Source: Squalus acanthias
Taxonomy: Eukaryota
DNA: 64,000 nt
Direction of reading: 5' to 3'
NCBI GenBank assembly: GCA_030390025.1
Contig: CM059441.1
Span: 39,122,001 to 39,186,000 of the forward strand
Each line of letters opens with the position of its first letter. Within the stretch, counting starts at the first letter, position 1. The notes under the pieces are model-generated. The model was not told the DNA's origin. It did not search any database and saw nothing but the letters and a program-made list of their open reading frames with translations. Positions 1 to 64,000 of the stretch are shown in pieces. The translations under genes were made by a program, and so were the position numbers.

Positions 1-190
1 AGGCACATACTGTATCACATAGATTGATTAACAGTGCTTTCCAAGGTCTGGAGAGCGTGATGGTGCAGTGTACAGAAACATCAACATGTGATGCTATTTG
101 ATGGTAGGAGACAGCTATGATCTTTTACTCGACTAAGTTTCTATCTCAGCTGTACCTTTCTGGGAGAGGGATTGAAGAGAGGGGTGACAG

Positions 191-919
191 GGGCCTGGCT
201 TTTGCATTCAGCGGTGAAGGAACGGCGCTCGCCATTCACTACGTTGACAGCTGCCCACAGAGTTATACACAGGCTTTTGAGCGGTAACTTGATGTCATCG
301 GGTGTCTGATCCACTATGGCGCCCTCTCCTGGGTATCTGTGGCGTGTGTGAGCAGGGCAAGAATCAGCATGGCTCTTCAACCAATCAGATTGAAGAATCC
401 TCACCGAGCTACGGAGCGTCTAAACCAGGAAGTATAAATTAAATTTAAATCATGTCCAGAGAGCAAAATAAAGATTGGGAAAGAAAGATGTGATTAAGGG
501 AGTGAGATAAAAGAGACAGACAGAAAAAGTAAAAAAAAAAAAATAATTTTATAAAAAATCTCCAACACTAATTAAATTCTGAAGGAATGAGACTCCACCC
601 TTGTAAAATTAAATTTTCAGTGCCAGAGAGGTTGTTTGGCAGTAATTATGACTGATCATGCAGTTAAAAATTCACTTACCCCTGAATGCACCAGCCCTAA
701 CTTTTTCTGCCGTGTTTAGTGCATAACTAGTGGGTAAGAACCGCAACTTCATGCCCTTCCATTGATTTCAATGCCGAGTCTATGTGCAAGGTACTGTTAT
801 AGCGCAGCCTGTGGAGCAGCAGGGTAACTCGGCGTGCAATTTCCGTGTTTAACTATGCATGTGCGTACTCCGGAAGTTGCTGTTAGCCTCACCGTTACTC
901 TCAACGCAAAATCTGGGCC
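191..919. mobile_element. MITE-like non-autonomous DNA element (PIF/Harbinger-like), diverged
   Basis: Imperfect termini GGGCCTGGCTTTTGC ... GCAAAATCTGGGCC. Internal block 581-650 is homologous to 30232-30300 and, inverted, to about 28070-28140. Confidence 0.65.
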
Positions 920-3885
920 AATGTTTGAGCAAAGGCTGGGCATCTTTGAAGTCTTGTATGGTCTACAACCTCTATAAAATTGGAGGGAAAGCAATCACCA
1001 GGGCTTCAATTGGTTGGCTGAAGAACAGCCGTGACAGAGATCTGCAAACAGGTGCAATGATTTTTTGGCCACAGGTAGTGAGTTGACATGGTAAGACGTG
1101 TGTGGGGCTGGATGAGCAGAGAGGTGAAGAGATATTGGGAGAAAAGAAAGACTGGCTTTCGAAAAATCAAAACAGCACAAGAAATGTTGCCATGTAGCTC
1201 TGACGACTGATTGTTTGTAAAATCTTCAAAAAACAAACAGAAGTGTCAACTTTCAACAGAAGGTTACTTGTGGAAATCAGATGGATTAACAGGCTGTGCC
1301 ATTGAGTTAAAGGAGGCAGTTTTGGACTTCCTATTCCCCAAGTGAATTTATGATCTTGCCTGAGTCTTTGGGATCTGATTGGTGCTTTCTCACAAAGACA
1401 TGAAGGCAAGAAACCTCATTTACTCACCGAACAACTGGTCACAGATCGCCACTGGGAAAAGCTTAGAACTGGTGCTTGGCCACACTGATAGCCAGCGATC
1501 AGGGCAGAAAGTGAAAAAAGGGGAAAATATAAATGTAAAAAATATTTATAAGGTTATAGAGAATTCAGACATGCAAGCAGTCATTTATTTATTTAGATGT
1601 ATTCACTCCTTAAGTTGCCTGCCACTCTGAATCATACTACTGCCATATAAAAGACTACCTGAGTTATTGTCTTCATTTTGACCACCAATGACATTACCGA
1701 AGTGACCAACAGAATGGACAAGAACCATGTGCCTTTCTCTTCTCTCCCCAAAGACTTTGCTTCCAGGGTGTGCTCCATCAAACAGATGAGTTGAAGAAAC
1801 TCAAGGCAAGCGTGTTTGAATGACAGGCAGCCCCGAAACTCAAACGCATGACCTGGTTGAGAGTAGGATGTGGAACTGCTCAAGGTGATCTGAATGCCTC
1901 AGCAAGGTAAGCAACTTATTTAGAAATATATTTAAAATTTTTGATTTACACCAGATTAAGTTTATCAGTCATTCATTTTTAAAAAAAAACTAAATTCTAT
2001 TCAGACACACCTTTACAATCAATTGAATATTACATAATTTGTTGGTGCAGAAATGTAATCATAACTTGCAAGATATTTATTGCACCATGTACAGTTACAA
2101 TAGTGCCACCTGAAATCTACGCAAGACTAGGAACTATAGAGGGAGCAGTGTGAATGTGGATTTAGCAGTTAGGGTTCAACAGACAGCATTCTACTAAAAC
2201 ATCATGATCAAGTCAGCTGCTAATCTGCACAGGCCCACTGAAATAAAATAATGGGTGAGAGTAAGTAAATATTTTAAATGGACATTCATAATGTTTTCCA
2301 GTCAGTCTGTCTCAATACTTGGAAAGACTCATTTCTAGCCTTGCTGAAGTGGAGAAATGCATCCAATTTCTCTCTTCTCCCTTCTATTATGCCAAGGTAG
2401 AGTGGTGATGGACTGCAGTGATGCACCAGTGAGCGCCATCGTGCATGTCATGAGATGGGCGCACTCCCATGACTAATCACACAAACTTAATGGCTCATCT
2501 GTGGAGATGTTGCCCCACAGAGGAGGGGTCGTTTAGGGGGGCGGGTGCAAAGAGGGGGGAGATACAATTGGCAGCCAAATCACAATAGCTTTGCTGTTTC
2601 ACATCTCATCATGGTCTGAGCCAGAGGAGTGCTGGAAGCTGATTGCCTGGCTACCTTCTCAGCTGCAAAAATGGGAGAAGGAGAAGACAGACTGAAAGAC
2701 AGAAGAAAACTAAACATGGGACACAACACTTCCTTGTAAAAGGACACAAATTAGACAGTCCCTAATTTCAACTGTGCCATGCAGGATTTCCCCCTAAAAT
2801 GCAGCGTGTTTCAATGTTAACAACATAAACAGTTTATATTTCATAATCCATTTTGCACAATTATTAATAATTAAAGGTCAGTTGCATGTTAAAATGAACA
2901 TTCCTAACAGAAAGCATCCATGGTCAGAAACAATCATAAAAGGAATGCATTTTGTAAATTCTTTCTACATAATATACTTCATACAACTGCAAATAGGATT
3001 CCAATAGATTTTTTGTTATCAACTAGATATAGACAGGAAGAAAGGCTTTTTTTGATGTCAGAAGAAAATAAACTGCATTATTTCAAATTCCTTGTTGTGC
3101 TGTTTTAGAGCATTGCAGTGAAGCCATTAATAAGTATATTGTTTGCAGAGTTCAATCTTACTATGGACACCAGATTACTGGCTTTTGTTCAATGAAATAT
3201 GGCTTCAGTTTTCTGTATCAAACAAATGCTTCTAACAGTACGTGAATCAGTATAAAGTATATACAGCAATTCATTTACAAAACTTGTTATTGTTTCTTGA
3301 ATGTCACAATAGCCACCCATATGTGCATAAAACTTTGTAAGAAATGTTTGGCCTGGATAATTTAAGAAAAATAACATGACAAATAAACTCAAAAATGATT
3401 AACTTAAGTTACCAAAAACAAATGGATGTATAAACTGTCCTAGTGTGGGGATAGCAGGTAGGTGATATTTCTGTAGAATGAGACTGGTCCTGCCATTGTG
3501 CTCAATGACTACTCTTGTGATGCAACCAAGAACTGGTAAAACTGTCTAATGAAGGAAGCTTAGCTCAAAGGACAGTCACTGCTTGGATTCTAATTCCAAC
3601 TCTGGTTGGTGATCAACTGTTTTTTTTTTAAATCAGAGCTAGCAATCTGCATATAACTACTGTCCCTTTACTGGTTACTAGTTGTGGTCACACTTTAACA
3701 GTGACGAACTAAATTTTAGTTTTTACACTATTTGAACAATGTGATAAAGATCACAAGGTTCCGTCCATTTTATTTTCAATAACTTACTGGTACAAGGCAA
3801 GTGAACCAAACCGCAAAACAGACATTTTACTGGTCATGGCTGTTAATGACTAACAGATTTATTTACTTCTAACCTTTCAGATATG

Positions 3886-4098
3886 ATGTGGAGATGCCGC
3901 TGTTGGACTGGGGTGGACAAATGTGAGAAGTCGCACAACACCAGCTTATAGTCCAACAGCTTTATTTGAAATCACAAGCTTTTGGAGCGCTGCTCCTTTG
4001 TCATCTCTTCACTTCACCTGACGAAGGAGCAGCGCTCCGAAAGCTTGTGATTACAAATAAAGCTGTTGGACTATAACCTGGTGTTGTGCGACTTCTCA
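3886..4098. mobile_element. Short Penelope-like insertion with inverted arms and hammerhead motif
   Basis: Direct repeat CTTTCAGATATG at 3874-3885 and 4099-4110, long internal inverted repeat, CTGACGA..GAAA core at 4018-4042. Confidence 0.8.
4014..4050 (+). ncRNA. Minimal type I hammerhead ribozyme motif
   Basis: tcac-CUGACGA-a-GGAGC(agc)GCUCC-GAAA-GC-UU-guga: 4-bp helix I, 5-bp helix II, palindromic AGCU helix III. Confidence 0.7.
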
Positions 4099-4344
4099 CT
4101 TTCAGATATGGTACACGTATATAAAGAATGTACACATGTACTGGCCCAGTACTTGTGCCTGCTCACCATAACTGGTAAGCACTGTTTGGAGAGAGGGGGC
4201 TGGAGGTGGAGGGAGTAAGAAAGGGGTATGATGTGAACAAGTGCTCACCTCAGATTTCCCCTACTAGGAGATACAAAAACCAGGAAAGCCAAGTTGTATC
4301 AGTTCTCTGTGAGTCCACATAATGAAGCAATTTAGGCAAGGGAA

Positions 4345-4511
4345 CCTGATGTCTGGCCTATGTGTGACTACAGTCCCTCACCAATGTAGTTGAGACTTAA
4401 CTGCCCTCTGAAGTGGCCTAGCAAGCCACTCAATTGTAACAGGGCATCTAGTGATGGGCAATAAATATGGCCTTCCCAGATATGCAAATATCCCAAAAAT
4501 TAATTTAAAAA
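4345..4511 (+). mobile_element. HE1-like SINE 3' fragment
   Basis: Tail GGGCATCTAGTGATGGGCAATAAATATGGCCTTCCCAG is similar to the LINE 3' end at 42597-42635. Name from recall of the elasmobranch HE1/HER1 pair. Confidence 0.6.
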
Positions 4512-5466
4512 TAGGCTCATATCCTAGTTACTGATTCATATTGAATCATCCATACCTAATGAACACCAATTCACACATGAAACACCTTTGTCCTCATCAC
4601 TTATGTTATACAGTGCACTTTGAGCTGGGACTTAAAGTTGTAGCAACAATAAAGTTTCATGGAAGAGAGAATAAACAAACTGCAAAAAGGCTGCTATCCC
4701 AAGTAGCACGAACAAGAAAGGCTGGCTTCCTAACCAAAGAATTAAAAGTATGATATCCCAGCTTGGGTGTCACTTAACTCCCATTTAAGATTAATTTTTC
4801 TACGCATGCAACTATTTTGATTCAGGATTATTACTAAGATTAGATCAGAATGAGACTTATAATTTTAATCTACAAAAATGTTATATAATCTTTCTAACAA
4901 AGTATTACCATCTTACATCAGTGTGGAGATGGCCTTTCTGGCTGTTGGACTATAACCAGTTTCGAAATTAACAGCAGTGATAATAAATGAATTGTTATTG
5001 CTTTGCTTACACTGAAGTTGGTAACTGCGTTAGAATGCCTAGTTTTAAAATCTTATTCCTATTGAGATCTGATAAATAAAAAGAGTGCATTTTCCACTAA
5101 CTCATGCTCGTGGATGAAAGCACACTGTGGAAACATTTTGCAAGATAGCATTTACTGTGAGCTAGTGGCATCCAGCAGAAACTGGACCATTTTCTTCTAT
5201 AGTAGCAGAAAAAAATCTATATCTGTTAAGATCAACCTTTCATTGGTCAATAACTGATCTTAACAGAACACTTTATTAGATATATTACACACGCACACAA
5301 ACGTCTGTTTCTTATTACCATGAATTGCAAAAGCAAAATTTTAGTTTTCCAATGCCAGAACAGCCTTACACACGATATAAGGTGTCGGATATTATTTCCA
5401 ACATGGTCTATAGTGAACGTTAAATATCCTTCTCCACCCTAGTTAATTTTACCATTATGTACCTTT

Positions 5467-6192
5467 CATAAGAATATAAGAATTAGGAGCAGGTGTAGGC
5501 CATACGGCCCCTCGGGCCAGCTCCGCCATTCAATAAGATTATGGCTGATCTTCGACCTCAATTCCACCTTCCTGCCGGATCCCCATATCCCTTAATTCCT
5601 CTGGAGTCTAAAAATCTATCGATCTCAGCCTTGAATATACTCAATGACTGAGCATCCCACCGCACTTTGGGGCAGAGAATTCCAAAGATTCACAACCATC
5701 TCAGTGAAGAAATTCCTCCTCATCTCAGTCTTAAATGGCTGGCCCCGTATCCTGAGACTATGCCCCCTAGTTCTAGTTTCTCCAGCCAGGGGAAACAATT
5801 CATCAGCATCTACCCTGTCAATCCCCCTCAGAATCTTACATGTTTCAATGAGATCACCTCTCATTCTTCTAAACTCCGGAGAGTATAGGCCCGATCTACT
5901 CAATCTTCCTCATATACAACCCTCTCGTCCCAGGGATCAATCTAGTGAACCTTTGTTTACCGCCTCTAAGGCAAGTATAGCCTTCCTTAAATAAGGAGAC
6001 CAAAACTGTGCACAGTACTCCAGGTGTGGTCTCACCAGAGCCCTGTACAAATGTAGCAAAACTTCCTTACTCTTGTACTCCAACCCTCTAGCAATAAAGG
6101 CCAACATGCCATTTGCGTTCCTAACTGCTTGCTGTACCTGCATGCTAACTCTGTATTTCTTGTACTAGGACACCCAAATCTCTCTGAACACC
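5467..6192 (-). mobile_element. CR1 LINE 3' fragment
   Basis: Broken ORFs with YRALVRPHLEYC and RRMRGDLIET. (TTCTTATG)-type tail at the 5467 end. Confidence 0.92.
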
Positions 6193-7295
6193 AAAATATC
6201 ATTAAATATGTAATGAAAAACATATAAAAAGGATTGTAATAGAGGAGCTAAAGATATAGACACACAAGAGTATCACACATCTTTAGCTATCACACAGTGT
6301 TACAATTACCTTTAAGCAGATTAGCTGAAAATACACTGCGTTTATTTACAAAATTTCCTATCCTCTCCACTGCTCAAGGCAGCCCCAAGTTTAATGATTA
6401 TATTAATGGAATCCAGACTGGGTTTTAAAAATGTTCTTTTGATGTTTCCTTTAGTGTAATTAGTTTTGAAGGTAATGTTTTTTAACCTTGAATTCTTTCT
6501 GTTGGGCTCCAATAAACTATTAGTCTCATCCGTTATTCCTGCTTATCGGATCTATACATATAAAGTATCTCATTAGGCAGAGCGTATTTGATACCAAATC
6601 CAATTTCACACAGAGCACTGGAATCATTCTCCAATTTCTTGAGGAAAGCAAAAAACAAATAGCAGCTCATACATTGTGCAGCTCCTAACCACAGTGAATG
6701 TGCAATTAGTCTTTTTGCAGCTGTAATAGATTGATTCTGTGCTCCTCTCTTTTACTCTCCCCCTCCCCAATATACATCCAATTATTTTTAATTACAACAA
6801 ACTGCTCATTACTTGCTCAAATCCAACAATAGCCTCACTCCACCCACTCAATGATCTTTTCCAGCAATATGTTGTATCCTGCAGCCTCAGTTTCTCTGGG
6901 TACAGCTTGTTCTGCTCCACCATTGGAGGTCAACTCACAGTGACGTCCCAAACCAGTTTTCTTTATATACAAAAAAACAGTCGAGCAGGGGATTGATTAC
7001 TACTGATGCATGAGATTGCAGAGACTTGGGTTTTTACATGGTTAAGTGGCTGAAGCCAATTCCTTTTACGAACTCTGACAAAATCAACTCAACTGGTTAA
7101 CCTGGCTCACACTATAAATGTACAAACTGATTATTGTAATCAGGGTAGTATTAAAATCAAATATTTAACAAATTATGATCTGTACAATACTTGGGAGATA
7201 TCCCCAATAGAAAAGCAAGGATTGAGGTCGACAATATGCATTTGATGCCTTTTCTAAAGTGGGACAAGGTTAAACTTCTGAAACACTTGAATCTA

Positions 7296-7506
7296 TGATG
7301 TGGAGATGCCGGCGTTGGACTGGGGTGGACAAAAATGAGAAGTCGCACAACACCAGGTTATAGTCCAACAGATTTATTTAATTTTACAAGCTTTCGGAAC
7401 AGTTCGCTCCTTCGTCAGGTAGCTAACTTAGCTGACGGAGGAGCGAACTGTTCCGAAAGCTTGTAAAATTAAATAAATCTGTTGGACTATAACCTGCTGT
7501 TGTGCG
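7296..7506. mobile_element. Short Penelope-like insertion with inverted arms (variant subfamily)
   Basis: TSD ACTTGAATCTA at 7285-7295 and 7507-7517. Hammerhead core on the minus strand at 7385-7421. Confidence 0.8.
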
Positions 7507-7599
7507 ACTTGAATCTAGTCAGACTTCAATATCGAATTTTCAGGAATCCAACAGAAGATTCAAGGAATCAAAGACGACAAAACACTGATGTGGCAATCG

Positions 7600-8825
7600 C
7601 ATCAACAGTTGACATTTACATCACTTCTCATGTAAAAGAACATCTCAATGTACTTTACAAGGCAGAGAGGTGGACAATGAGCAGGAATTGGTGGGTGAGG
7701 AGGGAACCAAGGGTACTGTCACAGAGCTGATTTTTTTTAAAGTGGCATCTGAAGGCAGGGAGAGTTAGAATTCCAGAGACCAGAGGCGCAATGACTGAAA
7801 AATCGATCTCTGATGGTAGAGCAGAATGAGAAGTAACGCGGAGTCAAAGAAACTGAAGCCACAGGATTTAAGTTATGGCTGGAGAAGATCACTCAAATAG
7901 GGTTCAGTGAAGCTGTCAAACGATTAAAAAATTAGAACGAGGATCTAGAAAATAATTTGTTGTGGTATAAGGAGCCTGGCAAGATGGATTTATGGAACTT
8001 TGTGCTGGAAAGGACAGGGACCGTCGAGTTCTGGATTAGCTGAAGTTTTTCGGGGCAAGGAAGATGTGGATAAGCCAGTGAAGACAACATTTAAGAAATC
8101 AATCTCGGTGATGAAGGGGTGTATTATGCTGACAGCTCAGGGTTGGACACCAGATTCAGCTTCAACAGGTAGCTATGAAGTCATTTTCTGGCAGATGCCA
8201 AAATGGATTGCTATATTCTGCTGATGTTCAGCAGAGGAAAATTTCAGACGATCCAAGTGTTAGAGGTGGCAAAGGCAGAAATCCTCAATGTATTTAAAAA
8301 GTACTTGGATATGCACTTGAGCACTTGAAGTGTCGTACCAGGCTACGGACCAAGAGCTGGAAAATGGAATTAGGCTGGATAGCTCTTTTTCGGCCAGCAT
8401 AGACACGATGGGCTGAATGGCCCCCTTCTGTGCTGTAAGTTTCTATGATTCTATAAGTGTTGATGTTGGGTAGGCAATCAAAAAGGACAGCAATGGTCTT
8501 TGAGTCAATTGTGGTAGCAGAATGGTAGAGTTGAGTGTTGTCAAATGGTTGTAGATTTATATTGCTAAGGAGTACAGTGTAAATGATCAATAGGAGGGGA
8601 CCATTTACCGTACAGGCTCAGGAAGAAAAATCATTTAAGTAGGTTGCAATGGGATCATATAGGATGCTATGAAAGAAAAGCAGGTGGAAGAGAATGGAGC
8701 AGTCGAAAATTGCAGAGCGATCAATGAGGGGCAGTGAACCACAGTCACAGAGGATGTTGTTGGCGATTTTGACTAGGGTGGGTTTAGTGCTGCAGGCAGG
8801 TTGGAAATCGGTTTGGAGGGTCTTC
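7600..8825 (-). mobile_element. Old, degraded L2-like LINE remnants with a nested plus-strand CR1 tail (about 8292-8455)
   Basis: Residual similarity to the L2-like copy at 37890-39055. The nested tail ends TTTCTATGATTCTATA. Boundaries approximate. Confidence 0.55.
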
Positions 8826-9049
8826 CCAGCCCTCCCTCTGCTGCAAATGTTATCAACATGCTTTGTAAAATAGCAAAATACTGTATTACTAAATGTGTTA
8901 GTGGCATCTACAGACAGAACATCAATACTGGAAACTAGTTTCCTCATTAGCTATCCATGGATAAGACAACTTGCACACATTGCTGTATCTAACACTGGCC
9001 AATAGGAAACTTCCAGCCAGATTGTCTGTGGACTGCTTAATATTTATAG

Positions 9050-9268
9050 TGGCCATGATGTGGAGATCCGGTGTTGGACTGGGGTGGACAAAAATGAGAA
9101 GTCGCACAACACCAGGTTATAGTCCAACAGTTTTATTTGAAATCACGAGCTTTCGGAGTGTTGCTCCTTCGTCAGGTAAAGTGACCTGACGAAGGAGCAG
9201 CGCTCCGAAAGCTCGTGATTTCAAATAAAACTGTTGGACTATAACTTGGTGTTGTGCGACTTCTCATT
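9050..9268. mobile_element. Short Penelope-like insertion with inverted arms and two hammerhead motifs
   Basis: TSD TTAATATTTATAG at 9037-9049 and 9269-9281. Arms of about 87 bp; cores at 9143-9179 (-) and 9184-9218 (+). Confidence 0.82.
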
Positions 9269-9541
9269 TTAATATTTATAGAAAAGCCATTTCTCATGGG
9301 GATTATCACGATAAAAGAACTAAACTAAAAGCTGGGCTCGTGGCAAATTGTAACTCTGTTATGAAGCTGATATCATAATAGTCTGCTTAATGTTGCCAAA
9401 TAATGCATCCATTTTAAAATCTGCTTGACCATAGGAAATGAATAGTTGATGCAAAGAATTTACAAAAAAATAATTGTTACAATGGCCAGAACTCCTGAAA
9501 TGCAAAATAATTTTGTGTTTCAATTTACCTAACAAATCATT

Positions 9542-10310
9542 GGGCCGTATTTTATGACCCCTACGGGTGCTTACGAGGTGTGTACGCGCCCGTAGGGGCT
9601 GCGCAAGTTCCGGGTTTAGGCATGCGGAGCGCATGCGCTAAAACCCGGAACTTGCGATCTGTCAAGAATCTTCTTGACAGATCCTCCGCATCCCCGGGAG
9701 ATGGGCCTCTGCGGGTGAAGAGTTGCGCTATGTGCCTAACTTCCGCCCGCTGAATGCCCGTGAAATTCTTACACCTGGTGAAAGCAGGCGTACGGCCTGC
9801 TTTTACCAGCATAAGTGTTTTAAAAAATGGAAAAATAACATTTTATCACTCATTTATACATTAAAAACCCTGTCCAATAAGGTAAGTTTATTTTTAGCCA
9901 TGTTAAAACATTTTTTTTTAAAAAAATGAAATTTTTGTTTAAAATATTTCATTAAATGGCATTTTAATTAATTTTAAATGTGTAATTTAAAAAAAAAATT
10001 ATTTCATGTGTTCGTGTATTTTTAAGTGATCCCCATTCATACTTATGGGGTTTCTGTACGTACGGAACTTCCATAAGTATGAATGGGGATCCCCTTCTTT
10101 TATTGGTTGGGTCAGCCCACATGATCCCAGGGGTGCTTGCGAACCGCATGCGCACCTGGGATACGTGGGCCTCTGCCCGCGCGTACCCGGAGAGGCCCAG
10201 GATCACAAGTTTCCATACCTCCCAGCCCCCCAGGTAAATTCGTAGATTTTTTTTTACAGGTTCTGGAGGCATCCGCCCGCGGGGAAGCCTCCGATCGCAA
10301 ATTTTGGGCC
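9542..10310. mobile_element. CpG-rich MITE with multiple internal hairpins
   Basis: Termini GGGCCGTATTTT ... CAAATTTTGGGCC, flanked by ATT on both sides. Several near-perfect internal palindromes. Confidence 0.7.
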
Positions 10311-10320
10311 ATTAAGATAG

Positions 10321-10520
10321 TGAAAAACCAAAATACTGCAGATGCTGGAAATCTGAAACAAAGACAGAAAATGCTGGAAACACTCAGCAGGACAGTCAGG
10401 ATCCCTGGAGACAACAGACGAGTTAACGTTTTGGGCGTGGACCCTCCTTCAAATCAGAAGTGTTAACTTGTCTGTTCTCTACACAGACGCTGACTGATTT
10501 GCTGTGTGTCTCTCGCATTT
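10321..10520. mobile_element. Degraded Penelope-like terminal fragment (second family)
   Basis: Homologous to 19531-19644 (ACAGAAAATGCTGGAAA.ACTCAGCAGG), partial inverted arm, AGATAG on both flanks. Confidence 0.6.
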
Positions 10521-10879
10521 AGATAGAATCTCTGCAGGCGAGAAGGAGGGCTGTTACCAGTCTCAATAACAGACAGTGAAAGAACACGGTTCACTCGAAA
10601 AGTGAAGTCTTCTAGGCACTAAATAAGTGAAAAGGGATGAATACAATTGAAAAGTTTTACCAGTGAGATTTAAAGATTCTAAAATGTCCCGTTCACAAAT
10701 TCTGAAAAAGAATGTAACCGAGCCATGGAGAAAGAAATCAAGAATTCCACACAGTGATGGATGATATACGATAATGCAGGAGCATCCAAAGTGTATATAA
10801 ATACTGGATACAAGCTATACGGTAGTACCCAGTATGTACGATTCTAGTGTACTCCTGATAATTCTAAATTGTTTTTGTG

Positions 10880-11012
10880 CTTAAAAAAATCTGAATGATC
10901 CAATAATTTGAATTAAGCAACATAAATAATACAATGGGGATTTAGAGCCTAAAAATATGAGTGATCAGATAATTTGAATAAAGCAACTTTGAATTAAGAG
11001 GAGTAGACTATA
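10880..11012. mobile_element. Possible Tigger/pogo-like terminus
   Basis: Repeated TTTGAAT(T/A)AAG subterminal motif, ending GAGGAGTAGACTA|TA. The partner end was not found. Confidence 0.35.
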
Positions 11013-11384
11013 AATGGCAAACACTTAGTGGTTGTAAATAGGCCAAAGTTACAGTTCTGTGAGATCTCAGAAATTGCAATATTTTTGATCACTCTGGATT
11101 GAGAAAGCAGAGAATTTCTCAAATTTGATCACTTATAAAAGCTAAATGGCACATCTGTTTCTTAATGTATTTGCTAAAGTAAGCGTTTCTGTAACCTTAT
11201 TAAAAACCTTGATTCTTTCAGAAATGCCCCATCCTGAAGTAAAAAATTAAAAACAAAATGTTGTAGCCAATGTGGCTAGAGGTCATTCAGCCTTTTCAGT
11301 CATTAAAAAAAAAGTAGCCAAATCTTAATTTCTTTTTATGTGGTAGAAACACTGTAAAAAAATATCAGAACACATAAATAAGGA

Positions 11385-11395
11385 TTTATTTTATT
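11385..11395 (-). promoter_or_regulatory. Candidate poly(A) signal for ANKS1A (two overlapping AATAAA)
   Basis: Minus strand reads AATAAAATAAA about 590 nt after the stop, followed by U/GU-rich sequence. The true 3' end may lie further downstream. Confidence 0.4.
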
Positions 11396-11980
11396 AATTT
11401 AAGCCAATTTGGCTGAACCATACTGCATCTTTCGTCAACCAGTTTGGAAATAACCAAACAGCAAGACAGCTTGGATGAGGCATGTGTTGTGAATTTGTTT
11501 AAATCAAAGTGTTTAAGAAAGAAAGCTAAAAGGATATGCGGTTTGTTAAAAGCACATTAGATCCATCAGCAGAAACACCCAACCAATAGTACCTACTGAA
11601 GATGTGTGGTTCTGGAAAAGATGCAACAGGCTCAGGTGCTAATGCATGCAACACTGACATATGCCTTTTAGTAGCATTTGGGTGAATTAAGTAACAGTGC
11701 AGTAGCTCACAGTGCTGGGAGATTAGAGTATTTCAAAGTTCAGGCGTGGAATAAGATTCCCAAGTAATTTTCAGAGTTTTTTTTTTAATTAGCTGAAAGA
11801 TCACCAGGACTTCTGAAGGCAGCTGTAGTTGAATTATAGAGTACAGTACAGGAAACTCGAGTACGAAGTTCCCTTTGGGAAAGAGAGTGAAAGCAGCTTT
11901 GAGTGCCCGCCATAGGAAGCGGAGAAGTGGAACAGGTTCACAGTGCAAAGGCACAGAGTAGAAGCAGGAGCACCAGGTGG

Positions 11981-12094
11981 TCAGAAAATGGTGGTTTCAT
12001 ACTTTGTACTGATTGTCCTCTTGGAGTCCTGCTTGGAGTCAGCTATCCATGCCACGCTGCCGTGCGATTGAGAATCTTGCTCAATAGAGTCAAT
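11981..12094 (-). CDS. ANKS1A: ANKS1A terminal coding exon (IDSIEQDSQSHGSVAWIADSKQDSKRTISTKYETTIF*)
   Basis: cttttgtag acceptor, TGA stop at 11981-11983, conserved family C-terminus TKYETTIF. Confidence 0.95.
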   Translation of the reverse strand: MDSIEQDSQSHGSVAWIADSKQDSKRTISTKYETTIF

Positions 12095-13423
12095 CTACAA
12101 AAGCAAGACAAATGTGTGAGACAATGCAAAATATACTGGAATGCAGACTGTTCCTGCAACGTGCATTTAATAAACAATCCAAATCTGATGAGAAGTGCAC
12201 TGAAGTTTGCTGACAATCTGATGAGGTAATAATTTAGGGCTTTAATCAACATACAGACTTGTGGGGTGGATTTCTGCAGGTGTTGTCCTGCTTGTCCACT
12301 GTAACTTTTGCAGAAGAGCAATGAAAACCACAGAAAAACAGCATAAAACGGTGAATAAAACCCAAATGGTTGAGACTTTAAAAAAAAATCCCTCCTATGT
12401 ATTACTGGTAAGGAGTGGATATGCATGAAAAACCTGGAAACACAGAGCTGAAGACAAATGGGCTTCTCTGTTAAAAGTGTCTAACAATGTGCTCTGCAAC
12501 ACTCGAGGCAAATTCTGCAGGCTTACTTGTCCCATTAGAATGATACCACCATACATGTTCGTGCACTTCAGCTCCCAAGGGCCATTCATAAATGGCACCT
12601 TTTTCAAAACAATAAAAAGAGAATTAACTTCAGTTAATTGTAGTTTCTCCCCAATCAAAATGAGCTACAACACTGAATAACAATAAAATAAAGTGAATGT
12701 AGCTAGAGGATTTAGCTACTAACTTCAGAATACTCTCTTATGATGATTATGAATGAGGCCTAATAAGGCCTGCAAACGCAACAGCTGGTTCTCACTATTG
12801 TGTCTTTTTCCATTTTGTTTTTGCAAAATATGCTGGTAAAATATAGTCTCAAATAGGAACTTTAAATGTCATAGTGCTTTACTATAACATACTACTGTTT
12901 ACTTGTTCCGATTCCACTGTGCAATTTAAGATCTGATATCAAGACCACATCAGCAGTCAGTTAAGCCATGCACACAGTCACACGTCCCTTAGGAGTCCAC
13001 TGAGCGCATTGAACGACAGAATCCTGTAACTTTCCTATTACTCATATTAATAAACACGCAACATCAATGCTGAAGTTGCATATTTGGCAATCACAAACTT
13101 AAAATGATTTGTGTTGGTGCAACACCCTGTGAATTCTATACTTACCGCATATGGTATGATTTGCAACCAGAGTATTGCAATTTTGCAGTTTTCTGAATGG
13201 GTTCGAGAGATAAATTACCTGCACTAGTGATGAGCCATCTGTATAAGACTCTCTAAGCATTGCACTGACACCAGCACCAGAACAAAGTTAAAAATTATAG
13301 AGGCACTAGCCTTACATGTCAAAATGTCTTCTTGTATGATCTACATATAAACTGTCAAAATCATTAACTATGCAACTTTCAAGTTTTCCCTAGAAATGGT
13401 TGCTGCCGTCACCTGTCATTCTC

Positions 13424-13820
13424 CAGCTGTGGCTCACTGGTAGCACTCTCACTTGAGTCAGAAGGTTGTGGGTTCAACTCCCATACCAGGGACTTGAGCA
13501 CAAAAATTCTAGGATGACACTCCAGTGCAGTACTGAGGGAGTTGTCGTCTTTCGGATGAGACGTTAAACCGGGGTCCCGTATGCCCCCTCACGCGGATGT
13601 AAAAGATCCCATGACACTATTTCGAAGAGCAGCAGGGGAGTTCTCCCCGGTGACCAATATTTATCCCTCAACCTACATTGCCAAAAGTTATCTGGTCATT
13701 ATCTCATTGCTGTTTGTGGGACCTTGCTGTGCGCAAATTAGTTGCTGCATTTCCTACATTACATCAGTAACTGCACTTCAAAAAAGTACTTCATTGGCTG
13801 TAAACGCTTTTGGACATGGA
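13424..13820 (+). mobile_element. SacSINE1-like DeuSINE
   Basis: tRNA-derived head (TGGCTCACTGGTAG ... GGTTCAACTCC) and Deu-like core GATGAGACGTTAAACCG. The tail is truncated. Confidence 0.85.
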
Positions 13821-14529
13821 CTTCTCCATAGCTATCGTTAGTGACGATCAATAATTGTCTGACAGTTATTATTTGGTATGACAGGGCTGGTTCTGCCATT
13901 TGTTTTTCTCCTGGAAACAGCTCTCAGTTGAGATCCCTTCAGAACATGTGAAACGATCCAAACTATGTTATTTGGGAGTTTTGACCGATCAGCTCCCACA
14001 CTTGCCTTTTAAATTGCTCCCTCCCCTAAAGCAAACTTTTTTTCCCTCAGAATTGTACATCTGATCATGCGGCACTTACCTTACAGTGCTGCTGCCAGGG
14101 CCAGCTCAATTTCAGTGATACCACCTCCAGTGAATTAGAGGCCTACTTGAAGAGGTATTCTCCAAGACACCTTTGGAGGTAGATACTGCTGGAGGAGCAA
14201 CGCAAATCATTTGGTCTGTACGGATCTTCCTCACCTATTTAGGAAGGTCTGACAGCTAGACACAAATGTCATGCTTTAAACAACTTGTGCACATGCAAGC
14301 ATGCCCGTGCACAGTTATTTGTCTGTTGCCCATGGTGCTGTGGAACCAAGCCCTGAGAGTAGCAGTTATGTCAAATTAATGCAATATGCAAATGCACAAA
14401 TTTATTATAGCTTATTTCAGTCCCGCCCATGAGCTGATCGGCAGGTGATGCTTGGAATGCAGGGAGCGTGTATTTTTTCTTATTTCCTTCTTTATCTTGA
14501 GCATTGGTCCTACTTTATATGCAAATGTG

Positions 14530-14973
14530 TCAGCCGTGGCTCAGTTGGTAGCACCCTCGCCTCTGAGTCAAAAGGTTGTGGGTTCAAGTCCCACTCCAGA
14601 GACTTGAGCACAAAAACTCCAGTGCAGTACTGAGGGAGCGCTACACTGTCGAAGGTGCTGTCTTTTGGATGAGACGTTAAACCGAGGCCTGGTCTGTTCT
14701 CTCAGGTGGACTATTTCGAAGAAGAGCAGGAGAGTTATCCCCGGTATCCTGGCCAATATTTATCCCTCAATTAACATCACAAAAACAGATTACATCTGGT
14801 CATTATCACATTGCTCTTTGTGGGAGCTTGCTGTGCGCAAATTGGCTGCTGCGTTTCCTACATTACAACAGTGACTACACGTCAAAAAAGTACTTCATTG
14901 GCTGTAAAGCGCTTTGGGAGATCCTGATGTCGTGAAAGGCGCTATATAAATGCAAGTCTTTCTTTTTTCTTTT
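14530..14973 (+). mobile_element. SacSINE1-like DeuSINE, near full length
   Basis: A box TGGCTCAGTTGG, B box GGTTCAAGTCC, Deu core, L2-like tail GGCGCTATATAAATGCAAG followed by (TCTT)n. Confidence 0.9.
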
Positions 14974-16442
14974 TAATCATTACCAGTACTTGCATCAGAG
15001 GTCAGTCAGCATTTGCAACGTAAAAAATTGAGGAAGAAAATCTAAAAGAGCAAGCAAAAGATTCACTATAAACTGCTGTTATCAGCACGACCCTAGATTC
15101 TGCAAGGTAAAAATGACAAACAGGAGGTTCCGCTGGAGAAGCAGAAAAAGATCGAATTCAGAACCTGAATCTCAAGTCAGAAGCAGATTGATTCTTTGTC
15201 ACAGTCACCCAAGACAGAGGCAAGGAAAAAGAGACAGCTGTTTCACACCCGAAGGGGTAACTTACCCCTCCCCAAAATCATGGACCAAACTGAACACTAA
15301 GGCAACACTAAAGCAGTAAATAGGAAGCTCAAAGTGCTTGATAAATGCAGTTCACACAAGGCAACAAAAAGGACTGTGACTCATGAAAGAATCTTTGCAC
15401 ATGTTCATGTCTATTTGTTGCACAGACTAATACAAATGTAAATGGAAGGGGCTAAATTCAGAAAACGAACATTAATGAGTCTTGCTATCTGCTACTCGGT
15501 ATTCCTGCGCTACAACTTCAAACAGATAGTCATAAATAAATAAAATTCACGTCACAATTTATCTTCGATTTAAAATGATTGGAGAACACAACACCTGCTC
15601 CCAAGACCCCCCCCTCAAGGTGATGCATCCACTTTATTTTTTAAATTTATCAACACCATCACTTTAAGTTTGTTACATAGAATCCAGTAAGTCTAGACTA
15701 ATCTCTTATGAAAATCACTTTATTCTACTTTGCTACAGAGAGCTAAAAATCTGGTCTATCTACTGCAATGGACATTGGTCAATATTACACTAAAATTTCA
15801 TTTACGGGGATGCAGATTGATTATGAGGAATTAAATCTTGGCATTCAAATCCCATATAGATTAATCACTTAAAAAGGAATGGACAAGTATTTGAAAAGGA
15901 AGAATATAAAAAGGAGAGGGAAGAATTTAAAAAGATGCAGGCAATGGGATTAGCCGAAAGCTGTGGTTGAAGAACTAGCACCCGCACGGGCGTGATGGAC
16001 TCCTTCTGTGCTGTAATTTCCATGATTAAATCATTTGTGTGTCTTCTAATGCCAAAGAATTTCCACATTTCTTCAGTTCCTTTGTGTTTATTTCTAGAAT
16101 GTAATTTTCTCAATTTCATTTGAGAAAAATTGCAGTTAAATTTTACAAAGCTCGAGTACACTTTCAAATCTCATGAGACTCTGATTTAGTCTGACTTCTT
16201 TCCTAATATAAACGCTCCATACCTAGAGCCACATACTATAAATAGTTCTTATTGTATCTTCTTGTTACTTCCAGAAATATCAAAATGTACATTAGAAACT
16301 GCAGATTATATCGAGAAATTTAGCCCCCAGTAATGAATATTTTCAATGCCTATTTTAATGCTGGTGGCACCATGCATGAATGGGAATGTAAGTGAGAACA
16401 TTGGAAAGAAACAGCGATATATATAAATATAGAGAGAGAAAC

Positions 16443-16544
16443 CTGGACTCCTTGGCTGAACGAATGCAGCGGTAGAGGCGGAAGCGAAGGCCTGTGAGTA
16501 GTGCACGTGTGACAGTAACAGCATCTGCTATTAGGTGGCTGCAC
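16443..16544 (-). CDS. ANKS1A: ANKS1A probable alternative cassette exon (VQPPNSRCCYCHTCTTHRPSLPPLPLHSFSQGVQ)
   Basis: 102 bp, phase 0/0, open in frame, tag acceptor and weak CAG|GTTTCT donor. Resembles the SRCCxCHTCTTHRPS insert recalled from longer mammalian Anks1 isoforms. Confidence 0.75.
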
Positions 16545-17595
16545 CTAGTTCATTTGGCAAGAAACGACAGCAGAGTCATTAGTGAACCCAGTTACGGCGT
16601 AGTGTAAAATCCAGCTTTCTAAATCAGCAGAAAAATGTATTAATCGAACCCACTCATTTATTGATCGACTGCCACTGGTCACTAATGTATCATACAGAGC
16701 AGAGCAATGGAGCACAAAGTTACAACAATTCTTAAGCAAGCTCAAAATGTAAATGAGCTTTTTACTATTTGCTCAGTTTTTTTTTATAACACTGAAGTCA
16801 GTTTATTATTTCGGTGGAGAAGATTTGTATTCATCAAGGTGAGGGATGTTGGCACTGGTGAATAGGACATTTTCCTATTTCAGATACCTAATGCCAATAT
16901 TCAGCACGCCCCAGACAAGTATAGCGCTGGCTAGATATAAAGTAAAGCTCCCTCCACTCAATCCCAATGATATGTCTGCACCCTTCCTCAAGAGAAACAC
17001 TCAAGTTAGGGTGGCTCAGTAGCTAATTAAGCATTGGATGAAAGCCTGAGCTTGAATCCTAGCTTCGAATGGCATGGGGGCTTTGGTTGGCTGTTGCTTG
17101 GGGAACTCTACAAAGAACAATGCACTGGCAGACTGTTCACCTTCTATCAAAGGCACCTTTGATGGTGACAACAGATTTCGGTGTCCTAAACTATTCAGTC
17201 TTTGTTCCCGGTTGAAACAGTGACTACTGTCGTGTGGAGACAGTGGGGTCAACTTTTATCCTATCAAAGTGCTCTAACATAAAGAATTACTACTGTGCAC
17301 AAGCATTTTACTGACAAAAGCCCAATCTGGTGGAACAGAATGTATATGTTGCTACAAGTTGTATTTGCCCATACAACATGCCTTAATAATCCTGACAATT
17401 AAAAGAAAATCACATTTACAGGGTCACTACCAGAATCTAAACCCAATAATACCTTCCTGAAGTATATAATATTTCTCTTGTAACAATTCAGAGTTTCATC
17501 AATTTTGTTAAATCACGTTAAGAGCCTACTGTGTGTATTCAGTGTATTACAGATTGAATTACATCTTCAACACTTGAGGATTTGTGGATACTCAC

Positions 17596-17772
17596 AGTAG
17601 ATTTTCTCATGCTGGATCGTGGTTTGGGGACTGGTTTAGAAGACCTCACCTCCGCAGACTCCATCTCAGCTGTGGAATAAGACTTCTGAGACGGTTTCTG
17701 GGCTTGCAGTGCAAGCTGGTAGGCCACTTCAAATGCCTGTCCTAGTGTAAGGATTATTTCATACGTTAAATT
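17596..17772 (-). CDS. ANKS1A: ANKS1A exon, PTB C-terminal helix and tail ([26 protein letters not shown]...[16 protein letters not shown])
   Basis: 177 bp, ttcccag acceptor, GTGAGT donor. [15 protein letters not shown] motif. Confidence 0.97.
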
Positions 17773-18456
17773 CTGGGAACAAAAAATAAAGCAATGAATG
17801 AGATATTATTTTAGTTTTTATTTCACGTTTCAATACCGTGTTATATAGTAATTTCTACTGTGTCCTTAGTCATTTTATTATATAGTGAACTTAACAAATC
17901 AAACCCCTATTAATCAACCTGTAAAACACCATTCTATTTTAATAAGGTGTCCAAGTTGTGAATTCCTATGGTGCTACACTCAAGCCTGCTGGCCATACAG
18001 GATGTGGTTGATTTATAACCGAATGCAGTAACATGGTGAATGAATATTGCCACTATATAAATACAATTTGAAAACAAAACAGGCATTATCACTTATCTAA
18101 TTATATACACTGTCATAGTCTGCATTGCACTCACCGTGCAAGGACATATATATCAAAGAATGTGTCACTAAAGGACTCCACCAGGCTGAATCCAGGTTGT
18201 AAAAATCACAATAGCAGTTTTATATATTATTATGGATGGAAACCGAAACTTGGTAAAGGTTTTACATCAGGGAGTACTCTGAGACAAGACACTACAATGG
18301 CTTTATTCTAAAGAGCTTGTTTGAAATATATGCTGGGCATGTGTTTTACAAAACACAAAACATCTTCTACAGAGCTCCCACCTTCGCCTATTTCCAACAC
18401 TAGATGAGGAAACATGTTGCTTAGCCTTAGCTCCAAGTACACCCTGCTATTCAATG

Positions 18457-18544
18457 CTTCACCCGACGAAGGAGTAGTAACTCCGAAAGCTTGTGATTTC
18501 AAATAAAACTGTTGGACTATAACCTGGTGTTGTGCGACCTCTCA
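18457..18544 (+). mobile_element. Solo arm of the Penelope-like hammerhead family
   Basis: tcac-CCGACGA-a-GGAGT(agta)ACTCC-GAAAGCTT-gtga, then the family tail CTGTTGGACTATAACCTGGTGTTGTGCGAC. Confidence 0.8.
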
Positions 18545-19530
18545 ATTCTGAGAGTAGCAGGAGGGGCCTAGAGCTGTTGATGACAAATCATGTTCATGTA
18601 CCTAGCCTTGGAAAACACTTAAGGAGGTGGCGGCCCCAATCAGAAGAGCAACTACCTCACGGTGAGTTTCTTAAAAAAATGACCTGTGACTTGTATAATA
18701 ATAGCTCTTTACATTTTAGATGGAATTTCTTTTTAACTGGGGGGCATGGCTATTGGAGAGCCTCATCTTGCAATATTCCTTTAGTCTCGTGCCCAAGTTG
18801 GCATTATGCTACATCATTTGGCTGTAGTCATGCAATCTTGAATAGGACACCTCATCTGATGGTTTTGAATGGGAAGTGGCAAAATATTAAAGCTTTCCAA
18901 AACTGCAATCTGAAGATGTCAAATTTATTAACAATTATATAAACAATAGTCATAACCTTCACCAAACTGTACCTAATTTGTCCAGGAATAGTGAGGAACC
19001 AAGGGGCTAATGAGAGTGAGGAACTTAAAGCAATTAATATCAGTAGAGAAAAAGTACTTGAGAAACTAATGGGCTAAAAGCCGACAAATCCCCTGGACCT
19101 GATGGCCTACATCCTAGGGTTCTAAAAGAGGTGGCTGCAGAGATAGTGGATGCATTGGTTGTGATCTTCCAAAATTCCTTAGATTCTTGAACGGTCTCAG
19201 CGGAATGGAAGGTAGCAAATGTAACTCCGCTATTCAAGAAAGGAGGGAGAGAGAAAACAGGGAACTGCAGGCCAGTTAGCCTGGCATCAGTCGTCAGGAA
19301 AATGCTGAATCCATTATTAAGGAAGTGGTAACAGGGCACTTAGAAAATCATAATATGATTAGGTAGAGTCAACATGGTTTTATGAAAGGGAAATCGTGTT
19401 TAACAAACTTAGAGTTTTTTTGAGGATGTAACTAGCATGGTAGATAGTGGATGTAGTATATTTGGATTTTCAAAAGGCATTCGATAAGGTACCACATAAA
19501 AGGTTGCTAAGCAAGATAAGGACTCATGGG

Positions 19531-19644
19531 AAATAACAACAGAAAACGCTGGAAAAACTCAGCAGGCCAGGCAGCATCCGTGGAAAGAGAAACAGAGTTA
19601 ACGTTTCAGGTCAAAGACCTTTCGTCAGAACTGGGATTGGGACT
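19531..19644 (-). mobile_element. Penelope-like short insertion nested in CR1
   Basis: 11-bp TSD GGACTCATGGG at 19520-19530 and 19645-19655. Contains an intact hammerhead core. Confidence 0.85.
19596..19632 (-). ncRNA. Minimal type I hammerhead ribozyme motif
   Basis: agtt-CUGACGA-a-AGGUC(uuu)GACCU-GAAA-CG-UU-aacu: helix I agtt/aact, palindromic ACGU helix III. Confidence 0.75.
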
Positions 19645-20976
19645 GGACTCATGGGGTTGGGGGTAATATATTAGCATGGATAGAGGATTGGTTAACAGAC
19701 AGAAAACAGAGAGTAGGGATAAACGGGTCATTTTCCGGTTGGCAGGCTGTAACTAGTGGGGTGCCAAAAAGATCAGTGCTTGGGCCTCGGCTGTTTACAA
19801 TCTACATAAATGACTTAGATGAAGGGACCGAGTGCAATGTATCCAAGTTTGCTGACAATACAAAGCTAGGTGGGAAAGTAAGATGTGAGGAAGACACAAA
19901 GAGCCTGCAAAGGGATATAGACAGGTTAAGTGAGTGGGCAATAAGGTGGCAGATAGAGTATAATGTGGGGAAATGTGAGGTTATTCACTTTGGTAGAAGA
20001 ATAGAAAAACAGAATATTTTTTAAATGGTGAGAAACTATTAAATGTTAGCGTTCAGAGAGATTTAGGTGTCCTCGTACAGGTAACACAGAAAGTTAGCAT
20101 GCAGGTACAGTAAGTAATTAGGAAAGCCAATGGCATGTTGGCCTTTATTGCAAGGGGGTTGGAGTACAAGAGTAAGGAAGTCTTGCTACAATTATACAGG
20201 GCTTTGGTGAGACCACACATGGAGTGCTGTGCACAATTTTGGTCTCCTTATGCCTTGGAGGCAGTGCAACAAAGGTTTACTAGATTGATCCCTGGGATGC
20301 GAGGTCTGTCCTATGATGAGAAATTGTGTAGAATGGGCCTATACTCTCTGGCGTTTAGAAGAATGAGAGGTGATCTCATTGAAACATATAAGATTCTGAG
20401 GGGGATTGACAGGGTAGATGCTGAGAGGTTGTTTCCCCGGGCTGGAGAATCTAGGATTAGGGAGCACAGTCTCAGGATAAGGGGTTGGCCATTTAAGACT
20501 GAGATGAGGAGGAATTTCTTCACTCAAAGGGTTGTGAATCTTTGGAATTTTCTACCCCAAAGGGCTGTGGATGCTGAATGATTGAGTAGATTGAAGGCTG
20601 AGATAGATAGATTTTTTGACTCTAGGGGAATCAAGGGATATGGAGATGGGGTGGGAAAGTGGAGTTGAGGTCGAAGATTAGCCATGATCTTATTGAATGG
20701 CGGAGCAGGCTCGAGGGGCCGTATGGCCTACTCCTGCTCCTAATTCTTATGTTCTTATGATTAACAAAGCATACAACTCAATGATCAGATAAAAATAGCA
20801 ACATAAACTAAAGCTGGTCAGTGATATCCAAGAAAAGGGGTTGGGGTCATATTTGGCCACAGGGACAAGCTATTACAAAGGAATTGAAAGCTACCGTCAT
20901 GCCACCTGGAGGAGAGCACAATGCACAACATCATTTGGTTACTTCTTTTGACAATGAAAGAATAATAATGACATAC

Positions 20977-21114
20977 TACATCAAGTGTGCTGAAAACGTG
21001 GCAATAGTGGTGATTTGTCTGTAGGTCTTTAGTGATGTAAGCAAATGTACAAAGGTCTTCAGGGTCCTGGGCAGCACAGGAAATATTGCGGATTTCATGC
21101 TCAGCGATAATATT
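20977..21114 (-). CDS. ANKS1A: ANKS1A PTB exon ([46 protein letters not shown])
   Basis: 138 bp, taacag acceptor, GTATGT donor. PTB core motifs ISCAAQD, FAYITKD and HYCHVF. Confidence 0.97.
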
Positions 21115-23615
21115 CTGTTAATGAAACAAAACAAACATTATTAAATGGTTTGGAAAGTTTTCCATTCTAGAAAAAAAAAACTCCACAACAAAGAAACTGG
21201 GGGGCGGGGGTTGTGGAATTATGCCAAGCATATTTACTGTGTGTGACACCTTATTGGGACAAGTCACTTTCAATTTACCCAGCAAGTCATATAAAAATAC
21301 ATAAAGGATGGCTGGCAGCAAAGTAACAAGATAGTAATTTAATTAAGTTGCTCTGATATCATAAGCCATTTGATTAAATTAGTGCCATTCTCCCTGGCAG
21401 GTATATTAGCCTCCTACAAAAGCATGCACTCTCATCAATTGGGCCATCGTCTGTCCAAGAGGATGGGGCAGGTGACCTGCACCAAGGTACCATCAATGCT
21501 GCTTTTAACCAGTCACCAGAAGATCCATGAATGTGACGTGGGAGAGGTGGTACATTCGACATTTCCTCTTCCTGCATATTCTCCACTCTTGGCAGGGAAG
21601 CAACTCAGCTGAGAATGGAAACTAAACAGACCCAACCTGTGACCTATTATTCTACAAGCTGAACATGATACTCTAATAGGCTGCACTACTGCACTGTACT
21701 ATATTGGACTATATACTATAAGCAACATTCACTTTTAGTTTATTTTTTTACTGCTGCAGAAACATGGAGCATGGATGTTGATTTGTTCTGTGCAAAGTGC
21801 AAGGACAATTTAAGGGCAGTATCTGCCAGTATCAAGGCTTTTCTTGTTGCTCAATTTGTCCTAACTACAAAGCATCTAAGTGTACATAAATGACCCTTTC
21901 ACTGTGTCTGGCTTTGCTGTCAATATATGTTTGTTACAGTGGCACAGAACAAAAGATTTTACACTGTCAGCAGTAGCGTATCTCTTGGAGGTAGTAGAAC
22001 TAATGGCGTGATATAATGACAAACTTCAGCTGGCAGCCTGCTAATTAAAATATAGTTTGGATCATGAGAGCTGCAAAGACAATTTGAAATAACTATGTCA
22101 GCAGGAACTGGAAATCTGTACCCTAAGCCAGATCAGGAGAGATTCACGACACTTTGTAGACTTCACAGAAACAAGAGAAGTACCAGTGAGAGAACTATAA
22201 TGTTGGTTTGATGGAGGGTTTCTGCTGGCGTAATGCAGAAATATTTCTAGAACCCTTCAGTGTCGTTCCTACACTACTGCTTTATGTAGTGAACTGCACG
22301 GTTTAATACAGATATACAGTGTTACTGGCTTTAGCCATTTTTATCTATCTTGACAGGAATTTCTGTATTTTGCAGGAAAAAGAACGCTGCCTATCCCACA
22401 CTTGAAAGCATGACATTGAAAGTGGCGCACATGGAAAATATACAGCACACTTGCACCTAACAGCAATAAATCACAATTGAGCAATCTTATAAAAAAGAAA
22501 GCCAGTCACTTCGTGCTGAGCTTGTTAACATGGCTGCTCCAAAGGGAAGGACCCAGAAAATATCGAGCTTAAACACAGCTCCATTGTAGCCGCTCCAGAC
22601 CCCAGACTACCCATGAACAATGTACTGAAACACCAACTAGTATGGGTACAAAGATACCCAAAGCAAAATAAGAAAATCTGGTAATTTACCTAGGGAGGAG
22701 AGAGGCACAGGCAGACAGATGTAGACATAGACCTATTAACAGGTTGCAATGATTTGACACTGGGACATTGTGGGCCGCATTCAATAGAACAGGCAGCATA
22801 AATAGATCCTTAATAGGGGTATATCCAAGAATTTTTTTTTTTTAATTTTCAATGCACATAACCCATTGTGGGAGACATTTGTACATTGGTCTCAATTACA
22901 GTATTGCAGTTAACATTAAGCGTATCAGAATTTTGTTTTCACAACTTTTGTGTTGCATTTTCATAATTTTGGACGGATAAAAACACAAGAAAATGACACC
23001 TCGATCTGCCCTTGGGATAATCTGTATTCTATGCAAAACATAAAATAATTGAAGGGCAGTGGGGGTAGGGAGAGTGGAGCAAGAAGTCACTCGATTTCGA
23101 GGTCTTATGCCTATCACTCCATAATAACTTAGAATACAAAATTAAATGGAAAAACGATATTAGATCATGAGATATCAAGTCAAGCAAGTTTGAAATAGGC
23201 ACTTCAATAAATAAATAGCAGTGAGCATGACAATGCCATTAAATGTCAACAGGACAGATGAGGAAGTAAAACGCCTGAGTGTGTTTTGCTGGGACTTGAA
23301 TAAATCCATTGGCAGATTAAGACTCAGTATGCAATAATAAACATGCCATTTCTAGAGGGCAAGACAGCTCAGTCCTTTTTTACGTGCGTCAGATTTAAGT
23401 GTGGTAAGAATAATTTTTTTAAATATATGTAGGATATTATTGCATTCACAAGATGACAAGCGATATATAGGCAACCCAATACAAAACAAATGTAAAATCT
23501 AATGTTCATTTTTCTGTAATTGTATGAAGCTAAGAAAATTAACTAAAAATTCAATTGAAAGGCAGGATATATAAGATACAATGAAAGTAGTGATGCTTAA
23601 TAATTCCACAAGTAC

Positions 23616-23702
23616 CTTGTTGAAGGCATCAATAAATTTTACACCTTTGTATGTGATGGAGAGGAAAATAGTTGGAATCTTTTTCATTTGTTCAGTAGAT
23701 TT
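23616..23702 (-). CDS. ANKS1A: ANKS1A PTB exon ([29 protein letters not shown])
   Basis: 87 bp, cttgtctag acceptor, AAG|GTAC donor, in frame with flanking exons. Confidence 0.96.
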
Positions 23703-23789
23703 CTAGACAAGAGCACAGGGGAAACATTAAAGACTCAAACATAGTTTAGTCCAAAATACTGTGTCAATTTGTGACCAATAGATACAAAC

Positions 23790-23861
23790 CCTCATCTTTG
23801 CACAAGCATCTTGTGTCGATTCTGTCCCCTTTAGCTCTTTAATCAGCATGGAACCCAAATA
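23790..23861 (-). CDS. ANKS1A: ANKS1A PTB exon ([24 protein letters not shown])
   Basis: 72 bp, ttgttgcag acceptor, GT donor, carries the PTB signature YLGS. Followed by an 87-bp intron. Confidence 0.96.
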
Positions 23862-24269
23862 CTGCAACAAATGAAGACAGTTATTCACAATAGCTCCAAA
23901 AAGTAAATTGCCTTGGATTATCCTGTAAAATGTTCTTTGAATTAAAACTTTTTACAACACTTTTTGGGGAGAGGAGTGAATAATAAGTCACATGCTTTTC
24001 AAAATTTATAGATGTAAAGCTATAAAAAAAACACTTATATCCAACATATGCTTCACACTTCAGTCATGCACTTTGTAAAACACTAAAAGTGTAACTGAAC
24101 AATCTTACAAAAGGAGGGAGCGGGGGAAAGCAGTTATTTCCTGCTAGTTTTTTTTGGCCTGCAGATAACCTAACCTCTGAAGAGCCGCCAAGCAGCTGCC
24201 TACCTAGGGAAGCTTCCAATAGCAATTTTCCTCATTATGTGTCTTTTTAAGACCACTTTTCCACAGTAA

Positions 24270-24955
24270 GGGGGCGAAATTCCCCTCATTTGCGCCTCTG
24301 CAGGAGGTCAGCGGCAGCACTACCAGGTAGCGCCCCGATCTTCTGTGCATGGAGATCATGACGTCATCTCCGGGTGCAGCGACCCGGAAGAAAAATTCGC
24401 AATCACGCCCTGCAGCAGCGCCGGGCGACGTTACCGACTGCTGCAGGGGTCGCAAACACTGAGGCCGGCTGCTCGCGGGCGCAACTTAAAGGTGCGGTGG
24501 GCGGCCGGCCAAAAAAATCTGACTTTTTAAAAATATTTATTTTCGGCCACCGGTCGTGGCGTCTGTGCCGCGATCGGTCAGCCTGGCACTCTGCATGAGT
24601 GCTGGGCTGATCGCGTGGCACTCCCGCTCCCCGGTGGCCCACATATCTAAAAATAATCCTGCAGAGTTCACAGCGTGGGAGCCCTTCCCTTTAATGCAGG
24701 GAAGAGCCCCTGCAACGCGGCAGCGCCATGCTTGGCCACTTGTGGCGCTGCTGAACACTTTGCCCCGGATCGGGACATTCCCCGTCTCTTGCGCTCCAAG
24801 AGGCAAGTGGAGCACTTGATTTAGCGCTCTGCTTCCCTCTTGGAAGAAAAAATGGGAATTTAACTAATCTTTGAAAAGGTTAGCGCCTGGCGCTAACTTT
24901 CCAAACTTTTTTTTACTTAGCACCCCAAATGGCCCTCTAGGGGAATTTCACCCCC
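24270..24955. mobile_element. PIF/Harbinger-type MITE
   Basis: TIR GGGGGCGAAATTCCCC / GGGGAATTTCACCCCC (15 of 16 match), TAA target-site duplication, CpG-rich interior. Confidence 0.88.
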
Positions 24956-25602
24956 TAAGTTCCTAAGCATTGGCCTTAGAGACAGTCAAGGTTAGCAGCT
25001 AAACATCACAGCGTACTTTAGATTCCAGACACCCATAAGCAACGCCACTGTACATCAGCTAGTACTAAGTGTTTCTGGAGAAGTGTTTTTAGTCCCCTTA
25101 ATTACAAGTAACATCAGCACAAGATCAGCAACAAGTAATCCAAGAGGAACTATACATCTTCATGCATAAAAAAGGATGGTGAAGTAGAGGCAGAAATGTT
25201 GGTTTACACTTCATAAAATAAAAGGGTTTTGATGACAATTATGTACATAATGTGACTGTTCGCAAGAAATAAGTGAAGTACACTATTTAATTGAGTATCT
25301 TAGGCTGAACAATTACTTTGGTAAGAGACTAGCCTAGTAAGGAATGTGGTGCGGTCAATGGGAACAATAACAATAATGATACCTGGTGGGTAACTGGCTC
25401 CAAGCTTCTTCATTCATTGTACTCCATATACTTTTGGAACTTAAAGCACAATAGTGCTTCAGATAGGTGGCACTGTCATTTGAAAAGTATTAAGGCCTGA
25501 AATGAGTACGTCATTTATCGTCCCACACATGGCACACACATTTTGTTTATTGATTGTAGCATTGAGCAAAGCAAAATGCTAGTTCTAGGACTATATACTC
25601 AC

Positions 25603-25728
25603 GTTAGCTTCATAGCCACAAGACTCAAAGATAAGTTTCTCTGGCTGGTGCTGCCAGTTCTGAACAGGAGCATACGGTGTTGCTAAACTTGGTGGCCGAA
25701 GTGTTAATCTCGACTCACGTCGGTCATC
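25603..25728 (-). CDS. ANKS1A: ANKS1A exon, start of PTB domain ([42 protein letters not shown])
   Basis: 126 bp, tttccccag acceptor, GTGAGT donor. [11 protein letters not shown] is the ANKS1A form; ANKS1B is recalled as LIFQSCDYKAF. Confidence 0.96.
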
Positions 25729-25963
25729 CTGGGGAAATGATACAACAAAAACTCGTTGGTACAACATGTCTGCCATCTTAATCAAACTGAACCTATGCAA
25801 TATCCACATCTCAAATGTATCAAGCACAATGCCAAGTTTGGATTGGTCAATGAAACAGAATCTGGGTTCACATATCTGAAAATACCAGAAGTAGCTCAAA
25901 TGGGAATCAGAAACTAGTTGCGAAATTGGAGCTGTAGCGTTTAACAGCAGCACAGGATGAATG

Positions 25964-26061
25964 ATGTGCAGATATAGTGACATCATCAGCAGTCAATGCC
26001 CTTGGAAACACATGTGCAGATATAGTGACATCATCAGCAGTCAATGCCCTTGGAAACACAT
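25964..26061. repeat. Perfect 48-bp tandem duplication
   Basis: ATGTGCAGATATAGTGACATCATCAGCAGTCAATGCCCTTGGAAACAC occurs twice, starting at 25964 and 26012. Confidence 0.95.
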
Positions 26062-27769
26062 TTCATGAAGGAGACACCAATCTGGGTTCACTAGTGAACT
26101 GAATAACAAACATCAGTGCAGTTTGAACCTTAGTAACCTGTTCTTCAAAAATTGCAAACGGCAAGTATGATGTGCAGTGACCAGTGTGAAAAAGCACACG
26201 TTTCTGATGCTACATGGTTTACACTTGGTTAAACTGTTTAATCAGTCTCAAAAGGTTTCCCATATAAAAAAAATTATAGCAAAAAGTTTGTGCTGCAGGG
26301 AGATTTTCTATCCAATTTTCTCCTTGGCCTCCCCCCAATAGTTTTTGTTAAGAGAAGTTTTAAGTTAACATTTTTTAGATGATCAAAGCATTCATATAAA
26401 GATTATTGATATTACCTATATAGTTATTGATATATTTACATAAAACTTTCACACCCATCTCAGTTTAGAGTCACAGATACCAAGAAATCTTTAGGAAAAA
26501 AAGCCAATCACTGCCTGCTGCTGGCAATCTGCAAAGAAGCAATCATCCTCTAAATGACTTTAGGATGTGCCCAACAGGGACTGGCATCGAACTAACCTCA
26601 GAATATGCTTATTTACAGTAGTTAGACAATGTGACCTTAAATGAACAGGCTAAGTTACACCTTAGCAGCAGATTAATCTTATATGGAACAGTGCTGCTAT
26701 CCTTATAAAGCAGCATATCCTTCAACTTTGAACAATTATAGTATTTAATCAATATTGTCACTTTGAGGTTAGATCACACTGAAAATCCATTTTCAAAAAT
26801 TGTAGATATACTCTTGGTGAATTCTTCAGTTTTAAATGAACAAGTCTCAGAGACAGATCTCCTGCTGCTGCACAGCAGTATGAAGTGGGAGTAGACTCAC
26901 AGTCAAATATATTTCCTCCTACCTCTATCCAGCTCACCCTATTTTACCCATACATTTGTCCACCTAATTTAAAACAGGAAAAAGAGAACCTTGCACGATC
27001 GTGTAGACATTTGACTAGTGCAGAGATGGAGAATGCAGCAGGGAAAAAATAATGTAACAGGAGATCATAGAATGCTGCACAGACCTCAAGTGTAATCTAA
27101 AGAAAGAAAATGCTATCTGAGAGTTTGGAAAAGTCAAACATACATTTCAGATGAAATTGGACAGATCGCTTAAAGAATATTGAGATACCACAAATGAATT
27201 TGCATCTTGCACAGGGAGCATGACCCACTGAACTACTGACTTTCCACTGTGGACTCTTGGGTTTGTAGAGTGCACAGTGGAGCTCATGACAGCTGCAAAT
27301 TATGGCAAGCATCGGATGAATAATTAAACATCCAAAAATGTCCAATTATTTAAGCCAGTAATAAAAGCTATACTTTACTGCAAATTACAGCTGAAACAGC
27401 TGTACAAGGCAGCAGAAGAATGAGAAATCCATTCTAATCAAAAAAATGTCACCTATGTGGCTTCAGGAAGAACCAGCTGCAGCTGAATCAGAGTTTTAAA
27501 TGACAACGATTTTGAAATCGTTTGAACAGCAGAGGATTACGTTGTTAAATTTGTATGGACATTTAATTTCGAGTCACCTCATGAATCAACAGGCAAAAAC
27601 AAAGTTTTCAAACATGCGCATGTTCCAATTTATCTGTAATCATCATGACAATTGTTTTTGTTCATGTGTGAAATATGTGAAAAGGTATGTGTTTATCCTT
27701 TGTTATTTACGCTTCCTTGTTTTATAGTTAACATTATTGCTAAATTATGCAATACTAATGGACTTTAAA

Positions 27770-28512
27770 GGCCCGGAATTTGCGGTGGGTAATAACGGTG
27801 AATGAACAACATTCGCCGTTATTTCCCCTCTGAAACCGACCGCAACTTCAAGATTTAACACATTTGCATCTAAACGTGGAAATCCTGAAGTTGCGGTCAT
27901 TCATTGCTCCAACACTGGCTGCGCTGTGGACTCCCCAACCCATAGCTGGCAATCAGTGTAATCAGTAAAACTGACAAAAATTTGGGCTTTACCGCCGTAA
28001 TATCGCTCTGAAATACACCATTAAATGTTAAGACTTGTTGGAATAGGTGTAACTGGGGTTTTAACAGCGTACTGACTGCTAAACAAACGTTATGGCCCTG
28101 AAAAAACTAATTTTTATATTTGAGAGTGTTAAGTTTCATTATGATAAAAATTACAATTTTTTAAAAAAACAATTAAAAAAAAAGTAGTTTGTTCATATTT
28201 CAGGTTCTTCCTTATCCCCACGTGAGAGTCCCAATCTTAATTTCGCGCTCTGTAACATTTTTTAAAAGTCCGGATAAAAGCAGCTTCTCATTTCCTAGTC
28301 TCCTGTCTGTGAGAATTCTGCAATGTTATTGGCTGCTTGGACAGCTTGTTGACGTCACAGCAGCATCGCGCTAGGGATTCTCACTACAGAGCGCTGAAAT
28401 CAAATGAACGTCGAAAAAGGCAAACTTCTCGCCACAGAGATCTCTGTGGGCAGCTTTCTTCGGGGCCAGCCGCGAGCACCTTTGCTTCGCCACTGACCGC
28501 AAATTCCGGGCC
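27770..28512. mobile_element. MITE (PIF/Harbinger-like)
   Basis: Perfect 17-bp TIR GGCCCGGAATTTGCGGT / ACCGCAAATTCCGGGCC, flanks AAA and AAT. Interior related to 191-919. Confidence 0.85.
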
Positions 28513-29040
28513 AATATATTTACTTGCCATCACTTGGAAGGTGACATGCTCCAGTTATAAGTGCCACATTCATTTCTCTGGTACTGAGAAAATGCTGCTC
28601 ATTTGAAACCCAACTTTTGTGAAGACTCTGCATTTATTTTAAAAGGTCTCTGGGACAGAACCGTGATATCTGCAGTGCTGTTTTGTTTTTTTACTGTAAA
28701 ATAACAATTTTGAAAATTCTTAGGAATGTCACCATCATTGCAACATACAAACATATAAAAGAGACAGGGGCAGACTCTTCAGTCCATCACACCTGGCCCA
28801 TCCAGACATGGCTCAGCCAATGCCGCAACACCCTGCAAGCAGCAGCACAGTTACACAAATCTGGAAGATGAAGGCAACGAGTCCAAGGAGGTATTACTCA
28901 AAGAGCACAGGCGAGGAGGAACAAGTGATTGTATCAGAGGAAGAGCTTGAACCTACTAGTCACCTTTAAGGATGCCCATGCTTTGGGAAATGCAGCTAAC
29001 ATTAGGCAGCATGTCTCTCTCCTCTCATTAAGAAAGATGA

Positions 29041-29858
29041 AATCATAGAATGATACAGCAACGAAGGAAGCCATTTGGTTCATCATGCCTGTGCTGGCTG
29101 TTTGAAATGTTCCTCTTCGAGTATTTATCCAATTCCCTTTTGAAAGTTATTATTGAATCTGCTTCCACCACCCTTTCAGGCAGTGCATTCCAGATCATAA
29201 GTCGCTGCATAAAAAATATTCTCCTCAACACGCCTCTGCTTCTTTTACCAATTACCTTAAATCTGTGTCCTCTGGTTACTGACCCTTCTGCCACTGGAAA
29301 CAGTTTCGCCTTATTTACTCTATCAAAACCCTTCATGATTTTGAATATGTCTATTAAATCTCCCCTTAACCGTTTCTGCTCTAAGGAGAACAATCCAAGC
29401 TTCTCTAGTTTCACCATGTAACTGAAGTCCCACATCCCTGGTACCATTCTAGTAAATCTCTTCTGCACCCTCTCTGAGGCCTCGACATCCTTCCTGAAGT
29501 GTGGTGCCCAGAATTGGACACAATACTTTAGCTGGGGCCTTATCAGTGTTGTATAAAGGTGTTGAATAACTTCCTTGCTTTTGTATTCTATGCTTCTGTT
29601 TATAAAGTCAAGGATCTTTAAAAGATATACCTTTTTAACAGCCTTCTCAACTGCCAGCTTCAAAGATTTCTGTACGTACACCCCCAGGTCTCTCTGTTCC
29701 TGCACCCGCTTTAACATTGTACCATTTACTTCATATTGTCTCTCCTCATTCTTCCTACCAAAATGAATCACTTCACATTTCTCTGCATTAAATTTCATCT
29801 GCCATGTGTCTGCCCCTTTCACTAGTCTGTCTATGTCCTTCTGGAGTCTGTTACTATC
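29041..29858 (-). mobile_element. CR1 LINE 3' fragment
   Basis: ORF 29043-29978 contains WQMKFNAEKCEVIHFG, LYTTLIRPQLKYC and RLRGDLI. Confidence 0.93.
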
Positions 29859-29951
29859 AAAGCTACCAAAATGCATGAAATAGATAGCTATGCTGACCAA
29901 TGCATCAACCAGTGGCATCAAAACTCTGTGGGAAGCACATTGGCTAATGCT

Positions 29952-30605
29952 GGGCCATAATTTGCTGTAGCAGGGCATCCAACCGTGTCTGCCGTTAGTT
30001 AGACTTGCCCTTGCACGTTTAAGATTTTAAAGTTGTTGCATGGCAAGTTGCGAAAAGTGTGAGCTGATAACGGCACAGTGAGGGAAAAGGGGCATCTGGG
30101 ACCTGAGTGAAAAGGGCAAGCAATTGTGTATCTTCTTAACCAGAGTGAATGATTGGGAAATAAACAGTGCAAGGACTGAGAAGGAAATATAAATTAGAGT
30201 AGGTGAATTCAATGTCAAATCAGATATACATGAAGGAATGAGACTTCACACTTGTAATGATTAATTTTCAGTGCCAGAGAGGTTGATTGTCAGTAATTAA
30301 CAGTTATCACATCGTTAAAAGGGTACTTGCACTTGAAATGACAAGACTTCTGTGGCAAGTTTAGTTCATATCTACCACACAAATACAGGAAATTCACGCC
30401 ATTCAATGCATTTCAATGGTGAGGCAGACAGCAAGATGCTGTTTTCGCAAACCTAATGGCAAAGCAGCGCAACTCGGACAGCAACTTTTGGATATTCGCG
30501 TTTAGCTACTCATCTGCCCCTTGCCTGAAGTTGCTGTACCATTTACGCATAAATAACGGCAAGCGCCATTAGTCTCACTATTCTTTTGACAACAAGTTCT
30601 GGCCC
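29952..30605. mobile_element. MITE of the same family as 191-919
   Basis: Termini GGGCCATAATTTGCTG / CAACAAGTTCTGGCCC. Shared internal block GAAGGAATGAGACT...CAGTGCCAGAGAGGTTG. Confidence 0.72.
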
Positions 30606-32494
30606 AATGTCGATGCTGGACTGGAAGAAGTCAAAGTCAAAAAAGTTCTATGCCCTGTTAACCTTGCTTGCCAACAACAGTGCAATAACAGCGTCATCAA
30701 TGCAATCTTAGTCCATAACAGACACTGTTCCTCAAACAAGTCCAGTTAAATTGCCACTGCCTGAAAATGCAGTTTGTAGGGTAATCCTCCTCTGGTGCAA
30801 CCGTAAGTGGCTGGTATCATTCCATTCTTCCTTCAGAAACCAACTTTAGTGTGATTCCCGCAATTTGTAGAACCAAATCAAAACATGGTGGTGCCACAAC
30901 CCATGGAACAAAAACATTTCATTGAGTGGCCAAAAAATAAAATGCTTGCATAAAAACAGCACTAATTGGTTACTATAAATCATTTTTACATCCAGCACAG
31001 CACCTAGCTCATCTGGAATACCTATTTCATCTGGAACACCTATTTCATAAGGGATGAACTGATGCAATAGTGCTCATCTGGTGTGAATGTCAGCAAATTG
31101 CATGGACATCCAAGTGACACCATAATCACCTGGTCCATATATCACAATTTTGCAGCCATCAAACCGAGAAAATCTGCATGATATAAGTTAAAGGAAGAGA
31201 TCTGGTGTAACTGATCTACGCCCATATTTCCCAATCGATTACACTTTAATTATAACTATCTATTGGATGTAACCAATTGCAAAATCTGCACCATTAAATC
31301 CAGTAATGTGAGGGAGCTGAATAAACATGAACAGTTCAATTGAACACTCAAGCAAAGTCAGTCAAAGATCACTTTTTACTGATGGCAATTCAGCTCCATC
31401 ATACTCCACCGCAACTTTATGCTCATTCCCATGAAGTTACCAGCATTTACTGGTTAAGTAAAGATCTTCAATAAAACAAAAAGACTTAAAGACATGAAAA
31501 AATAAAAAAGGATATTAAATTAATTTTTATTGATTTAATTTCAAAAATGAGCACACATACTTATATAGCAAGAGTCCTCCGAAGTCCCAATTTTGGTTAA
31601 CGTCTCCCTGTGCAAATGTTTACTAGTGGTTTTAAGAGGAACAAACATTGTGAGGTCATGAAACATTAAAACTAGGCATTGAATAATGAGAATAAAACCT
31701 TATTGCGGCTTCTCTGTATATAAATCTAGTCATATAAAAGAAACTGAGTGAAATGTCAAATCAAATATTATTGGTCATTGAAATCTTTGGTGAAATTTTA
31801 AGGAAACTGCATAAACTTACTGAAAGGTAGTTATGTCAATTCAATCACTATCCAGGTACTATGTTGAATAAAGGACGCTGTCTCTTTAAATCCAGTATTG
31901 ATTTATCAACGCAGTTTGACATTTACGGTTTGTGAAGCACATTTCATTCTATGATTAATGGCACCACTAAGTTATCCTACAACCCTTGCCAAGGACAGAA
32001 TGAAAAATGTTCACCGTATCACAACTACTTACTACCCTACTGACCTATTACCATGGGGCTTTAATCCTTAATTTTTTATTTAGGTACCTTTACTACAATG
32101 TGTATATGCTGCATTATGAATTTTTATCCATACATGGAACAATTCAGTAGCTAGATATTGAATGAAGGGAATATTAAACAGTTCAATTAGCCAGCTAAAG
32201 GATTTTACCATCACATTGTCAGTTTCCGTTCTGTGGACTATTTTAGACCATTTTGCTGGAAATAATAATGCTAATTTTGCAGCGTATAGACCACATATGT
32301 AAACTGAATACATAGAACATAAGCATACAGCATTATATCATGCATCATACAATTTTATACCGTCATAACTGTCAGACAGCTTGTGTGTGAGTATGTCATG
32401 GGGCTGGCTCTGTGATCAGTATCAATTACATAATTTTTAAATTTATTGTAGGCAATAAAAATATAAAACTTAATTAAAAAATGCAAGATGTAGA

Positions 32495-34904
32495 CTAATA
32501 CCCTTTCAATCTCCAACCTCCCTTACCTCTCCAAAGTCCTTGAATGTGTTGTCGCCTCCCAAATCCATGCCCATCTTTCCACAACTCCACGTTTGACTCC
32601 CTCCAATTAGGTATCCGCCCCACCCCAGTACTGAAATGGACCCTGATTAAAGTCACAAATGACATCCTATGTGACCGTGATAAACTATCCCTCCACATCC
32701 TCATCATAGAATAGTACAGCACAGAAGGAGGCCATTCGGCCCATTGGGTCTGCGCTGGCTCTTTCGAAGAGCAATCCAGTTAGTCTCACTACTCGGCTCT
32801 TTTCCCATATCCCAGCAATTTTTTCTCCTTCCCCTTCTTAACCTGTCTGCAACCTTTTACACGGTTGACTACATCATCCTCCTCCAAAGCCTCTCCATCG
32901 TCCTCCAGCTGGGTGGAACTGCCCTCTTACCTATCCAGTCATAGCCAGAGAATCACCTGCAATGGCTTCTCCCCGCTCCCGCACCGTTTCCTCTGGAGCC
33001 CCCAAGGATCTATCCTTGGTTCCCTCCTATTTCTCATCTACATGCTCCTCCTCAGTGATATCATCCACAAACACTGCTTCTCCGACATCCAGTACTGGAT
33101 GAGCAGAAATTTCCTCCAATTAAATATTGGGAAGACTGAAGCCATTGATAAGGGAACTAAATGTAATATCTCCAAGTTTGCAGATGACACAAAGCTGGGT
33201 GGGAGTGTGTGCTGCGAGGAGGATACCGAGAAACTCCAGGATGATTTGGACAGGTTGGGTGAGTGGGCAGAAGCGTGGCAGATGCAATATAACGTGGATA
33301 AGTGCGAGGTTATCCACTTTGGTGTCAAAAACAGAAAGGCAGACTATTATCTGAATGGCAATAGATTGGGAGAAGGGGAAGTGCAATGAGACCTGGGTGT
33401 CCTTGTGCACCAGTCGCTGAAAGTAAGCATGCAGGTGCAGCAGGCGGTGAAGAAGGCAAATAGTATGTTGGTCTTCATAGCGAAAGGGTTTGAGTATAGG
33501 AACAGGGATGTCCTGCTGCAGTTGTACAGGGCCTTGGTGAGACCACACCTTGAGTACTGTGTGCAGTTTTGGTCGCCTTATCTGAGGAAGGATGTTCTTG
33601 CCATGGAAGGAGTTCAGCGAAGATTCACAAGGCTGGTACCTGGGATGGCAGGAATGACATATGAGGAAAGATTGGGTCGATTGGGCTTATACTCGCTGGA
33701 GTATAGAAGAATGAGAGGGGATCTCATCGAAACATATAAAATTCTGACAGGTCTGGACAAACTAGATGCAGGAAGAATGTTCCCGATGGTCGGTGAGTCC
33801 AGAACCAGGGGTCATAATCTAAGGATAACGGGTAAGCCATTTAGGACAGAAATGAGGAAGAATTTCTTCACCCAGAGAGTGGTGAACCTGTGGAATTCTC
33901 TACCACAGAAGGTAGTTGAGGCCAAGTCATTAAATATATTCAAGAATGAGTTAGATATATTTCTTAAAGCTAAAGGTATCAAGGGATATGGGGAGAAGGC
34001 AGGTACAGGGTACTGAGTTTGGATGATCAGCCATGATCTCATCGAATGGCGGAGCAGGCTCGAGGGGCCGAATGGCCTACTCCTGCTCCTATCTTCTATG
34101 TTTCTATGTCTTCGGTCGCCACCACAAACTCCGTTCCCTGGCCACTGACTCCATCCCTCTCCCTGGCAACTGTCTTAGGCTAAACCAAACCGTTCGCAAC
34201 CTCGGTGTCGTATTTGACCCCGAGATGAGCTTCCGACCACATATCCGCTCCATTACCACGACCGCCTAGTTGCACTTCCATAACATCGCCCAACCTGTAC
34301 CCCTGCCTCAGCTCATCTGCTGCTGAAACCCTCGTCCTTGCCTTTGCTACCACTATTGACTATTCCAATGCTTTCCTGGTCAGCCTCCCAACTTCCATCT
34401 TGCATAAACTTGAGCTCATCCAAAACTCTGCTGCCTGTATTCTAACTCACACCAAGTCCCATTCACCCATCACCCCTTTGCTTGTTGACCTACATTGGCT
34501 CCCGGTCTAGCAACGCCTCAATTTTAAAATTTTCATTCTTGTTTTCAAATCCTTCCATGGCGTCGCCCCTCCCTATCTCTAACGTCCTCCAGCACTACAA
34601 CCCTTCGAGATCACTGCGCTCCACTAATTCTGGCCTCTTGCGCATCCCCGATTTTAATTGCTCCACCATCGGCAGCTGTGCCTTCAGCTGCCAAGGCCTT
34701 AAGCTCTGGAATTGCCTCCCTATACCTCTCCATCTCTCTCTCCTCAGTTAATAAGCTCCTTAAAACCTTTGACCAAGCTTTTGGTCATCTGTCATAATAG
34801 CTCATGCGGCTCGGTGTCAAATTTTGTTTGATAACGCTCCTGTGAAGCACCTTGGGACGCTTTACTACGTTAAGGGTGGTATAGAAATGCAAGTTGTTGT
34901 TGTT
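32495..34904 (+). mobile_element. L2-like LINE (disrupted), host to nested insertions
   Basis: RT motifs PQGSILG and NFLQLNIGKTEA, tail AAATGCAAG(TTG)n. Also carries a minus-strand CR1-type tail at about 32704-32825. Confidence 0.85.
33148..34108 (+). mobile_element. Younger CR1 3' fragment nested in the L2-like element
   Basis: KFADDTKL and YRALVRPHLEYC with one premature stop near 33387, tail TTCTATGTTTCTATG. The host frame KTEAI|VFG rejoins across the insert. Confidence 0.93.
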
Positions 34905-37887
34905 ATAATACAAGACCCTAGCTAACAACCAACACAAAAGTTGCTGTCTCTTTAAAGAAGGGTCTGACATTTTCCCCTATAAAATTGCTTTTTTATTTAT
35001 ATATTCAATTACATCCAACTGCTAATAAATATACACTGAAGGATATGACTCAACTGTTCCTCCAAGTAGGAGTATTCCCTAATGATAAGTTTACATTGCA
35101 GTCGATGAGAAGTGATTAGAATTTAGATCTTTATGGGAGGCTTCAAAAAAAAAAAAATTCTACAGGAAGAGGAAAATAAAACAAAAACATGGTGGGTGCT
35201 TTATGTTGCTGGGACCTTGCTGGAGTCACCGGAGGGGGTGGGCAGACAGAAGGCAAGGAAGGAAGAGCAAAGAAGAAAAATACTGTAAGGAGACAAATAG
35301 TAATTTAAAAAAATCTGTTCATGCAGAAACCTATTTGATAAAACTTTAAATTGCACAAGGTTTGTCACATCACCTTGTAATTCATTTGCAATACTTATTG
35401 TGCTTCAGTATGTATCCATATCACAGTTGCAAATCTGTTGATATCCATCTCAATATTTGCCTGAAAAGCTAATTGTTTGTATTGTGCATTCACAACTGTG
35501 TTATGCCATAGCCTAAAAGGAAACGCAATCAAAAGACAAAAACATTCAAAATGGTCATTTATAATTGGGACTTTATATGATTTCAACTTCTCTTGTAGTC
35601 AGTTGTTTAGAATGTAGACTTGCAATTTAACACAGCAGCCGAAGTATCTAAATATTTGGCTGTAAGATATGGTCCATGGCAGTCCCAGGTAATGGGGTGG
35701 ACTTACATCCCTGTTCTCATCCTTCTCATGTGCTGGTCATATGGTGGAAAACCAATCCTAAACTATCAGAGCTCTTCTGTGAACCTTCAGAAATTTGGAC
35801 TGAGTGGCTTCAAATAGCCACGGTTCATTTTTCAGCTGGAAAGGCAACTGCCAAAAATCTCCCAGGAAAATATCAACTTTCCCTGAAGAGCCACATCAAT
35901 GGATCAGTCATATTTCATACATATACTGTAAATTACAGAATAAAAGCATATAAATGTAATTTTTATCTTACAAAACTGTACTCCTGCTGTCCAAACCAAG
36001 GAGGATTCAATCATCTTTACTAATTATTCCTGGTACAGTGAAATGGGTAAGCATCTCTATGGATTACAATCTAAAACCTTACAACTGACTCACGATTGCA
36101 AGTCTAATTTCAGATAAACTTGGTGAGTTTTTGTTCAGTGAAGTACACTTTCCCAGGGGAAGGTGGAGGGTCAAAAAAAAAACCTGAAACCTTAAACAAT
36201 CACAAATTGAGATTGGCAGCAGTCAAAACCGTTCTTGCAAGCTGTATGGAAATGGGAAAAATGTAAAGTGTAATTTAAAAAAATAAATGAGCACATTACA
36301 AAACAGGCACGTTTATTTAATCTTTCCCTTTAGAAATAAAATATGGTACATTGCTGACAATAAGGTAGATGATAATGAAACACACAAACCTATGAATACA
36401 GTATTTGAATAAATGGAAGATTTGACTTTGGGGATGATGTAAATGTGCTCCCATGGTACAATGTCCAGCTGTTGAGTATGAGTGTTCTTCGTAAATTATG
36501 GGACCTAACAGCTGTGCCTTCAACAACAAACCACTATGACAAATCTTAGTCATTCATCATCTAACATTCAGCATCTTAATAATGAAAACCTCCAAAAGGT
36601 TTCAACAGCTTCATTTGTATTAATAATTTTATCTGTGATTAAATCCCAAATGATGCAGATCTGACAATTTGGAAGAGACTTCATTTTTAGACAATTCTTG
36701 AGCATTTCGGCTTCCCTGAATAATGATCTGGAGCAAGAATCCTGGCTAACTTTTATCCTTCCCATGCCTTTTGACTCTGAAATGAAATGTAGCCCTTCTA
36801 CTGTTCTCTCAGCTAAGATTGGCGAATCCAGCACAAGTGACAAATTAAACATGACAACTTTAATGACAAATATATCTTACCTATGTAGGAACAGATATTT
36901 TTGTCCCTCCCCAAGAATGATGCATTTGAACTTGAGATTGGACTGAGATGTAAAATAATTGGTGCATGTTCCAAAGGGGCATTGGCCAAGCTATAACGTA
37001 TTGTTCTTCATGAAATACACATCAACGAAAAGCACTTGCACCTTAAATCTGCTCTGACCTAAAGAAGACAAACTACCAACAGTGCCATTAAACTTATACT
37101 GGTCTCTGATTATGCCTTCTTTCTGTAATCTGAATTACAGTGCTTTTATACACCATCACCTAGATCTTGATAAATGAATCCAGATGAAATATCTCTAATC
37201 GCTGTGAAGTTCTTGTTTAATTAGGCCTTTTATGTAACAGAAAAAGTAGGGATAAGAGTCCCTAACACTTCTCATATCTTTGAAACCACAGTACACAGAG
37301 CAATATTCAGTAGCAAAAATGTAATAAACTGCACAGCATCATGTCCTAGAACACAAATAGGGATGAAAAGTCCTATCTTGGAAAAGATCAAAATAAAACC
37401 AGAATTAAACTTCAGATGAATGATTTACAGATCCAAAAAAACTGTTCTGTGAAAAGCGCAATAATATGAAGTCTACTGTAATTCCTATAAGCAGTGTACT
37501 GCAGTTGGCCAGTTTTCTTCTATGCTGTACAGTGACAGCAAGGGCAATATTTTAACTTAAAATTAAATATACACGGTCTTGAATTTCAACTTGCTTAAAA
37601 TGAAATCAATGAGGTTGAAAACGATTTGGTACAATTAGCATTGGGTTTATCATAAGGGTAATAAGTTGAAGAAATCAGTTCTTTTCAGGAGGAAATATAG
37701 CAAAGATATTGTGGATATGCTAATCCTGCAATTATTTACATTGTATATATAGGGTTCCTAGCTTTTGTGTGAAACTGAATGCAGTAGAATGGATCAAGCA
37801 TGTAATTTCCACAAAAAAAAAGTTATGCCATATTTTGCCAGGAAACTTGTGGCTAAGAGGTTTGTGTTTGCTTATAAATACCTTTAC

Positions 37888-39055
37888 AACACCAACTTGT
37901 ATTTACATCACGCCTTTAATGTAGTAAAACGTCCCAAGGTGCTTCACAGGAGCATGATAAAACAAAATTTGACACCGAGCAACTTAAGGAGTTATTAGAG
38001 CAGAAAAAGAGGTAGGTTTTAAGGAGCATCTTAAAGGAGGAAAGAGGTAAAGAAGCTGTGAGGTATAGGGAGGGAATTCCAGAGCTTAGTGGCTTGGTAG
38101 CTGAAGGCACGACCACCAATGGTTGAGCGATTATAATCAGGGATGCTCAAGAGGCCAGAATTAGAGGAGTGCAGATATCTCAGAGGGTTGTGGGACTGGA
38201 GCAGATTACAGAGATAGGGAGGGATTTGAAAACGTGGATGAGAATTTTAAAATCGAGGCGTTGCTAAACCAGGAGCCAATTTAGATCAGTGAGCACAGGG
38301 GTGATGGGTGAACTGGACTTGGTGTGAGTTAGAACAGGGGCAGCAGAGTTTTGGATGACCTCAAGTTTACAGAGGGTAGATTGTGGGAGGCTAGCCAGGA
38401 GTGCGTTGGAATAGTCAAGTCTAGAGGTAACAAAGGCATGGATGAGGGTTTCAGCAGCAGATGAGCTGAGACAGGGGCAGAGTCAGGTGATGTTCCGGAG
38501 GTGGAAATAGGCAGTCTTAGTGATGGCGCAGATATGTGGTTGGAAGGTCATTTCGGGGTCAAATATGACATCAAGGTTGCAAACAGACTGGTTCAGTCTC
38601 CGACAGATGCCAGGGAGAGGGATGGAGTTGGTGGCTAGGGAACAGAGTTTGTGGTGGGGACCGAGACGATTGCTTCGGTCTTCATAATATTTAGTTGGGA
38701 GGAAATTTCTGCTCATGAATGTCGGACAAGTAGTCTGACAATTTAGAGACAGTGGAGGGGTTGAGAGAAGTGGTGGTGAGGTAGAGCTGGGTGCCCTCAG
38801 CATACATGTGAAAACTGACGTCATGTTTTCGGATGATGTCGCCGAGGGGCAACATGTAGATGAGAATTGGAGGGGGCCGAGGAAAGATTCTTGGGGAACA
38901 CCAGAGGTAACGGTGCGGTAGCGGGAAGAGAAGCCATTGCAGATGATTCTCTGGCTACAATTTGATTGATAACAATGGAACCAGGCGGCTGCAGTCCCAC
39001 CCAGCTGGACGACGGTGGGGAGGCGTTGGAGGAGGATGGTGTGGTCAACCGTATC
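37888..39055 (-). mobile_element. L2-like LINE 3' fragment
   Basis: Motifs DTVDHTILL, VTSGVPQ and KTAYFHLRNI. Same tail as 34800-34904, inverted. Confidence 0.88.
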
Positions 39056-39892
39056 ACTGGTGCCACACCACAACCCCAGACTTGCTACATTTCTGTGAAG
39101 TACAAAACCCCTGTCCAGAAATGCCATGTAGATCCAAAACGCCAGAAGACCATGTTAGGTTGAACCTTGATTTTATCACCGAGAATATACAAGAGGTGAT
39201 AGCATTTTAGTTTCCAAGTTCCCATTGATTTAGGTCCATGCTAGGCTTAACAAGTAAAGATGCAAGTTGTCCCAAGCCAGATATCCCTTGCTGAGATGTG
39301 ATTAGTTTAAAAAGAAAATGTACTGAGGCGTATAATTCAGCACATGCTATGGAGTTAGTCCAATTCAGGCTGATTCTCCGGTTGGTGATTTTCTCTCGAA
39401 GAGGGCTCCTGCTGGCATGTCCTTGTAGAATTCCATCCAAATGTGTGACAACTATTTACCTGAAGTACTTGAGGCTAGAGTCCAACTGATCAGAGATTTC
39501 ATTTGCGGTGTCCAGATTTCTGTTCATAATTAATGAAACAAGGGAGCCCAGCAACTGCTGTACTATTCACATTCTCAGAAAAGTAACAAAGCGGTCAGAC
39601 TTGCTATCGTGGGGCTGAACAAGAAATTGCAGTCCTTCTAACACTGTGCTCAATACTGCACTAATTCAAGAACTGCTGGATTACTTAAAATAAGAAAGAT
39701 GTTGTATGCCTTTGTAGTGACTGTGTTTTATGATCAAAGGGCCAAACCAAAGATCTATAGCTCAAGCCATTTCTTTCGTGGAGTTCTCAAGTCAGCTTTC
39801 ACTGTGATCACAGTTGCGGTTGATTTTATCATTCACGTGGGTGTCTTATTCAATATATATGGTTTCTAGTTTGTCAGTTACAGTGAATGATA

Positions 39893-42669
39893 AGAGCCAT
39901 CTCAAACATCCAAACTCCTCCATCACCATCCCTGGGTATGTCCTGGCCCTCCGGCAGGACAGACCCACCAGGGGTGGTGGCACAGTGGTATACAGTCGGG
40001 AAGGAGTGGCCCTGGGAGTCCTCAACATTGACTCCGGACCCCATGAAGTCTCATGGCTTCAGGTCAAGCACGGGCAAGGAAACCACCTGCTGATTACCAC
40101 CTACCGTCCTCCCTCAGCTGATGAATCAGTACTCCTCCATGTTGAACACCACTTGGAAGAAGCACTGAGAGTAGCAAGGGCACAGAATGTACTCTGGGTG
40201 GGGGACTTCAATGTCCATCACTAAGAGTGGCTCAGTAGCACCACTACTGACCGAGGCGGCCGAGTCCTGAAGGACATAACTGCCAGTCTGGGCCTGCGAC
40301 AGGTGGTGAGAGAACCAACACGAGGGAAAAACCTACTTGGCCTCGTCCTCACCAATCTACCTGTCGCAGATGCATCTGTCCATGACAGTAGTGGTAGCAG
40401 TGACCACCGCACATTCATTGTGGAGACGAAGTCCCATCTTCACACTGAGGACACCCTCCATTGTGTTGTGTGGCACTACCACCGTGCTAAATGGGATAGA
40501 TTCAGAACAGATCTAGCAGCTCAAAACTGGGCATCCATGAGGCACTGTGGGCCATCAGCAGCAGCAGAATTGTATTCCACCACAATCTGTAACCTCATGG
40601 CCCGGCATATCCCTCACTCCACCATTACCATCAAGCCAGGGGACCAACCCTGGTTCAATAAGGAGTGTAGAAGAGCATGCCAGGAGCAGCACGAGGCGTA
40701 CCTAAAAATGAGGTGCCAACCTGGGGAAGCTGCAACACAGGACTACATGTATGCTAAAAAGCGGAAGCAGCATGCTATAGATAGGGCTAAGCGATCCCAC
40801 AATCAACAGATCAGATCAAAGCACTGCAGTCCTGCCACATCCAGTCATGAATGGTGGTGGAGCATTAACAACTAACAGGAAGAGGAGGCTCCATGAATAT
40901 CCCCATGCTCAATGATGGTAGAGCCCAGCACGTGAGTGCAAAAGACAAGGCTGAAGCGTTTGCAACCATCTTCAACCAGAAGTGCCAAGTGGATGATCCA
41001 TATCGGCCTACTCCTGAGGTCCCCACCATCACAGAAGCCACCCTTCAGCCAATTCAATTCACTCCACGTGATATCAAGAAACGGCTGAGCACACTGGATA
41101 CAGCAAAGACTATGGGCCCCGACAACATCCCGGCTATCGTGCTGAAGACTTGTGCTCCAGAACTAGCCGCGCCTCTAGCCAAACTGTTCCAGCACAGCTA
41201 CAACACTGGCATCTATCTGACAAAATGGAAAACTGCCCAGGTATGTCCTGTCCACAAAAAGCAGGACAAATCCAACCCGGCCAATTACCACCCCCATCAG
41301 TCTACTCTCAATCATCAGCAAAGTGATTGAAGGTGTCATCGACAGTGCTATCAAGCGGCACTTACTCGCCAATAACCTGCTCACTGATGCCCAGTTTGGG
41401 TTCCGCCAAGACCACTCGGCTCCCGACCTCATTACAGCCTTGGTCTAAACATGGACAAAAGAGCTGAATTCCAGTGGTGAGGGGAGAGTAACTGCCATTG
41501 ATATCAAGGCAGCATTTGACCGAGTGTGGCATGAAGGAGCCCTAGTAAAACGGAAGTCAATGGGAATCGGGGGGGAAAACGCTCCACTGGCTGGAGTCAT
41601 ACCTAGCACAAAGGAAGATGGTTGTGGTGGTTGAAGGTCAATCATCACAGCCCCAGGACATCGTTCAGGAGATCCTCAGGGCAGTATCCTAGGCCCAACC
41701 ATCTTCAGCTGCTTCATCAATGATCTTCCCTCCAACACAAGGTCAGAAATGGGGATGTTCGCTGTTGACTGCACAGTGTTCAGCGCCATTCACAACTCCT
41801 CAGATAATGAAGCAGTCCATGCCCGCATGCAACAAGACCTGGATGACGTTCAGGCTTGGGCTGATAAGTGGCATGTAACATTCGCGCCACAGAAGTGCCA
41901 GGCAATGACTATCTCCAACAAGCGAGAGTCTAACCACCTCCCCTTGACATTCAACGGCATTACCATCGCCGAATCCCCCACCATCAACATCCTGGGGGGG
42001 GGGGTCACCATTGACCAGAAACTTAACTGGACCAGCCACATAAATACTGTGACAACAAGAGCGGGTCAGAGGCTAGGTAGTCTGCGGCGAGTGTCTCACC
42101 TCCTGACTCCCCAAAGCCTTTCCACCATCTGCAAAGCACAAATAAGGAGTGTGAATGAATACTCTCCACTTGCCTGGATGAGTGCAGCTCCAACAACACT
42201 CAAGAAGCTCGACACCATCCTAGACAAAGCAGCCCGCTTAATTGGCACCCCATCTACCACCTTAAACATTCACTCCCTCCACCACCGGTGTACCGTGGCT
42301 GCAGTGTGTACCATCTACAAGATACACTGCAGCAACTCGCCAAGACTTCTTCGGCAGCACCTCCCAAACCCGTGACCTCTTCCTCCTAGAAGGACAAGGG
42401 CAGCAAGCGCATGGGAACACCACCACCTCCAAGTTCCCCTCCAAGTCACACACCATCCTGACTTAGAAGTATATCGCTGATCCTTCATCGTCGCTGGGTC
42501 AAAATCCTGGAACTCCCTCCCGAACAGCACTGTGGGAGTACCTTCACCACACGGACTGTAGCGGTTCAAGGCGGTGGCTCACCACCACCTTCTCAAGGGC
42601 AATTAGGGATGGGCAATAAATGCTGGCCTTCCCAGCGACGCCCACAACCCATAAACGAATTTTTAAAAA
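39893..42669 (+). mobile_element. HER1-like LINE (CR1/L2 group): most of ORF2 (APE endonuclease plus RT) with stops and frameshifts
   Basis: EN motifs GGG, YRPP, GDFN and SDH. RT-region motifs GPDNIP, PVHKK and EYSPLAW. The 3' tail GGGATGGGCAATAAATGCTGGCC is shared with the HE1-like SINE. Family name from recall. Confidence 0.88.
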
Positions 42670-43313
42670 TGACACAAATAAGATGACACTTAATTCTTGA
42701 CACATTGCTTACGCTGTGGCATCTCTTCTACTCAGTGACGCAGCAACTGGAACAAAATATCAAACTCTACATGCCACATCGACAGTGAAGAGGAACACAG
42801 TTGCTGCAGTATATAACTAAAAAATTACTGCTCTTGTGGTAATAATGAAAAGGCTGGTCTCTGAGAATATCTACATCAAATTCAATATGCTTAGAGCTGA
42901 TGCCAGACTTCTAGTTGCGAGCAATCCAGGGGAAGAATTCATTGAGTTTAGGGCTGCTACATTTGCTCAGTGCCATTGATCAAGCAGAACAACTTGGAAT
43001 TCAGCTTTAGCGTTCTGTCTTTTTAAGTGTTTAAAGCATCACTCTGTTATGCTGCACATGTCTCTGGCCCATATAGAAAGGATGCATTCTCTTCAGACTT
43101 TGAATACTAGAAGTTTATTCTTCATTGTTTCAATGCCTGTGACAAGAATTCTAAACAGTTTGCTGAAAAAAAATTACTAAATAAAAAGGCAAAAAGAAAA
43201 TAAACTCAAAAAACAATGGACCCAGGCACAAGCACAATTTGTGTAAACGAGTAAAAATTCCAGTCCTGTAAAAGGTCAAAAGAAAACTCGAATTTAATGT
43301 CAACAAGATTTAC

Positions 43314-43448
43314 CTCAAGGATAAGAGTAACCTTCAGGGCCAACTGGGTGCATCCAGATGCCGCCAAGTATAACCTGGTACCTGGACTCAACCTCTGGCT
43401 CCCTAATAGTAATTCTGCTGTATCACTATCAGTTGCTTCTTCTGCCAC
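43314..43448 (-). CDS. Candidate in-frame exon (VAEEATDSDTAELLLGSQRLSPGTRLYLAASGCTQLALKVTLILE)
   Basis: 135 bp, only the phase-0 frame is open, ttttagaacacag acceptor, GAG|GTAAAT donor. No recognised homology. Confidence 0.3.
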
Positions 43449-44521
43449 CTGTGTTCTAAAACATTTTTAAAAATCTGTACATACTGTGTTCAAATGTGCA
43501 CATGCATTCATTTTTTCTCTAGTCTTCTGGGGCCAAACATTCTGTGGCTGCCTGTTCCCAGGCATTCACCAAAGTTGCTCTGATGTGGCTGCATAACAGT
43601 AGAGTTGACTCTCCTTCCAATGGGAGGGAGCAATGGTAGAGGAAGAGCTGACAAACAGGAGCACAGGCCAGAGGGCGTCTTTGCTTCAGTGGAACATCTA
43701 ACAATATTCAGCAGTCAGCTCCAATGAAACGAGCAGCAGCAAATTCAAAAGCTGATTCCAGATTACAGCAATGAGTCCCAATGTAAACACAGAAATAAAA
43801 ACTCCCAATGGAGGAGGAAACAGCAGTAATTATAAGGGTCAAACTGAGGGAGGCCAACAGAAATGAAAAAAAACAAGTTGCAGATGGCACTAAGTTGTGA
43901 CCATTGCACCAATCTATTAAAAAGACAAGTTTCTCTTAATGGAGATCTTTATCTTAATTGCATGAGCTTAATTTGCTATGTTGGGAGATAACTACAGCTT
44001 TATCACAAGCAAATTTTCAGCTTTCTTACATTTGGGTTTATGTCTGACTGCATCAGTTGCTATATATGATGAAAATAGAACTCTAATGAATGCAAGCTGT
44101 ACGATGTCAGTAGTACAACAAGAAATTGCAATTTATTTCAGGCAGTAAGGGGCTCCACACTAGGTTTTGTGACATGTGCACATGCTTAAAAGTGTGCAAA
44201 GGATGCTCGGAAAATGTTGTTTGACAACTGACCTTAACAGAGAACTTCAGCAAGCTGGTGCTTGCATGTCAAGAGCCATTTTCAGAACCCAACTGCCTTG
44301 TTCTTAAATTGCATCCCTGAGGAAGAGGCAAGCATCAAGAACAAACCTTGCGTTTTGACAGAACAACGTACGAGCTAATGTAAAACTGTCACCGTCTCCC
44401 CATAACTTTCTGAATCTAATATGACCAGGAGGCAAATTCAGAAACACTTCATCAAAAGTATTAAAGTACTGTAAGCCTAGTGCGCCTCAAGGATACAAGG
44501 TCATTGGGTCTAAAAATCCAT

Positions 44522-45125
44522 GGGCCACGATCCTGATGGTTATGCAGGCTCATGCCCGCTAATGCCCTTCAGTGCTAATCTTGCTGGAGTTTGCCACATC
44601 ACTACAGGTGCTTCTCCAATGCCCACTTGTTCTACATTCATGGAAATGCTGCACATACTCACCATCCTGGGGGTGAGGGTGTTTAACCAGCCACCCTGAA
44701 ACCCCAGCCACCCCCTCAGCTTACTGTGCAAGAGAACCAATATCATTTTTTTGGGGGGGCGGGGAGGCGGGCGCAATTATTTCACCTTTTGGGGTCCAGG
44801 CCACTCTTCACCTGTATCCTTCCTCCACTGGGGCTCACTCACATACATCTGAAGGCTAGTAGGCTTCATCTCTCTTGATGTACTCGACTTCAATAATAAA
44901 CCAGTCAAGCGGGAACTCCCAGCACAGGAAGTTTTTGTCCCATCGATGTCTGGCCTTGTTAGTGGGCTGGTGGGGGGTTCTACCCCTTACAAGGCTGACT
45001 AGGAACTCCTGGAGTCCTCAGGAACCTAGCTTAAGCAGGGCCCTGCCCCTTTCTGTTGGGTTCTGCTGGACATCCGCTGGAGTTATGGAGGGAATTCACT
45101 GGAACCCTCAAATAAATTCAGGCCC
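44522..45125. mobile_element. Old MITE-like element
   Basis: GGGCC ... AATTCAGGCCC termini around a GC-richer interior. The TIR is otherwise decayed. Confidence 0.4.
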
Positions 45126-45502
45126 ATTATCTTTTCAATCACAAAACCTAAATCCAAACAAAAGTTAATTTGCATAAGACTACAAATGTCACCTACTCTT
45201 GGTAGGTCTGACAAACCAGTTTATAAACAGCATCAAAGCAAGACTGCATGAATGAGCAACTCCAACTTCTTTGTTTATTGTAATTATGTATAATTTTTCA
45301 CGCTAACAGCTTTATGCCACTCCATTAATTCTGAAAGTTCATGAGTCATAGGATGATGATATGGTTATGACTAAAAAACAATGTGATTAATAAACCAAGT
45401 GCACTTATATTCAACATCAACAGGCACAGCAGGGTAGTTGGGGTGCATCAATATTTTTTAAATAAACGTAATGGTAAAATGACAGCAAGAACTGGCCCTC
45501 AG

Positions 45503-48500
45503 CATAAGAACATTAAAAATAAAATCAGTGAGAACAGGCCATTCAGCCTATTAAGCCAGAGTCCCTGCATGATTATTTTATCATGGACTTTCCTCCCACA
45601 CCTACTGTAGAGAACATTTATTTCCTTCCCCAACCACCTCTGAAAAAATAACCAAAGTGTTATAACTCTCATTCCAGCTCTTTTTTAAGGAGCCAATTGA
45701 CCCTGAATCAACTAATTCTGTCTTTATGCAGGGGGGAACTTGGCAAAAATGATGAGCATGGGAAAGCATAGTCTGAAGGTGACAAAGGCATGGATGAAGA
45801 CTCCTGTGGAAGTGGGGACTACGGTAGGGAAGTAGATTGGACAACAATAGAGAGGTGGAAGTAGGCTGTCTTGGTGATGAACTAGATGTGGAATTTGAAG
45901 CTCCGCTCAGGGTTAAGCTAAACATCTGGGTTCTGCAACATCAGGTTGAGCTTTAGTGGGCATCCAGAAAGATGGTTAGGATCAGGGGCAAAGATGTGGA
46001 TTGTCTGGTAAGGACTGAACAGAATGACTTTGGCCGTACAAATGTTGAGCAGCACAAAGTTGCCTCACCCACAATTTGATGTCGGACAGGCAGTCAGAAG
46101 CACAGCGACAATCATGGGTGGTAGTGGAGAGATGGAAGCTGGGTGGTAGTGGAGAGATGGAAGCTGGGTGTCCTGGCAGACACATGAAAGCTTATCCCAT
46201 GTTTATGAATAATGTTGCAGAGGAGCAGAATGTGCATGAGGAATAGGAGGGGCCAAGGATGGAATCTTGAGGCCACCGCTGTTAATCTATTCCACAATTC
46301 TATCACCCTCTTTAAACAAAAGTTCTCTGAATTTCACATTTTCTTTTGGCCTCTTTAACTTTAAAGTGTCCCCTAGTCCTCAAATTCTGTGCCCAACAGA
46401 ACGACTTTCCTGAGTCCAAATTTTACATATCCCTATCAAGTGCCCCCTCATCCTCCTATTCTCCAGAAAGTAAAGTCCTGACGTAGACAATCTTTCTTCA
46501 ATACTCAGCCTTCTAACATTCAAGAATCAGTCTCATAGCCTTACTCTGCATTCCCTCCAATAATTCTAAACTTTCCTGTAGTATGTAGACTAAAACTGAA
46601 CACAAAAAGTCTAGAAGTGGCCTTATGCAGGCCAGAGAGAACTTCAACATCACCCCCTTGGACTTATAGGACCAGAATTTCCTGAAAACTTGCGTTGAAA
46701 CAACGACATAATGCAGATTTTATTGCAAAAATGATTAGAGGAAATGCGGGCGCAAGTGATTTATGCCCAAATTTCCTCGATCTTGTATGCCAATTCCATG
46801 AAACCTCCACCGAAACCCTCCCCCACTCATTAACATAGCTCCGTCTCCCATGCAAAAGTGCAGCTCACATGAATTTCCTGAATTTACGCCAGTTCTGAAT
46901 GGGCTTTATATTTATGCCTAAATTACATGCAACAGGACCCAAAGGCATATTTCTGGTGTGTTATGGTGATTTTTTAAAACAATTAAAAAAAAATGTCTCC
47001 CTACTGAGACCTACAATTAATTTTCTGTATCTCTGAATGCATCTTTATGGTATCAGAATGGTTTGCATTAAACACTGAAAAATGTACACAAATGCATTTT
47101 CTTAAACAGCTGTGTCTAATGTGCATAATGGTTTGATGGCTTCAAACTTTAATTTTCATGCATATAGGACATAAAGAAAGAATATGGTTTAAGTTACGTG
47201 CTTTCCTCGAGCCATGATTTCCACACTATGTTCCGACATATGTTAAAGAAATGTTGGCGTAACTCACCGACGGGAAGATCAGTGTAAATTTCAGCATGAC
47301 TTACTGGTTACAGTGTTTCAGGAAATTCTGGGTCATAGAGTCACACCCTTAGCTATTCATCCCAACATTTCATTTCCTTTCTTCACCACCTGCTTTGTTA
47401 TCTCAAGCCTGTTTCCATTTAATATGTAATCCACATTTGTGCTTCTACCTAATCTCTACCTAAGCCTTTACACTTAACCATGCTGAATTTCATCTGCCAC
47501 CTCTCTGCTCACTGATCTAGTCCATCCAGATCTCTTTGGATTATAGCTCTTTAAACATTTCATCCAATTTGGTGTCAGCTGCAAACATAGACACCTTGGT
47601 CAATATCCCATCTTCTGAGCCATCTATAAAAGCAGATCCAAATACAACCTCCGAAAGACACCACAGAGCCCACTGACAACTAATTTCCACTCCGACACCT
47701 CCCTATGCACCACTACCTTCTGTTGTCTACCTTTCAGTCACTACTTTCCCCACAATTGAGGTAAGTGTCACAGGTCTATAATTTGAGGGTTCATCCCGTG
47801 TTCATTTTTTAAAAATGGTGGTTACATTTTCTATTTCCCAAACCATTGGGATGCTACTCCACTCCAATGAGCTTTGAAAGCTTATTGGATTCAAGTGAGA
47901 GGATTTGCAATCACACCTTGGAGCCACATTTACATTGAGCTTCCTAAACCTTTCTGCTATGTCTTTCTTGAAATACAATGGATATCCAGTCTGCTCTCTC
48001 CCTTAAATTTCTCGCTCAGCTCAGGCATCTCACCCCACCCTTTCAATGGTAAAACCAGTTCCAAAATACTGATTTTGTAATTCTAACACTTCCCCCTCAT
48101 CACTTTGAGTGCCACCGGTAAAAGGTGCAATGTCCTTCTGCACCCTTTGCTTGCTCCTGATATACTTAAAGAATGTTTGTTATTGTCCTCTATATTCCTT
48201 TCAAGCTCCACTTTGCACCGGTTGTCAGTTTCTTGACCTTCCTTTATTCGTTTCTATAGCTCTCCCTTACCTGTTGCTTGAACATTTTCAGAGTTTTATA
48301 TACCTATTCTTTTTCCTGAATGCTCATCAAGACTTTGCTTTTCATTCCTAGTAGTTTTACACTCCTGTTTGGGTTTTGACTTGTTTCTAGGATAAACTAC
48401 ATCTGCACTGTAAAAAAAAAATCCGTAAGACCCATTTTCCATCCATATCTTTCCGTTCAAATAATTCTTCTCATTTTATTCCTTTCATCCCCTCAAAGTC

Positions 48501-48990
48501 TGCTATCCTGAAATACAATTTCTTAATCGCTTTTATTACCTGTTCTGTCCTCATTACCATCTTAAAATCCACAAGTGAATCATTAGACCTCAACTGTCCC
48601 CCTTACTTCTGCCTCGGCTTATTACTCCCTCCTCAATAGTTCATAGGCCTCTCCATTGTAAGTTTCCCCACCAGCTGTTCAAGAAAAAAATGCTTAAGTA
48701 CTTCAACAAACCCTTCACACATACAGTTTACCTTCACTTGAGTGGTAATCTAGGTCAGGAAAATTAAAATCCCTCATGATTACAATTATGACCACCCACA
48801 GTGATATATCCAGCTATGCTCTTCCACTTTCTATCTTCCAGATCCACTCAAAGGGACTGTGCCAATCCCCAGTTTCTGCTCTCAGCAACATGTAAATCTC
48901 CCTGATAAACAATGCCACCTCACCCCTACTTTGCTTCTCTATCCTTCTCGAAACACATGTAGTCCTGCAAATTTGTTCCCCACTCATCCT
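45503..48990 (-). mobile_element. Ancient CR1 with a nested L2-like fragment (about 45720-46280) and a MITE
   Basis: CR1-type tail CATAAGAACAT at 45503, decayed FAADTKL-like (about 47565-47585) and WQMKF-like motifs. Boundaries approximate. Confidence 0.6.
46669..47334. mobile_element. MITE nested in old CR1
   Basis: TIR GGACCAGAATTTCCTGAAA / TTTCAGGAAATTCTGGGTC, ATA on both flanks. Confidence 0.8.
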
Positions 48991-50959
48991 TTCCCTTTAC
49001 AAAATATCTAATAGCTTTGTTTGTGGAAGATAGGTACTGGTTGAAACAAAGCCCTACAGGATACGAGTCCAGTGAATAATCATCAACTCAATTCCTTATA
49101 CGGCTCATTTAAACCAGTACCAACTTGTACTCTGTCATGTATCCAGGCCTTGTATCGAATTACTGACTGAACTCATAACAGTGAATAATCAATAATGTTG
49201 TTGCAGTTATTTTAAATAGTTTTTCTCACAGGCAGTTGACCACAAAGGAGGACTAATCTTCTTGCAAGTCGTTCTCTGTATAAATATCCACTGGAGAAAG
49301 AATTCAAGATAAATATCTAAATTAGGTTCAAGAAACAGACATGGTTAGAGAGAAGTAATTTTTTTTTGTCAGCTTTGCCTATTACTTGGACTGGCTCAAA
49401 ATTATTGACTTGAAGTGATTTCTCTCCCTTCCCAAGTGCCTGACATCAATCTCTCAACACTGGCTGTGGAAGACTAAAACAGATAACAACATAGCAGGGC
49501 GAAATTAATTTTAACATTGCATTGAGATACAACGCTTCAATACCCGCTGAATAAACAATTCTTCAGGACTGCGGATGCATTCCAGGTTCCTGAATCCATG
49601 CTAGAGACCAGAGTTACTCACAACATGTGGTCCTGAAATATAGACTTCATACTTAAAAGAAATCTGGCAACTCATCTCAGCTTTACTCTAAATATAATAT
49701 ACACTAGTGAATAAACAACTTGTATTTATGTAGCATTTTAATATAAAAAAGCATCCTGACACTTAACAGATAGAGGCAGATAAGGGAGTGCACACTGAAT
49801 CATGAAGGGAGTGATTAGAGACTGATAGTCAAATCGATGAGTTTTAAGAAGGTTTTTGAAGATGGAAAGATAAATTGGCAGGCGGAGGAGATTAGGGAGG
49901 GGGTCCCAGAGCTAGATGTCTAATATGGAGTTATAGTAAAAGTGGGATGCTAAGTTCAGTTTTATAAGATGTATGGGCAGTGCTGGAGAATAGGGAGAGG
50001 TTGGGGATGTCACTGAGTATGGAATGGAGAACATAAGTTTGGAAAACACAAGCTGAGATAGGAAAAGGATCATGGAAGGTGGTGGTGTGTTTCATGGATA
50101 TGTGAGAAACAGTAGAGTTTGGGGGAAGTGGGAGCTTGGTTCAGTGGAAGTGTTCAGCTGGAAGTCATAGAGAATGGGGAGGGGAGGGTCAGAGGAGGCA
50201 CAGGCTACTGTGTGGATGGCCTCAATTAAACACAAACTCAAACTCTGACCTGACCGGAGAGAAGTGGTATGACACTGAATGAAGTGCAACTCAGAGTGCC
50301 AAAGTTCAAAAAACTTGATAGTGCCTTGCTGACCTGGACACTTTTTTTAATCTTGTGGGAGTTAAATATTTAGATAATACTGGCGCTGATGTCAAGCTCT
50401 CTACATATTTAAGTTTTAAATCACTAAGAGAGGAACTCTGTACACATGTAACGACACAAATTCAGACCTTTCTCCTGGGCATAAGAATGGAGTCCCAGCC
50501 GAGACAGTGTCAACTACGTGACTGAAACCTATAGCGCAGCCACTGGTCTCAGACTGGTAGTTACAGTATAAATGTAGCATTGGAACGTGCCCAAAATAAT
50601 CTTGTGAAAATGACTTGTAAGCACAATCCACATATACCGCAGATCTATGTCAGCCTGCAACCGATCAGTTTAAAACACAATTGGGCAAATCTACAAGCAG
50701 GCTTCTTTCCCACCCTCTCTGCAGCAGAGATGAGCATCTAAGTGAACAGATACAGCTACTTACCTTGGAAAAATTACAAACAAAAAGATTAATTAAAACA
50801 CTGAAAATCACATGAAAGCTTTAATTTTGGAAATAATACTGGAGCTAACAGAAGTAAAAGGTTAGCGTGACAAAATTAACCAGCAACATCGTTACTGCCC
50901 TTTCACACTCCTGAACTAAAGCCAGCTAACATGGCATGAATGTGATACCTTATATTTAC

Positions 50960-51043
50960 CATCTTCCCTTTCGGTCTTTCTTTCCTGATTGTATCAATAT
51001 TGACAGAAGCATTTCTGCTAGCTCTGGAATCTATTGATTTGCA
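50960..51043 (-). CDS. Candidate ANKS1A linker exon (CKSIDSRASRNASVNIDTIRKERPKGKM)
   Basis: 84 bp, open in phase 0, ttttattctgcaaaag acceptor, ATG|GTAAAT donor. Sits where the SAM2-PTB linker is expected, but only weakly resembles the mammalian linker. Confidence 0.4.
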
Positions 51044-51785
51044 CTTTTGCAGAATAAAATAAGCTATGTAATCAATACAACGTTATCTCTTTTTGAAGTA
51101 ACTAGTGCTCTTACCATTTATCTGATCACCACTGTTACAGCACAGACCTGCTTTCATGCTGCACTGATCGATCGTGTCATTCATTTTCTGTTGCTACAGC
51201 AACATTAACTTAAGGGTAAGGCTGTGCAAGAATCTGTTTTCCACCATTTTTCGCAATTATTGGGGAAAAAGGAAATCTTTGCACCCTACATAGTTCTATT
51301 ATCCTTCTTAAAAGCTGCGAAGAGGCACAGATTGAAACAAATGTGCACGAATTTGCATGAAGATTCGATCTGTATCCCCAGTTCAAAATACTCAGTGCCT
51401 TTTAATGAAATCTATTTTCAGTCATGTGTACTTTTGTAAATTAACAATTTGCAGTCTAAATAAATAAAGCACCCCTTCCAATCCCATTGAAATGTATGTT
51501 TTGGTCCTCTTTCTAAGCAGCCCTTCATTAATCAACCAAAATGGTAGACAAATGCCCTTCACCTCGGCATCTGAAACTGCTACTCAAACTAGTTAATAAG
51601 AGAAGCAAAAAAAAAAATGTGCAGACCAATCTGCCCTCTAATTTTCCCTTCCTTTCTATGAAGAAGCAGGACTTGCCTCCACCCCAAAGACACAGCTAAG
51701 GTCAGGAGCCAATATGCAGGAGGCCAAGCACTAACCTACATACAACCACTTCATGGCACAGCTCATTAAAAAATGATTTTTTATT

Positions 51786-54365
51786 AGACGTTAAACCGAG
51801 GTCCCGCCTGCCCTCTCAGGTGGACTTAAGATCCCATGGTATTATTCGAAGAAGAGCAGGGGAATTTTCTTGGTGTCCTGGCCAACATGTATCCCTCAAC
51901 CAACACCGAAAACAAATAATCTGGTCATCTAGTTATGGGGAATGAGCCAGAGCAGATTAAGAGATGTAAAAGTAGGGGAACATATAGGCAATAGTGACCA
52001 TAATATAATACGCTTCAAGATGATAATAGAGAAGGACATAAGTATGACAAAAACCAGGTTAATAGATTGGAGAAAAGCTGATTTTGAGTGGCTTAGAATA
52101 GAACTTGGAAAGATAAAATGGGCAACAATATTGGCAAACAACGATGTAGAACGACAATGGGAAACATTTAAAATGGTGTTCAACAGAGTGCAGGAAAAAT
52201 ATGTTCCACTAAAAGGAAAGAACAAGCTAAACACTAATGAGATTCCATGGATGAATAAAGACATAATAGAACAATTGAGGGTAAGGAAAGAGGCATACAG
52301 TAAGTACATAGACAGCAGAGGAGTGCATGATAAGAGAGAATACGAAGGGATTAGGAGAGAAGTCAAAAAAACAATTAGGAAGGCAAAGAGGAACTATGAA
52401 AGGTTGGGATGGGAATAGGGCCATTAAGGGATAGACAGGACAATACCACAGGCAATGATAGGGAGATGGCAGAAATATTAAATCATTATTTTGCTTCGGT
52501 ATTTACCAGGGAGATAGAACAGGTGGACATGACATTGGATGATGAGATGAGTAATGAGATAAGTGCATTTAAAATAAAAAAGGGGATATATTAAATAAAC
52601 TAATCAAACTCAAAGAGGATAAAAACCCCTGGTCCGGATGGATTGCATCCACGCATTTCAAAAGAATCTAGAGAAGAGATAGTAGAGGCATTACTACACA
52701 TATTTAATAATTCATGAGAAAAAGATGTAGTGCCAGAGGACTGGCGGATAGCTAACATAATACCTATATTTAAGAAGGGGGATAGAACATGTCCAGGGAA
52801 TTATAGACCAGTCAGCTTAACATCGGTGGTAGGAAAAATAATGGAATTCCTGCTAAAGGAGAGAATAGAAGAATATCTAGAAAACAAAAAGTATAATAAT
52901 GAATAGTCAGTATGGATTTCAAAAGGGAAAATCTTGCTTGACCAACCTTATTGAATTTTTTGAGGAGGTAAGAGAGCGAGTAGACAAAGGAATGCAGGAG
53001 ATGTAATTTATCTGGATTTTCAAAAGGCCTTCGATAAGGTACCCCATAATAGACCAATGAATAAGGTCAGAGAATGCGGAGTCAGGGGACAAGTAGCAGA
53101 ATGGATTGCTGGCTGGCTTCAAGACAGAAAGCAGAGAGTGGGAGTAAAGGGTAGCTATTCACAGTGGCAGAAGGTGGGTAGTGGTGTTCCACAAGGATCA
53201 GTGCTGGGACCACTGCTGTTCACAATTTACATTAACGATTTAGAATTTGGAATCAAAAACACAATTTCTAAATTTGCGGATGACACCAAATTGGGAGGGA
53301 TAGTCAATACTGAGGAGGACTGCAACAAGTTACAGGAGGACATTAATAAACTTGCAGATTGAGCATTTAATTGGCAAATGAAGTTCAACACAAATAAATG
53401 TGAGGTATTACATTTTGGTAGGAAGAATAGGGAGGTCACTTATCACTTGGAGGGTGCAAGTCTAGGTAGGGTAGAGGAATAAAGGGATCTTGGAGTATAA
53501 ATACACAAATCACTAAAAGTTACGCCACAGGTTAGCAAGGCCATTTAAAATGCAAACCAAGCACAAGGGTTTATTTCTAGAGGGATAGAATTGAAAAGTA
53601 GGGAAGTTATGCTAAACCTGTATAGAACCTTGATTAGACCACACTTAGAGTACTGCGTGCAGTTCTGGTCGCCATATTATAAAAAGGATAGAGGCACTGG
53701 AGAGGGTGCAGAGAAGATTTACAAGGATGATACCAGAAATGCAAGGGTATACATATCAGGAAAGGATGAACAGGCTGGGTCTCTTTTCTCTTGAAAAAAG
53801 GCTGAGGGGTGACCTAATAGAGGTCTTTAAAATTATGAAAGGTTTTGATAGAGTGGATAGAGAGAGAATGTTTCCACTTGTGGGGAACAGCATAACTAGA
53901 GGCCATCAATACAAGAGAGTCATCAAGAAATCCAATAGGGAATTCAGAAGAAACTTCTTTATCCAGAGAGTGGTGAGAATCTGGAACTCGCTACCACAGG
54001 GAGTGGTTGAAGCGAATAGTATAGATGCATTTAAGGGGAGGCTGGACAAGAATATGAGGGAGAAGGGAATAGAGGGTTATGCTGATAGATTTAGATGAGG
54101 AAAGACGGGAGGAGGCTCGAGTGGAGCATAAACGCCGGCATGGACTGGTTGGGCCGAATGGCCTGCTGCTGTGCCGTATAGCCTATGTAATCCAATGTAA
54201 TTTATTTCATTGCTGTTTGTGGGAGCTTGCTGTGTGCTAATTGGCTGCTGCATTTCCAATATTACTACAGTGACTACATTTCAAAAGTACTTCATTGGCT
54301 GTTAAGTGCTTTGGGACATCTTAAGATCATGAGTGGCACTATATAAATGCAAGACTTTCTTTCTT
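51786..54365 (+). mobile_element. SacSINE1-like SINE split by a CR1 insertion
   Basis: SINE sequence stops at ...ATCTGGTCAT (about 51929) and resumes TTATTTCATTGCTGTTTGTGGG (about 54202) through the L2-like tail. Confidence 0.85.
51930..54201 (+). mobile_element. 5'-truncated CR1 LINE
   Basis: SDHN end of EN, SGVPQGSVLGP, KFADDTKL and YRTLIRPHLEYC, with multiple disruptions. Confidence 0.95.
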
Positions 54366-54773
54366 TACAAGAATTTATCCCTTTGAATGTTTAACTGAAT
54401 ATTAAGTAAAAAATGAAATCGTGTCTATCAAACTATTCCACATATTAATTTGAAATTATGTATTGTATTGGAAGACAATTATTTTAGATTCTAAAGATAC
54501 CATTCAAGTCTTAGAACCAGTCTATCTCTTGATTTACACAGGAAGTGAGTAGGTCTCAGCTGCTGAAATCTTTGAGCTGGCTCATAATACTGAAGTCCCT
54601 AGATTCTGCTGGGGTTAAGGACTTTGCCAGTCTTCAACTTATTTACTTTGCCTTCAATTTAATTACAATTTCAGTTAGAAATGCTTAAATATTACAAGAC
54701 ACTTCAATTTAATTAAACCTTCAATTACAACTTTTAAATCATTTGCGTTACTTCAATTCACTTATTTAAGCTT

Positions 54774-56605
54774 TCATAGGAACAGGAGTAGGCCATTTAG
54801 CCCCTCGAGCCTGTTCTGCCATTCAATGAGATCATGGCTGATCTGTGAACTTGCTCCATATACCCACCTTTGCCCCATATCCCTTAATACCTTTGGTTAA
54901 CAGAAATCTATCAATCTCCGATTTAAAATGAACAATTGACCCAGCATCAACTGCCATTTGTGGAAGTGAGTTCTAAACTTCTACCACCCTGTATGTGTAG
55001 AAGTGTTTCCTAATTTTACTCCTGAAAGACCTGGCTCTAATTTTTAGGCTATGTCCCCTAATCCTAGATTCCCCAACCAGCAGAAATAGTTTCTCTCTAT
55101 CTACCCTATCAATTCCCCTTAATATCTCGAAAACTTCGATCATACCTTAATCTTCTAAATTCCAGGGAATGCAACCCTAGTTTAAAATACAATCCTCGTA
55201 ATTTAACCCTTGGAGTCCAGGTATTATTCTAGTAAATCTACGCTGCACTCCCTCCAAGGCCAATATATCCATTCCTAAGGTGTGGTGCCCAGAACTGAAC
55301 ATAGTACTCCATATGTGGTCCAACCAGGGCTTTGTATACCTGCAGCATGACTTCTAACCCCCTTGTATTCCAGTCCTATAGATATAAAGGCCAGCATTCC
55401 ATTAGCCTGGTTGATCATTTTTTGTACCTGTCCATGACATTTTAATGATCTATGTACATGGGCCCTAAGTCTCTTTGGACCGCACTGCTTCTAGGTTTTC
55501 AACATTTAGAAAGCAACCTGTTCTGTCCTTTTTAGGTCCAAAGTGGATGACCTCACACTTGCCGATATTGAAATCCATTTGCCACAATTTTGCCCATTCA
55601 CTTAATCTATTAATATCCTTATAATTTTATGCTTCCATCTACACTTATTTCGAAGAAGAACAGGGGAGTTATCCCGGTGTCATAGTCAATATTTATCCCT
55701 CAATCAACATCACTAAAACAGATTATCTGGTCATTATCACATTGCTGTTTGTGGGAGCTTGCTGTGCGCAAATTGGCTGCCACGTTTCCTACATTACAAC
55801 AGTGACTACACTTCAAAAAAGTACTTAATTGACTAAAGTGCTTTGGGACATCCAGTGGTCATTAAAGGCGCTATATAAATGCAAGTCTTTCTTTCTTTTT
55901 CTTTACACTGCTTACAATGCCGCCTATCGTTGCGTTATCGGCAAACTTGGATATGTGGCTCTCTATCCCATCATCTAAGTCATTAATGAATACAGTGAAT
56001 AGTTGAGGCCCCAGAACAGATCCCTGTGGGACACCACTAGTCACATCTAGCCAATTAGAGTACATGCCCATTATTCCTACTCTGTCTCCTCCCACGTCAA
56101 TAATTTGCCCTCAATTCCATGAGCTTCAACTTTAGGTAACAGTCTCTTATGAGGAACTTTATCGAATGCCTTTTGCAAGTCCATATAAATAACATCCATA
56201 GACATACCTCTGTCCACTACTTTAGTCACCTATTCAAAAAATTCAATCAGGTTCATCGTGCATGACCTACCCTTTACAAATCCATGCTGACTCTCTCTGA
56301 TCATCTGAAAATTTTTAAGGTATTCAGTCACTCCATCCTTAATTATAGACTCTAGTAATTTCCTGACAACAGATGTTAGGCTAACCGGTCTATAATTCCC
56401 TGGTTTCCCTCTTGGACCTTTGTTAAATAACAGAGTGACATGCAATTTTCCAATTGAAAGGAACGGTTCCTGAATCGAGAGAACTTTGGAAGATCATAGT
56501 TTGGGTATCTGCAATATTCTCACCTACTTCCTTTAAAATTCTGGGATAAAAACCATCTGGTCCTGGAGATTTGTCACTCTTTAGTGCCATTATCTTCTTC
56601 ATTAC
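54774..56605 (-). mobile_element. CR1 LINE fragment, interrupted by a SINE at 55646-55903
   Basis: KSPGPDGFYP, GNYRPVSLTS and SGVPQGSVLGP motifs on the minus strand. Confidence 0.92.
55646..55903 (+). mobile_element. 5'-truncated SacSINE1-like SINE nested in CR1
   Basis: TSD TACACT at 55640-55645 and 55904-55909, (TCTT)n tail. Confidence 0.88.
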
Positions 56606-56623
56606 TGTTAATGTGCTTACGTT

Positions 56624-56827
56624 AATCAACATAACAAAAACAGATTATCTGGTCATTATCACATTGCTGTTTGTGGGAGCTTGCTGTGCGCAAATTGGCT
56701 GCCGCGTATCCCACATTACAACAGTGACTACACTTCAAAAGTACTTCATTGGCTGTAAAGTGCTTTGAGACATCTGGTGGTCGTGAAAGGCGCTATATAA
56801 ATGCAAGTCTTTCTTTTTCTTTCTTTC
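56624..56827 (+). mobile_element. 5'-truncated SacSINE1-like SINE
   Basis: Matches the 3' half of 14530-14973, including the tail. Confidence 0.88.
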
Positions 56828-58074
56828 AAGTATTATCTAGTGCCTGCAGTTCCCAAAGATATGCTCAGCTGCAGCAAAAATAACTCCTGCAAGATTGCAA
56901 CGTCCTTTCACACCACACTCATAAATCCAAAGATGTGCCTCCGGTACTCCAATGAAAATAAGTTAGGCCTAGTCCAGGGGGCTCGTATGAATTTATACTC
57001 ACTTGTGTATCTGTTGCTCAGTGTCCAGGACCATCCCAAAGTTTACCAAAATTATCAGACTTTATAGAATCTAGACATTTGTTTCTGTGTTTTGAAACAG
57101 TAATGATAACACCACTCAACCTGTGACATGGTTTGGAAGAAGTCCACAGCAGGGTACATTTTAATGGCCTATTTTCTCATTTTCTATCAGTAGCGGAGAC
57201 AAGCAATCAGATTCAATGTAAATCAAACAATTATAGCTGCAAGTGCATAGTAATTTTCAATAGCATATCACATTATGTAGCAGATTTTCTATTCCCTGAA
57301 AGGGGCATAGATCATAAAAAAGTCAAGGCAAAAGATGATGAAACTATAATAAGCTGGTAAATTTCAACAGTCTACACATAATTTTAAACTTTGTTTTTTT
57401 GCAAACCTTGTGAAAGGTGAGAGATGTTAGTGCTAAGGAGAGGAGCACTTTCTATCATAGGCTCCCCGTGCCAGCCAACATCAACCACTCTTAGGTCAGG
57501 TATAACAGGTTATACCAATAACAGGCTCAACCCCAACCTTAGAAGAGCACCTGCAGCTGTCAGCCAGGAACTGAATTGAAAGCACCTAAACTCATTTCAC
57601 TCACAGACAGAAATTACTTTGATCTCATCAGTCTTGACTTGATTTGAACACAGGTCTTGGCGGTGAAAGGCTACTGACTAATCAAGTGCAGCCTATTATG
57701 CAGAAATGATTGCTAATTGCTAAAGATTTTGTAAACTGCAGTTAATATGAAGATTACTGGTGATGCCTTCAACAGTGCAGCACTGTAACATTTATAGCTT
57801 CTAATGAGCATCACTAGATGATAATAGGGTACTGAACACTTTAGAAAGAGAGATGCTCGTGTTTTGTAAGAGAAATGCTCTAAGAATTGTCTTAAATGTG
57901 TCCTCAAAATGGAGTCAGTTGTGAGACTGAATGCAATGAAAGGAAAGGACTAATGCTAATTAAACCACAAAGGCTTACACAAACTAAACATCAGGGATAG
58001 AATACAAGCTACCAAGACCACAAGCCTTGGTCATTAAGGGGGACATAAAAATGTCCTGCCTGATCTGGACCTGT

Positions 58075-58290
58075 GTTAGCTAAGTTTGGAACTCTCTTCC
58101 GCAAATGGCAATTGATACTAGGTTAATTTTAAATCTGAAATTGATAGATTTTTGTTAACTAAAGATATTAAGGGATATGAGGTAAAGAAAGGCGGGTATA
58201 ATGAGTTAGGTCACAGATCAACCATGATCTCATTGAATGGTGGAACAGGCTCAAGGGGCTGAATGTCGTACTCCTGTTCCTATGTTCCTA
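58075..58290 (+). mobile_element. CR1 3' tail fragment
   Basis: TGGAACTCTCTTCCGCAA ... TACTCCTGTTCCTATGTTCCTA. Confidence 0.75.
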
Positions 58291-59601
58291 AAGGCCCGAG
58301 AAGTTAGGAAGTAAACGAGCAACCTTGTCATGTCTAGGTGCTGGTGCTTCATTGATTTAGAGATCATCGACACCACAAGGGCTGTGTGAGGTGACTGACA
58401 CCAGTAGGACTGAGCTCTAACAGGTGTGTCACTCAGATTGATCAATGGAAGTTAGAAATTTACTTTGAAAAGTAAGGATATATAAGATGATGTTTTTGAC
58501 ACTCAGTTTACAGCCCTTAGTTTAGTTCTGTTCTTTTAGTAGTCTTTGTAGTAGACGGTATAGAGTACTTTGTCTTGTATATGTAAAAGAGTCTGTAAAA
58601 TTAGAATGTGCATCTCTGACAGAGAGAAAGGTTACATAGTTTAAGATTGTATGGATATACCAGGAAGCTACAGGCAGATATATGTATGCCACTTAGGTAT
58701 ACAAGTTTCCTTGCGATCAAGGGAGCTGAGATTTCAGACAGCTAGTCCAGATATAGCTACCAGCTTGGAAGATGAATTTACTCAGGATCAGAGGATCCAG
58801 GAGGAATGGATAGCACCTCGACAGTCGGAAGTTCATCACTCTGACGCCTCACAAGGCTAACAACATCCTCCCAGAGGAAGATGAGTCAACCAGCTCATCC
58901 ATGCCAGCTCATAGGGATGAGGTCATATAAATTCTGGAAAACTTGCTAACTATAAGCATATAGGCTTGAATCTATTCAATAGACTGGCCATCTAATGCTG
59001 TTAACTTGTGAGTTATGTAAGGAGTCTAATCCTAAATTCATCTCACCAATTTACATCAAACTCAGACACTGATCTCAACTGATCATCAGTAAGTAGTTAA
59101 TGCTGAATTACTATGACACACTGAACTGCTTTGTAATCCTTGTTATTTAGTCAATCAACCCTATCTCCTAATTATTTGCATACTCAATGTTTAAGTGCTG
59201 CTAAATTTGTTTAATAAACAGCTGTTAGTTTATGACTTGGTTGTCTGACTTCTTTGATAATGGCAGAAGAGGGTTCATTCATTCACTTAGCCATAGTGTA
59301 AATGCTAATTATAATCTGAACTGATTGATACAGGACAGTTTGGTGAGCCACATTTAGGCATCATTAACTCCTAGGTATAAACTGGGTGGTAAATAACAGA
59401 TGGTTCCTTGACAAGGAGTTAAGACGAAGGGTTAAAGATTTGTCTGGTGCCCTTGATGAATATTCTTGTTCGGGAATCGATTTGTGTTCTTGCAATGTGT
59501 TAGTCCAACTAAGGTGATCCCTCTTTGTGCTACAGCTAATACTGTTGTTAGGATTTTAAAATACTACCAGGCATAGAGCAGCAACAACACTATCATCTTA
59601 C

Positions 59602-59709
59602 CTTCAGTTGGGACGATCGTGGTGGTTTCTGAGGTGGTTCTTCGTAGGGCCGGTCTCCAAGAGATGCTAAGATTCGTTTGCGATGACCGAGTAAGGCTAT
59701 TTTCAGCAC
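59602..59709 (-). CDS. ANKS1A: ANKS1A exon, end of SAM2 domain ([36 protein letters not shown])
   Basis: 108 bp, phase 0/0, acceptor ttattttag and donor AAG|GTAAG. The SAM helix-5 motif LGHRKRIL and [13 protein letters not shown] match recalled ANKS1A. Upstream exons were not found and probably lie beyond the window. Confidence 0.95.
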
Positions 59710-61800
59710 CTAAAATAACACAAAACTTAATCATGAAAAAGAAATGATCATGCAGGAAACTGTTTATCCCACTTCACCATATGGGTGATCAATCAACTGA
59801 ATATCCTTGATGTTTGAACACACTTCTCAGATAAAGTCACTTCAGGGTGAATGAAAAATAGAGGTTGCAGGAAAACCAGTCCTTTCCACAACTTACAGCC
59901 AAGGCTGATAGATTCATTTGATAAAAAATGCTATTCAATAAGAATCACTCACAACCTACGAGCAATCTGCTCTTCACACGATTATGTGACCTTGCTGAAT
60001 TGACAGTTATACCAGATTTGCTTTCTTAGGAAAGCAGTAACCGAATGTTCAGTCACACACATACAAGATTCTATTTCATAGAGAGAAATCTCCTAGTTGC
60101 TTTACCTATGCTCCATCTTCAAATAACCAAAAATTAATCAAGTACTTTTACAGCCCTTTCGTGCTCAATGGCATCTATAGTTTTCAAAGAAACACAGGAT
60201 TTCAATAATCTATTCTCTAAAATTGCGGTTGAAATTAGTACCCAAATGGTTATATACCCTCATTTAAAAGAGAAACTTATAGTTACTATAAAATAGTGCT
60301 TGAATGAATGAGAGGAACCATCAGATGCTTAGAAAAAATGTTTACCCACTACTCAGTATTTCGGTTTCATTTCTGATTATATCAGGTTAGAGTGCTTACA
60401 TTTTATGACAAATTTCAGTGAAGTTAGTATAAAAGCTTTTCGGTACAGCTCCCTCTTTTGGGATGTTGCTTTCTCTTCTACCCTTGTTCACGTGCCATGT
60501 ACTTACTATCTGCAGCTAGGAAGTGGGCAACCTGGTCCCACGTGGTTTTTCCTATGCCAGTCTGAATTAATTGCTGGAAGATGTGGAAGAGCAGCTTTTG
60601 GGTGAGTCCATTCGAACTTTCCCAGGTTTCTGTAAAAGATCAACTGGGCTCCACTCATTGCTGCTCCACAGTGAAAACCAACTTAGCTCGGCTTATTGCT
60701 CCTCCCCCGAGATGGGTAAGGTGCAATGTAGTAAGACTGCAGAATGAATCCATGCCTCATTGGGTAGAGTAATCCTGGTCCAATGCATTTTGCCAGCATG
60801 ATGCCCCAGTTTTTCCACAACTTCAGTATCTGCATTGAATTCTGCAGCCAGATAAATTTGGCTGGTGCCAAATTCTCGAGCAATGGATTTCCTTCTGTGT
60901 TGCATGAATATCCTACAATACATGTGCCAGCATTTTGTAAAGTCAGACAAAAAGCAATTTTTTTTATTCATGGAATACTCTCAAGGCATTTTCTTGTTTC
61001 ATTTCTCATACACGGCAACCCAGCAAACCAGCTAAAGCTGACAAACAGTTTCAAAAAGCTGACACAGCTCCAAAAGGCTCATAACTCAAAAACAGCTCTC
61101 ATTATAAGCCTATGATATGTGAAAACAAGAAGCACACTGTTGTAACTTAAGCTATAAGTATCTACAATGTTTATTCATCTGTATTGTAGAAAAAAAGCAT
61201 GTGCATGAAAATCTGAAGGGGACAATAAAAATGTTGAAGGCACAAAATTGCGAGGCATTTCTGGGGGAGGGGGTCTGAGACAAACATCCTTGGAAAATTT
61301 AGAATTTTTACATTAAAATTATGTATTCGGCCGAACTTCTACTTCACAACTGATAGTTTTAAGTGGCATTTGGATTTTCAACAGACCAGACCATCACTCA
61401 ACCAAAAATGACCTGAACAACCACTCTTGCACATCCAACACTCCCACCTCAGTTCACAGGGATATTACCGTTTTTGGACCACAAAGACACTGTACTCCAT
61501 CCAACTCCTTACCCTTTCATAGAAACACTCTTATCTTCCAATCTTCCCAGTTTCGTTTTCCTCTCAAATTGATCTAACACTCTACACCCTCCACCCCAGT
61601 TCCAGTTGGTATTCGTCCACTTCCCATTCAAGCTGGCAATTCTTAACCTGCTCAGTTCAACCAGACATTTTGCTCCCCCAACCCCCCCAAGTTCAAGATG
61701 ACACTCTCCTTCCTCCCCCCGTCCCAACAGCTCACCCCCACATTCTCCCTTCTTCTCCCTCAAAGACCTGCTGCGTTTCTGTCCCCTTCCTGCCATCCAG

Positions 61801-63419
61801 TTAAAGTGTTAAAAATGGGATTCCCGACCTGAGCCCGCCTCCAACCTGCCCACTTCCGGTTTTGCCGGAGACAGGGTGGGTGACCAACTCACTCCCAGGC
61901 GGCGTTACCTCAATTTAAATATTGTAATGAGGCTGGAATCATCTTTATCCCCGTCCATTTTGATTTTAACTGCCTGTGGATGGGTTTCACACAATTTGTG
62001 AAACCCGGCAGTTAAACAGAGGCGGGGACTGCTGCATCCAGGAAGTAATTGGCTTTATACCTACCTCCTGGATCCAGGGTCCCAAACATACCCAGCCCCC
62101 GTGATAGGAGACCGCCCCCAACAAGGCCTCCGATCACCTTCCCAGGCCTCCCCACCACCTCCCACATGATGATGATGAGGTCAGCCACAATCCTCCGGTG
62201 GCTGGCCCCGATCCTCTCTTTCCCCCCAACCCTCGATCCCTGGTCGAACCCCTCCCCCCGACTCCTGCCGGTACCCTTCCCCGCTCTCACCTCGATCCCC
62301 GACCCCTGCCGATCCTCTCCCCCTCCTCCCGATCCCCGACCCCTGCCGATCCTCTCCCCCTCCTCCCGATCCCTGGCCCCTGCCCATCCTCTCCCCCTCC
62401 TCCTGATCCCCGACCCCTGCCGATCCTCTCCCCCTCCTCCCGATCCCTGGCCCCTGCCGATCCTCCCCCCTCCTCCTGATCCCCGACCCCTGCCGATCCT
62501 CTCCCCTTCCTCTCGATCCCCGACCCCTGCCGATCCTCTCCCCTTCTTCCCAATCCCCGACCCCTGCCGATCCTCTTCCCCTCCTCTCGATCCCCGACCC
62601 CTGCCGATCCTCTCCCCTTCCTCTCGATCCCCGACCCCTGCCGATCCTCTCCCCTTCCTCTCGATCCCCGACCCCTGCCGATCCTCTCCCCTTCCTCTCG
62701 ATCCCCGACCCCTGCTGATCCTCTCCCCCTCCTCTCGATCCCCGACCCCTGCCGATCCTCTCCCCTTCCTCTCGATCCCCGACCCCTGCCGATCCTCTCC
62801 CCTTCCTCTCGATCCCCGACCCCTGCCGATCCTCTCCCCTTCTTCTCGATCCCCGACCCCTGCCGATCCTCTCCCCTTCTTCTCGATCCCCGACCCCTGC
62901 CGATCCTCTCCCCTTCCTCTCGATCCCCGACCCCTGCCGATCCTCTCCCCTTCTTCTCGATCCCCGACCCCTGCCGATCCTCTCCCCTTCCTCTCGATCC
63001 CCGACCCCTGCCGATCCTCTCCCCTTCTTCTCGATCCCCGACCCCTGCCGATCCTCTCCCCTTCCTCTCGATCCCCGACCCCTGCCGATCCTCTCCCCTT
63101 CCTCTTGATCCCCGACCCCTGCCGATCCTCTCCCCTTCCTCCCGATCCCCAACCCCTGCCGATCCTCTCCCCCTCCTCTCGATCCCCGACCCCTGCCGAT
63201 CCTCTCCCCTTCCTCTCGATCCCCGACCCCTGCCGATCCTCTCCCCCCTCCTCCCGATCCCTGCCGAACCCCCTCCACCCCACCGATACCCTCTCTGGCT
63301 GGCTGCGGGTGGGAATCCAAGGCCTCGCTTTCAAATCAGGCCCTGCCGTTAAAGTTGGCAGGGCCTGCGGGAAACCCGGCCTCGGAGGACCCCCCGCCTC
63401 CCTTGAGAAAATTCGGGCC
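61801..63419. mobile_element. MITE-like element hosting the minisatellite
   Basis: Right end GAAAATTCGGGCC resembles other MITE termini in the window. The left TIR was not found. Confidence 0.45.
62290..63262. repeat. 37-bp GC-rich minisatellite, about 26 copies
   Basis: Unit CTCTCGATCCCCGACCCCTGCCGATCCTCTCCCCTTC (consecutive starts at 62621 and 62658). The 37-aa periodicity of the overlapping ORFs equals three units. Confidence 0.97.
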
Positions 63420-63871
63420 ACTACGCTTCAAACTGGCATTCAATCCAGTAATCTCGTTTTTTGTTTAATTTGTGAGATAATGCATAATTTCTGCCTGGCT
63501 ACAGGAATATTATTTTTGACAGTATCGGAATAGTATTTTTGATGACATTTGGATGTAGTGGTGGGAGGGGAAACTTTTGGACCAAAACGAACTACTCTGT
63601 GATACCAATTTGCATTTATGCATAACTGTTTTGCAAGAGCATAGATTCTACTGAAATGACTCTTGAAGGTTGCTTTCAAACAAGACAAATAGGTGTAGAA
63701 ACTGTCCGAGCATTAATTACGTTAAATTAGTGAGCAAGGGCAGTTGGTAGAAATTTACTTTCATCAATCTTCTCTACCATACCTTGCCGCAATTTGGTGT
63801 CAGCAGCAAATGTGGAAGTATTCTAGAATATACATCATGGGAACTCAGATCAAGCGCAAGAGCGTTCTGCT

Positions 63872-64000
63872 CAGTATCCTGGCCAATATTTATCCCTCAA
63901 CCAATATTACTAAAACAGAGTATCTGGTCATTATCTCATTGCTGTTTGTGGGATATAGCTGGGAAGCAAATTGGCTTCTGCTTTTCCCTATATTACAACA
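63872..64000 (+). mobile_element. SacSINE1-like SINE fragment running off the window
   Basis: ATCCTGGCCAATATTTATCCCTCAACC ... ATTGCTGTTTGTGGG. Confidence 0.8.

Follow-up and report, generated by a model that had tools for sequence, protein, structure and literature searches.

The mirror-image insert of ~220 bases at positions 9050–9268 of the window (the whole 64,000-nucleotide stretch of Squalus acanthias contig CM059441.1 analysed here) consists of the terminal-repeat (pLTR) end of a Penelope-like element (PLE) in two head-to-head arms, only one of which bears a tail. What stands at this locus is an unremarkable dead stub from a new member of a PLE family; it does not form a working ribozyme pair and has no evident function. 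Inserts of this kind were probably built at the landing site, where both nicked strands would have primed reverse transcription of the start of the capped, uncleaved element RNA.

The inverted arms of the focal insert (9091–9177 and 9184–9270) are 87 nt long, 97% complementary and 6 nt apart (Table 1). Arms of about 87 bp, a 13-bp target-site duplication (TSD) and the string CTGACGA-A-helix II-GAAA-GC-TC in each arm had been described in the initial annotation, and all three were recovered; its description as a palindrome holds for the arms but not for the insert as a whole, which carries the tail at 9050–9090 on one side only. The tail-bearing arm is 94.7% identical to the 3′ pLTR of an intact copy (L186) and terminates one base beyond the initiator A, and the final 2 nt of the tail-less arm are common with the TSD. 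On the − strand the hammerhead core lies at 9169–9175 and helix II at 9155–9167, with a C-A mismatch as its fifth pair, and the cut is predicted between 9147 and 9146. Both cores retain the catalytic bases, but helix I of the + arm comprises 2 bp followed by a G-G mismatch, so the statement that either strand holds an intact core is overstated. The AAC/AGC difference between the arms is a single transition that the locus search selected for, and is therefore not used as evidence for two templates. Read-through RNA of the insert is predicted to fold at −152.9 kcal/mol (z −24), a stability equalled by 0/200 shuffles. Because the two cores lie on opposite strands within one long predicted duplex, they do not form a ribozyme dimer: any one transcript contains one core, base-paired to its antisense copy, and the ribozyme in such a hairpin transcript is predicted to be sequestered, with its core paired.

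Two further copies with TSDs of their own had also been listed and are real; a fourth copy, a solo tail-less arm, had been overlooked. The cores are not intact in every arm. C3 and G8 are lost from the tail arm of the second copy, whose tail-less arm extends further 5′ than the tail arm, and the tail-less arm of the third carries A9>G. Helix II of the solo arm is closed by a U-A pair.

Table 1. Coordinates of the focal insert, its parts and the other copies of the family in the window
Feature	Position	Strand	Remarks
Left target-site duplication	9037..9049		13 bp, exact repeat of 9269-9281
Right target-site duplication	9269..9281		13 bp, exact repeat of 9037-9049
Tail-bearing (direct) arm	9050..9183	-	Initiator A 9182, hammerhead, AATAAA, tail, first 7 nt of PLE ORF
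Minimal type I hammerhead	9143..9180	-	Called from sequence and family covariation; cleavage predicted
AATAAA, putative poly(A) signal	9132..9137	-	In 57/57 long copies; function inferred
One-sided tail, closing in ORF start codon (9056-9054)	9050..9090	-	No counterpart in other arm
Tail-less (inverted) arm	9184..9270	+	Core 9186-9192, helix II intact, helix I only 2 bp
Second hairpin copy	3886..4102	-	12-bp TSD, 3874-3885 / 4099-4110
Third hairpin copy, another subfamily	7296..7510	-	11-bp TSD, 7285-7295 / 7507-7517
Solo tail-less arm, U4C core variant	18457..18550	+	Start adjoins initiator

The Penelope link proposed for the insert is supported by the tail, which in intact copies continues into an ORF for reverse transcriptase (RT) and GIY-YIG. 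Three of ten fetched loci (L186–L188) hold intact ORFs of 890–892 aa into which the tail sequence runs on; upstream, copies lead into the endonuclease (EN) domain and 3′ UTR, and downstream the ATG of the ORF closes the tail. L186 is laid out as an inverted copy, a partial tandem, the ORF and a pLTR, and partial tandem pLTRs, an inverted 5′-truncated copy, a one-sided tail and a TSD were found in L186, L187 and L192. The RT domain of the parent ORF matches RVT_1 (E=5.6e-8); a Pfam search made no GIY-YIG call on L186 or L032, the motif being read by eye in the parent ORF, and homologues carry PF01541. By these sequence features the parent qualifies as an EN+ PLE with a single ORF for RT and a putative C-terminal GIY-YIG domain. 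A C-x4-C-x2-C motif precedes EN in L186–L188, and a zinc-finger-like linker between RT and EN is described as common to Neptune and Nematis in the available text of PMC8557442; the cysteine linker suggests that the parent belongs to Neptune (or Nematis), a label that we treat as provisional. Its closest named protein homologues are shark proteins. Numerous full-length PLE homologues come from contigs of just ~2.8–3.3 kb, near unit length, which could be collapsed repeats or circles.

The 3.7-Gb genome that was searched contains 48,203 exact matches to a tail 20-mer and 39,196 to a core 13-mer (reversed control, 131). Short hairpins of the focal type number at least 10,445 and would come to ~19,000 when the 37/94 found in a sample is scaled to 48,203. 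A TATA-like box sits ~30 nt above a pyrimidine-A initiator in 52 of 57 long copies; the spacing between this initiator and the core below it is 7 nt in 43 copies and 13 nt in 14, and AATAAA stands immediately past the hammerhead in all 57.

A search of Rfam, which had been suggested as a check, returned no hammerhead at the gathering score in the whole window and none at E≤10 in 3700–9500, where its miRNA and sRNA matches were rejected as generic hairpin matches. The hammerhead call consequently depends on core conservation and covariation. Across the 57 long copies the core is near-invariant save for N7 (C, G, A or T), N17 (C or T) and the U4C variant, and helix III is palindromic. Twelve copies picked by hand, 11 of them distinct, have 98% of cells paired against 23–49% in slid controls, with C-G/U-A compensatory changes in helices I and II; kinship among the copies inflates the shuffle test. 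The hammerhead looks selected, and its earlier assignment to the minimal type I class is upheld, at the level of sequence, by the conserved core, the palindromic helix III and the covarying helices I and II. It shares with metazoan PLE hammerheads, as described in parts of PMC4209133, a short helix I, an extra base before helix II, G10.1-C11.1, a palindromic helix III and high variability. The same source places hammerhead pairs on opposite strands, 100–700 bp apart, in Schistosoma, whereas pairs here are often <30 nt apart and their cleavage is a prediction.

Copy anatomy was determined in a tail-anchored sample, the first 100 of the 48,203 matches, which covers the first 6.4 Mb of one contig and comprised 98 copies after de-duplication, 94 of them analysed. 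L144_1 (tandem neighbour), L126 (degenerate) and L083 (junction not resolvable) were left out; L127, first left out as a presumed duplicate, is a separate insertion and is included in the corrected counts. L142 was also left out of the long-arm identity and the stricter discordance counts, and breakpoints at two loci were placed by hand. The tail end is fixed. An inverted arm was found in 68 of the 94 copies, its end lying at −33 to −43 from the tail end in 64/68, and a TSD in 58 of these 68, measuring 12–14 bp in 51/58; the TSDs of inverted copies are 71% AT. Insert sizes form a continuous series from ~120 bp to kilobases or full length. The earlier proposal of repeated inverted insertions of an autonomous PLE is supported. 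Calling them abortive is apt in part, but many arms end at the predicted RNA start and not at random. Both arms are short in 37 of the 68 pairs, both long in 23 and mixed in 8 (32.6 mixed pairs expected), a bimodality that suggests two RNA pools.

The 5′ ends of the arms mark this start. Of 147 resolved ends, 30 map to the initiator A or no more than 3 nt from it; in the adjoining 27 nt upstream the rate is 6.7 times lower (p=1.6e-9), and the peak has a downstream shoulder. Only 3/147 lie within 2 nt of the predicted ribozyme cut site, and ribozyme cleavage was rejected as their origin. Where the base before the initiator A is templated by neither arm, it is G at 46 loci versus A at 2, and G at 5 versus T at 0 in a second set; the control one base downstream of the initiator-A position yielded 10 loci, and G/C fillers occur off the initiator as well. 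Twenty of the 46 G loci were read. They include four helix II types, with the G on an arm with the tail in 12 and on one without it in 8 (11 and 7 by script, two by eye), from which we conclude that the G loci formed independently. A cruder test of the pooled sample placed G before 19/28 initiator-ended arms and 26/50 other ends, a difference short of significance (p=0.23). For L1 an extra untemplated 5′ G is ascribed to cap copying in passages of PMC9341517, and the untemplated G before the initiator A is likely a cap signature too. We infer that the template for both arm types was a capped, sense, uncleaved RNA, its start being read from DNA alone. A tail intron, guessed from an acceptor-like stretch, was abandoned after four assembled contig sets, presumed to be RNA, gave no splice joint. 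Junction fillers at five loci (L019, L070, L073, L202, L217) repeat the initiator-proximal bases in tandem, which suggests either slippage of RT where the RNA ends or joining by polymerase theta.

In the scheme that we regard as probable, the endonuclease would make staggered nicks 12–13 bp apart, one target 3′ end would start at the tail end and the other ~38 nt upstream, both cDNAs would run ~90–135 nt to the cap, and end-joining would fuse the two cDNA ends, with the ribozymes as passengers in the product. The product has no TATA box, and it is predicted to be dead. Both arms need RNA, since a tail-bearing cDNA cannot fold back into a longer arm and a tail-less cDNA cannot supply the tail. 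In L1 twin priming, too, the second target strand primes on the RNA, and adjacent RNA segments become inverted; here, in contrast, both arms copy the same RNA segment. A further likeness to L1 is the extra 5′ G attributed to the cap (PMC9341517, in part). Twin priming with end-joining also fits what is described in passages of PMC11167929 for PAc (Poseidon of Anolis) in vitro, where both target strands are cut and extended, two internal RT start sites bound the tail and uncleaved RNA serves as template. The element here would resemble PAc in the two start sites bracketing the tail, the extension of both strands, a predicted dimer and the uncleaved template; the PAc ORF starts inside helix II, whereas here the ATG closes the tail, and in those passages the inverted arm is not derived from two-strand priming.

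We lean towards two different RNA molecules as the source of the two arms in a minority to a third of short hairpins. Ribozyme haplotypes differed between the arms in 18/48 short versus 0/24 long pairs before correction and in 17/47 versus 1/25 after it (p=0.003). When the unbiased sample alone was tested more strictly, 6/40 short and 4/27 long pairs were discordant (by length, 7 per 2,805 bp and 4 per 6,109 bp); because this result is weaker, and because conversion exists, the two-RNA step is less certain than the priming scheme. Reading of the 20 G loci by eye likewise showed no more than 3–5 discordant pairs. A strict crossover at the cut site was dropped as an explanation for discordant arms, being inseparable from helix II hypervariability.

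Two unique junctions are each common to separate insertions with their own TSDs on contig C1 (L261–L263 and L264–L265), the first at 3 loci within 0.55 Mb, two of which are a local duplication, and the second at 2 loci within 0.9 Mb. Sharing among neighbours only points to rare local gene conversion, or to local copying or hopping, and such conversion or whole-unit copying can make arms discordant, as at L127. It is also plausible, if less likely than two templates, that priming took place on one RNA and that gene conversion of short, break-prone hairpins afterwards produced the discordance, a change that replaces only the two-template step. The discordant arm of L127 lies beside a shared junction and discordance is concentrated near the hairpin tip (2/48 pairs differ downstream), as conversion would have it, yet recurrent-allele differences near junctions occur in none of 27 long pairs, discordant arms mostly retain the same rare subfamily marks, and the contig shows no clustering of identical spacers (4 pairs lie within 1 Mb against 2.5 under the null, p=0.22).

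Fold-back, in which a cDNA extends to the end of the RNA, folds over and then serves as its own template, has been proposed for inverted pLTRs with an antisense template in the available text of PMC3846280; the ends reported here point instead to a capped sense template, and we consider self-priming improbable. It would account for the correlation of arm lengths (rho 0.64 overall; 0.72 beyond the initiator, n=23), the frequent junction overlaps of 1–6 nt and the 98.8% identity of long arms (76 differences in 6,109 bp), for which homogenisation was rejected with 1 shared private variant against 15 one-arm variants. A hybrid version, with both strands primed and one cDNA folding back to fill most of the other arm, is conceivable for long pairs. 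The tail-less arm, however, extends further 5′ by >5 nt in 30/68 pairs and by >15 nt in 23/68 (the tail arm is the longer in 19/68), the extra G marks the sense RNA start on either arm type, and discordant sites adjoin the junction, a place at which fold-back would leave the two arms identical.

The initial annotation had also offered a non-autonomous, retrozyme-like family mobilised as a unit, and had proposed comparing inversion junctions. These proved variable and not fixed: 35 distinct spacers were present among 50 listed pairs. Fifteen loci have the focal junction: the initiator arm carries the tail in 10 of them, the opposite arm in 3 and neither arm in 2, and their subfamily marks differ. 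Given the varied spacers, and a junction whose tail can be on either arm, the palindromes are not a retrozyme mobilised as a unit, rare local exceptions aside. They resemble the non-LTR retrozymes of PMC7229834 and bioRxiv 10.64898/2026.07.22.740005, as far as the available passages go, in being non-coding, derived from a PLE pLTR and equipped with a type I hammerhead; those, however, are head-to-tail tandems with same-strand ribozymes, whereas the inserts here are single and head-to-head with cores on opposite strands, and no tandem array of the short unit was seen among the fetched copies, where one two-copy head-to-tail case occurs (L144). That the short palindromes are a retrozyme-like or MITE-like family of whole-unit copies of master hairpins is very improbable and already largely refuted: at least 10,445 similar short hairpins, spacers that recur (8 and 5 among the 50 listed pairs) and the two junctions common to separate insertions would fit, but against them stand the many distinct spacers, recurring junctions that, where examined, span subfamilies with the tail on either arm, unique junctions shared by only 3 and 2 copies, all local, the continuous size series to full length, and a short unit without a promoter whose ribozyme is predicted to be sequestered.

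A wider and rather doubtful extension of twin priming casts PLEs as a retrovirus-style R-region machine with two RNA forms, in which the ribozyme would switch between dead stubs and productive transposition. The mRNA would begin at the pLTR initiator and finish at the AATAAA in the 3′ pLTR, leaving RT start sites only near its 5′ end, and a dimeric enzyme, often with two hammerhead-paired RNAs, would prime both target strands. Capped uncleaved RNA would yield strong-stop-like palindromes, and hammerhead-cut, circularised RNA long and more-than-unit copies. The bimodal pairs (37/23/8), the invariable AATAAA, the cap-like G and the mixed-haplotype arms fit this reading, and its hypothetical circle model for long copies extends a proposal found in parts of PMC4209133.

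The head-to-head pLTR layout itself is already known from the available text of PMC3846280, PMC8557442 and PMC8969392. In EN+ PLEs (Pen2a_Av, PMC3846280; PMC8557442, both in part) the inverted pLTR is shorter than the direct one and a one-sided tail of 30–40 nt is present. Insertions of the Pen2a_Av type likewise have a TSD around the head-to-head unit and a TATA box and TCACT initiator in the pLTR; as far as those accounts extend, the family here differs in that the pLTR-only form is a major one (at least 10,445 copies) and in its TSDs of 12–14 bp versus 8–10 bp there. A search of openly available papers listed none on twin priming, cap-G, bimodality or two-template arms in PLEs, and the cap-G, the short/long bimodality and the mixed-haplotype arms are additions to the known layout. 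How PLEs make inverted pLTRs, which RNA strand is copied and what the hammerhead does are described as open questions in parts of PMC3846280, PMC8557442 and PMC11167929. The tens of thousands of young copies that this genome contains make up a footprint library for PLE insertion, which predicts a start at a named base, cap copying on both arms, no use of 5′ ends cut by the ribozyme and, possibly, a pair of RNAs behind each insertion; the intact 890–892-aa copies are a source of enzyme. The family may also contribute ~90-bp dsRNA hairpins to read-through transcripts on a large scale.

Other elements were encountered around the copies. Of 98 sampled 3′ flanks, 26 map to a CR1-like RT ORF (e.g. 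L082, L084, L092, L100, L135, L067, L069, L072 and L090), a count for which the background estimate is unreliable; 9 of these sites share a 50-nt stretch, 4 are no more than 3 nt away from another, and a target hot spot is possible. One PLE copy encloses a 678-aa CR1-like ORF (L035:2821-4854), and the same GC-rich element occurs at different positions in or beside the pLTR in L034 (~650, minus strand), L159 and L270. Integrase-like frames of an LTR-type element lie directly past the PLE tail at L032:8565-9682 (minus strand).
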